Part shown: in pieces, positions 1 to 64,000 of the stretch | How positions within the stretch are numbered: position 1 is the stretch's first letter | Layout: the number at the start of each line of letters is the position of its first letter | Assembly (NCBI GenBank): GCA_051313645.2 | Contig: JBNRSN020000009.1 | Location: 65,224,001 to 65,288,000 of the forward strand | From: Centroscyllium fabricii | Taxonomy: Eukaryota | Length of the DNA stretch: 64,000 nucleotides | Direction: 5' to 3' | Notes under the pieces: generated by a model | Databases searched by the model: none | What the model was told of the DNA's origin: nothing | Seen by the model: the letters and a program-made list of their open reading frames with translations, nothing else | Position numbers and translations under genes: made by a program

Positions 1-89
1 ATTTAAACTATATATCTATTGATATTATTACGGATGTGGTTGTATATATTCTGTTAGTACTGTTGTTATTACGTCTACTAATGTATTAT

Positions 90-165
90 TTTTATGTATA
101 TTACAATGCTTTGGCAACAATAAATGCCATTCATGCCAATAAAGCTATTTGAATTTGAATTTGAT
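90..165 (+). mobile_element. LINE 3' tail (AATAAA followed by TTGAAT repeats)
   Basis: aataaagctatttgaatttgaatttga resembles the Rex1-type tail at 25405-25428. Confidence 0.4.
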
Positions 166-1113
166 AAAAAGAGACAAAGGAAAAATAAATAAAGTTAAAT
201 TTGACATTTTATAAATCTCTAACAATTTACTGCATGCAGGAATGAGATTGAGCAGTTTATATTGTTCCCTTTCTAGGCCAGAGAGGTTGACAGTTATCAT
301 GTCATTAAACAGGTATTTATGCTGTTAAATTCCAACTCTATCTTCCTGCAGCGAGTTTAATGGACAATTAACGTGCAAATCCAGCAAGTTCTTAAAAATA
401 ACAGGATGCTAAGGACGAGATGTCGTTTGTGCGAAGCAAACAGCGGAGCAGCGTAAATCGACCAGCAGGTTCTGGAGATTCACAATTCACGCCGTATCTC
501 TTAATCCCGAGCTTGCTGGCCAATTTGCGCATTAGTGACAGCATTCATCGCTAACACACCATTATTTTTCCAGCAAGATTCAGCACATTGCTTTTGAAAA
601 ACCAAAGTAACTTTTTTTCCTAAATGCTGGGGGAAAAAAAGTCAAAAATCCTAAAGCGTGAAAGTATTGATACACTAAATAATAATAATGGACTACTCCC
701 CTAGGAATACCTCACCTCCACTCACCACCTCAACAGCCCAACCACAATGAGAAATTCAGCCTGTGATGGACACGCCAATATGCCACCAAACCTGTGCAAT
801 TCTACAAAGACCCAAATTGTTAATGGCTTAGCAGGAGAAATCACAGAATAGCGACCAACCAGCAGCCACAGGACACCCACACAAAATGACAAAGCATAAT
901 CTTTGTAGTTTTCAACATGGAACACAAATGCAGCACAAATATAAATTTCTTTGAAATATTGAAAGCAAAACAAGGTTAGTATATAAAATATTTGGAACAA
1001 AAATAGTACAGGAGAAACAAAGCATTCTAAGGTGGCAGTACCCAATTTTTATTATACATACACAAATGGAAATTTAATGACTAGGACTAAGAGCTAATGG
1101 TAGTTTGGAATAA

Positions 1114-1173
1114 CTTTTACAGATAGTACTCCTAAAACAAAGTCTTTTACAGATAGTACTCGTAAAACAAAGT
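1114..1173. repeat. 30-bp tandem duplication
   Basis: cttttacagatagtactc(c/g)taaaacaaagt twice, 1 mismatch. Confidence 0.9.
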
Positions 1174-1343
1174 TCATGCTACACAAGAATCAATTTCTAA
1201 AGTCAAAGTTTCAACAAAATCTAAAAAGCAACATGAATTAATAAAGCACAACCAAGCACTTTTTTCACAAGACACACGAACGGTATCACACCTGAAACTG
1301 TAGACAACATTGTGCATCACTCTGCTTCAGATGTGAGGCACCA

Positions 1344-1478
1344 CAGAACTCTGACGAAGGGACCCAGACCTGAAACGCTAACTCTGGTTCTCTCTCCACG
1401 GATGCTGCCTGACCTGCTGAGTGTTTCCAGAATTTTCTGTTGTTATTTCAGATTTCCAGCGCCGCAGTATTTTGCTAT
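1344..1478 (+). mobile_element. Penelope-like terminal fragment (family A) with degenerate hammerhead motif
   Basis: ctgacgaagggacccagacctgaaacg...tctctccacggatgctgcctgacctgctgag...gcagtattttgct; homologous to copies near 22538, 31385 and 39844. Confidence 0.7.
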
Positions 1479-1579
1479 GTGATTATAAACCAGTTTGACT
1501 TTGACGAATGCAGATATATCTGTACAAAACTAACATTCACCCTACAGTGGCAACAGTTCAGTGGATACGAAACTGGGAA

Positions 1580-1720
1580 ACAGAAACATAGAAACTAGGA
1601 GCAGGAGTGGGCCATTCGGCCCTTCGAGCCTGCTCCGCCATTCAATGAGATCATGGCTGATCATCCAAAACCAGCACCCTGTCCCTGCCTTCTTCCCATA
1701 TCCCTCGATCCCTATCGAAC
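1580..1720 (-). mobile_element. CR1 3' tail fragment
   Basis: Reverse complement of the CR1 3' ends at about 10100-10190 and 13360-13445. Confidence 0.75.
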
Positions 1721-1774
1721 CTCCATCGACACATATCCCACCCTATCCCCGTAACCCCACATATTCAAACCCCC

Positions 1775-1979
1775 TAACACTAAGGGTCAATTTATCATGG
1801 CCAATCAACCTAACCCGCACATCTTTGGACTGTGGGAGGAAACCGGGGCACCCGGAGGAAACCCACGCAGATACGGGGAGAATGTGCAAACTCCACACAG
1901 ATAGTCACCCGAGGCTGGATTTGAACCCGGGTCTCCAGTGCTGTGAGGCAACAATGCTAACCACTGTGCCACCGTGCCG
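1775..1979 (-). mobile_element. tRNA-derived V-SINE (HE1-type)
   Basis: Minus strand reads GGCACGGTGGCACAGTGGTTAGC (A box), GGGTTCAAATCC (B box), then the V domain TGTGTGGAGTTTGCACATTCTCCCC...GGTTTCCTCCCACAGTCCAAAGATGTG. Confidence 0.85.
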
Positions 1980-2028
1980 GGAAAGGCTGACCTTGTTCCT
2001 GGGACTAGGGACAGGGTCACTGGCAAGG

Positions 2029-2102
2029 CTTGGAAGCGAAGCAGAGCCAGGCCTGGTTAGTACTTGGATGGGTGACCACCAGGGAATACCAGGTGCAGAA
2101 GG
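2029..2102 (+). pseudogene. 5S rRNA pseudogene fragment (3' part)
   Basis: ggaagcgaagcagagccaggcctggttagtacttggatgggtgaccaccagggaataccaggtgc aligns to the 3' two-thirds of vertebrate 5S rRNA; 5' part absent. Confidence 0.85.
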
Positions 2103-2549
2103 TCACGAAAGGAGCCCCGGGGAGGGGCGGTTGGCTGAAGATTGTTGGAATGATGGAAAGATGGAATGGCGGCGCGCACAGACGCAGCGGCTTTGCTGGA
2201 CTCTTGGGGAGCTTGTAAGATCACATTTCGTTTTTTCATGTACTTGCACATCGTATAATGACAATAAAGTTGAATTATTATTAAAAAAATTAAAAAGGAA
2301 CTCCAAAAACAATCTCAGTGTGCATGGCTAGAAATTGCAAGCTAAACAAACAAACAAGTAGAAACAAAGATGATAGGAAATAAAACTGAAAATAGAATAA
2401 ATAAGCATTAAAAGAAGTAGAAAGTAAACAAAGCAAGAAGAAAAAGTAAGAAACAAATCAAAGAAAAGGACTTGGCGAGTTGGCAGCACTTCAGTTGCTG
2501 GTCAGCAAGCCCACCATATACTTTACCAAAAGAATGCTAAATGTTCAAT

Positions 2550-3230
2550 TGCAACAACTTGCATTTATATAGCACCTTTAACGTAGTAAAATGTCCCATG
2601 GTGCTTCATAAGAAATACAAATTGCAGGGATGGAAATCTGAGCACACTGGATCATAATGACAACGACAATTTACATTTATACAGCACCTTTAATGTAGAA
2701 AGAATTTTCAAAATGCTTCAGAGATGCAATCAAATAAAATGGATGCCAATCCAAAAGGAGGATAAATTAAGAGCAAACACTAGCTTAATGAAAGAGGTGG
2801 GTTTTAAGGAGGGTCTTAAATGAGGAGAGAGAGGTGGTGAGGCACAGAGGTCCAGGGAAAGAGTTCCAGGATGTGGGACCAAGGCGGCTGAAAGCACACC
2901 CACCAATGGTGGAGGTGAATGGAAAGAGATGCACAAGAGAACACAAGTCAAAGGAATGGAGAATTCGGGGTGGGCTGTTGAAACACTGGAGGGGCAAGGA
3001 CATGGAGGGATTTAAACAAGAATGAGAATTTTAAAACTGTGATATTGGGAAACCAGGAGCCAAAGTTGGCCAGCAAGGATGGGGCGATGGGTGAGTGGGA
3101 CATAATACTGGCAGCAGAGTTTTGGTTGAGCTAAAGTTTGCAGAAGGTGGAGAATGGGAAGCTAGTCAGGAGAGCATTGAACGGTAACAAATGCATTAAT
3201 CAGGTTTCAGTGTTAAATGGGCTGAGGCAC
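2550..3230 (-). mobile_element. L2-type LINE 3' fragments
   Basis: Two caacaacttgcatttatatagcacctttaa tails. Minus-strand peptide TIGGCAFSRLGPTSWNS...LSSFKTLLKTHLF is a typical L2 ORF2 C-terminus. Confidence 0.7.
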
Positions 3231-3361
3231 ACAATGTCAAAATAATCAATGGTCCTCAGGCATTTCAAAGGGGCTGATACTATTGCATAGCTCCTCACAA
3301 GCAGAAATGTGATACGACAGAACTTACCCCATACTTAATACTTCATCTACATAAGCAAACT

Positions 3362-3544
3362 TCTGCAAACGGCCGGCCTCCCCCTGCAAACGGCCGGCCT
3401 CCCGCTCCCCGACCCACAAACACGGAAATGCGCATGCGCAAGCGATCTGCGCATGCGCACTGGGGCCAACTCTAAAAACCATGTTTATCTGAAAACCGAA
3501 ACCCGCCCGGTCCCGAGGTTTTCGGATAAAGGGTTGTGTACCTG
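3362..3544. mobile_element. Truncated TA-flanked MITE (pogo/Tigger-like)
   Basis: Right end ttcggataaagggttgtgtacctg|ta matches the end of the MITE at 54448-54735. Two TGCGCATGCGCA motifs and a 20-bp internal duplication. Confidence 0.6.
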
Positions 3545-3686
3545 TACTGACTTGGCTTTCCTGCTACTACTGAATGTAGCAGTAATGAAAGCAAACTGTA
3601 GTGAGCAAAAAAGGGTTGCAGCCAAACTCCATCTAGCTCCAGCATGCTGCTCTTGCCTCTAGCACAACTTTTCCAAAATGTAAGAA

Positions 3687-3765
3687 GTCACACAACACCA
3701 GGTTATAGTCCAACAGCTTTACTAAAAATCACAAGCTTTCAGAGCGCTGCTCCTTCATCAGGTGA
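3687..3765 (-). mobile_element. Penelope-like terminal fragment (family B) with minimal hammerhead ribozyme at 3729-3765
   Basis: Minus strand: TCAC-CTGATGA-A-GGAGC-AGC-GCTCT-GAAAGCTT-GTGA, then CTGTTGGACTATAACCTGGTGTTGTGTG. Confidence 0.75.
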
Positions 3766-4644
3766 CTTTTCAGAACACTCACTAGCACCCTGTCTCCTCT
3801 ACGCAAAACAGGCCAAGTTAGGGAACAAATAACATTTAAACTCCATGTGCCAGTGCACCATATACATCATAACCACATCTTGATTTCAGGTTTGTATTGT
3901 TACAATTATAGAATCAATCACCTGAAGGTAGCCTTGACATATTTATTGTACTTCCATTTTGTCAATCTGATTAAGGGAGTGCAATCACAGAACCACTGTA
4001 TTTGGTGGTTGGTTGACCGATCAGCTGATGAACATAACCACTTGGAAAATCAATGAGTGATAATATTCTCATTTTATCCTTGCCCAGAATATCCTACCAA
4101 AGCCCAAAGGACACTAACTAACTCAATTTTAGTAACTTAATGAAAACCACAGGGTTTAATTCAGAATACGCTTTAAAAACAGCACATTTTCAATTGTGGA
4201 TACAACTGATAATCAAAGTAGTTTAGAAACAATTCCGAGGTTAAAGTTCAATTTTTCATACAGGATTCCCATACAATTGAAAGCGCTCCAACCTGGACTT
4301 CTTTGGAAAGGGTATGGTTTCTCACAAATTACTATTTCAGAATTTCAAAATCAGGTTTAAAAACTCGATTTCCAATATTCGGTGAATGTTAAAAAATTTA
4401 CCAACTTCATACGACTGTACTTCACATTTGGATGGATATCACGTTAGAATTTTACCTGAAATGTTAGTTGTAAATCAGTATTTACAAAGATAATCAGACA
4501 GATTAGCAGATCTCTCATGACGCTGTTCAAAGTCGGAAGATGCATGGTTTCATATCAATAGGGGTGTTTATGCCAGATAGGGTGTAATATATCAGGGCCA
4601 TTGATTAAGTGATACAAGTAAAATTCTATCTTTATTAAATGGTA

Positions 4645-5162
4645 CAGGTTGAGCACCGTTAATCCGTGTCCCTAATAGCCGGCAGCTTCAGTCTGCCGGC
4701 ACAAATTGCCCCGACTGCACTGCGCATGCGCAAAATGGCAGCCCCCATCGTGGCTTTAGCGAATGATCTGCGCATGCGCCGATCATTCAAAACAGCTGCG
4801 GGTGTTTTGAATGATCTGCGCATGCGTCACCGGACGGTTAGCGCATGCGCAGATAATTCAATACGGCCGCCCGTTATTTTCTCGACAGCTGAGCCCCGTG
4901 ACTGAGGCGGACAGTCACTAGGCAACAGCTGTCAGCCTGAGTCCCGCTCGGCGGCAGCAGCAACCCCAAAGGCGATGGAGAGGGACGGCGGACCCGGGCC
5001 CGATCTGCGCATGCGCGCGCCAGCCAATCGCAATGCTGCGCGCATGCGCGCGGCCATTTTGACTGGCGCGCATGCGCAGTGTCCAAACTCGTTCTCCCAG
5101 TTTTTTCCATTTCCCGGCACGGGCCTGGTCCCGCCCGTGCCCGATTAACGGTGCTCAACCTG
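4645..5162. mobile_element. Non-autonomous Tc1/mariner-superfamily (pogo/Tigger-like) MITE
   Basis: TA|CAGGTTGAGCACCGTTAATC...GATTAACGGTGCTCAACCTG|TA, perfect 20-bp terminal inverted repeat (TIR). Confidence 0.9.
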
Positions 5163-5255
5163 TATTCTGAAATTTGTGCTGGTGTTTTGGTGATTCAATT
5201 AAAACTATTAAATGAATGATATACAAAATTAAGTATCGCCCTTCACCTACATGTA

Positions 5256-5846
5256 CAGGTTGAGCACTGTTAATCTGGTAACCGAAAAGCCGGCAACTTC
5301 AATCGTCCGGCATAAATCGCCCTGACTGTCCTGCGCATGCACAAAATGGCTGCCGCGATCGATGCTTCGGCGAATGATCTGCGCATGTGCCGAACGGCGA
5401 GCGCATGCGCAGATCATTCAAAACGGCCGCCGGAGGCTGGACCGACCTTTGCCTCCTCATTCGTGCGCTGCCAAACGGTAAGGATCTGCCGCTCACTCTG
5501 GCCTCACTCCCGCAGCGCTGCCCAGGACCGGGCTCTACTAACTTGTTAGTGCTGCGCTGGGCCTGCAGCCTGGGCTTCAATTTATGGTTGTGTGCCGAGG
5601 TGGGGGGAGAGTCCCATCCTGTCTGCCTGGTGAGCCGAGCGGAGGGATCTTTGCACGGCGGGCTCTGGGCGGCTGCAGCTACACTGCAGGTGATCAAAAC
5701 TTCCGGCGGCTATTTCCAATGTTGTGCGCATGCGTGTGGCCATTTTGAATGGTGTGCGCGCACTGGCCGGCTTCATTCTACCGTTTTTTTCGTTCTACCA
5801 GCACGGGCCTAGTCCCGCCCATGCCGGTATAACGATGCTCAGACTG
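5256..5846. mobile_element. MITE of the same family
   Basis: TA|CAGGTTGAGCACTGTTAATC...TAACGATGCTCAGACTG|TA; internal homology to 4645-5162. Confidence 0.85.
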
Positions 5847-6161
5847 TACTTAGTTTTAAAGCTGAAAATACAGAGCAACGGTGATGTATAGGATGTACCA
5901 ATTGAAGTCAGATATCTGGTATGTATTTAGCAGCGCTGTATAGGGTGAGTGGTGGCAGTCCTGTGATTTGGTAGCACTGGAGACGATCCTTCACTTAGTA
6001 TTGCTGAGGGATAAACCTGGCCTCTGGCAGCAGTACAAGACCATCCTGGGCTTTGGCAGAATTTGGGGTAGAGTTCCTGAAGTCCTGCAGTGCTGTGCTG
6101 GAGCTGCTGAGAATTTCCTGCATGAGAGGACCTTTTGGGCTGGCATCACTATGGAGATAGA

Positions 6162-6946
6162 GGCCAAAATTTTCAAGACCCCGTGAGACGGGGTTTTCAG
6201 TGGGTCGGACGGCAAAATAGCGGAACCGGTGGATCACGACCCGCCCCCTGCCGCTTTTGCATTTTCAGCCGCCCTGTATCCCCGCCCCGGATCTTTCCCG
6301 CCGGCGGTGATGGTTGGTCAGCTCATTAAGGGCCCTCAATTGGCATCTGTAATGCCATTTTAAGGGCCCGTAGCAATTTTCACCCCCTTCCCACCCAAAC
6401 CCCGCCATCCTAAAACCCCACTGGTGAAACCCAGCGGGATCACAGTGGTGTTGCTAACTTTCTCCTTCAAGGTGTTGAAAGACCTACAGCAAAATGCTTC
6501 CCAGGCCTTCAACACCCTGGAGGAGTATGTCACTCCCTTGTGTCAATACCAGCTGAGGGGAAAACCTTAGAAAACTTACCTTCCCAGCTCCAGTGACAGC
6601 CGCTGCCTTGCCGGCAAAGATTTGAAGGCCGCCTGCCCACCTGTCACTCAACAGCACTTGGCCTCTCCCATTGGTTACACTCCACTGCGATGTCACAGTG
6701 GAGTGTTTCCATGGGAACTGTAAACACACAGTTCCCGCATCTGCCCGACAGCCTGGTGGAATGCCGTTTCAGCACCGTAATTGGCAACTCGACTGCTGCA
6801 TTTACCAGAGGCATCCCGCACATGGGGATTTAATTGAGTGATTAGGCGAAAATAGTGTTGGCTTCCCAGGCCATTGGTTGGGCGGGTCAGGAACCCGCCT
6901 CGACCAATCCCCGCCAGGTTCCTGCAACTCCAGGAAAATCCCCCCC
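6162..6946. mobile_element. Probable non-autonomous DNA transposon (GG..AATTTT termini)
   Basis: GC-rich island bounded by ggccaaaattttc and gaaaatcccccc; termini resemble the 14499, 40180 and 46211 family. Confidence 0.4.
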
Positions 6947-8349
6947 AGAATGTGGGTTTTGGCAAAACTATGGAGGGGACTGTAGGATTTGTCTCACTGG
7001 TGGATTCCTTGTGCCTGTCAGCAGTGAAGGAAAATGGGTATTCTATATCTGTCAGCATTAGTTTGTAACTGTTCAAGAGATCTTTGCACAAGAAATTTGG
7101 TATTTTGTGATTAGTTCCCAGAAGTGTATCTATCCCTCTGTCTGACCCTCTTTACCTGTGTCACACTCACTGCCTCTGTCTAACATGTGTCAGCAATTAG
7201 AATGTTTACATCATCAACAAATCAGACGATAGACTTTATTTCTCAAAATTGCTTTTTTAACTCAAATTAGGATGAAGAGGATGCTGTTCCTATGTTTCTC
7301 TCTCTCACAAGTGTCAGTAATTAGAAATGTTACATGTTCTAACTATTGAAAAATGAATCACAGCATGTAATCCTAAACCCCAGCGAAGGTCCCAGAATCC
7401 CATATTAATTCCTGTAACAGTCACAATTGCATCCTGTAACACTTTCCCCATCATACTTCCTCTAGCATTCCTGTTTGGAAAACAGTGCATCTTCCAAATC
7501 ACCATGCGCTATAGTATTAAAAGAATTGTATATAGCATGCACTTCCTGCAAGTGTCAATTTATTTTGTGTAACATCACTGTCCCATTGTTATAAAACAGC
7601 ATATGTTGCGACTCAACATGAACAATGCGACAGAGGATCTTGTATTGTGTGTTACACGCTACGCTTCCATTATAAATGAATATCCTCCTATTCACCACGA
7701 GCAAAGTTACAGAAAACCCACTTATATCTATAATATACTAAAAATCTTTCGATCATAATTAAGATCTCACACTGTTTTAGCTTAATTCAATCCAAACTTC
7801 ATATCAATTTCTGATTTTTCTGATCCTCAGAAAGTAGCGTTTATTTTAGTAATTCTTGATGTCTGCTTTGTTGCTTTCCCCACCACTACTATTGAGAATT
7901 TATTTTGTTGATTTCCATTTACCATGTTATTTATTTTTTCCCCAATTTATTTGCTTCTCAGTTCATTTAGTTCATTTTCCACCATGCAGCCCGCAGCATT
8001 CACACTGCCCCAGAGGCTGCAATTTAAATCTCACTACCTCAGAAGTCATTTAACTCCTGTGACCATTGTTCAGAAACCTGTTGTCTGCCTGAGAAGCAAA
8101 CGTCACTCCGTGCTATCTGAGAAGCCCCCACCATTTTCCTCACGCCTTGCTGACCGTCCAGTGCCCCAGAAACCTGTCGAATTTATTTTGTTTCAATTTG
8201 TTCCCTACAAACATTGCTAATTTATTTTCTCTCCTCCACTTCACTTGTTTATTTACTTGTATCTTCCACAGATTTAGCTCCCTGTCTCCCACCGCTCAAG
8301 AAACCTGCAACCAACTTTATGCAGCCAAAACTTGCTCCTCAACCGCCGC

Positions 8350-10190
8350 TGCAAAAGCTTTGATAGGTATGCAAAAAAGAAAAGATGAATTAAAGTAAAT
8401 GTGGGTCCCTTACAGGCGGAGACAGGAGAAATTATAATGGGGAATAAGGAAATGGCAGAGAAATTAAACAAATACTTTGTGCCTGTCTTCACGGAAGAAG
8501 ATACAAAAACACCTCCCGGAAATAACGGAGAATCAAGGGTCTACAGAGAATGAGAAACTGAAAGAAATTAGTATTAGCAAAAAAATAGTACTGGAGAAAT
8601 GAATGGGACTGAAAGCCAATAAATCCCCTGGACCTGATGGCCTGCGTCCTAGGGTTTTGAAAGAAGTGGCTAGAGATGGTGGATGCATTGGTTGTCATCT
8701 TCTAAAATTCCATAGATTCTAGAACGGTTCCCACGGATGAATGGTAGCAAATGCAATCCCATTTTTATGAAAGGAGGGAGAGAGAAAACGAGGAACTACA
8801 GACCAGTTAGCCTGACATTAGTAGGGAAAATGCTAAAATTTATTATTAAGGACGTGGTAACAGGGCACTTAGAAAATAATAATAGGATTGGGCAGAGTCA
8901 ACACTGATTTATGAAAGGGAAATCATGTTTGACGAATCTGTTAAGAATTTTTTTGAGGTTGTAACTAGCAGAATAGATAAGAGGGAACCAGTGGATGTAG
9001 TATATTTGGATTTTCAGAAGGCATTCGATAAGGTGCCATACCAGAGGTTATTAAACAAAATTAGGGCTCCTGGGATTGGGGGTAATGAATTGAGGATTAG
9101 TTTACGGACCAAAAACAAAGTAGGGATAAACAGGTCATTTTCGGGTTGGCAGGCTATAACTAGTGAGGTACCACAAGAATCAGTGCTTGGGCCTCAGCTA
9201 TTCACAATCTATATCAATGATTTGGATGAGGGGACCAAATGTAATATATCCAAATTTGCCAATGATACAAAGCTGGGTGGGAATGGAAGTTGTGAGGAGG
9301 ATGCAAAGAGGCTTCTAGGGGATATAGACAGGCTAAGTGAGTGGGCAAGAACATGGCAAATGGAATACTATGCGGAGAAATGTGAAGTTATTCACTTTGG
9401 CAGGAAAAATAGAAAAGCAGAGTATTTTTTGAAAATGGTGAGAGATTGGTAAATGTTGGTGTTCAGAGGGACATGGGTGTCCTTGTACACTAACCACTAA
9501 GTTAACATGCAGGTCCAGCAAGCAATTAGGAAAGCAAATGCTTTGTTGGCCTTTATTACAAGAGGATTAGAGTATAAAAGTAGACATCTTACTGCATTTA
9601 TACAGGGCCCTGGTGAGACCACACCTGGAGTATTGTGTACAGTTTTGGTCTCCTTATCTAAGGAAGGATATACTTGTCATAGAGGGAGTGCAATGAAGGT
9701 TCACCAGACAGATTCCTGGGATGGGGAGATTGTCCTATGAGGAGAGATTGAGTAGACTAGGCCTATATTCTCTAGAGTTTAGAAGAATGAGAGGTGATCT
9801 AATTGAAACATACAAAATTCTTACAGGGGTCGACAGGGAAGATGCTGGGAGGATGTCTCCCCTGTCTGGGGAGTCTAGAACCAGGAGTCAGAGTCTCAGA
9901 ATAAGGGGTCGGCCATTTAAGACTGAGGTGAGGAGAAATCTCTTCACCCAGAGGGTGGTGAATCTTTGGAATTCTCTACCACAGAAGACTGCGGAGGTAG
10001 AGTCGTTGAATAATCGTTGAGTATATTCAAGACAGAGATCAATAGATCTTTGGATATTAAGGGAACCAAGGGATATGGGGACAGTGCAGGAATGTGGAGT
10101 TGAGGTAGAAAATCAACCATGATCTTATTGAATGGCGGAGCAGGCTCAAGGGGCCAAATGGCCTACTCCTGCTCCTCTTTCTTATGTTCT
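8350..10190 (+). mobile_element. CR1 LINE, 5'-truncated, degenerate reverse transcriptase (RT)
   Basis: VDVVYLDFQKAFDKVP, VPQESVLGPQLF, SKFANDTK, RVVNLWNSLP; 3' tail ttcttatgttct. Confidence 0.95.
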
Positions 10191-10460
10191 AATGCTGTTA
10201 TTATAATTAATAAATTTGGAGAGCCCCTTTCGGTTAAATGGCAAACCAATTGTAACAGATGTTATTTGATTAATTTAATAAGCAGAAGACGATTGTATTA
10301 AATTGCAGAAAACAAGTAAAGGGGCAAAAGGGAGGAAGGAACGTAAAACAATCACTGGAGAAAATGTGCTAGGCAACTACTGGGACTAAAGGCTGACATG
10401 TCCCCTGGACCTGATGGCCTGCATCCTAGGGTCTTAAGATAAGTGACCGCAAAGATAGTG

Positions 10461-11959
10461 CAGGGTGCTACAAAATTTTTTTTTTTCCACTTGCCCAGTT
10501 GGGCAAGTGGATTTCTAAAACACTTGCCCGAACACAAATTGCACTTGCCCGAAATTTTTATATAGAACTGAATAAAGATTTTACATTTTTATTAAAATGC
10601 TTCAATATAAAGCCATAGATTGTGATTGTGCCTTTAGTTGCACTGGCCCGGTTTCTACCCCGCTCTGCCAGGGTCTCTCTCTCTCTACTCTGAACATTCT
10701 TCCCTCATTTACCAAACTTTCTGAAGCCTCCGCAGGCCACAGGCTCCCTCACTCTCTCGCCCCGCATACCTTTGTCCAGCAGCTGCTCCGGTTTTTTCTC
10801 TCGCACTCAGCGGGTCGATGGCACAGACCCACTCTTGCTGCGCGCCACCAGCCCGCTCCACCTAACCCGACTGCTGCCCCGTCCCGATTGACATGCCGCC
10901 TCCTCCAATCCCCGCCGCGCCGCCCGGCCGGCCAATCTGCACCCGCCTCCAGGATGGGATCCACCTACCCGTGTCCGTGACCTCGATCATCGAGCGGGCA
11001 AGCGGTTTGTTGTGCCCTGGACTGATCCTGGATTCGGTCTCTGGGTGCCAGCGTCCCTGGATTCGGTCTCTGGGTGCCAGCGTCCCTGGATTCGGTCTCT
11101 GGGTGCCAGCGTCCCTGGATTCGGTCTCTGGGTGCCAGCGTCCCTGGATTCGGTCTCTGGGTGCCAGCGTCCCTGGATTCGGTCTCTGGGTGCCAGCGTC
11201 CCTGGATTCGGTCTCTGGGTGCCAGCGTCCCTGGATTCGGTCTCTGGGTGCCAGCGTCCCTGGATTCGGTCTCTGGGTGCCAGCGTCCCTGGATTCGGTC
11301 TCTGGGTGCCAGCGTCCCTGGATTCGGTCTCTGGGTGCCAGCGTCCCTGGATTCGGTCTCTGGGTGCCAGCGTCCCTGGATTCGGTCTCTGGGTGCCAGC
11401 GTCCCTGGATTCGGTCTCTGGGTGCCAGCGTCCCTGGATTCGGTCTCTGGGTGCCAGCGTCCCTGGATTCGGCAGACTAGTGACATGTGCCCCTAATGGA
11501 TATGCATCAGAGCTCTGTCAGACCACTGACAAGCACCACCCCCCGGGACACACACTGGAAAAGCTGCCACTCCACTCGCACTGCAGCCACGTGACACGGG
11601 CCTGGCTCCATACGTTCAAAGGTTCCCCTCTGCCGCGGACACAGTGAAGTGAGCCGAGGTGTTGCGGCGCCGAGCAGCAGGCGGCCGGAGCAAGCTATGA
11701 TTGGCCAAGCATGGGTAGGGGGCGGGGCGCAGCGCGAGAAAACTGCCGGGCTGTGATTGGCCGAGCTCGGGCAGGGCAGAGTTCAAAACCAATCGGCCGA
11801 GGCGCGCTCGCCTCCAGGGCGGGATCCACCCACCCGTTCCCACAGCCTCACTCATCGAGCCTTACTTGCCCGGTCAGGCAAGTAAGATTTTCAATTACTT
11901 GCCCGGCGGCGCATTTTACTTGCCCCAGGCAAGCCGGCAAGCAGTTTTGTCGCGCCCTG
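10461..11959. mobile_element. Non-autonomous hAT-like DNA transposon with 5-bp target-site duplication (TSD)
   Basis: TIR CAGGGTGCTACAAAA / TTTTGTCGCGCCCTG (13 of 15). TSD TAGTG at 10456-10460 and 11960-11964. Clustered subterminal ACTTGCCC motifs at both ends. Confidence 0.85.
11027..11472. repeat. Minisatellite, 29-bp unit, about 15.4 copies
   Basis: Unit cctggattcggtctctgggtgccagcgtc, head-to-tail, no variation seen and no spacers. Confidence 0.97.
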
Positions 11960-13999
11960 TAGTGGATGCATTGATTGTAATCTTCCAAAATTCCCTGGAC
12001 TCTGGAAAGGTCCCAGCGGATTGGAAAACCACAAATGTAATGCCCATATTCAAGAAAGGAGGGAGACAGAAAGCAGGAAACTATAGGCCAGTTCGCCTAA
12101 CATCTATCATTGGGAAAATACTGGAATTCATTATCAAAGAAGTAGCAGCAGGACATTTAGAAAATCATCAATAAAACCATGTTGACTCTGCTTGATTGTA
12201 TGAAAGGGAAATAGTGTTTGACAAATTTATTAGAGTTCTTTGAGGATGTAACGAGCAGGGTGGATAAAAGGAAACCAGTAGATGTGGTGTATTTGGATTT
12301 CCAAAAGTCATTGATAAGGTGCCACATAAAAGGTTACTGCACAAGCTAAGAACTCATGGTGTTGGGAGCAATAAAATAGCATGGATAGAGGATTGGCGTA
12401 CAGAAAGTCAGGATAAATGGGTTATTTTCAGGTTGGCAAACTGTAACTAGTGGGGTGCCGCAGGGATCAGTGCTGGTGCCTCAACTATTTACAATCTAAT
12501 TAATGACTTGGATGAAGGGACCGAGTGTACTTTAGCCAAATTTGCTGACGATACAAAGATAGGTGGAAAAGCAAGTTGTGAGGAGGACACAAAGAGTCTG
12601 CAAAGGGATATAGATAGGTTAAGTGAGTGGGCAAAAATTCGGCAGATGCAGTATACTTTGGGAAAATGCAAGGTTATCCACTTTGGTAGAACGAATAGAA
12701 AAGCAAAATATTATTTAAATGGAGAGACTACAGAATTTTGCGGTACAGAGGGATCTAGGTGTCCTCATACATGAAACACAAAAGGTTAGCATGCAATAGA
12801 AGGCTAATGGAATGTTGGCCTTTAATGCAAGGGGGATGGAGTACAAAAGTAGGGAAGTCTTGCGACAGCTGTACATCGGTGAGATCACACCTGGAGTACT
12901 GTGTGCAGTTTTGGTCTCCTTATTTAAAGGAGGGATACACTTGCATTGGAGGCAATTCAGAAACGGTTCAATTGGCTGATTCCTGGGATGAAGAGGTTGT
13001 CTTATGAGGGAACGTTGAGCAGGATGGACCTATATTCATTGGAGTTTAGAAGAACAAGGTGATCTTATAAAAACATAAGATTCTGAGGGGGTTTGACAGG
13101 GTGGATGCCGAGATGTTTCCCCTAGTGGGGGTATCTAGAACTAGGGGCATAGTTTCAGAATAAGGGGTTGCCCATTTAAGACAGAGATGAGGAGGAATTT
13201 CTTCTCAGAGGGTCATGAGTCCTTGGAATTCTCTACCCGAGAGAGCTATGGAGGCTGAGTCATTGAATATATTTACAGCTGAGATAGACAGATTTTTGAA
13301 CTGCAGGGGAGTCAAAAGTTATGGGGAACAGGTAGAAAAGTGGAGTTGAGGCCAAGATCAGATCAGCCATGATCTTATTGAATGGCAGAGCAGGCTCGAG
13401 GTGCTGAATGGCCTACTCCTGCTCCTATTTCTTATGTTCTTATGATCCTCCGATTCCCTGCAAGTAACTGCAAGGGAGCTCTGCTATTATATATAATTGT
13501 TGGAAAATGCAATGAATAAGTACTCCAGTGGTTTCTTCAGTTAAAAAGATCAAACCCAATATAAAGGTTCATTATATGCAACTGATTCATCAAAACAGGA
13601 CTCAAAGTAGTTTTCATTCACAATATGTGCACTTTAAAAAAGTACATGGGATACAAAATCCACATATTTTAAACAAAAGTAATCATTACATGCAGAAGAA
13701 AATGGGACTTGTCTTTTAATGTACTATTTTCTTGTGCATCTTCGATACAGCAGTAATTCCACCAAATGGACTAAGTGACCTGGGAAAAATCTACAGAATG
13801 CTTCATCCCACAAATGTGAATACTTCCACACGTAGTGCCAACAGTTTGCCTGTATGCTGAAGTGTTCCATTTCCACAAATTCCAAAGTGCCCACTTTCGT
13901 ACCATTTGGGTCATTTCTGACACCATAAACTGTAATTCAGTGCCTCTAACTATTTCTGAAACTTAAGCAGTGCGCTCTGGGGCTGGTATAAAGAGGAAA

Positions 14000-14150
14000 A
14001 ATACAACACATTACTATTGTTATGCAGGCAAATGCAGCAGCCAAATTGTGCACAACAATGGCCCACAATCAACGACAAGATAATGACCAGTTAATCTGAT
14101 TTTGTAGCGTGGATTGAAGCACGAATATTAGCTGGAATACCAGGGCACTT
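14000..14150 (-). mobile_element. DeuSINE fragment
   Basis: gcagccaaattgtgcacaacaatggcccaca...gataatgaccag is the reverse complement of the Deu domain seen near 24400. Confidence 0.55.
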
Positions 14151-14498
14151 ACCCAAGATGGATATCTTGCTGACAAAACAAGAGAATTTCTATTACATTT
14201 TGGATTCTGCCACACTACTCACATCTAGCTCCATTTTCCACTTTGACTGCCATTTCTACCCCCACCCCTCCTAGTAGTTCATGCATTATACCCAGTAAAT
14301 TTCCCGACAGGTTTTGTCGAGCTGATTTCTCATATATTTCACCTTGGGTGGTCACATTTGTTTATTTTGCATTTATAATCCTCAGTATTTATTTATCATG
14401 CATAGTCAGTATATGCCCTTAAAGGTATTTGATTTGTCTTCAACTTTCATTTCAGTCAGTACTAACCCTCAGGTCATTCCCTAGAGGTCAAAGGCATT

Positions 14499-17400
14499 GG
14501 CCCGTAATTTGCAGTCAGCGGCAAAGCAAGGGCACTTGTTGCTGGCCCCTAAGTAAGCTGTCCACAGAGATCTCGTGATCTGTGGCGAGAAGTTTGTCTT
14601 TTTCGACATTCAGTTGATTTCAGGACTCTGTAATGGAAATCCCTAGTGCGATCTGCTGTGCTGTCAAACAAGCTGCCTAAGCAGCCAATCATATTGTAGA
14701 ATTCTCAAGAGGGGAAAACACAAAATGAGCTGTTTTCATCCGGACTTTTTAAAAAATGTTAAGAGAACGAAATAAATATTGTGACTCTCACATGGGGATA
14801 TGGCAGAAGCTGAAATATCATGAACATTTTTTAAAGTTTTTTTTTTAATTGTCATTTTTTATTATAATGTAGAAATAGGACACTCCACAAATATAACAAA
14901 TAGTTTTTCAGGGCCATAATGGTTGTTTAGCAGTCAATACTAGGGTTGCGAAGGGGTGGAAAGTTTCCAGTAAATTTCCAGAAATTTCCCGCGGAAAGTT
15001 TAGCTTTTGAATTTTGCCCAAAAAAGCACATGCTAGCATAATATTGTTTTTTTTTTTAATTTATTTCATTTTTTTCCCTGCAGGTCCTCTCTTAAAATGA
15101 CTAACAGAGATGGAATCTTAATTATTAAGAAATGTCTTAATATATGTTTATCTTCTTACTTGGCTTGTTTTAATAATTACAAGTTGTGGGTGTGTGTGTG
15201 ACTGTGAACAAATGTGTCCTGATTGGTTGGATGAGCGATTAGCTCCCTCTATTGGTGATATAGCATTGTGCGTGCACGGGTCATGCTTCCACCACATGGA
15301 GTATCAGGAAACATTTACTCACCCTGTTGCAATCGTGCTGATTAACCGCAGTTCGGCACAGAGATGAATGTCCTTTATTTCTCTGCCTAGAACAATGCCA
15401 TGTTTACTGTCGGATGTGTGGAAGCATTTTACCCCAGGTATTAAAGATGGAAAGACTGCGTACATGCGCAAACACTGTACAAAGCCATATGAAAAGAATG
15501 CCACAAAGATGCAGCAGCACTTATCGAAATGCAACAACTTCACTCAAAGCTCACAGCAGTCAGCCCAGAATTCCTCTGCTTCCATTCAAGGTGGTGATTG
15601 TTCAAATTCAGCATCAGGCTCATCATCAGCACCTCCTGGCCCATTTGGAAGGCTCTTTGATACAATGGATAACCATAGCCAGAAGAATGCAGATGAGTGC
15701 CTTGCTCGAGCTGTATATGCAACAGGCTCACCCCTCATGCTCACAGCCAATGTGTACTGGAAGAAATATTTCAATGTTATTCGCCATGCATACTGTCCTC
15801 CCACCAGACATGCCTTGTCTACCTATTTGCTGGAGGCTGAATATAACAGAGTCCAAAGAAAGCTCAAAGAAATGATAGAGATGGCAGTCTGTGTTGCAGT
15901 TATCCCAGATGGGTGGTCAAATGTATGAGGGGAGGGCATCATAAACTACATCGTCTCCACTCCTCTCCGTGTTCTTCACACCTCTCCCAGTATTCTTCAA
16001 GAGCACAGACACGAAGGACAACAGACACAGGCACATACATTGTTGATGAGCTGAAAGCCGTCATCAACGATCTTGGATCATAAAGGTCTTTGCAGTAGTT
16101 ACTGACTATGCTGCGAATATGAAATGAAGGCTGCTTGGGCTCAAGTGAAGGAGGCCTACCCTCATATTATGTCTATTGGGTGCGCAGCTCATGGGCTTAA
16201 CCTGCTCCTCAAGGACATCATGGGTTTGAGAACCATGGAAGCACTGTACAAGAGAGCCAAGCAAGTTGTTAAGTATGTCGGGGGGGAAAACAGGTAGTTG
16301 CAGCAACCTACAACTCCAAGCAAACAACAAAGAACAAGAACACCACACTGAAGCTGTCCAACAACACTAGATGGGGTGGCGTTGTCATAATGTACAACAG
16401 CCTTCTGGAAGGTAAGGAGTCGCTGCAAGAAATGGCAATATCCCAGTCTGGGGATGTGGAAACCACCATCAAGAAAATACCGCTGGATGATGTGTTTTGG
16501 AAGAGTGGTTAGCAGCCTTAAACTACTCTCACCAGTAGCATCTGCAATTGCTCAGATTGAAGGAGATGACGCTGTCTTGTCAGGTGTTCAGGCTTTTTGC
16601 TGATTTAGAAGAATAAATCAGCATTGCCCTACCCACATCCCTGCTGCTCAAAGCAGAGGAGAAGGCAGTTGTTCAATTCATAGACGCGTCAAGAATTGTG
16701 TCAAGCCGATTCATGCTGCAGCATACATGTTGGACCCAAAGCATGTTGGAAGATACTTTCTGGAGAACAGATCAACAGCGTTTACAGTATGATTTCTACC
16801 CTCTCACACCATCTCAATCTGGATGTGGGCAAAGTTCTGGGAAGTCTGGCAAAGTTCTCTACCAAGCAAGGTCTTTGGAATGGGGACGGGATATGGAAAT
16901 CATGCAAGCATATCAGTGCACATACCTGGTGGAAGGGACTTTGTGTATCTGAGGCCCTGTCACCCATTGCATCAGTGATACTCCAAATCCCACCTTCATC
17001 AGCGGCCTCTGAGTGAAACTGGTCACTTTTTCGGAATACACATACAAAGGTGCGCAACAGGCTGACTAACAAGAGAGTGGAGAAACTGGTGGCTATCCAG
17101 GCGAACCTACAACTTATTGAGCCAGATACAGAATTGTCAACCACACAGCTAGACAGTGACACAGAGGAGGAAATGGGCACGCTGAAGCCAGGGAATCAGT
17201 AGGAGCAATGATGAGTAGAAGACTCAAAAGGGACAAAATAAGTACAAATTACAGGCTAAATAGGTTGACGCTCTTTTTATTTTATTTCAGATGGGTCTTT
17301 TTTGTGGGGGTTCAATAAAGTTCAAAATTATAACCTAAATAAAGTTTTGAAAGCCTGTTTTTATTTGTATGGAACAGTATGTCTATTTTGATGACAAGAT

Positions 17401-17825
17401 AATATAAGGGTCAGAGACAAAAACCATCAGTGTGCAAAAAAAACACTAAATTCCCAAAAATTCCCATGGAAAGTTTCTTCTTTTAAAAATTCCCAGAATT
17501 GTGCAGCCCCAGTCAATACGCTCTTAAAATTCTAGTTGTACCTAATCCAACAAGGCCTAACATTTAGTGGGTAATTAACAGCGCTATTACTGTGGAAAAG
17601 CCCATGTTTTCGTTACTTTCACTGATTGCCAGCTTTTTTGGGGGGGGGGGGGGGGGCGGGGGAGAAGCCACAGCGCAGCCAGTGTCGCAGCAGTGAATGA
17701 ATGACAGCAACTTCAGGATTTGTGTGTTTAGATGCACTAAATTTGAAAGTTGCGGTCAGTTTCAGCGGGGTAATGACGCTGAACGCTGTTACTTTGCCAT
17801 CATTACCCACCACAATTTCTAAGCC
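14499..17825. mobile_element. Old non-autonomous DNA transposon (3-bp ATT TSD) split by the hAT insertion
   Basis: att|GGCCCGTAATTTG...CAATTTCTAAGCC|att; partly similar to sequence at about 250-590. Confidence 0.5.
14941..17511 (+). mobile_element. hAT DNA transposon, full length, transposase pseudogene
   Basis: 8-bp TSD GTCAATAC at 14933-14940 and 17512-17519. Ends TAGGGTTGC / GCAGCCCCA with subterminal GGAAA/TTTCC repeats. BED-finger-like VWKHF..C..KNATKMQQHLSKC, DGWSN, CAAHGLNL, and dimerisation motif WW..LSPIASVILQIPPSSAASE. Contains stops and frameshifts. Confidence 0.93.
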
Positions 17826-18211
17826 ATTGAATCATCCCAGATGAGTACATTTGATCATTTTAAGATTGCTGTCGTCCAGGGGCCACAACATCATTCAAAG
17901 TATACCATCGTTTGGGTTTCTGCTTTTTAGTCATCGGCAGGTTGAGATGGGAGTCGCCACTCATGGCATCCCTAATGCACTGGGTCAGAAAGCAGTCATG
18001 CATCAGACTCCTGTTATTGAGGTGTTCGGACAACAGCGCCAAGAAGCCGAGTGGTGGCAGTTTGGAGAACTACCTCCACTGACTAACTCTGCCACCACGG
18101 GAGACTCGGAAACATTTCCGGTTATTGAGGTATTGTTTTCGGAGTATGAATTTTGCCGGTTAATCGAGAATTCCGGATATTTAGGTGCCGTTTAAATGAG
18201 AGTTCCCTGTA

Positions 18212-18577
18212 CAGGTTGCGCACCGGTAATCCGACACCCGATGGTCCGGCAGCTTCAGTGGTTCGGCACAAATCGAAACCGGCGCTCTTCATTTCGCGGA
18301 GCAGCCGCTTGGTGGCTCCAGCGTTTTCCAGGAAGGGTGAGTGAGCGCCGAAGACGTTGGGCGTTTGGGTTTCTGCTTTTTCGTGTTCTATCCACGGGCT
18401 CCCTCCCGGGGAGTGTTCTACCGCGTGCTCCGGGCCCCGGGGAGTGTACTACCGCGTGCTCCGGGGAAGTGTTCTAATGCGCGCTCCGGGCCCCGGGTTG
18501 TGTTCTACCGCGCGTTCCCCCCAAACCTTAAGTGGTTCGGAATTCCCGAGGGTGCCAGGTTACCGGTGCTCAACCTG
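18212..18577. mobile_element. pogo/Tigger-like MITE with internal tandem repeats
   Basis: TA|CAGGTTGCGCACCGGTAA...TTACCGGTGCTCAACCTG|TA; internal gtgttctaccgcgtgctccggg repeats. Confidence 0.85.
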
Positions 18578-19484
18578 TACTAGCTTGGCTACCATTTGGC
18601 CATTTCCATTTTAAATTTGTTAACTACCTCATCAGAATGAGCTGTTTGCACACAACTTCTGACTTTTTCATATAACCTCTGAGAATTAGAGAAAACTAAG
18701 GGAGTTATCTTTGCTTCCTTTGCACTCCATACTTCTATCCAGAATAACTCATCGAGAGACTTATCCTGAGCCAATGGATCCACTTTTAACCTCCCACGTA
18801 CCATACATGGGGGAATCCAGAACTCTCCGCTATTTCCCTTCCCTTCTAGTGCCTGCTCTTGCTGAACATTCTAGATTGTTACATGATGTACTCGATCTTA
18901 ACCATGTTTGCAATTCCTATTGTATTTTAGTTTCTATTATACAGAGTTCAGTTATCAAACCTATCCATTAAAATATTCTTTTTATTAATCTTTCTGCTAA
19001 TGAGGTCATTGTGTGAAAAGCTGCTCTAATTTTAAGATTGAACCCCATTATTCTGGATGCCCGAATAAATAGTTTCTCTGCATCTCCATCAAATCATTTT
19101 ATCATTTTCAACACAATTAGATCACCCCCTCATCCTTCTAAGCTCAAGGGAATGCAACCCAAGTTGATGCAATCTGTCCTCATAATTTAACCCTTCCTAC
19201 ATTAAACAAAACTTATATCTTCCCTCCCTTTTCAATTTTTCCATTCAATCTCATAGCTGAAAAGTAACACCTTTCATGAATCTCAGTTGCAGAGGTAAAT
19301 CAGGCTGTCTCTATCCGCAATTATGGAATTGCTCATAAGTAATAGGTTTCGGTTCTCATGGATATCGTCATTCCTCTGAATAAACCCTTGCTCCAGTGTC
19401 GGTGTGTTGTTTGATTACTCTTCCCTATCGATCATATCCTTGGTCTCATCACAGGTATCAAGAGCTGGATGTCTATTGGACATA

Positions 19485-19567
19485 AGGTTTTCCTATACTG
19501 GTCCAGAACCACAGGTTTTCCTATACTGGTCCAGAACCACAGGTTTTCCGATACTGGTCCAGAACCA
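19485..19567. repeat. 28-bp tandem repeat, 3 copies
   Basis: aggttttcctatactggtccagaaccac three times, one substitution, last copy one base short. Confidence 0.9.
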
Positions 19568-20049
19568 GAGATTTAGAAAAACTATTTTCAAACTATGAAA
19601 GTTTTTGCCAGCACAACAGTAATTCACCTCAAGCAAGGAACTTTGAGATAGATAGATCAATGTGATTAGGTGCTATATAAAAGAAAATCACCACTAAAAT
19701 TCTAAAAATATCTTTTAAAGTTTATTCCAAGATTATGAATAAATAAATGTAAACACTAATTTCAAAAAATATATAAATAATTTATGTAATTATTTATAAA
19801 ACTGAAAAGGAACATGCAATTTTAGTTTTCACATGACAAAATGCCATGAATCAAGCACGAAGAGGAAGCAAACAGGAAGATGCGGCTGTATTTACCCATG
19901 ACAACTACTGGAATAGATGCAATACACAGCAGTATCTTCAGATTATTTTACACCTTGCTAGCCTGGATACAATATTAAGCTGAATTTACAACAGGTGAAA
20001 ACCGCATTCAAAGATTACAAAAACAGGTTTGTAAACAAAATAAACCCCA

Positions 20050-20500
20050 GATAGACCACACCTGAAGTATTGTGAGCAGTTCTGGGCACTACACATTAGG
20101 AAGGATATAATGGCCTTGGAGGGAGAACAGCATTAATTTACCAGAATGATAACTGGACTCCAAGGGTTAAATTCCAAGGAGAGTACAAAATCTAGGGTTG
20201 TATTCCCTGGAATTTAAAGGTGATTTGATTGAAGTTTTCAAGATCTTAAGATTAACTGATAGGATAGAGATGAAACATTTCCGCTGGTTGGGGAGTCTAG
20301 GACTGGAGGGCAAAGTTTAAAAATTAGAGCCAGGCCTTTCAGGAGTAAAGTTAGTAAACACATCTACGCACAAAGGGTGGTTGAAATTTGGAACACTCTT
20401 CCGCAAATGGCAATTGATGCTAGATTGTTAATTTAAAATGGGAGATCGATAGACTTTTGGTCATCAAAGGGATATGGGGCAAAGGCAGGTATTTATGGGT
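20050..20500 (+). mobile_element. CR1 3' fragment
   Basis: agaccacacctgaagtattgtgagcagttctgg...agggtggttgaaatttggaacactct. Confidence 0.8.
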
Positions 20501-23500
20501 TTTTATGGGATGAGGGCATCGCTGGCAAGGCCATCCCTAATTGCCCTCAAGGTGGTGGTGAGCCGCCTTCTTAAACCGCTGCAGTCCGTGTGGTGAAGGT
20601 ACTCCCACAGTGCTGTTACACAGGGAGTACCAGAATTTTGACCCAGCGACGATGAAGGATCGGCAACATAGTCAGGATGGTGTGTGATGGTGGGGAACTT
20701 GGAGGTGATGGTGTGCCCATGTGCCTGCTGCCCTTGTCCTTCTAGGTGGAAGAGGTTGCAAGTTTGGGAGGTGCTACCGAAGAAGCCTGGGGAGTTGTAG
20801 ATGGTACACACTGCAGCCACGATACACCGGTGGTGGAGTGAATGTTTAAGGTGGTGGATGGGGTGCCAATCAAGTGGGTTGCTTTGTCCTGGATGGTGTC
20901 CATCACACTCCTTACTTGTGCCTTGTAGATGGTGGAAAGGCTTTGGGGAGTCAGGAGGGGAGACTCTCACCGCAGAATTCCCAGCCTCTGGCCTGCTCTT
21001 GTTGCCACAGTATTTATGTGGCTAGTCCAGTTAAGTTTCTGGTCAATGTTGGCCCCCAGGATGTTGCTGGTGGGGGATTCAGCAATGGCAATGCGGTTGA
21101 ATGTCAAGGGGCAGTGGTTAGACTCTTGCTTGTTGGAGGTAGTCATTGCCTGGCACTTCTGTAGCATGAATGTTACCTGCCACTTATCAGCCCAAGCCTG
21201 AATGTCCAGATCTTGTTGCATACGGGCATGGACTGCTTCATTATTTGAGGAGTTGTGAATGGCACTGAATACTCTGCAGTCAACAGCAAACACCCTGACC
21301 TTGTGTTGGAGGGAAGGTCAATATTAAAGCAGTTAAAGATGGTTGGGCCTAGGACACTGCCCTGAGGAACTCCTGCAGCGACGTCCTGGGACTGTGATGA
21401 TTGACTTTCAAACACAACCATCTTCCTTTGTGCTAGTTATGACTCCAGCCAGTGGAGAGTTCTCCCCCCCTGCCACCCCCCCCCCCCCCGATTCCCATTG
21501 ACTTCAGTTTTACTCGAGCTCCTTGATACCACACTCGGTCAAATGCTGCCTTGATGTCAAGTGCAGTCACTCTCACCTCACCTCTGGAATTCAGCTCCTT
21601 TGTCCATGTTTGGACCAAGACTGTAATGAGGTCGGGAGCCGAGTGATCTTGGCAGAACCCAAACTGGGCATCAGTGAACAGGTTATTGGTGAGTAAGTGC
21701 TGCTTGATAGCACTGTCGATGTCACCTTCCATCACTTTGCTGATGAGAGAGCAGGCTGATGGGGCGGTAATTGGCTGGATTGGATTTGTTCTGCTTTTTG
21801 TGGACAGGACATATCTGGGCAGTTTTTCACCTTGTCGGACTAATGCCAGCATTTTAGCTGTACTGGAACAGCTTGGCTAGAGGCACGTCTAGTTCTGGAG
21901 CCCAAGTCCTCAGCACGACAGATGGGATGTTGTCGGGACCCACAGCCTTTGCTGTATCCAGTGTGTTCAGCCATTTCCTGATATCACGTGGAGTGAATCG
22001 AATTGGCTGAAGCCTGGCTTCTGTGATGGTGGGGACCTCAGGAGGAGGCCGACATGAATCATCCACTTGGCACTTCTGGCTGAAGATGGTTGCAAATGCT
22101 TCAACCTTGTCTTTTGCACGCACGTGCTGGGCTCCACATGATTGAGGATGGGGATATTCATGGAGCCTCCTCCTCCCATTAGTTGTTTAATGGTCCACCA
22201 CCATTCACAACTGGATGTGGCAGGACTGCAGAGCTTTGATCTGATCCATTGATTGTGGGATATCTCAGCCCTGTCTATAGCATGCTGCTTCCGCTTTTTA
22301 GCATGCATGTAGTCCTGTGTTGCAGCTTCCCAGGTTTGCACCTCATTTTTAGGTATGCCTGGTGTTGCTCCTGGCATGCTCTTCTACACTAGAAAACGCT
22401 GGAAAAACTGAGAGACATGTCTCTTAATCTCTCCTGCTTTCTATCCTGTCGCTGACCTTCCCTTTTGTTCTTTCACCCCCTCCCAGTTTCCCCAGCCCCT
22501 ACTTGCTTTAAAATCTATCCCCTTTCCTGTTTTTTCCCAGTTCTGACGAAGGGTCTTCGACTTGAAACGTTAACTGTTTCTCTCTCCACGGATGTTGCCT
22601 GGCGTGCTGAGTTTTTCCAGCATTTTCTGTTGTTATTTCGGATTTCCAGCATCCACAGTATTTTGCTATCATGCTCTTCTACACTCCTTATTGAGCCAGG
22701 TTTGATCCCCTGGCTTGATGGTAATGGTAGAATGAGTGATACGAGGTTAGATTGTGGTGGAACACAATTCTGCTGCGGCTGATGGCCCACAGCGTCTCGT
22801 GGGTGCCTAGTTTTGAGCTGCTAGATCTGTTCTGAATCTATCCCATTTTGCAGTGTTGGTGCCACACAACACGATGGAGGGTGTCCTCAGTATGAAAACA
22901 AGAATTCTAGTCTCCAGTGCAGTGGTCACTGCCACCAATACTGTCATGGACAGATGCATCTGCAACAGGTAGATTAGCGAGGACGAGGTCAAGTAGGTTG
23001 TTCTCCTCATATTGGTTCTCTCGCCACCTGTCACAGGCCCAGACTAGCAGCTATGTCCTTCAGGACTTGACCAGCTCGGTCAGTAGTGGTGCTACCGAGC
23101 CACTCTTGGTGATGGACACTGAAGTCCTCCACCCAGAGTGCATTCTGTGCCCTTGCTACTCTCAGTGCTTCTTCAACATGGAGGAATACCTATTCATCAG
23201 CTGAGGGATGGCGGTAGGTGAAAATTAGCAGGTTTCCTTGCCCATGCTTGACGTGAAGCCATGAGACCTCATGTGGTCCAGTGTCAATGTTGAGGCACTC
23301 CTTCTCGACTGTTTACCACTGTGCTGCCACCCTTAGTAGGTCTGTCCTGCTGGTGGGACAGGACATACCCAGGGATGGTGACGGAGGAGTTTGGGACATT
23401 GGCTGAAAGGCATGATTCCGTGAGTGTGACTATGTCAGGCTAGTCTGTGAGACAACTCTCCCATTTTTGGCACAAGTCCCCAGATCTTGGTGAGGAGGAC

Positions 23501-23520
23501 TTTGCAGGGTCGACAGGGGT
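20500..23520 (-). mobile_element. CR1-group LINE of a distinct family, degenerate ORF2
   Basis: LDTAKAVGPDNIP, ALDIKAAFDRVW, GVPQGSVLGPTIF, QAWADKWQVTF. Confidence 0.85.
22391..22669 (+). mobile_element. Penelope-like insertion (family A) with inverted 5' piece, hammerhead motif and 16-bp TSD
   Basis: TSD catgctcttctacact at 22375-22390 and 22670-22685. The 5' piece agaaaacgctggaaaaact is the near reverse complement of internal agtttttccagcattttct. Hammerhead motif at 22538-22576. Confidence 0.8.
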
Positions 23521-23549
23521 GAGTGTACTATTGCCGTGTCTGTTAGCGA

Positions 23550-23825
23550 AGATGTTAACCTGAGTCCCTGACTATCCTCAGATGGCCATAAAAGATCTCA
23601 CTGCACTATTCGAAGGAAAGCAGGGAGTACTCCTCGGTGTCCTGACCAATTTTTATTCCTCTAACAACATCACTTAAAAAGATTGTCTGGTTATCAGATT
23701 GCTGTTTGTGGGACCTTGCTATATACAAATTACCTGCCATGTTTCCTACATTACAACAGTGACGACACTTCAAAAGTACTTTGTTGACTGTAGAGCGCTT
23801 TGGTTCATATTGAGGCCATGAAACT
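23550..23825 (+). mobile_element. DeuSINE (SacSINE1-like) fragment
   Basis: ctggttatcagattgctgtttgtgggaccttgct...ttacaacagtgacgacacttcaaaagtact. Confidence 0.75.
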
Positions 23826-24191
23826 TTTTTTGCAGAATGCACAACACATTACCTCAAATGTCTAAAAAAATTACTATATTCTGATTTACCCCCATTTTTG
23901 TTTTCTCTTTGCTCCTGCCCATTCGTTAATAATTAGAATTCCAGCCAGCAGCCATTCCCATGTAATAGCCCTTACATCCTGAAGTTATCAGCCAAAATTG
24001 TTCAAAAATGAATGGCTGCACAAGCAATTGTGCTCTGTAAATATCATAAATATACACTTTGAACCATTCCATACGTGTAAAAATCCAGTTACAATACTCT
24101 ACGATCTAGATATCTCCTGCACTGTAAGTTGGAAACCTAAATCTATCAACAGGTTTCAGAAATAATAGCATAAACGACACAATTCAGTCTG

Positions 24192-24550
24192 TGAGTCAGC
24201 TGTAATTCAGTGGTAGGGCTCGCGCCCGATTCAGAAGGTAACAGATTCAGGCCCATAACCTTGGCTGACACCCATCTTTCAGATGAGACATTAAACCGTG
24301 TCTGGCACCTCAGGTGCATGTAAAAGATCCCACAGCACTAGAAGTAGGAATTCTCCTGGCCAATATTTATCTCTCAACCAACACTAAAGAAAAATTATCT
24401 GGTCATTATCTCATAGCAGTTTGTGGGAGCTTGCTGTGCTCAAATTGGCTGTCACATTTCCGACACTACAACATAGTGACTACACTTCAAAAAGTACTTC
24501 ATTGGCTGCAAGCCCTGTGGGGTCATCCTGCTGTTGTGAAAGGCCATGTC
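24192..24550 (+). mobile_element. DeuSINE (SacSINE1-like) with tRNA-derived head
   Basis: Head tcagtggtag...cagaaggt..ttcaggccc; Deu domain tctggtcattatctcatagcagtttgtgggagcttgctgtg. Confidence 0.75.
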
Positions 24551-24589
24551 TTTTTCTGTGAAATAACTCTCATTGCACATTTTTCCACA

Positions 24590-25428
24590 GACCATGGCTC
24601 CAACACGATCATCAAGTTTGCGGACGACACCACGGTGGTTGGCCAGATCACCAACAACGATGAGTCAGCCTACAGGGATGAGATCCAGCGCCTTGTGGGA
24701 TGGTGTGCCGACAACAACCTGCCACTGAACACCAAGAAAACGAAGGCGATCATAGTGGACTTCCGGAGGACGGAAAGCAGAAGACACACCCCCATCTTCA
24801 TCCAAGGGGCTGAGGTGGAAAGGGTGTCCAGCTTCAAGTTCCTCAGGGTCCAGATCTCAGAAGACCTCTCCTGGTCACTAAACACCTCCTCTCTGATAAA
24901 GAAGGCCCAACAGCGCCTGTACTTCCTGAGGAAGCTGAAAAAGGCCAGGCTCTCATCAGACATCCTCACCAACTTCTACCGCTGCACAATCAAAACCATA
25001 CTGACAAGCTGCATCAGTCTGGTATGGAAATTGCACTATCTCGGACCTGAAGGACCTGCAGCGGGTAGTCAAAACTGCCCAACGAATCACCAGCACCCAG
25101 CTACCGTCAATTGAAAGCATCTACCTCAAACGCTGCCTACGGAGGTCTCTGAACATTATTAAAGACCCCACACACCCTAGCCACAGTCTGTTCGCCCCCC
25201 CTGCCCTCTGGGAGATGCTACAGATCAATTCGCACCCGCACTAGATTCAAGAACAGCTTCTTCCCCAGGGCTGTCAGCCTCAACTCCGGTACCTGCACAC
25301 CTGAAAATGTACTTCACTGTATGCAATTGCATGTAAATTATTTGCACTACTCTCGGGAGCGGCGAGTCTTCATCTCGTTGTATTGTACTAGTACTCTGCA
25401 ATGACAATAAAACTTGAATTGAATTGAA
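24590..25428 (+). mobile_element. Rex1/Babar LINE, 3' part
   Basis: IIKFADDTTVVG...YRDEIQRLVGWCADNNLPLNTKKTK...KKAQQRLYFLRKLKK; AATAAA plus TTGAA repeat tail. Confidence 0.88.
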
Positions 25429-25708
25429 CCAGTCCCAACAGCCTGAAGCCGAGATTTTGTGCATGTTAATCTGTGTCAGGACCAGTTAGTTCCACGGGCC
25501 TTGGCACGAGTATTTTAACCAACTAACCCTGCAATAAACCCCTCCAATTGAATGACAAGTTGTGCATCCAATCTGGGCTCCTAAGCGGTACCTGAAACAC
25601 CAAAAGACGATCAGGGCAAAAGAGAGGCAAGTTGGAGGGGGAGGGCGAATCTCCGCTAACAAGTTCGGCTGAACCTTCACGCTAACTCATGCAATTAAAA
25701 TATTTTGA

Positions 25709-26211
<503 letters not shown>

Positions 26212-26560
26212 GGCCTTCACACACTCGCTCGCTCAAACCCCGCCGCAGCACAAAAAAAAAGGGGCCGAAAACAATCGCGCCGGCGAAACAAAGCGAGCGG
26301 ATCGGCGGCGGCGCCCGCTGGGCCGAGGTCCGAGCGCTGGCCGGGAGGCTCCTGCTGGGATTTTAGCGCACTTTGCCTGACGCTAAGAGTGACCCCGCAC
26401 CGATCGCCGCCATGTGCTGTTACGGCGCCATGTCTGTCAGAGCCGCCGCGCAGGCGCACTGGCAACCGCTGCCTTTGACGTCAGCGCTCAGCCACACGGG
26501 GAGGTCACGTTCAGGGGCGGCTGTCAATCAGCGGGCGGTGAATGCCCCCTCCAGCAGCAA
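26212..26560 (-). promoter_or_regulatory. FAM120A 5' UTR and CpG-island promoter
   Basis: GC/CpG-rich. Full CRE TGACGTCA 26476-26483, NRF1-like GCGCAGGCGCA 26448-26458, GC box GGGGCGG near 26514, YY1-like CGCCATGT near 26409 and 26426. Confidence 0.7.
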
Positions 26561-26613
26561 CCCAGTGCACAGTGCAATCCCACTCCCAGTTCGTGCATCT
26601 TGACACTTGCAAT

Positions 26614-29600
26614 GAAACATAGAAGACAGGAGCAGGAGCAAGCCCCTCCAGCCTGCTCCGCCATTTAATGAGATCATGGCTGATCATTCAAACTCAGTAC
26701 CCCGTACCAGCTTTCTCCCCATATCCCCTGATCCCTTTAGCCTTAAGAAATATATCGAACTCCTTCTTGAATATATTTAATGAATTGGCCTCAACTGCCT
26801 TCTGTGTTGGAGAATTCCACAGGTTCACCACTGTCTGGATGAAGAAATTCCTCCTCATCTCTGTCCTAAATGGCTTACCCCATATCGTTAATGTGGAGGT
26901 GGACTGGGGTGGACAATTGTAAGACATCACACAACACCAGGTTATAGTCCAACAGATTTAAAATAAAACTGTTGGACTATAACCTGGTGTTGTGTGACTT
27001 CTTATCCTTAGACTGTGACCCCTGGTTCTGGACTCCCCCGCCATCAGGAACATCCTTCCTGCATCTAGTCTGTCTAGTCCTGTTAGAATTTTATAAGTTT
27101 CAATGAGATCCCCTCTCATTCTTCTAAACTCCAGCGAATATAAGCTCAGTCGACCCAATCTCTCCTCATAGGTCATTCCTGCCATCCCAGGTATCAGTCT
27201 GGTGAATCTTCACTGCACTCCCTCCATGGCAAGAACATCCTCAGATAAGGCAACCAAAACTGCACACAATACTCAAGGTGTGGTCTCACCAAGGCCCTGT
27301 ACAACTGCAGCAAGACATCCTTGCTCCTGTACTCGAACCCTCTCGCTACAAAGGCCAACATACCATTTGCCTTCTTAACCGCCTGCTGCACCTGCAGCGA
27401 CTGGTGCACAAGGACACCCAGGTCTCGTTGCACTTCCCCTTCTCCCAATATTGCCATTCAGATAATCTGCCTTCCTGTTTTTGCCACCAAAGTGGATAAC
27501 CTCGCATTTATCCCATTATAGTGCATCTGCCATGCTTCTGCCCAATCACCCAACCTGTCCAAATCATACTGGAGTTTCTCGGCATCCTCCTCACAGCACA
27601 TACGCCCACCCAGCTTTGTGCCGTCTGCAAAATTGGAAATATTACATCTAGTCCCCTTGTCTAGATCATTAATATATAGTGTGAATAGCTGGGGTCCTAG
27701 CACCGATCCCTGCGGTACCCCACTAGTCACTGCCTGCCACTCAGAAAAAGACCCGTTTATTCCAACTCTTTGCTTCCTGTTTGGCAACCAGTTCTCTATC
27801 CACATCAGTACCTTACCCCCAATCCCATGTGCTTTAACTTTACACGCTAATCTCTTATGCGGGACTTATCAAAAGCCTGCTGAAAGTCCAAATACACCAC
27901 ATCCACTGGTTCTCCCTTATCTATTTTACCAGTTACATCCTCAAAGAATTCCAGATTAGTCAAACAGGATTTACCTTTTGTAAATGTATGTTGACTTTGT
28001 CCAATCCTGTCACTGTTTTCAAAGTGCTCTGCTATTACATCTTTTATAATGGACTCTAGCATTTTCCCCACTACCGATGTCCGGTTTACTGGTCTGTAAT
28101 TCCCCGTTTTCTCTCTACCACCTTTATTGAATAGTGGTGTTGCATAAGCTACCCTCCAATCCATGGGGACTGTTCCAGAGTCTATAGAATTTTGGAAGAT
28201 GACCAGCAATGCATTTATTATTTCTAGGGCCACTTCCTTAAGTACCCTAGGATGTAGATTATCAGGCCCTGGGGATTTATCGGCCTTCAATCCTGTCAAT
28301 TTCCCTAACATCATTTCCCTACAAATACTGATTTCATTCAGTTCCTCCCTTTCATTGGAACCCTCTCATTAGACCCGATGTTCCGCGACATCTGAGAGGC
28401 TATTTGTGTCCTACTTTGTGAAGACAGAACCAAAGCATGTATTTAATTGGTCTTCCATTTCTTTGTTCCCCATTATAAATTTCCCTGACTGACTGCAAAG
28501 GACCTACACTTGACTTCAACAATCTCTTTCTCTTCACATATCTATAGAAGATTTTAGTCAGTTTTATGTTCCCTGAAAGCTTACTCTCATGCTCTATTTC
28601 TCCCCTCTTAATTAATCCTTTTGACCTCCTGTGCTGAATCCTAAACAGCTCACAATCCTCAGGTTTACTGCTTTTTCTGGCCAATTTATATGTCCTCTCC
28701 TTGGATCTTATGCTTTCCTAATTTCCCTTCTTAGCCACAGTTGAATCACCCTTTGTTTTATTTTTATGCCAAACAGGGTTGAACAAATTCTGTAGTTCAT
28801 CCATGCGATCTTTAAATGTTTGCCATTGCCTATCCACCGTCAACCCTTTAAGTAACATTCCCCAATCCATCATAGCCAACTCGCACCTCATACCATCGTA
28901 TTTTACTTTATTTAAATTCAGGACCCGAGTCTCTGAGTCAACTACTTCACTCTCCATCTTAATGAAGAATTCTATCATATTATGATCGCTCCGCCTCAAG
29001 GGGCCTCGCACAAGATTGCTAATTAATCCTTTCTCATTAAATAATACCCAGTCAAAGATGGCCTGATCTCTAGTTGGTTCCTCGACATATTGGTCCAAGA
29101 AACCATCCTGTATACTCTCCAGGAATTCCTCCTCCACAGCATTGTTACTAATTTGGTTAGCCCAATCTATATGTAGATTAAAGTCCCCCATGATAACTGC
29201 TGTGCCCTTATTGCACGCATCTCTAATTTCCCATTTAATGCCATCCCCAACCTCAGCATTACTGTTTGGGGGTCTGTATACCACTCCCACTAACGTACTC
29301 TGCCCCATGGTATTTCTCAGCTCTACCCATACAGATTCCACATCATCAGAGGTGATATCCTTCCTTACTATTGTGTTAATCTCCTCTTTAACCAGCAATG
29401 CTACCCCACCTCCTTTTCCTTTTTGCCTGTCCTTCCTGAATATTGAATACCCCTGGATGTTGAATTCCCAGCCTTAGTTACCCTGAATCACATCATATCC
29501 GTTTACATCTATTTGCGCAGCTAATTCATCCATCTTATTATGACTGCTCTTGGCATTAAGACACAACGCAATTGGGCTTGTTTTGTTTTTTTAACACTCT

Positions 29601-30401
29601 TAGACCTTTTAGAATTATTATTTACTGTGGCCATGTTTGATTTAAACCCTTGATTTCTCTGACTGCCACTTTTGCTTTTCTCCCTCATATCTTTTGCTTC
29701 TATCCTTGCATCCCTTTCCTCCGTCTCCCTGCACAGGTTCCCAACTCCCTGCCATTTTAGTTTAAACCCTCCCCAACAGCACTAGCAAATACTCCCCCTA
29801 GGACATCGGTTCCAGTCCTGCCCCGATGCAAACCATCCATTTTATACTGGTCCCACCTCCGCAGAACCGGTTCCAATGTCCCAGGAGTTTGAATCCCTCC
29901 CCCTTGCACCATTCCTCTAGCCACGTATTGATCTGAAATATCCTTCTATTTCTACTCTGACTAGCACGTGGCACTGGTAGCAATCGTGAGATTACTACCT
30001 TTGATGTCTTATTTTTTTACATTTACCTCTAACTCTCTATATTCAGCTTTTAGGACCTCATCCTGTTTTTTACCTATATCGTTGGTACCTATATGCACCA
30101 CAACAACTGGCTGTTCACCCTCCCCCTCCAGAATGCCCTGCAGCCGCTCTGAGACATCCTTGACCCTTGCACCAGGGAGGCAACATACCATCCTGGAGTC
30201 TCATTTGCAGCCGCAGAAACGCCTATCTATTACTCTTACAATAGAATCCCCTATCACTATAGCTCTCCCGCTCTTTTTCCTCCCGTCCTGTGCAGCAGAA
30301 CCACCCATGATGCCAGGAAGTTAGCTACTGCTGACGGATTTGTCCCTGATTTCCCACATGGTGCAGGAGGAGCATGCCACGGGGCCGAGCTGTCCTGCCA
30401 T
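26614..30401 (-). mobile_element. Near full-length CR1 LINE (ORF1 SGNH esterase; ORF2 endonuclease and RT), degenerate
   Basis: ORF1 start MAGQL at 30401, CLPGARVKDV..VHIGTND; endonuclease YRPPN, MGDFN, SDH; RT motifs; 3' tail next to the FAM120A promoter. Confidence 0.95.
26887..26999. mobile_element. Penelope family B end as a perfect inverted duplication inside CR1
   Basis: 29-bp arms at 26927-26955 and 26969-26997 with a 13-nt spacer; same sequence as 3688-3716. Confidence 0.8.
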
Positions 30402-31224
30402 GAATTACCCTTTACTTAATTTAAATTAAATCAAATCAATACCACTAATTACACTACAATTAAATGAAATACTCAAGGGCCCTTGATTACTAGCACTCCC
30501 CGATACACAACCGAGTCCTTAGAAACTATAACCCCAAAAATTAAGACCTTCTAAACTTTATAAACTATTAATCTTAACTGTCAAACTATAGAGTAGTATA
30601 AATACCCACCTGGCCGTACTCACCCAATCAGCTGCTTCCTCTTCCCCGCATCACTTTCTGAATCGTGGCATGGCTCTGGAACGCTGCCGGTTTGCGAGAT
30701 TGACCGGCCTTTGAGTAAAAGCCTGCAAAACTGAATTTAAATACTCACTACTCTCCTGCTGCTCCCAACATCAGCCTCTTCCTACAGGGTGAAAAGTTAG
30801 GAAAAACAAAGGCAAAGCAAGGGAGCTCCTCCTACCACTCCTCACCTAACTCTGACTCACCTAACTCGTAGCACTCTGTTGAAACTGCACTCAGACAGAA
30901 ATCGCACTTCAAAGCCTGTGTTATAGGACCTGAAACAAGGGAGATTTGCTCAGCTCAGCTACAGGAAAAACAGCTTAATCTAGTTTCTCAAATTAACTGC
31001 CTTCAACTGCTCTGAATTGTAGGCCTTGTATATCCCTTTATAACCCTGCTTAAAGCAGGGAAATTTCGATTTTAAACAGTGGAAGTAAAAGTAAATGTGA
31101 AACAAACAAAAATTTGATTATTTATTAAATTAGTACAATTTTAATTTTAATTACTTCATTGAAAAAGTCAACTATTTAAAATGCATCAACATTACTCACT
31201 TAGAAGAACTCTAACCCAAATCAG

Positions 31225-31470
31225 AAGATAGAAAGCAGGAGAGATTAAGAGATATTCCAGGTGAGAGGAGGTGGTCATGGGAGAGCTCCTGTTTTCTATC
31301 CTATCACTGACCTTCCCTTTTGTTCTTTCATCCCCTCCCCCTTTTCCCAGCCCCTAAACCTGTTTTCCATTTCCTGCTTTTTCCAGTTCTGACAAAAGGT
31401 CATTGACCTGAAACGGCGACTCTTGTTTCTCTCTCCACGGATGCTGCCCTGGCCTGCTGAGTTTTTCCAC
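31225..31470 (+). mobile_element. Penelope-like fragment (family A) with inverted 5' piece
   Basis: gatagaaagcaggagagattaagaga is the reverse complement of sequence at about 22420-22445; hammerhead core mutated to CTGACAA. Confidence 0.7.
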
Positions 31471-33110
31471 CATCCTGGTGAATCTCCTCTGCACCCTCTC
31501 CAAAGCAATCACATCCTTCCTATAGTGCGGCGACCAGAACTGCACACAGTATTCCAGCTGTGGCCTAACTAGCGTTTTGTACAACTCCATCATAACCTCC
31601 CTGCTCTTATATTCTATGCCTCGGCTAATGAAGGCAAGTATCCCATATGCCTTTTTAACCACCTTATCTACCTGTCCTGCTGCCTTCAGGGATCTATGTA
31701 CATGCACACCAAGGTCCCTCTGATCCTCTGTCTTTCCTAGGGTCCTACCATTCATGGTGTAGTCCATTGCCTTGTTAGTCCTCCCAAAATGCATCACCTC
31801 ACACTTTTTAGGGTTAAATTCCATTTGTAACTGTTCTGCCTAACTAACCAACCAATCTGTACTGTCCTGTAGCCTGAGGCTTCCCTCCTCACTATTTACC
31901 ACTCCACCAATTTTCGTGTCATCTGCGAACTTACTGATCATATGTCCTACATTTTCTTCTAAATCATTAGTGTACACTACAAACAGCAAAAGCACCCCCC
32001 TGCGGTACACCACTGGACACAGGCTTCCAGTCACAAAAACAACCTTCGACCATCATCCTCTGCCTCCTGCCACTAAGCCAATTTTGGATCCAATGTGCCA
32101 AATTGCCCTGGATCCCATGGGCTCTTGTCTTCTTGACCAGTCTCCCATGCGGGACTTTATCAAAGGCCTTACTGAAGTTCATGTAGACGACATCAACTGC
32201 ATTTCCCTCATCCACACATCTAGTCACCCCTTTGAAAAATTCAAATCAAATTAGTTAGATATGATCTCCCCCTGACAAAGCTATGCTGACTATCCTTGAT
32301 TAATCCTTGCCTCTCCAAGTGGAGACTAATTCTGTGTCTCAGAATTTTTTCCAATAATTTCCCTATCACTGATGTTCGGCTCACTGGCCTGTAATTCCCT
32401 GGTTTATCCCTACTACCTTTCTTGAATAATGGCACTACGTTAGCTGTCCTCCAATCTTCTGGCACCTCCCCTGTGGCCAGAGAGGTTCTGAAAATGTGTG
32501 TCAGATCCTGCAATCTCCTCCCTTGCCTCACACAGCAGCCTGGGATACATTTCGTCTGGGCCTGGGGATTTATCCACTTTTAAGCCTGCTAAAAAGGCGA
32601 GTACCTCCTCCCTCTCAATGCTAATTTGTTCAAGTACAGGTTGAGCACCGTTAATCCGGACACCGTTTGTCCAGCAACTTCAAACGTCTGGCACGAATCT
32701 GGCTGACTGGTGTGCGCATGTGCAAAATGGCCACCGCGCTTGGCTGCGCATGCCCAGGCCTCTCCCTGACTGGTCTGCGCATGCGCAAAATGGTCACCAT
32801 GCGTGGCTGCGCATGCCCGGGCCTCCCCGATTGGTCTGCACATGTGCAATATGGCCACCACGCTTGGCTACACATGCCCTGGTCTCTCGGCGAGCGCATG
32901 CGCAGACCATTCAAAATTTCGCGGCAGCCATTTTGAATGGTCTGCGCATGCGCTCGGCGAACTTCATCCGGATTTTTCAAAAATTCGGCACAATCCTGGT
33001 CGCGACTGTGCCGGATTAACGAAAGTTCAACCTGTATATCAAAATCCCCCTGCCCGATTTCTATGCCTACATCGTCCTTCTCCATAGTGAACACAGATGC
33101 AAAATATTAA
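31470..33110 (-). mobile_element. CR1 LINE fragment (RT)
   Basis: [41 protein letters not shown]. Confidence 0.9.
32637..33034. mobile_element. pogo/Tigger-like MITE inserted in CR1
   Basis: TA|CAGGTTGAGCACCGTTAATCCGG...CCGGATTAACGAAAGTTCAACCTG|TA. Confidence 0.88.
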
Positions 33111-33781
33111 TTTAAATGTTAGTGGGAATGGTATACAGACCTCCAAACAGTAATGCAGAGGTTGGGGATGGCATTAAAAGGGAAATTAGAGAAGCGTGCA
33201 ATAGGGGCATAGCAGTTATCATGAGTGACTTTAATCTACATATACATTGAGCTAACCAAATTAGTAACAATACTGTTGTGGAGGAGGAATTCCTGGAGTG
33301 TATACAAGATGGTTTCCTGAACCAATATGTCAAGGAACCAACTAGAGATCAGGCCATCTTGGACTGGGTATTATGTAATGAGAAAGAATTATTTAACAAA
33401 CTTGTGCGAGGCCCCTTGGGTCGGAGCGATCATAACATGATAGAATTCTTCATTCAGATGGAGAGTGAAGTAATTGACTCAGAGCCTAGGGCCCTAAATT
33501 TAAATAAAGGAAACTACGATGGTATGAGGCGCAAGTTGGGTAGGATTGATTGGGGAATGTCACTCGAAGGGTTGATGGTGGATAGGCAACGGCAAACATT
33601 CAAAGATCGCATGGATGAACTACAGAATTTGTTCATCCCAGTTTGGCACAAAAATAAAACGAAAAGGATGACTCAACCGTGGCTAACAAGGGAGATTAGG
33701 AATAGCATAAGATCCAAGGAGAGGACATATAAATTGGCCAGAAAAAGCAGTAAACCTGAAGATTGGGAGCAGTTTAGGATT

Positions 33782-36700
33782 TGATGCACGATCAATTATA
33801 CTCAAAGACTGGTTGAGGTACAACTAAGGCTTTTATTAGCAGAGAACTGAGCCCGGCTCCTTCCACAGTCGAGTCCTGGAGAAAATGGAGAAGGCCAGCA
33901 AGCAGCTGCCTTTATACTCGGTATGTGGGTGGAGCCCGAGCTGACCGAGTCCTCCGAGGTAAGAGATTACACAGGGTACAATCCAACAGTGGTGACGAAC
34001 GGTATTACAAGTAACTATGTACAACAGTAAATAACATGGTAGTAAACAGTAGTGTATAACAGGTAACTATGTACAACAGTAGATAACGCGGTGGTAAACA
34101 GAATTGTGGTTTACCACATTCACCCCTCATTTAAAATGGTTCCGGCGGGGTCAAAGATCAAGTCTGTTGGGGGGTCTGATCATCCTGAGTGAGCGGCGTA
34201 GTTCCGGCTGCTGCGCGGGTCTCCAGGCGGGGTGGTCTGCGTCGTTGGTGGCGTGGCCGGAGTCATCGGAGAGTCGTGCATCGGCTGGTCCCGGGTTGCT
34301 GACGTACCGTCTACAGGGGCTAGAGAAAAGGAGGGTAACAGCGGTTCATCAAGAGATACGGTGGGAGGGTTGGAGACTTGGTGGTAGGGGGTGGGGATTT
34401 GGTGGAGGGGGGTGGTGGTCGAAGAGTCACCCGGGGGCACCAGATCCCTGATAGAGACTGTGTCCTCCTGCCCATCGGGGAATGCCACATAGGCATATTG
34501 GGGGTTGGCGTGGAGGAGCTGAACCCTTTCAACCAGGGGATCCGTCTTATGGCCCCTCACGTGCTTCCTGAGTAGGACTGGTCCTGGGGACGTCAGCCAC
34601 AATGGTACGAAGGTCCCCGAGGTGGACTTCCTAGGAAACGCAAACATCCGCTCGTGAGGGGTGGCGTTAGTCGCAGTGCAGAGCAGCGACCTAATGGAGT
34701 GGAGCGCGTCAGGGAGAACCACCTGCCAGCGGGAGACTGGGAGGTCCCTAGACCGCAGGGCTAGAGGACAGCCTTCCAGACTGTCCCATTCTCCCTCTCC
34801 ACCTGGCCATTCCCTCGGGGGTTGTAGCTGGTAGTCCTGCTCGTAGCCACTCCTTTTGCGAGCAGGTACTGGCGCAGCTCATCGCTCATAAATGAGGAGC
34901 CCTGGTCACTGTGAATGTAGTTGGGGAGGCCGAATTGGCAAAGATGCTGTGTAGGGCCTTGATGACCATGGCAGCGGTCATGTCTGGGCAAGGGATGGCG
35001 AAGGGGAAACGTGAGTACTCGTTGATGACGGTCAGGATGTACACGTTCCGGTCGGAGGAGGGGAGGGGCACTTTGAAGTCGACGCTGAGGCGCTCAAAGG
35101 GGCGGGTGGCCTTAACTAGGTTAGCTCTGTCCGGTCTGTAGAAGTGCGGTTTACACTCTGCGCAGATGGAGCAACTCTGGGTGACGGCCCGGACCTCCAC
35201 AACGGAGTAGGGCAGGTTGCGGGCTTTTACAAAATGGAAGAAGCGGGTGACTCCCGGGTGACAGAGCTCATTATGGAGGGATTTCAATCTATCCCCTTGT
35301 GCGCTGGCACAGGTTCCGCGGGATAGCGCGTCTGGGGGCTCATTGAGTTTACCGGGCCGGTACAAGGTGTCGTAATTATAGGTGGACAGCTCAATTCTCC
35401 ACCTCAGGATCTTGTCATTTTTGATCTTGCTCCGCTGTTAATTGTTAAACATGAAAGCCACTGAACGCTGGTCAGTGAGCAGGGTGAATCTTTTACCGGC
35501 CAGGTAATGTCTCCAGTGCCGCACCGCCTCCACAATGGCCTGGGCTTCTTTTTCCACAGAGGAGTGCTTGATTTCTGGGCCTTGGAGGGTGCGGGAAAAG
35601 AAGGCCACAGGTCGCCCTGCCTGATTGAGGGTAGCGGCAAGAGCGAAGTCGGAGGCATCGCTTTCCACCTGGAACAGGGTAGATTCGTCCATGGCATGCA
35701 TGGTCGCTTTAACGATGTCCGATTTCATGCTCTCGAAGGCTATGCGAGCTTCAGCCGCCAGGGGGAAAGAGGTGGATTTAATGAGGGGGCGTGCCTTGTC
35801 CACATAGCGAGGGACCCACTAGGCGTAATATGAGAAAAAGCAGAGGCACCTTTTCAGGGCCTTGAGGCTGTGGGGGAGGGGAAGCTCCATGAGGGGGCGC
35901 ATGCGTTCAGGGTCGGGACTGATGATCCCATTCTCCATGACACAGCCCAGAATGGCCAGGCGGGTGGTGTGGAAGATGCATTTCTCCTTGTTGTAGGTGA
36001 GGTTAAGGAGCTGAGCTGTCTGGAGAAATTTTGCCAAATTGGCGTTGTGGTCCTGCATGTCATGGCCGCAGATGGTCACATTATTCAAATAAGGGAAGGT
36101 AGCCCGCAGTCCGTTCTGGTCCACCATACGGTCCATCTCCTGCTGGAAGACAGATACCCCGTTGATGACGCCAAAAGGGACCCGGAGGTAGTGGTAGAGA
36201 CAGCTGTTTGCTTCAAAGGCGGTGTACTGGCGGTCTTCGGGGCGGATGGGGAGCTGGTGGTACGCAGACTTCAGGTCGATCGTTGAGAACACCCGATACT
36301 GTGCAATCTGATTTACCATGTCAGAGATGCGTGGTAGGGGGTACGCGTCCAGCTGGATATACCTATTTATGGTCTGTCTGTAGTTGATAACCAAGCGATG
36401 TCTTAACGACTACCACTTGGGCGCTCCAGGAGCTGGTGCTAGCCTCGATGACCCCCTCCTTCAGGAGCCGCTGAACCTCTGCTTTGATAAAAAGCCTATT
36501 CCCCAGACTGTAGCATCTGCTCTTTGTGGCTATCGGCTTCCAGTCCGGGGTGAGGTTAGCGAACAGCGGGGGAGGGGCGACCTTGAGGGTCGACAGGCTA
36601 CAGACTGTGCGTGGCTGTGTTTTAGAAAACTGCCGGCTGCACACCGTGGGGGGGGGGGGGGGGGGGGGGAGGGAGGGGCCCACCGTACTTCATTATGACG

Positions 36701-38712
36701 CTGTCGAGGTGGCTCTGAAAATCTAGCCCGAGCAGAACGGCAGCGCAGAGGTCAGGGAGGACAAAAAGCTTAAAATGATTATAGACCGTGCCCCGCACCG
36801 ACAGTGTGACGTATCGTCAATAACAAAGACGAGTAGTTACCTTAACTATAGGCTTTTATTAGCTTTACAAAGGAGCTACGCTCCGGTCGAACATCAGGTA
36901 CAGAATGAATGGGGGCAGGTGAGACCCCACCTATAAGGCACTCACCTGAGGGGAGGAGTTAGAGGTGTGGCTGACCTGACCCCGCGACAGTGTCGTAATA
37001 CAAAAACTATGTACAGTGCACCCAGCCGCTATACATGCTGGTTTATATTGTGCTTCACTATTAGTGGTAATAACAGTTACCACACAGTGTAACAAAACAA
37101 CATCCGCTGACATCCGCAGTCTGAGTTCGAGAGACCAGGTAAATCCGTTGGCTCGCCAGGCGGACCAGGATGGAAAGCCTCCTTACTGTGTCCGGGTCAA
37201 TAAAACTTTCCGTGCTGCCTGAGTCAAAAAGGCAGTTTGTATCGCGGCCGTTTACCTTAATGTCCATAGTCGATCTGGCGAGCTGATGGGGCCTGGATTG
37301 ATCCAGGGTGATGGAAGCCAGGTGAGGCAGCACCAGATCCGATTCTTCTGGCAAGGGAGGTGTGGGGGGGGGGGGGGGGAGGCTGGCGCAATCGGAGGCG
37401 CCCAGGTCCGCGATGCCTGTACCAAATATGGCGGCGCCCACAGGTCGCACGCGACTGGGGAGGATTCAAAATGGCCGCCCAATTCAAAATGGCCACCCGC
37501 ACGTTCCCCATGCGGCTGAAGATGGCGGCGCCCACGAATCGCACGCGGCCGTCCAAGATGGCCGCTCGACTGGGACACACGTGGCACTGCTGGGGTTGGG
37601 GGGAGGGTCTGGACCTACAGACACTAGCGTAGTGCCCCTTTTTCTTGCAGCCGGAGCACGTTGCCTCTCTCGCCGGGCAGCGCTGCCTGGGGTGCTTGGA
37701 CTAGCCACAGAAGTAGCATTTCTGGGCGCACGTTGCCGCTGCCGACATTAGCGGGGGGGGGCGCAGTGGGGGTTGTGATTCCTACCGTCCATGATGGCTG
37801 CGCCCGCGCTGTCCACAAGGTGGTCGGCTGGTTGTAGGCCTCTGCGTTTGTGTGTGCCACATCCAGTGACTGTACCAGGGCTGTTGCTGCATCACAGTCC
37901 AAGTCCTTATTTTCGAGCAGCCGCTGGCGGGTGCGGTTTGACTGTACGCCGGCAATGATAGCATCGCGAATGAGCTTGTCTAGGTGGTCCTCCGCCATTA
38001 TGGCCTGGCAGCCGCAGTCCAACCCGAGCTCCCGCAGCACCCGGATAAAATCAGTGGCTGACTCACCGGGTTGTTGTCTGCGGCTCAGGAGGAGGTGTCT
38101 CGCGTAAACTGTGTTAACCGGGGCTGCAAACTGCTTTTTAAGGGCCCGCATGGCGTAGACGTAGGTCGTTGCGTTTTGGATCATCCCATAGATCGACGGG
38201 CTGACTCGGGACAGCAGGACCGCCAGTTTGTTTGCGTCTAAGGTGACGGTTTCGCCAAAGGCCACCAGAAATAGCTCGAGAGCCAGTGTTCGAATCTTCA
38301 CAGGGTGCTTGCTGATTGGAGGTCTAGCTCCAGGAGCCGTGGCATCAGGATCTTATCCATTGGCAAAAAATTCTGCTAATAAAATTGATGCACGATCAAT
38401 TATACTCAAAGACTGGTTGAGGTACAACTGAGGCTTTTATTAGCAGAGAACTGAGCCCGGCTCTTTCTACAGTCAAGTCCTAGAGAAAATGGAGAAGGCC
38501 AGCAAGCAGCTGCCTTTATACTTGGTATGTGGGTCGAGCCAGAGCTGACCGAGTCCTCCGAGGCACAGGGTACAATCCAACAGTGGTGGCGAACGGTATT
38601 ACAAGTAACTATGTCCAACAGTAAATAACATGGTAGTAAACAGTAGTGTATAACAGGTAACTATGTACAACAGTAGATAACACGGTGGTAAACAGTATTG
38701 TGGTTTACCACA
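33782..38712 (-). mobile_element. Gypsy LTR retrotransposon G1 (5' LTR 38386-38712, 3' LTR 33782-34118), degenerate gag-pol
   Basis: TG..CA LTRs and polypurine tract (PPT) ATGAGGGGTGAA. Protease LFDSGSTES, RT LDAYPLPRI/IDLKSAYHQ, RNase H ESDASD, integrase HSDQG/GNGQVE. TSD imperfect. Confidence 0.95.
36807..37084 (-). mobile_element. Solo LTR (family of the G3 3' LTR) inserted into G1
   Basis: TG..CA ends; 5-bp TSD CAGTG at 36802-36806 and 37085-37089; highly similar to 48470-48780. Confidence 0.92.
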
Positions 38713-39843
38713 AGTTTCAACAAAGGAGGACAAAGGGATTAATTAGGAGGGGGAATATAAAGTATGAGAGTAAGCTTGCTGGGAACATAAAACTGACTGT
38801 AAAAGCTTTTATAGATATGTGAATAGAAAAAGATTGGTGAAGTCAAGCATAGTTTCCTTGCAGTCAGCATTAGGGGGATTTATAATGGGGAACAAAGAAA
38901 TGACAGACCAATTAAATACATACTTTGGTTCTGTCTTCACAAAGGGGGACACAAATAACCTCCCAGTGATGTTGGGGAACATAGGGTCTAATGAAAGGGA
39001 GGAACTGAAAGAAATCAGTATTTGTAGGGAAATGGTGTTAGGGAAATTGACGGGATTGAAGTCTGATAAATCCCCAGGGCCTGATAATCTACATCCCAGG
39101 GTACTTAAGGAAGTGGCCCTAGAAATAGTATATGCATTGCTGGTCATCTTCCAAAATTCAGTAGTTACATGGATTGGAGGGTAGCTAATGTTACCCCACT
39201 ATTCAAAATAGGTGGCAGACAGAAAACGGGGAATTATAGACCGGTAAACCTGACATCGGTAGTGGCAAAAATGCTGGAGTCCATTACAAAAGATGTAATA
39301 GCAGAGCACTTTGAAAACAGTGACAGGATCGGACAAAGTCAACATGGATTTACAAAGGGTATGTCGTGCTTGACTAATCTACTGGAATTTTTTGAGGATG
39401 TATCTGGTAAAATAGATAAGGGAGCACCAGTGGATGTGGTTTATTTTTACTTTCAAAAGGCGTTCGATAAGGTCCCACATAAGAGATTAGCGTGCAAAGT
39501 TAAGGCACATGGGATTGGGGGCAAGGTATTGACTTGGATAGAGAACTGGTTGGCAGACAGAAAGGAAAGAGTTTGAATAAATGGGTCTTTTTCCAAGTGG
39601 CAGGCAGTGACTGGTGGGGTACCGCAAGGATTGGTCCTTGGACCCCAGCTCTTCACAATATATATATATATATATTAATGATCTAGATGAGGGAACTCTA
39701 TGTAATATCTCCAAGTTTGCAGATGACACAAAGCTGGGTGGGCGTGTGTGCTGTGAGGAGGATGCCGTGAAACGCCAGTATGATTTGGACAGGTTGGGTG
39801 ATTGGGCAGAAGCATAGCAGATGCAAATAACGTGGATAAATGT

Positions 39844-39978
39844 CCAGTTCTGAAGAAAGGTCATCGACCTGAAACGTTAACTCTATTTCTCTCTCCACCG
39901 ATGCTGCCTGGCCTGCTGAGTTTCTCCAGCGTTTTCTGTTGTTATTTCAGATTTCCAGCATCTGCAGTATTTTGCTAT
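39844..39978 (+). mobile_element. Penelope-like end (family A) with intact minimal hammerhead motif at 39846-39882
   Basis: AGTT-CTGAAGA-A-AGGTC-ATC-GACCT-GAAACGTT-AACT. Confidence 0.78.
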
Positions 39979-40626
39979 CGCAAAGGAATCTAGGAGTATA
40001 AATACACAAATTATTAAAAGTTGCACCACAGGTTAGCAAGGCCATAAACAAAGCAAACCAAGCACCAGGGTTTATTCCTAGCGGGATAGAATTGAAAAGT
40101 GGGGAAGTTATGCTAAACCTGTATTGAAACTTAGCTAGACCACACTTACAGTACTGCGTACAGTTCTGGTCGCCATAATGGCCCAGAAATTGGGCTCTGA
40201 ATGCATGAGTACCGACGGGGTACTCATGCGTAGGCCATTGGAAAGTGCCGGTTTCCTGCATGCACTGCACATGCGTGGGAAACCGTCACTTCCGTTCTCC
40301 GAACTAAGGGGTTACGAAGTGAAGCGCGTGTGCAGGAGTGGCAGCGCGTACGTATTGCACTTATGCTTTTTTTCAGGTTTTTCTGTCCGGGTAAGTGAGA
40401 AAAAGTTAGACACGAAAAAAGCAGCCTAAGGCCTGCTTTTAACAAGGTAAGTGCTGAATTCATTCAAATTAAAACATTTTTTCCAGAGGTTTATTATTTT
40501 TAAATACTTTAAAGAAAGGTAAGTTCATTTCTAGCCCCATTAGGAAAAATAATTATTTTTTTCATAAATTTAAATTATTGTTTAACATAGTTATTTCATG
40601 TAATTTATAGTTATTTTACAAATGTG

Positions 40627-43600
40627 TGTCTTATTTTGCACACTTTGTACAAAAATATATATTGCAGGAAAATGGAGTATTATAAATTAACTCTTTTATT
40701 ACAGCATAAGGTCTGATCTTACTTCTAGCAGCTCCACTGGGAAAGTGTGGCTTTAGGACCCCTGTTCCAGAACTTTCCAAACAGTAGCTGTCCTTGCAGA
40801 ATGCCTGCAGCCAATGACATTTCAGTATGCAAGTATTACATCCCCTTTCTTTTAAAAGAAAAATGTTATGCATTACGTTTAAACCGTTCTTCTACATAAT
40901 GTTCCCGGTAGCATAAACATATAAGTAAACTCAGCATTTAACTAACACTGAAAACATCTCAACATTTCTATGTACAGTTTTAGGGCAGCGAATCACCTAC
41001 ACCCTTTGGCAGTTCACAAGCCAAGGATAACTCTGGGCTTGACCTCTCATCCCGACCTTGTGTGGTATGCCCCTGAATCAGTCAACAGTTCAGGTTCAGG
41101 TTTAGGTTCAGGTAAGTATGATGTGTTTTGTGTATTGCTCTGTTCATCACAGTCTGTTGAACTGATCCCCTCGTCGGAATGACGGTGTTGTTCCTTGGTG
41201 TTCAGGAGGTGCCTGCGATTCTGCTCCATGTCAGCTGGCTGGATGACGATTGCTGGCTTCCAGTCGTCATGCTGCTGGATTCTGACGGATTCTCCATTGT
41301 GCAGCGGCGGCAGTAGTATAGCTGACCTGTGATAGTATCGCTTTTGGTGTTGCTGTCTCTGTATACGTTTTAAATGCACTTGCTTGCAGCTGACGACCTC
41401 TGGCTGTAGCTGCTGGTTTGAGCTTGGAAGGATTGAGCGAAGTCTGCGGCTCAACAGTTGCGCTGGTGACTTGAAGTTGCCAACCGGCATGTTGCGGTAC
41501 TCAAGGAGACTGACATATGGGTCTTTTTGTCCGCTTTGGCTTTGTCCACGAGTGTTTTTGCAATATGGACAGTTTTTTCAGCAAGGCCATTCCTTTGAGG
41601 GTAATGTGGGCTTGGTGTGACATGTGTGAAATCCCATGCCTTGGCAAACGACTCGAACTCTTTTGATGTTTATTGGGGGCCATGGTTGGAGACTAAATTC
41701 TCTACTATGCCATGCCTGGCAAAAGCGGTCTTTAGCTTGTGGATCACAGCTGCAGATGTGGTGCTGTGAAGCTTGTCCAGTTCAAAAAATCTGCTGTAAT
41801 AGTCAACAGTCACTATGTAGTCCTCATTGTTCCATGTGAACAGATCCGTTGCCGCGACCTGCCAGGGACTGTCTGGGATATGGTGAGGTATCATGGGCTC
41901 TTTGACATTTGATGGGCGGCGTTCTAGACAAATGGAACATTTTCCAACAATGTCCTCAATGTGTTTGCACATTCTGGGCCAAAACATAATGTCACGTGCT
42001 CTTTGTTTGCACTTTTCCATGCCCATTAATCCAGCATGAACTTTTGTCAACATCTCTTCTCTGAGACTGGTAGGGATGATGATTTTCTCCCCTTTGAAGA
42101 CGATTTTGTTGATTTGTGACGGTTCGTCTCTGTAGTTCCAGAATTCAGATATGCTCTGAGGGCATTTCCTGCTTTCCTCAGGCCATCCTTCATGTAGGAC
42201 TTTGCTCAGCAGTGTGAGATGTGCAGCTTTCTCTGTTTCTGCTCGATCTCCTTCAGTTTTGAGTCACTCAGGTATGCTGTTATACATCATGTGCACCTGC
42301 ACATCCATGCCGTCACTAAGGCTGCTGTCCTGGTAGCTAAGAGACTTTCTGGAAAGTGTGTCTGCAACAGGAATGTCTTTTCCTGGACAGTGGATGATTG
42401 TGAAGTCGTACTTCTGTAGCTGAAGGACCATTCTCTGTAGCCTTGGTGGGGCTGCGGCTAGCGGTTTCCTCATAATTGACTCGAGGGGCTGGTGGTCGGA
42501 TTCCACAATGACTTGTCGGCCATAGATGTACTGGTGGAAATGCTTACATTCGAACAGAATTGCACATAGCTCTTTCTCAATTTGAGCATAGTTGATTTCA
42601 CTATTTGAGGGAGATCTGGAAGTGTAGCTGATAGGCTTTCCTTCTTGCAGTAATACTGCACCTAGTCCGTACTTTGACGCATCCACTTGTAGTCTGAGCG
42701 CTTTTTTGGGGTCAAAGTAGGCAAGAGCTGGTCTTGGTTCTCTGGTGATTAGGTCTTTCATTTTCTGAAATGCTATGTCATGTTGTTTATCCCACAGGAA
42801 TTCATTGGATTGTTTGAGCAACTGATGCATGGTTGCATTGATTTCGGTGAGGCTCGGGGCAAACTTGGCCAAGTAGTTAACCATGCCAAGTACTGTTTCT
42901 AGCTCTGCACAGTTCTTCGGCGGCTCCATCTTCTTGATGCGGAGATTTTCTCTGGATCCGGCTTAACACCATCAGTTGAGAAGCGATGCCCGAAATAACT
43001 GATCTCGGTGGATCTGATTATGCTTTCCTCGGGGTTGAGCCGGATACCTTTCTCCTGTGATCTTTGTAGCATCACACGGAGGTTCCTGTCATGTTCCTCT
43101 CTATTCCTGCCATAAATGAGGATGTCGTCTACGATTGCAACTACTCCATCAAGGCCTTCATAGGTTTCGTCAATCTTCTGCTGGAATTCATCCTGAGCTG
43201 AGAAGACCAAATGGTAAACGCAGAAATCGGTAGTGCATCCATGACACTGAAGTAACATGCTCCCACTAGCTTGGGTGTGATGTCATCTAGCATTGGTAGA
43301 GGGTAGTGAGGACATTTAATAGCCTTGTTCAAATCTCTGGGGTCGAGACAGACTGAGCTTGCCTGTACGTGGTTTCTCAACCACTACTAACGTGTAGACC
43401 CACTCTGTCGGTTCTGTTTCCTGGACGATGATTTCTCCATGCTCTGCAGCTCCTCCTTCAGGCGGCTATGTAGAGCAAGGGGTATTCTTCAGTGGGCAAA
43501 CCACAGGGGTTGCTGCTGGGTCAAGGTGAATAGTGCATTCACCTGGGAAGAGTCAGATTCCCTTGAAAACGTCGGCAAACTCCTCCATGACTGTCTGCTT

Positions 43601-44207
43601 CTCAACTGGTGCTGTCAATGATAGCACTAGCTTGATGAGGTCCATGTCTAAACATGCCTTTAGACCTAGCACTGGAGGTGCTCGACTGTCAATGCAAAAG
43701 TCCATCATGTCGCTTTCTTTGTACTTGCATTTCATCGCGCATGTGCCTTTTACCACGAGCTGCTCGCCTCCATAGCTGGTCAGTCTGCATGAAGTGGACT
43801 GAAGCTCACACTCACCCTTCAAGCTGTGATACTCACTCAGAGGAATTATGTTAACTTGAGCTCCAGAGTCTAGCTTAAATCTAAGCTGTGCCCTGTTTTC
43901 CTACCTCGATGTCTGCGAAAGCTTGTTCAGTCTCTGAAATCTGGTTTTTTCTGTGACTCAGAATCGATAAACAGTTCCTCTGTATTTGGCTCTCTATCTG
44001 GCATTTGGCTGTCACTCACTGTGTGTACTGCTTTCCCAAAAAACATTATGCACACTTTAGCAAAGTGGTTCCGTTTACCACATTGCCTTCCTCTGGCAGG
44101 GCAATTCTCATTTTCCCGACGCACCTTATTTCCACAATGCCCACAGTTTCTGAATCGTTTTATGTCTGTGTCACCCATTTTTAGAACTCTGTTCTGAAAC
44201 TCGTGCG
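40627..44207 (-). mobile_element. Gypsy G2 (Mag-like) 3' part: zinc knuckle, pol, PPT, 3' LTR 40627-40840
   Basis: CGKRNHFAKVC, KLDSGAQVN, CLDPRDLN, IVDDILIYG, VDASKYGLG, PPRLQRM, VDYYSRF; PPT AAAAGAAAGGGGA before TGTAATAC. Confidence 0.92.
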
Positions 44208-45186
44208 TGAGGGACAAGATTTAGTTACTATAGCAGGTAAGTTAATTTTTTAACTTTAATTTAATTTTTTTTACAGTTTTGGGGAGTAATGTGGCCAGAT
44301 CGGTTGCGTTAAATTTTTAAGTTAAAGTTTAAAAAAAAAATTACAAATCCAATTTTAAGTTAATTTACCTGTTTCAAATCGCTAATTTTTAAAGTTAAAT
44401 TTCTGGAATTTTTAACTGTAGCTATAATAAAAAATCTAAGAGGAAAAATGGCAGACTTACCTAGCGTTTCTTCCTCTGAGAAGCTGCTGTGCCCGCGCTG
44501 CTCCCCGCCGAGTCTGTGAGTGCAGCTCCGCACGTCCCTGCTCTCACAAAGGTCCGACTCGGGATCTGTGCACATTTTAAAATTTAAATTAGGGATCTGG
44601 GGGCGTATTTTATTTAAATTTGGGATCTGTGGGCGGGGCATACACTGCGCACCTAGCGTGGCTGGACTGCCACGCAGCGCAGGAATGGGGAGGAAAGTCA
44701 GGGAGCAACTTCTGTGCGATGTTGGTGCGTGCGATAGGTGTCCGCAGGGTCCTAGCGCACGCACCAACCTGCACAGACGAAATTCTGGCCCATTATGTAT
44801 ACCCTCGCATTTCTGGTATCATCCTTGTAAATCTTCTCTACACCCTCTCCAGTGCCTCTACATCCTTTTTATAATTGCCCAGAAATTCGGGTTCGAGGCT
44901 TCCCGCGTGTGTTAGCCTCCAACCTGCACTAACCTTGCGTGCCGGCCATTGAGCTGTGGGCCCACATGGAATTCCAATCCAGGGCCTGCTTCAACTGCCG
45001 GCGCACTGTGCTTGCGTATCCCAGTGACGCAGTTAGTGCGATGGATCACGTGGGCCATGGAGAGCCAATCCGAGCAGAGAGTGCTCCATTCATAAGTTTG
45101 ACAGGAAGAGCTGTCAAAACTATGAAAACTACAAGCCCCAAAACATCACTGAAACGTCAAATAATGTTTATTTTTTTTAAATCACA

Positions 45187-45975
45187 ATATTTGCATACTG
45201 AATTGTCATTGGCTGCAGGCATTCTGCAAGGACAGCTACTGTTTGGAAAGTTCTGGAACAGGGGTTCTAAAGCCACACTTTTCCAGTGGATCAGACCTTA
45301 TGCTGTAATAAGAATTAATTTATAATACTCCATTGTCCTGCAATAAATTTTTGTACAAAGTGTGCAAAACAAGACATGGTGTCAGAATAAGGGATTGAAA
45401 ATGGAAATTGTTGGAGCTCCCTCACCAAGAATAAATTGGGAGTTTTTAAAATTTACCCAGAGGATGGCGCAAGTTCAAGCAGCACGTCGACTTGATGTTT
45501 GCTGGTCCTCTGCAAAGCAAAGGGGAGGAAGAAAGATAGAGATTTTTTTAATACATGGTCTCTCACCACAGATGAAGCTTAGGTACTGAAAAAATTATTT
45601 GATTGTTTTGAATTATATGTGATGCCCAAGAAAAATACGATATTCGCTAGGTACAAGTTTCAGCAGAAAGTACAAGCACCTAGTGAGTCACTTGAACAGT
45701 TCGTGACTGAATTAAAACTGCTGGTAAAGGACTGTGAATATGCAGATCAAGACGAAATGGTCAGAGACTGCATCGTGTTTGGAATACATTCAACTGAAGT
45801 GAGAGAGAAACCTTTGAATGTTGGGTCCGGGCTAACGCTGGACAAAGCTATAGACATAGCTAGATCGCATGAGATAGCCCAAGCACAGTTGAAAACCATA
45901 GCCATGAGCTGCTTGCATGAACAGACAGCGCACGCGGTGTTTAAATACATACCAAAGAACACCACCCAGAGAGCG
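45187..45975 (+). mobile_element. Gypsy G2 5' part: 5' LTR (about 45187-45376), tRNA primer-binding site (PBS), gag
   Basis: LTR is an inverted copy of 40627-40836. PBS TGGTGTCAGAA at 45377-45387 is complementary to a tRNA-Leu 3' end. Gag motifs FARYKF..ESLEQFVTELK..LTLDKAI. Confidence 0.9.
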
Positions 45976-46649
45976 TGTTTTTCCCGGGTGCAGCTTGTGG
46001 GCCAGTTGCACACAGAATCACTCACCAAAAATCACCCTTTTGGATTGCAAATTCTGGGTGCAACTCACTCCTGCGTTTGATGCTGAGGGCCCTTCTCCCT
46101 CAGCATTGGAAATCTCCGTTCCGTGGGCATCCCCCGTGCGTTCATCGCACGGGGCATTTTGGACCCCCTCCGTGCGTGTGCAGCTCCTCTGGGCCACAGG
46201 AAATTCTGGCCCATTAGAAAAGGATGAACAGTCTGGATCTTTTTTCTCTTGAAAAAAGGCTGAGGGATGACCTAATGGAGGTCTTTATAATTATTTAACA
46301 TTTTGATAGTGGTACAGAGAGAATGTTGCCACTTGTGGGGAAGAGCATAACTAGAGGTCATCAATATAAGATAGTCACCAAGAAACCCAATAGGGAATTC
46401 AGAAGAAACTTCTTTATCCAAAGAGTGGTGAGAATGTGGAACTCACTACCACAGGGAGTGGTTGAAGCTAACAGCATGGAAGCATTTAAGGGGAGGCTAG
46501 ACAAGCATGAGGGAAAAAGGAATAAGGGTTATGCTGATAGTTTTAGATGAGGGAAGATGGGAGGAGGCTCGAGTGGAGCATAAATGCCAGCATGGACTGG
46601 TTGGGCCGAATGGCCTGTTTCTGTAATGTATATCGTATGCAAGAAGGCT

Positions 46650-46860
46650 AGGAGTTCTCCTGCTGTCCTGGCCAATATTTATTCCCCAACCAGCGCCACC
46701 AAAAAGAGATTAACTGGTCATTTATTTCATTGCTGTTGTCGGACCTTGCTATGCACAAATTGACAGCCACATTTAGCTACACTTCAAAAATAAGTCATTG
46801 GTGTGAAGCAGCTTGGCACATTGAGTATGTGAAAGGTGCGATATAAATGCAAGTTCTTCA
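46650..46860 (+). mobile_element. DeuSINE fragment
   Basis: gtcctggccaatatttattcc...ctggtcattt...aaggtgcgatataaatgcaagtt. Confidence 0.7.
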
Positions 46861-47297
46861 ATTTTATTCTGGTTTCCAGATTGCCAAAAATATTACTGAT
46901 TTCAATAAAAAAAATTGCAAAGAAAAAATAGCATGTTGGAAATGAATAAAAATGCAAAATGCTGGAAATGTAGAGCATACTGGAGCCAGCTTGGACTGTA
47001 CTACACCAGGGAATAACTCGAGATTGATCAGTCAACTAAGCTAATTAATGGGAGCTGAATTGATAGATCTGTCACTGGGGACTGCAATTCTTCCCATCCA
47101 AATCCAGATAACCTTACAAGCCTGTCATAGTCCTGGCTGGACAAGCTGTCGAAGCTTACCAGTGTTCTGTGCTGGTGACTGTGTGGCTTTAGCTGATTCA
47201 ACCTATATTAAATTAGTAACTTATATTAATAACTTGAATCAGATACATATTAGTCTTAAGTTTCTATAAGTTAGTTAATAGTCTGCTAAATAGAGGC

Positions 47298-48469
47298 ATG
47301 GCAGGGCAGCTCAGTCCTACGGAATGCACATCCTGTGCTATGTGGGAAATCAAGAATGCTTCCCATGTCCTGGACAACCACGTGCATGCAGGAAGTGTCG
47401 TCATCTGGAGGAGCTCGAGCAGCAGCTGGCATCACAGCGGTGGATCCGCAAGGCTGAGAGTTTCATGGGTAGCGCGTTTCAGGAGGTGGTCACCCCACAG
47501 ATAAGGAGAGCACAGGCAGACAGGGAATGGGTGACAGTCAAACTGAAAATGAGGACCAGGCAGGTAGTGCAGGAGTTCCCGGAGTGCATCTCGCTCTCCA
47601 ACTAGTATTTGTTCTCCGTACTGCTGAGGGTGATGGTTCCTCTGGGGAGTACAGCCAGAGCCAAGTCCACAGCACCACAGGTGGCTCAACTGTACGGGAG
47701 GGGAAGAAGAGTGGGAGAGCAATAGTGGTAGGGGATTCGATAGTTAGGGGAGCAGACAAGCGTTTCTGTGGCTGTAGACGTAACTCCAGGATGGTATGTT
47801 GCCTCCCTGGTGCCAGGGTCAAGGATGTCACTGAATGGCTGCAGAACATTCTGAGGGGGGAGAGTGAACAGCCAGAGGTCGTGGTCCATATTGGTACCAA
47901 TGACATAGGTAGAAAGCGGGATGAGGTCCTGCAGGCAGATTTTAGGGAGCTAGGAAAGAGATTAAAAAGCAGGACCTCAAAGATAGTAATTTCCGGATTA
48001 CTCCCGGTACCACGCGCAAGTGAGTATAGAAATAGTAAGATAAAACAGATGAATGCGTGGCTGGTGAGAGAGGGAGGGCTTCAGATTCCTGGGGCATTGG
48101 GACCGGTTTTGGGGGAGGTGGGACCTGTACAGGCCGGACGGGTTTCACCGCAACAGGGCCGGAACCAATATCCTTGCAGGGAGGTTTGCGAGTGCTGTTG
48201 GGGTGGGTTTAAACTAATTTGGCAGGGGGATGAGCACCAGGATGGTAACATTAGAAAGTGGAAATAAAGTGCTCAAAGGATTGGAAGAGGCAGAGAGCAC
48301 TAAAGTAAGAAAGAGTAAGGTATTAGGTGGTGTCCAACTAAGACAGAATACAGAATGGTCTAAGATGGATTTACAGTGTATGTATGTGAATGCACGAAGT
48401 GTAGTAAAGGTAAGTGAGCTGCAGGCACAAATAGCCACATGGGAATATGATGTTGTGGCAATAACAGAC
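47298..48469 (+). mobile_element. CR1 5' part (ORF1 esterase and ORF2 start)
   Basis: MAGQLSPTECTSC, VGDSIVRG, VHIGTND, NARS..YDVVAIT. Confidence 0.92.
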
Positions 48470-51400
48470 TGACGTATCGTCAATAGTCTTAATAAAACCA
48501 AGGACGAGTAGTTACCTTAACTAGAGGCTTTTATTAGCTTACAATGGAGCTACGCTCCGATCGAACATCAGGTACAGAATGGATAGGGGCAGGTCAGTCC
48601 CCACCTATAAGGCACTCACCTGAGGGGAGGAGTTAGAGGTGTGGCTGACCTGACCCCGCGACAGTGTCGCAATACAAGGCAGTGTATTACAGTATATTAT
48701 GTACCCGGCCGCTATACATGCAATGCAATATTGGCAACAATATTGGGGCGGTAAAGAGTACATATATAACGGTTACCACATTCACCCCTTCTTTGAAAAT
48801 TAAGTCCGGCGGGGTGAATGGACCGAGCAGTTCATAAGTTTATCCGGCGGCCGCATCTGTCTGGAGGACCGCCGGGTCTCTGTTAACGGTTCAGGTGCTT
48901 GCAGTGTCGGCCCTGGTGTTGGTGGTGGCGGCGGCGGCGCTGTAGGTGCTGATGGTGGTGATGGGGCCGAGCCCCGTGGTTGCTGCTGTGCCTGCGGCTG
49001 GTCGTCTGTTTCCTGGTCCTCAGCTGGCAGTGGCGGGGGCTGTGGTGCGTACGGTAGTAGCGGCCAGCCTCCGGTGGGTTGCGGGTGATGAGTCGGCCAA
49101 TGGTCGAGATGTAGTGGCTGGAGGTGGCCGAAATGTAGTGGCTGGGCGTGCTGGGGCCCGGCCAAGGGTTCTGCTGCGGTGCTCCCGGCGGGCGCTAGGT
49201 CCCTGATGGAGACGGTGTCCTCGCACCTGTCCGGAAACTGCACGTATGCGTACTGCAGGTTGGCGTGCAGCAGCTGCACCTTGTCTACCAGGGGGTCGGT
49301 CTTGTGGCCGCGGACATGCCCTAAGCAAGACCGGCCCCGGCATCGTCAGCCATGGTGGGAGGGCTGTCCCCGAAGTCGACTTCCTGGGGAAGGAAAAAAG
49401 CAAATCATGAGGTGTGGCGTTAGTGGCCGTACACAAGAGAGCGGATCGAGTGCAGCGCGTCTGGGAGGACTGCCTGCCAATGGGACACTGGAAGGCCTCT
49501 GGACTTCAGGGCCAGGCTGACCGCCTTCCAGATGATCCCGTTCTCCCTTTCTACCTGGCCGTTCCCCCGGGGGTTGTAACTGGTCGTTCTGCTCGAGGCA
49601 ACCCCTTTCTGGAGCAGAAATTGGGGTTTGCACTCGGCGCAGATAGGGCACTCTTTGGTCATAGCCTTTATCTCCGGAATGGAGTAGGGGAGGCTACGGG
49701 ATTGGACGAAGTGGGCGAGTCTGGTGACACCCGGGTGGCAGAGGCGATCGTGGAGGGCCTTCAGCCGGTCCAGCTGGGCGCTGGCGCACATTCCCCTGGA
49801 CAAGGCGTCCGGGGGTTCGTTGAGTTTGCCTGGACGGTAAAGAATGTCGTACTCGTAAGTCGAGAGTTCGATCCGCCACCGCAGGATCTTATCATTCTTG
49901 ATCTTACCCGGTTGTTTATTATTAAACATAAACGCCACCGACCGTTGGTCGGTGAGCAGGGTAAAACGCTTACCGGCCAGGTAATGACGCCAGTAGCGCA
50001 CTGCCTCCACGATAGCCTGGGCCTCCTTCTCCACTGCTGAGTGCCGAGTTTCGGGTCCCTGTAGGGTCCGGGAGAAAAACGCTACGGGCCTGCCTGCCTG
50101 GTTCAGAATGGCGGCAAGGACGAAGTCCGAAGTGTCACTCTCCACCTGGAAAGGGATGGACTCATCAACGGCGTGCATGGTCGCCTTGATGATGTCTTCC
50201 TTAATCCGAGCGAATGCCATTTGGGCTTCTTCCGAGAGGGGGAAGACGTCGGCCTTGAGGAGGGGTCTGGCCTTATCCGCGTACTGGGGGACCCATTGCG
50301 CGTAATAAGAAAAGAACACTAGACATCTCCTCAGGGCTTTGGGGTTGTGAGGTAAGGGCAGCTCTTGCAAGGGGCGCATACGCTGTGGGTCGGGGCCGAG
50401 GACTCCGTTTTCCACCACGTATCCGAGGATAGCGAGCCGATCCGTACTAAAGACACACTTGTCTTTATTATATGTGAGGTCCAGCCGTTTCGCCGTGTGC
50501 AGGAATTTGGCGAGGTTGGCATCGTGGTCCTGCTGGTCATGGCCGCAGATGGTCACGTTGTCCAGGTTGGGGAAGGTGGCCTGCAACCCGTTCTGGTCAA
50601 CCATACGGTCCATCTCCCTCTGGAACACGGACACCCCGTTGGTCACGCCGAAGGGGACCCGGAGGAAGTGGTAGAGCCGGCCGTTCGCCTCGAAGGCGGT
50701 GTACTGGCAGTCGGCTTTCCGGATGGGGAGTGGTGATACGCCGACTTGAGGTCAATTGTGGAAAAGACCTTGTACTGGGCGATCTGGTTTACCATATCCG
50801 AGATGCGGGGGAGGGGGTAGGCGTCGAGCCCGGTGTAGCGATTAATCGTCTGGCTATAGTCGATGACCATGCGCAGTTTCTCACCCGTCTTAACCACTAT
50901 GACCTGGGCCCGCCAGGGGCTGGTGCTGGCCTCAATGATCCCCTCTTGCAGCATACGCCCGACTTCCGACCTGATAAACGCCCGGTCCCCTGCACTGTAA
51001 CGCCGACTTTTGCTAGCAATGGGCTTGCATTTGGGGTCGAGATTGGTGAACAGTGAAGGGGGGTCGACTTTTAATGTGGACAGGCTGCAAGTCGAGCTCC
51101 GCGTTAAGTTGGGATTGTCCCAGCTACTGACGGTGAGGGGGGCCAGGGTCCCACCGAAATCCATCGTCACGCTCTTCAGGTGGCACTGGAAATCCAGTCC
51201 CAGTAAGACTGGGGCGTACAGCTGCTGGAGCACGTAAAACTTAAAATTGCGGTAAATGCAGTCCCTGATCGTGAGCGTGATGCTGCAGTAGCCGGTAACG
51301 TCCGCCGTGTGGGACTTTGAGGAAAGGGAGACCTGGTAGTGCGTGGGCTGGGTCTGCAGTGCGTAGCACCGTACTGTGTCGGGATGAATAAAGCTCTCTG

Positions 51401-53131
51401 TGCTACCGGTGTCGAACAGGCAGTTAGTGACGTGCCCGTCCACCTTAATCCCCATCATGGAGTTGGACAAGGTGTGCGGCCTAGCCTGATCGACGGTGGC
51501 TGAGGCCGAGGTATATGTGAGAGAGTCGGGGCCCTCCGCTAGCTGGGGCCCCGGCCGGGGCAGTTGGCAAGATGGCCGCTCAGAAGATGGCGGCGCTGGC
51601 AATGCGCCTGTGTCCGGCTGCTGTGGGCAAGATGGCGGCGCCCGTGGTTCGCACGCGGCCGACCGCGGTGGACAAGATGGCGGCGCCCGTGGTTCGCACG
51701 CAGCCGACCGCGGTGGACAAGATGGCGGCGCCAGGGGGGTCGCACATTGCCGACCGCGGAGGATAAGATGGCGGCGCCAGTGGTTCGCACACGGCCGACC
51801 GCGGTGGACAAGATGGCGGCGCCCGTGGTCCGCACGCGGCCGACCGCGGTGGACAAGATGGCGGCGCCGGGGGGTCGCACATGGCCGACCGCTGTTGATA
51901 AGATGGCGGCGCCGGGGGTCGCACATGGCCGGTCGCGGTCGCGTTTGGAGTGGCAGCGCCTGTGCCGCGCGCGCGGCCGGCCTCCGCCGTATAGTTAAAG
52001 GGGATTGAGGCACCCGCGATTTACCCCCGGCTGACCGCTGCTGGGTTGCGCAGCAACACCGTACCTGGAGCCATGGAGTGGCATCGCTGTTCTCACAGGC
52101 CGCGCTGTTGGGTCTGGAGGTGGAGGCTGGGCTGGACTTGCACACCTTCGCGTAGTGCCCCTTCTTCGCGCACCGCTCGCAGTTCGCATTCCTCGCGGGG
52201 CACTGCGCCCACGGGTGCTTCCCTTGGCCGCAGAAGTAGCATCTGTGCCCCGCCGGAGTCTTCGCAGCCGCCGCTGCCATCGTGGGGGTCTCGGCCAGTC
52301 GCTGTGTTGCCCAGGGGTCAGGGGTATCGTGTGGGCCGTGGGCTCCGTACAACTCCAGGTTTCGGAGCGCTCCGTCCACCGCATTGGAAAGAGTTATTGC
52401 GGCCTCGAGCGACAGTGTGTCCTGCTCCAGCAGCCGCTGGCGGGCCTGGCTGGACCTGAGTCCAGCCACATAGGCATCCAGATTAGGAGGTTCGCTTCTT
52501 CCTCCGCCGTCCTTTCCTGGCAGTCACAGGCCCGTGCGAGGGCCTGAAGCGCTAGTAGGAACGGTTCATTGGACTCACCGAGTCGTTGTCTTCTGGTCGC
52601 CAGAACATGCCTGGCATAGACCGAGTGGACCGGGCGCATGTAGCAGTTCTTCAGTTTCTTAACCGCTTCCCCGTACGTCTTGAGGCCGCAGATAAAGGAA
52701 TACACCCGGCCGCTGATCCGTGATGAGAGTACCTGGAGTTTGTCCTCATCACGCGTAGCCTTTACACCCTTCATGCAGGCCGAACCAGTGTTCGAAGTTG
52801 TTAGCAGCATCGGGTGCCTGAGGATCGATGTCGAGGCGATCCGGTTTCACTACGTTACTCCCGATGTTTTAAAATTAAGTGAATAAAATTGACGTATCGT
52901 CAATCAAACACAAAAGACGAGTAATTACCCAAACTACAGGCTTTTATTCACTTACAATGGAGCTAGTCTCCTGTCGAGTTCAAGGCGAGAGTGAGCCCTC
53001 ACCTATATGCTCCCACCTGAGGGGAGGAGTTAGAGGTGTGGCTGACCTGGCCTAGCGTACAATGTCCAGGTGAACACATCAATATATACACTGGTAATAC
53101 ACGGTTAGCACACTACAGGCTTCACACTACA
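48470..53131 (-). mobile_element. Gypsy G3 (3' LTR 48470-48780; 5' LTR from 52890 to about 53112-53131), probably chimeric
   Basis: CCHC knuckle CERCAKKGHYAKVC, LFDTGSTES, LDAYPLPRI, IKNDKILRWRIELS, integrase with internal deletion; PPT AAAGAAGGGGTGAA. Confidence 0.93.
51568..51930. repeat. 45-46 bp tandem array (7 units plus 2 degenerate) in the G3 gag-protease linker
   Basis: Unit approximately caagatggcggcgcccgtggttcgcacgcggccgaccgcggtgga. Confidence 0.92.
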
Positions 53132-53722
53132 AAAGTAGAGAAGTTATGCTGAACCTTTATAAAGCCCTGGTCAGGCCACAACTGGAGTATTGCGTCCAGT
53201 TCTGGTCACCACACTTTAGGAAGGATGTGAAGGCTCTTGAGAGGGTGCAGAGGAGATTTACCAGAATGGTTCTGGGGATGTTAGCTACAAGGACAGGTTG
53301 GAGAAGCTGGATTTGTTTTCATTGGAGCAAAGGAGGTTGAGGGGTGATTTGATAGAGGTGTACATAATTATGACGGGTTTGGATAGGCTAAACGGGGAAA
53401 GGCTGTTCTCACTAATTGGTGGTACAAGGACTAGGGGACACATATTTAAGATTTTGGGCACGAGATACAGGGGGAATGTGAGGAAAAACTTCTTTACGCA
53501 GCGAGTGGTGAGGACCTGGAACTCGCTGCCAACATAAGTGGTGGTAGTGGACACACAATGTTTTCAAGGGGAGACTGGATCTGCACTTAAGGGAAATAAA
53601 CTTGCAGGCCAACGGGTGTAGAGTGGGGCAATGGGACTGACTGGATTGCTCTAGAGAGCGCTGGCACGGAATCGATGGGCCGAATGGCCTCCTTCTGTGC
53701 CGTTATGACTCTCTGACTCTAA
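53132..53722 (+). mobile_element. CR1 3' end
   Basis: [29 protein letters not shown], tail atgactctctgactct. Confidence 0.9.
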
Positions 53723-54447
53723 AGGCCCCATCTGCCCTCTCGGGTGGACTTGAATCTCAGATTCTGTGGCACTTGCCTTGATGTTGTGAAAGGTGCTACG
53801 TTAATGCAAGTTCTTTCTTTTAAACTCCACCAGAACGTATGCATACACAGTTGAGGGTTCTTTCATCTTGGCTCCTGCCAACCTGCGGCTACGCTCTCCG
53901 AATGTCGATAAATTAGGCTGTCCTTAGGAGCACGCCAGGTCAGCAAAAAAACTACCAGTGCAAATTTCTCAGTGGCTTGGTTTGAAGACACTTCAGCATA
54001 TACTATATAGGTTACTATGATTTCAGACACCCAGCTGTCAAATAAGCAATTTATAATGAAAGGGCTTCAGTCTAAATGTCAATATGTTCATTTTTTTCAG
54101 AAGCTGTTTAGCTGTTGTGTATTTCCAGCATTTTATTTTGAGAATTCTGCAAATACTTATCCTCAGAAAACCATTCAGGGGTGCTTTATTTCTGGGCCAT
54201 TGCAAAATCACCCTATGCTGTAGCTAAAATTGGTCTGGGCTTGAGATGAGTGAGGTTTTCCCTCGTTAGGCTAGGCTTCCTCCCCAGGCCTAGCTTGATG
54301 ACTCACTATTCCCATGTTTCCACATGGTCTTTTTTTCTCTATGTTTGCAGCTGTCCCTCAAACTTTTTTCTTATTAATTCTGCAGTCAGCCAGTCATTCA
54401 AATAATTTCTACCCAGGTTGCCTCAGAAACACCATAAAAATTTGATA

Positions 54448-54735
54448 CAGGTATACAGTCCCCTACCCACAATTCCGAAATTCGAAAAGCTCTGAAAACC
54501 AAAAGTTTTTTCGTGGAGCATCACTCGTGTGCACGATTTGACCCACGCAGGTGTGAGGCGTCAGTTGTGTCTCAGCGCTGCTAGCAGTCACATGTGCTTC
54601 TGCTGCGCTCTGATATTTTTTGTTATTTTGTGATTTTGAGTTTAATTTCACTGTGAAGATATCAAAAATCCGAAAAATTCGAAATTCCGAAACACATCTG
54701 GCCCCAAAGGTTTCGGATAAGGGGTTGTGGACCTG
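54448..54735. mobile_element. TA-flanked MITE (pogo/Tigger-like)
   Basis: TA|CAGGTATACAGTCCC...GGGGTTGTGGACCTG|TA; internal TCCGAAA repeats. Confidence 0.75.
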
Positions 54736-55119
54736 TAATAGCATCGAGGTCCTCAGAAGAGCATAGAGGCAGTGACCATAAAGACACAGCTAAGGGAGGC
54801 TGGTCACTTAGACTGAACACCAGATACTAGACCACCCAAGAAGGTATTCTTCAGTGTGCTGAAACTTGGTAAACGCTTTCGTGGTGGCTAGCTTAAAGGA
54901 TTTAAAGATTGCCTAAAGACCAATCTAAAGAAAAATGTGCCTTTCAACTGACATGGGAGCATGATGCTTGTGACAGGAAAAAGTGGCAAAAGATGGTTCA
55001 CCAGCACAACAAAGCAAGTTGTATCCAGCTAGCCAAAGAAGACAGAGCCCAAAGCAAATGAAGGAACAATCAGTCCTTCGGTCAATGTGAGATCCGACGT
55101 CCTGTATGTGGGTAAACAT

Positions 55120-55305
55120 TCCTTGCAAATATCAGATTGTGGATGCTGGGTCAATTGAAATTTTAATGACTGATAGATAGATTTTTGTTAGGGAAGGATA
55201 TCAAGGGATGTGGATCAAAGGTGGCTAAATAGAGTTGAGGTCCAGATCAGTCATGATCTGATTGAATAGCAGAACAGGCTTTTGAGGCTGAATAGCCTTT
55301 CCTGT
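55120..55305 (+). mobile_element. CR1 3' fragment
   Basis: gatagatagattttt...tcaagggatgtgga...cagatcagtcatgatctgattgaatagcagaacaggc. Confidence 0.7.
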
Positions 55306-57997
55306 AACACTAACACTTAGTGCATGAAATTAGTTTATACCTGTAGTCTTAGCCCCACGCATCACTCACCTGCATGGAGATGCCTGGCAAATGCAGAAAT
55401 TGTTGGAGCCAAAAAACACAAATCTAAACATCTGTTGGTTTTGCAGGTGAACGGTGATGACATGGTTCTGTCGATCAGGCTGGAAGCAGCCGCTGCATTT
55501 GCTTAACAATCAAATAGATACCAAAAGTGAACCATGACAAGATGATAGGATTCAGGATTGTGCCTCCAACATCTGGAAACCCACCAATAAGTCAAAGGGA
55601 ACAAAATCACAATATGAATCAGTCACTGGTCTCAACAGATTGAGGTTGGTTACTCAGTAACTGGAGGGTTACAGGTACAGGCTCATTTCTTGCCACTTCA
55701 TGACACCATCTGCTCATACTTTAGTGGGTTGCACAATCACACCGCCCGTGGATTCACTTCTATTTTGTCTGTTTCCAAAGGAAACAAAAAATATTGTTAA
55801 AAACTGGACCCTAACTTGATTTAATTGGGTACTCTTACTCTGTAGGTTATGCCCTCAGTACATAATGTTAAGACTCTGATGCATGCACCCACGAGCTCAT
55901 ATCTGATAAAGTTCTATTTATGGAATGATTGAAAACGAGCCATCGTCCCTCTGAGACATGTACTGGAACCTAAATAAACACAGCCGCACTAACAATTCAG
56001 ATCAAATAATAGAATTCAAATGTTCCAGTCTTACTCATTAGTTCATTAAAGTAGCACTAATCCATATATAAACTATTTACTGGTTATGTCTTTATTGTTA
56101 AACGATTCAGCTTCATATGAGGAGAAATTATCACACTGTTGTGTATCATACTAGTTCTGGTTGAAGCCCAGCATTTTCAGTCATCAGTCATTTTTCATGC
56201 ACCCATCAAAAAATCCGTCATGCATATTATAGATTCATCAAAATGTAAACTATTCCAATAGTTGCATCCTTTATTATTGTGGAAGTGATTTTGTTTTTCA
56301 GTCAGCTTAAATTGCAATGAATTATTTTGTATGGGTTATTTGAACGTATGTTCTTTCCTTCAGATAATATTTACCAGATAAAATAGAGAGGGGAATCCAC
56401 AGGTGGTGTGAATGTGCAACCCACTGAAGTATGAGCACATGGTGCCATGAAGTGGCAAGAAATAAGCTTGTACCTGTAACCCTCCAGTTACTAAGTTACT
56501 AATGGCAACTGTCTTGCTAATGCCAAGCTGTATACCTCCTATGTGGAAATCATTTAGTAGCAAATCAGAATCTATGTTAGTGAGAATGAGAAAACCATAA
56601 AAAAATAAAAAAATAAAACTTAAATGTTTAATGTAACACCTTTTCAACTGTTTCTTTTTCAAACCTGCTTCTCCATTTAATGATAATGCAGACATATTTC
56701 AAGATGTCCTCTTTGTAATAATCAGTTTATAGATATTCAAAAACAACTTTGTAAACAAATTGCCACATCAAGTATGCATAGTAAAGGATAGAATATTGGG
56801 TCATATCATAATTTCTCTGGAAAGTACATATATTGTACTTTATCAGCAGTAAATTATGTAATTCCTTATTCTTTTCAAATTAAACAAACCTAAAGAAAAG
56901 TATGGTTAGTTTAATATTAAACACTAGTATGTTGCATTTAACTACAGTTCACATTAAGCTAAAATGAATCTCCCTACTCAACATTTTAACTGTACCATTG
57001 CATTTCAATTTAAATGCATAAGTCCATCGCTTAATTCAAAGAGACTAAAAACAAGTAAACAAATGTTTAAAAATATTTTCACTAAAAGAGTTTCAGCCAT
57101 TTTAACAATTGGCTACAAGTTATTTTTCCACTGAGAATGCAAGAGTGGCCTCTATCGTGTAATCTGTGGAAGAGCACTAAAGATATAGGCACAAATCATC
57201 AAAGTACTAAGATTTGAGAGCACACCATATTTATTGCAGAGATAAATTAAATATAATCAAATCATTCATTTGCCAAAGTGCAAGAAACATGATAAGTATG
57301 CTCACAGGACGTCAGCGACCTAAATAGCATCAGTGTGATGCTCAAAATAACAACTTGCTACAGAAATAGTCGCATTCAATTCATTTATTAAATCGGATCT
57401 CAACATTTCAAATACATACACTGTATTTGTGATGCTTGATCATATTAAAATAACAATTATCTGTTTACCTGTGCTTGGCTAAGTCAGAAGGTTGTTGCAG
57501 ATTCATTAGCATTCCATCATAAGCTGCTTGTGCAGTTGCAACAACTCACCATTCAGAGAGGGTCAAATATGGGATGGTTCCACTGCAGAACTCAGCTGGT
57601 CCAGGTGAGATAAGTTGGAATGGAGGGTGGGGGGGCGGTGATCCTGGGGAAGGGCCACGGAAGCATTAATGCTCCTCCTGGCCCCACAAACATAATTTAA
57701 AAAACCTTTTTTGAAACTTTTTCCGAGCACTCCTTTAGGGACGATACAAGAAAAATGGGATTAATACCCAACAAGAATATTCATAAAGTGCTCTGGGCAC
57801 ACCCTTAACCTTTCACCTTAACACCTCATCAAGAACTGTCCGAGGTTTACCACCTAGTTTATGCCCACGGGTTAATGATGCCTAAATGTAGCTCACTGAA
57901 CTGACTTACGTAAACACTGGATTGTATCAACACTTACACTACTGACCTCTCATCAGTAGCTGCACAAGCTACTGAGCAAATTAATTAGCCCTTCCAT

Positions 57998-58695
57998 CAA
58001 CAACAACTTGTATTTATATAGCACCTTTAACCTAGTAAAACATCCCAAGGCACTTCACAGGAGTGTTATAAAACAAAATTTGACACCATGCCACATAAGA
58101 TGATATTAGGGCAGATGACCAAAAGTTTAGTCAAAGAGGTAGGTTTTAAGGAGCTTAACACAGAAACACAGAAGATAGGAGCAGGAGTAGGCCATTTGGC
58201 CCTTCGAGCCTGCTCCGCCATTTTTTTTTGGATGAGATCATGGATGATCATCCAAACCCAGCAACCCCTCCCACCATATCCACCGACACCCCCAACTCTA
58301 AGAACTATATCTCACACACATACTCAGGGGAATTTTTAGTATCTCGAATTTCACCTAAGCAAAGGAGGAAAGAGAGGCGGAGGGGTTTAAGGAGGTAACT
58401 CCAGAACTTAGGGCCTTGGCAGCTGAAGGCACGGCCACCAATGGTTGAGCGATTAAAATCAGGGATGCTCAAGAGGCCAGAATTAGTGGAGCGCATATAT
58501 CTCATAAGGTTGTGGGGCTGGAAGAGATTACAGAGGCCATGGAGAGATTTGAAAACAAGGATGACATTTTGAAATCAAGGCATTGCTTAACCGGGACCCA
58601 ATGTACGCTAGCACAGGAGTGATGAGTGAAGGGGCAGCAGAGCTTTGGGTGACCTCAAGTTTACAGAGGGTAGAACGTGGAAGGCCAGGCAGGAG
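57998..58695 (-). mobile_element. L2-type LINE 3' fragment with a nested CR1 tail (about 58158-58300)
   Basis: caacaacaacttgtatttatatagcacc tail; peptide STIGGRAFSCQGPKFW. Confidence 0.75.
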
Positions 58696-61600
58696 TGTGG
58701 GGTAAACCACCATGTTGTATATATTGTATAATTTCTCCCCCTTGTGTCTCCTCCTTGTAATTACAGTGCCTGTATATAGTTTGTGACTTCTTGTCTGGGA
58801 GGACTCAGCTCCCCTTCCAGGCTCCACCCACGTACCTGGATATAAATCTGCATGCACACTCTTTCGCTTTCACTTTAACCGTGAAGATCGCCTAGACCTG
58901 TAGTAACAGTTCCAAGCTAATAAAAGCCTCAGTTGCATCAAACCATCGACTGGTTGTAATTGATTGTGCATCAATTTTATTAGCTTAGTTTTACTGGAAA
59001 AGTTTCCTGTGGAAGATGGAAAGGTTTCTGAGACCCGACCAACGAGAACTCATCCCCCGATCAGCAGGCACTGAGCGGGCCTTTGCGCACTGGGTCTCTT
59101 GCTCCGAGTCCTTCCTTTAAGAATCCCGCGACACTGTGAACACAGAACAGCGAAAACTTAAAGTCCTGCGAGCTCGAATCAGCCCAGAACTCTTCAGTTT
59201 AATCAAGGGCGAAACGACCTACACGAACGCTATGGACATTTTAAAAGCTCGCTTCATAGCCCCGATGAAAGAGGTCTACTCTAGACACCTCTTACTGAGC
59301 AGAAAACAGCAGCCTGGTGAGTCATTTGCAGACTTTATGGCAGCGTTGCGAACAGTCATGCGCGCCTGCAATTGCAAACCGTTGACTGTCAACCAGCACC
59401 AGGACTTAATCCTCAGGGACGCCCTTGTGGCAGGACTCCGGTCCACATATACCCTCCAGCGGCTGCTGGAGCAGGGTAATATAGACTTAAGTACTGCCAA
59501 AGCGCTAGCCGAATCGCTGGAAGTGGCACACGCCCAGGTGGAGGCATGTGACCAGCAGGGATCGCGGGCGCAAGCATCATGGGCGGGTGAATCGACCGCC
59601 GCTGTGCCCCCGCCCACATCCGCGGTGGCAGCCCGACCCCAGAGGTGCTATTTCTGCGGGCAGGCTAAACACCCCAGGCAGCGCTGCCCTGCGAAAGAAG
59701 CACTGTGCTCCAGCTGCAAAAAGGACGGACACTATGCAGCAGTCTGCAGGAGCAAACCCCTCCCCCCGGGCAGCGCGTGTTTCCACAGAGCAGCCATCTT
59801 GCAGCAGCCAGAACTCCCCTCCACATGGCGATCGTGGGGCCAGCCTGTGATAAACCCGTTTATCATAAGTATTATATGTATATAGTTAACTGACATGTAT
59901 TGATGTGTATTGATGTAATACCTGTACAGTAATACGATTACTGGGACATGCCCAGGTTGGCTCCACCCACGACTCCTCCCTCCCTGGAGGAGGTATATAA
60001 GTGGCTGCCTCCCATCCCCCGGCCATACCTGGGGACAGTCGACTAGCTGGTGTATGTCCCAGCTTGTAGTCAATAAAAGCCTAATTGTTTCTTCATCTAA
60101 CTACTCGTCCACGAGGTCGTTATTTCAGGTCACAATTTTATTGACTACAAGCTGGGACATACACTAGCTAGTCGACTGTCCCCAGGTACGTGTACTTCCT
60201 CAACATAATTGATGAGTACTCCCGCTTCCCCTTTGCCATCCCCTGCCCAGACATGACCTCCGCCACCGTCATCAAAGCCCTCAATAGTATCTTCTCCCTG
60301 TTCGGCTATCCCAACTATATCCATAGTGACCGGGGGGCGTCCTTTATGAGCGACGAGCTGCGCCAGTTTCTGCTAGCCAAAGGCATCGCGACTAGCAGGA
60401 CTACCAGCTACAACCCCCGGGGGAACGGACAGGTAGAGAGGGAGAACGCCACTGTCTGGAAGGCCATCCTGCTAGCCCTACGGTCTAAAGGCCTCCCAGT
60501 CTCCCGATGGCAGGAAGCCCTCCCTGAAGCGCTCCACTCTATCTGGTCCCTCCTGTGTACCGCCACTAATGCCACCCCTCACGAAAGACTTTTTGCCTTC
60601 CCCAGGAAGTCAGCTTCCGGGACCTCGCTACCATCGTGGCTACTATCCCCGGGACCGGTCCTGCTACGGAAGCACGTGAGGGGGCACAAGGCAGATCCCC
60701 TGGTCGAACGGGTCCACCTCCTGCACGCCAACCCCCAGTACGCCTACGTGGCGTACCCCGACGGGAGGGAGGACACCGTGTCCATAAAGGACCTGGCACC
60801 AGCGCGAGTCCCCAAACCCAGCCCCGCCCAGCAGCCCAAGCACCCAAGAAGCCCCGCTCAGCAGCCCGCGCACCCAAAACGCCCTGTTACGCTCCCCCAG
60901 CCACCGGCGCCAAGGTACGCTCCCCGGCACGTGGACCCAGTACCCCAATACGCCCACACGGCACCTGCGAGCAGCACGGCATGGCCTCCAGCTTGGCTCC
61001 ACAGCGCGCGCCCCCTAGAGTCAGAGGACGAAGGAGAGAGCGCGCCCCCTGCTGTCAGAACAAGGGCACCACCACCCAGAAGAAATATATCAACGACCAC
61101 CGCTCGCCAACCGGCACCGGCACCACCACAACAACCGACCCGGCCAGCCACCCCGCGACCACGGACACCACCAGCGGTGCGACGATCGACGAGGATCACC
61201 AGACCGCCGGAGCGACTTAACCTATGATTAAAGAACTTTTTCTTTTCACCCTGCCGGACTTTTGTTGGATTAAAGAACTTTTTTCTTTCACCCCGCCGGA
61301 CTTTTGTTTTAAAGAAAGGGTGAATGTGATAAACCCGTATATCATAAGTATTATATGTATATAGTTAACTGACATGTATTGATGTGATACCTGTACAGTA
61401 ATACGATTACTGGGACATGCCCAGGTTGGCTCCACCTATGACTCCTCCCTCCCTGGAGGAGGTATATAAGTGGCTGCCTCCCATCCCCCGGCCATACCTG
61501 GGAACAGTCGACTAGCTGGTGTATGTCCCAGCTTGTAGTCAATAAAAGCCTAATTGTTTCTTCATCTAACTACTCGTCCACGAGGTCGTTATTTCAGGTC

Positions 61601-62676
61601 ACACAGCCATTTTGAATTGGGTGGCCATCTTGAGCCCTCCTCCCCTCCACATGGCGATCATGGGAGCAGCCATTTTGAATTGGGCGGCCATCCTGAGTCC
61701 TCCTCAGCCGCATTTAACTGTGGGCGCCGCCACGTTTAACCCGGACGTACCCAGCACGGAATTGGCCAGCATCACCCGCCTCTACAGGCAGCGACCTACA
61801 AGAGGACCTGCAACTCCCACAACTCGCCTCGATCACCCTGGATCAGACCCGACCTCATCAACTTGCACGATCTACCATGGATATTGAAGTAAACGGCCGT
61901 GCGGTTAACTGCCTATTTGACTCGGGGAGTACTGAAAGTTTTATACACCCGGACACGGTACGGAGGCTTTCCCTCACTGTACTCCCCGCGCGCCAGCGTA
62001 TCTCACTGGCTTCCAACACAGCGACTGCGGAAGTCGGTGGTCTCTGCGTAGTTACACTTAAGGTGCGGGGTACTGTGTATAGCCGGTTTAAACTGTTCGT
62101 CCTTCCCCCATCTCTGCACTGCCGTCCTGCTAGGCCTCGATTTCCAAAGCCACCTCGACAGCGTCATCATGAAATACGGTGGCCCCCTCCCCCCATTGAC
62201 CGTCTGTAGCCAGCAGTTTTTACAACGTAAGCCCCACACTGTCTGCAGCCTTTTGACTCTCAAGGTCGCCCCCCCTCATTATTTGCTAACCTAACCCCCA
62301 ACTGCAAGCCCATCACTACCAAAAGCAGGCACTACAGCACGGGGGACAGACTGTTCATTAAGTCGGAGGTCCAGCGACTCCTGAGGGAGGGGAACATCGA
62401 GGCCAGCAACAGCCCCTCGAGAGCCCAGGTTGTGGTCGTCAAGACCCGCACCAAACACCGCCTGGTCATCGACTACAGCCAGACGATCAAGCGCTTCACT
62501 CAATTGGACGCACACCCGCTGCCCCGCATCTCCGACATGGTCAATGAGATTGCGCAGTACAGCGTGTTTTCTTCAATTGACCTTAAGTCGGCGTATCATC
62601 AGCTCCCCATCCGCCCTGGAGACCGTAATTTCACCGCCTTTGAGGCGAACGGCCGCCTCCATCACTTTCTTAGGGT
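58696..62676 (+). mobile_element. Gypsy G4 (5' LTR 58696-58973, gag, protease, RT start), interrupted by G5 and G6
   Basis: TG..CA LTR with TATAAA at 58841 and AATAAA at 58919. Gag knuckle CSSCKKDGHYAAVC, LFDSGSTES, IDLKSAYHQ. Confidence 0.92.
59846..61603 (+). mobile_element. Gypsy G5, internally deleted (LTRs 59846-60134 and 61325-61603), integrase core ORF only
   Basis: 5-bp TSD CAGCC at 59841-59845 and 61604-61608; near-identical LTRs. ORF 60190-61227 IDEYSRFPF..HSDRG..GNGQVERE; PPT AAAGAAAGGGTGAA. Confidence 0.95.
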
Positions 62677-64000
62677 TGTAGCGCTGGCAAGGCCTAGAAA
62701 CCACACGTGAGCCAGAGAGCTGGAGAAAACACTTGTTTAATGCATTAGAGTTAAACAGGAAAGAGAGTGAACCACTCGAAACAAGCTTATTTAAACTGCC
62801 CGCCGTTGGTGACGTCATCACGCAGGAAGACGTGGTGACGTCGTCGCGTCACCCGGATGAGCGGGGCGGATTCAGTGTCCAAGTGGGCGTGCCGCCACAC
62901 AGCTCCCCCCCCAGAATCCGTCCGGGAGAAATAGAAAAGAGTCTATGTGAGCCGTTGGGGTGGCCAGATGATGCGGCCGGCCCGTGTTGTGCGTTGCTTC
63001 TGGTTCTGCGGTGGAGTGTGGGCGGGTGTTGTTGCGGGAGGGCGTCCGCGTTGCGGTGGTTGTGCGGGGACTGTCGTCTCGCCCGCTATAAACGTGTGCC
63101 GGCTTGAGCCGGTCTACTGTAACAGTTTCTGTCCTGTTGCCCATTTGAAGCTGGAAAGCTTTAGCTCCCACCCGAAGCACTCTATAAGGGCCATCGTATG
63201 GTGGCTGTAGTGGTGATCGGTGTCCGTCACGCCGGACGAACACAAATTTTGCATTTTTAATGCTGTCCGGTACTCGTGCTGCCGGCTCTCCGTGCCGGGC
63301 CACTGGTAGTGGCTGGAAAGCTCGTGCCGGGTTGGCAAAGTCTTTTAGGTACTGGTCGGCTGACCAGGGAGCGTTTGGTTCGGCTAAAAATTCGCCCGGC
63401 ACTGTTAGGGCCTGGCCGTATACGAGTTCTGCTGCCGAGGCGTTTAGGTCCTCTTTGACTGCCGAGCGCAGCCCGAGGAGGACCCATGGAAGGTGGTCGG
63501 TACAAGACGCATCCTTGAGGGTGGCTCGCAGTGATGCCTTCATAGATCGGTGGAACCGTTCGCAGAGCACGTTAGCTTGTGGGTGGTATGCGGTGGTTCG
63601 ATGCAAGGTTACCCCGAGGTCGCGGGCGATGGCCGCCCATAGTGCTGACGTGAACTGGGGCCCTCTGTCGGAGGTGATGTCGGTGGGCACGCTGAAGCGG
63701 GCGACCCAGGTGGCGATGAACGCCCTGGCCAAGTCCGTGGTGCCGGTGGCAGCGAGGGGGACTGCTTCTGGCCAGCGAGTGTTGCGGTCGACCATGGTCA
63801 TTACGTGCGTGTGGCCCCGGGATGGCGGTAGTGGCCCGACGAGATCAATGTGGACGTGGTCAAAGCGTCTGGCCGGCACTTTAAATGTTTCCAGCGGGGC
63901 CCTGATGTGCTTATGCACTTTGGAGCGCTGGCAGGCAATGCAGGAGTTGGCCCAGGCGCGGACGTCTTTGCGCAGGCCGCGCCATACGAACCGGGCCGAG
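62677..64000 (-). mobile_element. Gypsy G6 (CsRn1-like): integrase and 3' LTR 62677-62899; continues beyond the window
   Basis: HVHIDLVGPLP..DRNTRWPEAVPL..TSDRGPQF..TTAYHPQAN..PYDGPYRV; PPT GGGGGGGGAG. Confidence 0.9.

Follow-up and report, generated by a model that had tools for sequence, protein, structure and literature searches.

An Antisense Copy of R at the Primer Binding Site of a Deleted Gypsy Element from Centroscyllium fabricii: a Possible Run-Off Copy of a Capped Self-Primer

An Internally Deleted Gypsy Element Nested in Another

The window analyzed here is a stretch of 64,000 nucleotides of genomic DNA from Centroscyllium fabricii (contig JBNRSN020000009.1, positions 65,224,001 to 65,288,000 of the forward strand), and all coordinates are those of the window unless another locus is named. 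Between 59846 and 61603 lies G5, an internally deleted Gypsy element flanked by a 5-bp target-site duplication, CAGCC, the left copy of which (59841-59845) is identical to the right one (61604-61608). G5 is nested in another Gypsy element, whose sequence resumes on both flanks. Its features are all read on the plus strand. Comparison of the two ends delimits a 5′ LTR of 289 nt that begins with TG and ends with CA (59846-60134) and a 3′ LTR of 279 nt (61325-61603), which differ by four substitutions and an indel of 10 nt; a polypurine tract (61311-61324) marks the upstream edge of the 3′ LTR. Between the LTRs there is nothing but the antisense tract described below and an integrase remnant (60189-61227), in which Pfam recognizes the integrase core (rve, profile positions 22-102 of 102); gag, protease, reverse transcriptase (RT) and RNase H are absent from this interval. 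A sister element used for comparison indicates a loss of about 3.0 kb, including the zinc finger and the first catalytic Asp motif of the integrase. The remnant protein, P0001, reaches its stop codon, and Pfam finds no chromodomain in it, rve being the sole match. The integrase adjoins the polypurine tract, and the order protease-RT-RNase H-integrase is complete in sister elements and relatives. Paired LTRs, polypurine tract, target-site duplication and integrase-last gene order identify G5 as a Ty3/Gypsy LTR retrotransposon. Its closest named protein relatives come from Hypanus (79% identity) and, at about 60-65%, from Narcine and many invertebrates, and no other N-terminus like that of G5 was found among the stored proteins with the integrase motif (102 of 121).

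The 53-nt Antisense Tract

Immediately downstream of the 5′ LTR, 60136-60188 reads as 60026-60078 in reverse complement, with agreement at 52 of 53 positions, as a first-pass annotation of this DNA had stated; its observations that TATATAA begins at 59994, 32 nt ahead of 60026, and that the copy runs directly into the integrase core (Pfam rve) with gag, protease, RT and RNase H missing are likewise borne out. The only mismatch (60049/60165) would be a G-U pair as RNA, and complementarity ends abruptly past either end of the tract. Such complementarity is not due to chance, given a blastn E value of 5e-21 and a predicted 53-bp RNA stem with a folding z of -19.8, a stability equaled by none of 200 shuffled sequences. 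The tract begins one spacer base past the LTR-terminal CA (60134) and ends at the integrase core, where A60188 can be assigned to either side of the junction, so that the copy ends at 60187 or 60188 and its last base pairs with 60027 or 60026, respectively. At the junction itself (60184-60189), the sister element and 11 contigs of run X3 reveal imperfect microhomology to the integrase acceptor. The tract carries the G60034 state of the 5′ LTR, not the A61503 of the 3′ LTR. Its single mismatch is uninformative for dating or sourcing the tract (32% expected from ageing alone), and reading C60189 as a copy of the cap is unnecessary since the sister integrase also has a C at that position.

The tract has two parts. 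The copied R segment (60026-60078) corresponds to predicted transcript positions +2 to +54, the proposed primer being 60025-60078, and ends with 13 nt (60066-60078) terminating in AATAAAA that, according to folding and sequence comparison, pair with 60136-60148. Family contigs identify the latter segment as the normal primer binding site (PBS), which begins one base past the LTR end and does not start with TGG. The remaining 40 nt (60149-60188), antisense to 60026-60065 as judged by alignment, contigs and folding, constitute an acquired extension and the proposed fossil.

A Short Stem in the Parent Family

Four of the 21 public sequencing runs listed supplied the family contigs from which this division was derived, by comparison with 59700-61324. 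The G5 family is very abundant, with 43,697 matching contigs in run X1 and 32,443, 13,968 and 209 in the other runs. Two contigs of run X5 track G5 up to 60148, i.e., through 13 bases of the tract, and then diverge into an ATG-led gag-like start, while 11 contigs of run X3 part from G5 before 60190 and enter the normal upstream integrase frame. Because the contigs diverge at these points, 60136-60148 is the normal PBS and 60149-60188 was acquired: the 40 bases beyond the PBS are an acquired templated copy. The parent had been predicted to show 12-13 nt of complementarity only, which agrees with the 13 nt followed by a gag start in the two X5 contigs, and a parent already endowed with the 53-nt stem is thereby ruled out. 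Among the contig rows examined (24 of the 885 loose ends, 32 of the approximately 90,000 pieces), there was neither a contig across 60188/60189 nor a second extended tract. Read depth in the bin 60140-60194 is unusable as a measure of the copy number of the G5 junction, as contigs of R fit both arms.

Five contigs join the LTR end (60126-60135) directly to 60445, 60571, 60658, 60778 or 60975, with no PBS in between. These joints probably represent copies inserted into their own family and, given that G5 and a solo LTR of the window are also nested in relatives, a preference for insertion into related elements is possible.

Self-Pairing Primer Binding Sites in Sisters and Relatives

Short LTR/PBS stems are found in all three sister elements of the window, namely the host element of G5 (58914-58986, plus strand, 58914-58925 pairing with 58975-58986) and two elements on the minus strand (38372-38447 and 52876-52954), with 12, 13 and 13 perfect pairs, respectively, the letters of which differ from one sister to the next. 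In the sister at 48468-53125, the PBS agrees with the 5′ LTR and not with the 83%-identical 3′ LTR. Outside the window, 12 related loci were examined, all from contigs filed under bacterial metagenome-assembled genomes (MAGs), probably as host contamination. Five of them preserve a 5′ junction with CA, one spacer base and a self-pairing site of 13-17 nt, the LTR arm of which ends in TAAA or TAAAA in every case; the 17-nt stem of L197 (688-781) has an LTR arm ending in GGTAAA, which is not a poly(A) signal. The seven loci lacking a stem comprise three clade members cut off or disrupted before the LTR and four more distant elements. Across nine junctions, the feature common to the proposed cut may be TAAA(A), mostly followed by G. 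The PBS register of the G5 tract, one base past the CA, is shared by 3/3 window sisters and 5/5 related 5′ junctions, and none of these eight junctions has an extended tract. The contigs L192, L193 and L195, filed under bacterial MAGs, are circularly assembled animal-type retrotransposons of the G5 lineage and probably represent host contamination in public genomes.

The PBS of the G5 group is complementary to the element's own 5′ LTR and, judged by its lack of a TGG start, not to a tRNA 3′ end. None of the four junctions in the window or the five elsewhere has a PBS beginning with TGG, and Rfam returned no match within 59800-60300. The PBS stem appears in the predicted single-strand fold of 4/4 leaders and is stacked on a U5 stem in all four (minimum-energy single-strand folds without pseudoknots), weakly so in one (z -1.26). 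Scans for the LTR/PBS layout gave matches at chance level only: 117 loci in viral contigs, just 4 of which had stems of 10-12 nt, located in AT-rich DNA, and 74 loci in metagenome contigs, with stems of 7-8 nt only and one weak integrase-like match. Protein scans of the viral contigs found no relative.

The Copy Ends Just Inside the Predicted Transcription Start

The first-pass annotation expected transcription to start near 60024-60027, and motif prediction places it there: a TATA box (59994-60000) is followed by an initiator motif (60023-60029) with a predicted +1 at A60025, 31 nt past the first T of the TATA box. The initiator consensus motifs used were YYANWYY and BBCABW, and A60025 is their sole match in 59846-60065, the 220 nt upstream of the paired segment. 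The copy therefore ends at +2, or at +3 if its last A came from the acceptor, 1-2 nt inside the predicted start; the missing nucleotide could reflect scatter of the start site or the overwriting of the last base by the acceptor strand.

The same arrangement recurs in the neighborhood. A TATA-like word with an initiator A at +30/31 is present in 7 of the 8 LTR copies examined in the window, in all seven of which the predicted +1 lies 52-56 nt from the end of AATAAAA; in the eighth copy the stretch is shorter and the TATA-initiator spacing fails. These eight copies represent four LTR families, three of which, compared directly, are 72-75% alike. Throughout the window, 7 of 138 TATA-like hexamers, a set chosen after inspection of the LTRs, have an initiator at such spacing, a number equal to that of the LTR sites. 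In five relatives that are not shark-like, conservation of the distance between TATA box and initiator is not evident, although two of them have an initiator-like word 47-52 nt upstream. In view of these distant relatives and of the GGTAAA ending in one of them, the length of 54 nt and the association with the poly(A) signal may be peculiar to one lineage.

The chance of an endpoint at +1 to +3 is 1.4% if endpoints are uniform and 0.5-2.8% for geometrically distributed lengths, and reaches up to 4.6% if 2 nt are allowed on either side, so that a random endpoint would coincide with the predicted start in about 1-5% of cases overall. Microhomology does not fix the endpoint, since matches to the internal region of the sister of the same grade as that of the junction are available at 220/220 possible endpoints; for this reason the weak microhomology explains the acceptor and not the stop.

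A Capped Self-Primer and Its Rivals

We judge it somewhat more probable than not that G5 records the use of the capped 5′ end of its own transcript as an RT primer of about 54 nt, cut after AAUAAAA and paired over 13 nt, and that a run-off copy of this primer was rejoined within the integrase gene. RNA polymerase II would start at the predicted A60025, and +42 to +54 would pair in cis with the PBS, leaving the 5′ 41 nt of the primer unpaired. The RNA would be cut just past AAUAAAA, probably by the RNase H of the element as in Tf1. The plus strand, initiated at the polypurine tract, would copy U3-R-U5 and then the attached primer and, as no modified tRNA base would be there to halt synthesis, copying would reach the 5′ end of the primer. 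The resulting overshoot, not extendable at the PBS, would have met a weak microhomology within the integrase gene and annealed there, to the minus strand while this was still unfinished and not yet integrated or to an already resident copy, with a loss of about 3 kb. The pairing segment is also contained in the 3′ R of the genomic RNA, but copying of a primer made there would continue into U3, so that the stop at +2 favors the 5′ R as the source. If the primer is copied anew every time, each PBS would also stay in agreement with its own LTR, as the first-pass annotation proposed.

The first-pass annotation had proposed that RT copied the attached primer to its 5′ end and then switched template. 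Two observations that could have refuted this proposal did not do so, the parental stem being of 13 nt and the predicted start lying close to 60026, and the proposal is partly supported; the rejoining, however, need not be an RT template switch, because the same structure results if an overhanging cDNA end anneals to a resident element, as reported for Tf1, and the endpoint fits the 5′ end of a second RNA equally well. The claim rests on one event, with no second extended tract among the junctions and contig rows examined, and the disposal of a 41-nt overshoot in the normal cycle counts as a difficulty for a long primer.

The tract could instead have arisen on DNA by snap-back, a single-stranded 3′ end at the PBS folding on its own R across a 13-bp stem and a 57-nt loop, being extended there on DNA, and rejoining in the integrase gene, with a fortuitous stop. 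The extension could be the work of RT, if the strand was displaced plus strong-stop DNA, or of the host's synthesis-dependent end joining following a break. Repair of this kind yields longer inverted repeats with microhomology at the junction (PMC5728401), such microhomology is present here, the 13-bp stem pre-exists and is favored in folding, and the tract shares G60034 with the 5′ LTR and not A61503 with the 3′ LTR. Snap-back nevertheless requires the 1-5% coincidence with the predicted start. DNA bears no stop mark at +2, and the R hairpin would be expected to block extension near +37. In the assay described in PMC5728401, moreover, repeats of 3-4 nt less than 10 bp apart were the most used and those of 8-9 bp were little used. 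We thus regard a DNA-level origin as unlikely, albeit deserving of serious consideration. Rather less likely still is a run-off on a second RNA, in which the PBS copy of plus strong-stop DNA would anneal to the R of a co-packaged or short LTR transcript and be copied to its cap. Packaging of more than one RNA is known for LTR retroelements, all transcripts of the family can pair with the PBS, and identical start and end points are predicted; the tract would still mark the transcription start, and the true primer may then be shorter or act in trans. This route calls for one more strand transfer, and to a segment that is ordinarily occupied in pairing with its own PBS; a primer ending at AAUAAAA is still required, the 5′ part of which is most simply left attached. 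Finally, an inverted read-through could have been joined to an integrase piece during library preparation or assembly. The family is of very high copy number (43,697 contigs in run X1) and the junction is unbridged among the contigs examined (the loose ends and pieces mentioned above), and yet the paired LTRs, the intact target-site duplication and the continuity of the host element on both sides, together with a tract that has a private mismatch and both ends at functional sites, make such a chimera highly improbable.

Comparison with Known Systems

The Tf1/Tf2 elements and the Tf1/sushi group resemble G5 in that there is no tRNA site and the PBS pairs with their own 5′ R (PMC7175516; 10.1101/2022.12.06.519325), and in Tf1/sushi elements, too, cleavage must free a 3′ OH (PMC7175516; 10.1101/2022.12.06.519325; PMC11042837). 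The Tf1 primer consists of the transcript's initial 11 bases, freed by RNase H cleavage (PMC7175516). Roughly one in two Tf1 cDNAs retains the copied self-primer site in single-stranded form, and this tail can drive Rad52-dependent annealing at short homologies and resident elements (PMC11042837); a 3′ tail of single-stranded cDNA copied from the primer site and able to anneal where there is microhomology would be a further likeness to G5 (PMC11042837). On the other hand, the 11 bases of the Tf1 primer are fully paired, whereas in G5 the paired bases are +42 to +54 of the motif-predicted transcript, with 41 nt left unpaired, and Tf1/sushi chromoviruses bear a chromodomain at the C-terminal end of their integrase, for which the G5 integrase has no Pfam match. 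The leader of that group is further characterized by a 'pretzel' of three duplexes, with which the stacked PBS and U5 stems of the G5 group may be compared. G5 would work like Tf1 self-priming and yet falls outside the Tf1/sushi group, as that group is defined in 10.1101/2022.12.06.519325, because it has no chromodomain match and motif prediction puts 41 nt of transcript ahead of its paired segment. The plant Tcn1 and TAR elements, for which self-priming has been predicted from PBS/LTR complementarity of at least 10 nt (PMC6317226), belong to lineages distinct from that of G5.

In tRNA-primed Gypsy clades the PBS begins with TGG, a start seen at none of the nine G5-group junctions examined. 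In retroviral vectors, a second strand transfer that goes astray can produce deletions in which sequence derived from the primer is inserted. On native tRNA primers, plus-strand copying stops at m1A58, and an unmodified primer is copied to its 5′ end (PMC13191261); this over-extension of retroviral plus strong-stop DNA parallels the preferred reading of G5, with the difference that the retrovirus copies tRNA and G5 would copy its own capped R RNA. In the G5 lineage, such an overshoot may be the normal outcome rather than a mistake. Snap-back repair also combines a deletion with an inverted templated insertion and microhomology (PMC5728401), but it usually relies on short, close primers and has no cause to stop at a transcription start.

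In the open full-text literature covered here (titles and abstract openings, with few subscription journals and without Repbase), we found neither an internally paired capped self-primer nor a genomic copy of one. A long, capped, internally paired primer would be a new form of a known self-priming mechanism. That a widespread animal Gypsy lineage employs a capped self-primer of about 54 nt with 12-17 nt paired, routinely copies it to the cap and leaves fossils in deleted copies is a generalization that we advance tentatively, as slightly less probable than not.

Implications for Self-Priming Retrotransposons

Outside fission yeast, self-priming has mostly been inferred from short complementarity, which could alternatively just serve to conceal the 5′ poly(A) signal. 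Evidence of another kind comes from a run-off copy that stops where transcription starts, since it bears on the 5′ end of the primer and on its source in the 5′ R. If the proposed primer is real, the RNA duplex to be cleaved by RT has a long 5′ overhang, and the second strand transfer must cope with a 41-nt overshoot, unlike in tRNA-primed elements and Tf1. The cDNA would end with long antisense-R tails and the PBS would be re-templated from R in every cycle, while deleted copies such as G5 would record both primer and transcription start in genomic DNA. Where extended tracts end is testable computationally in any shark, ray or invertebrate assembly.

Neighboring Elements in the Window

Several other elements surround G5. 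The sister at 48468-53125 (minus strand) looks full-length, with LTRs that are only 83% alike over 175 aligned bases; its 3′ LTR is 90% like a solo LTR at about 36808-37082 and no target-site duplication is evident. This sister is probably a recombinant of two families. Around 49615, this sister is devoid of the first half of the integrase core, and a similar junction appears as a loose end before 60394 in three contigs of run X14, so this deletion may belong to an amplified non-autonomous family. The solo LTR (minus strand), of the same lineage, is nested in the pol of the sister at 33782-38711 and is flanked by near-duplicated ACACTGT-type sequence. A different Gypsy element at 40627-45376 has inverted LTR copies (87% over 211 nt) and, by eye, one LTR followed by a TGG-type tRNA primer site on the plus strand with pol on the minus strand, which suggests an internal inversion. 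At 62677-64000, the RT of the host element of G5 is interrupted by a Gypsy-like element with its integrase on the minus strand, which we take to resemble the CsRn1 group. Two tandem arrays are also present: one of 29-nt units (about 16 registers) at 10911-11559, and one of 45-nt units at 51539-51982, inside a gag-protease junction.
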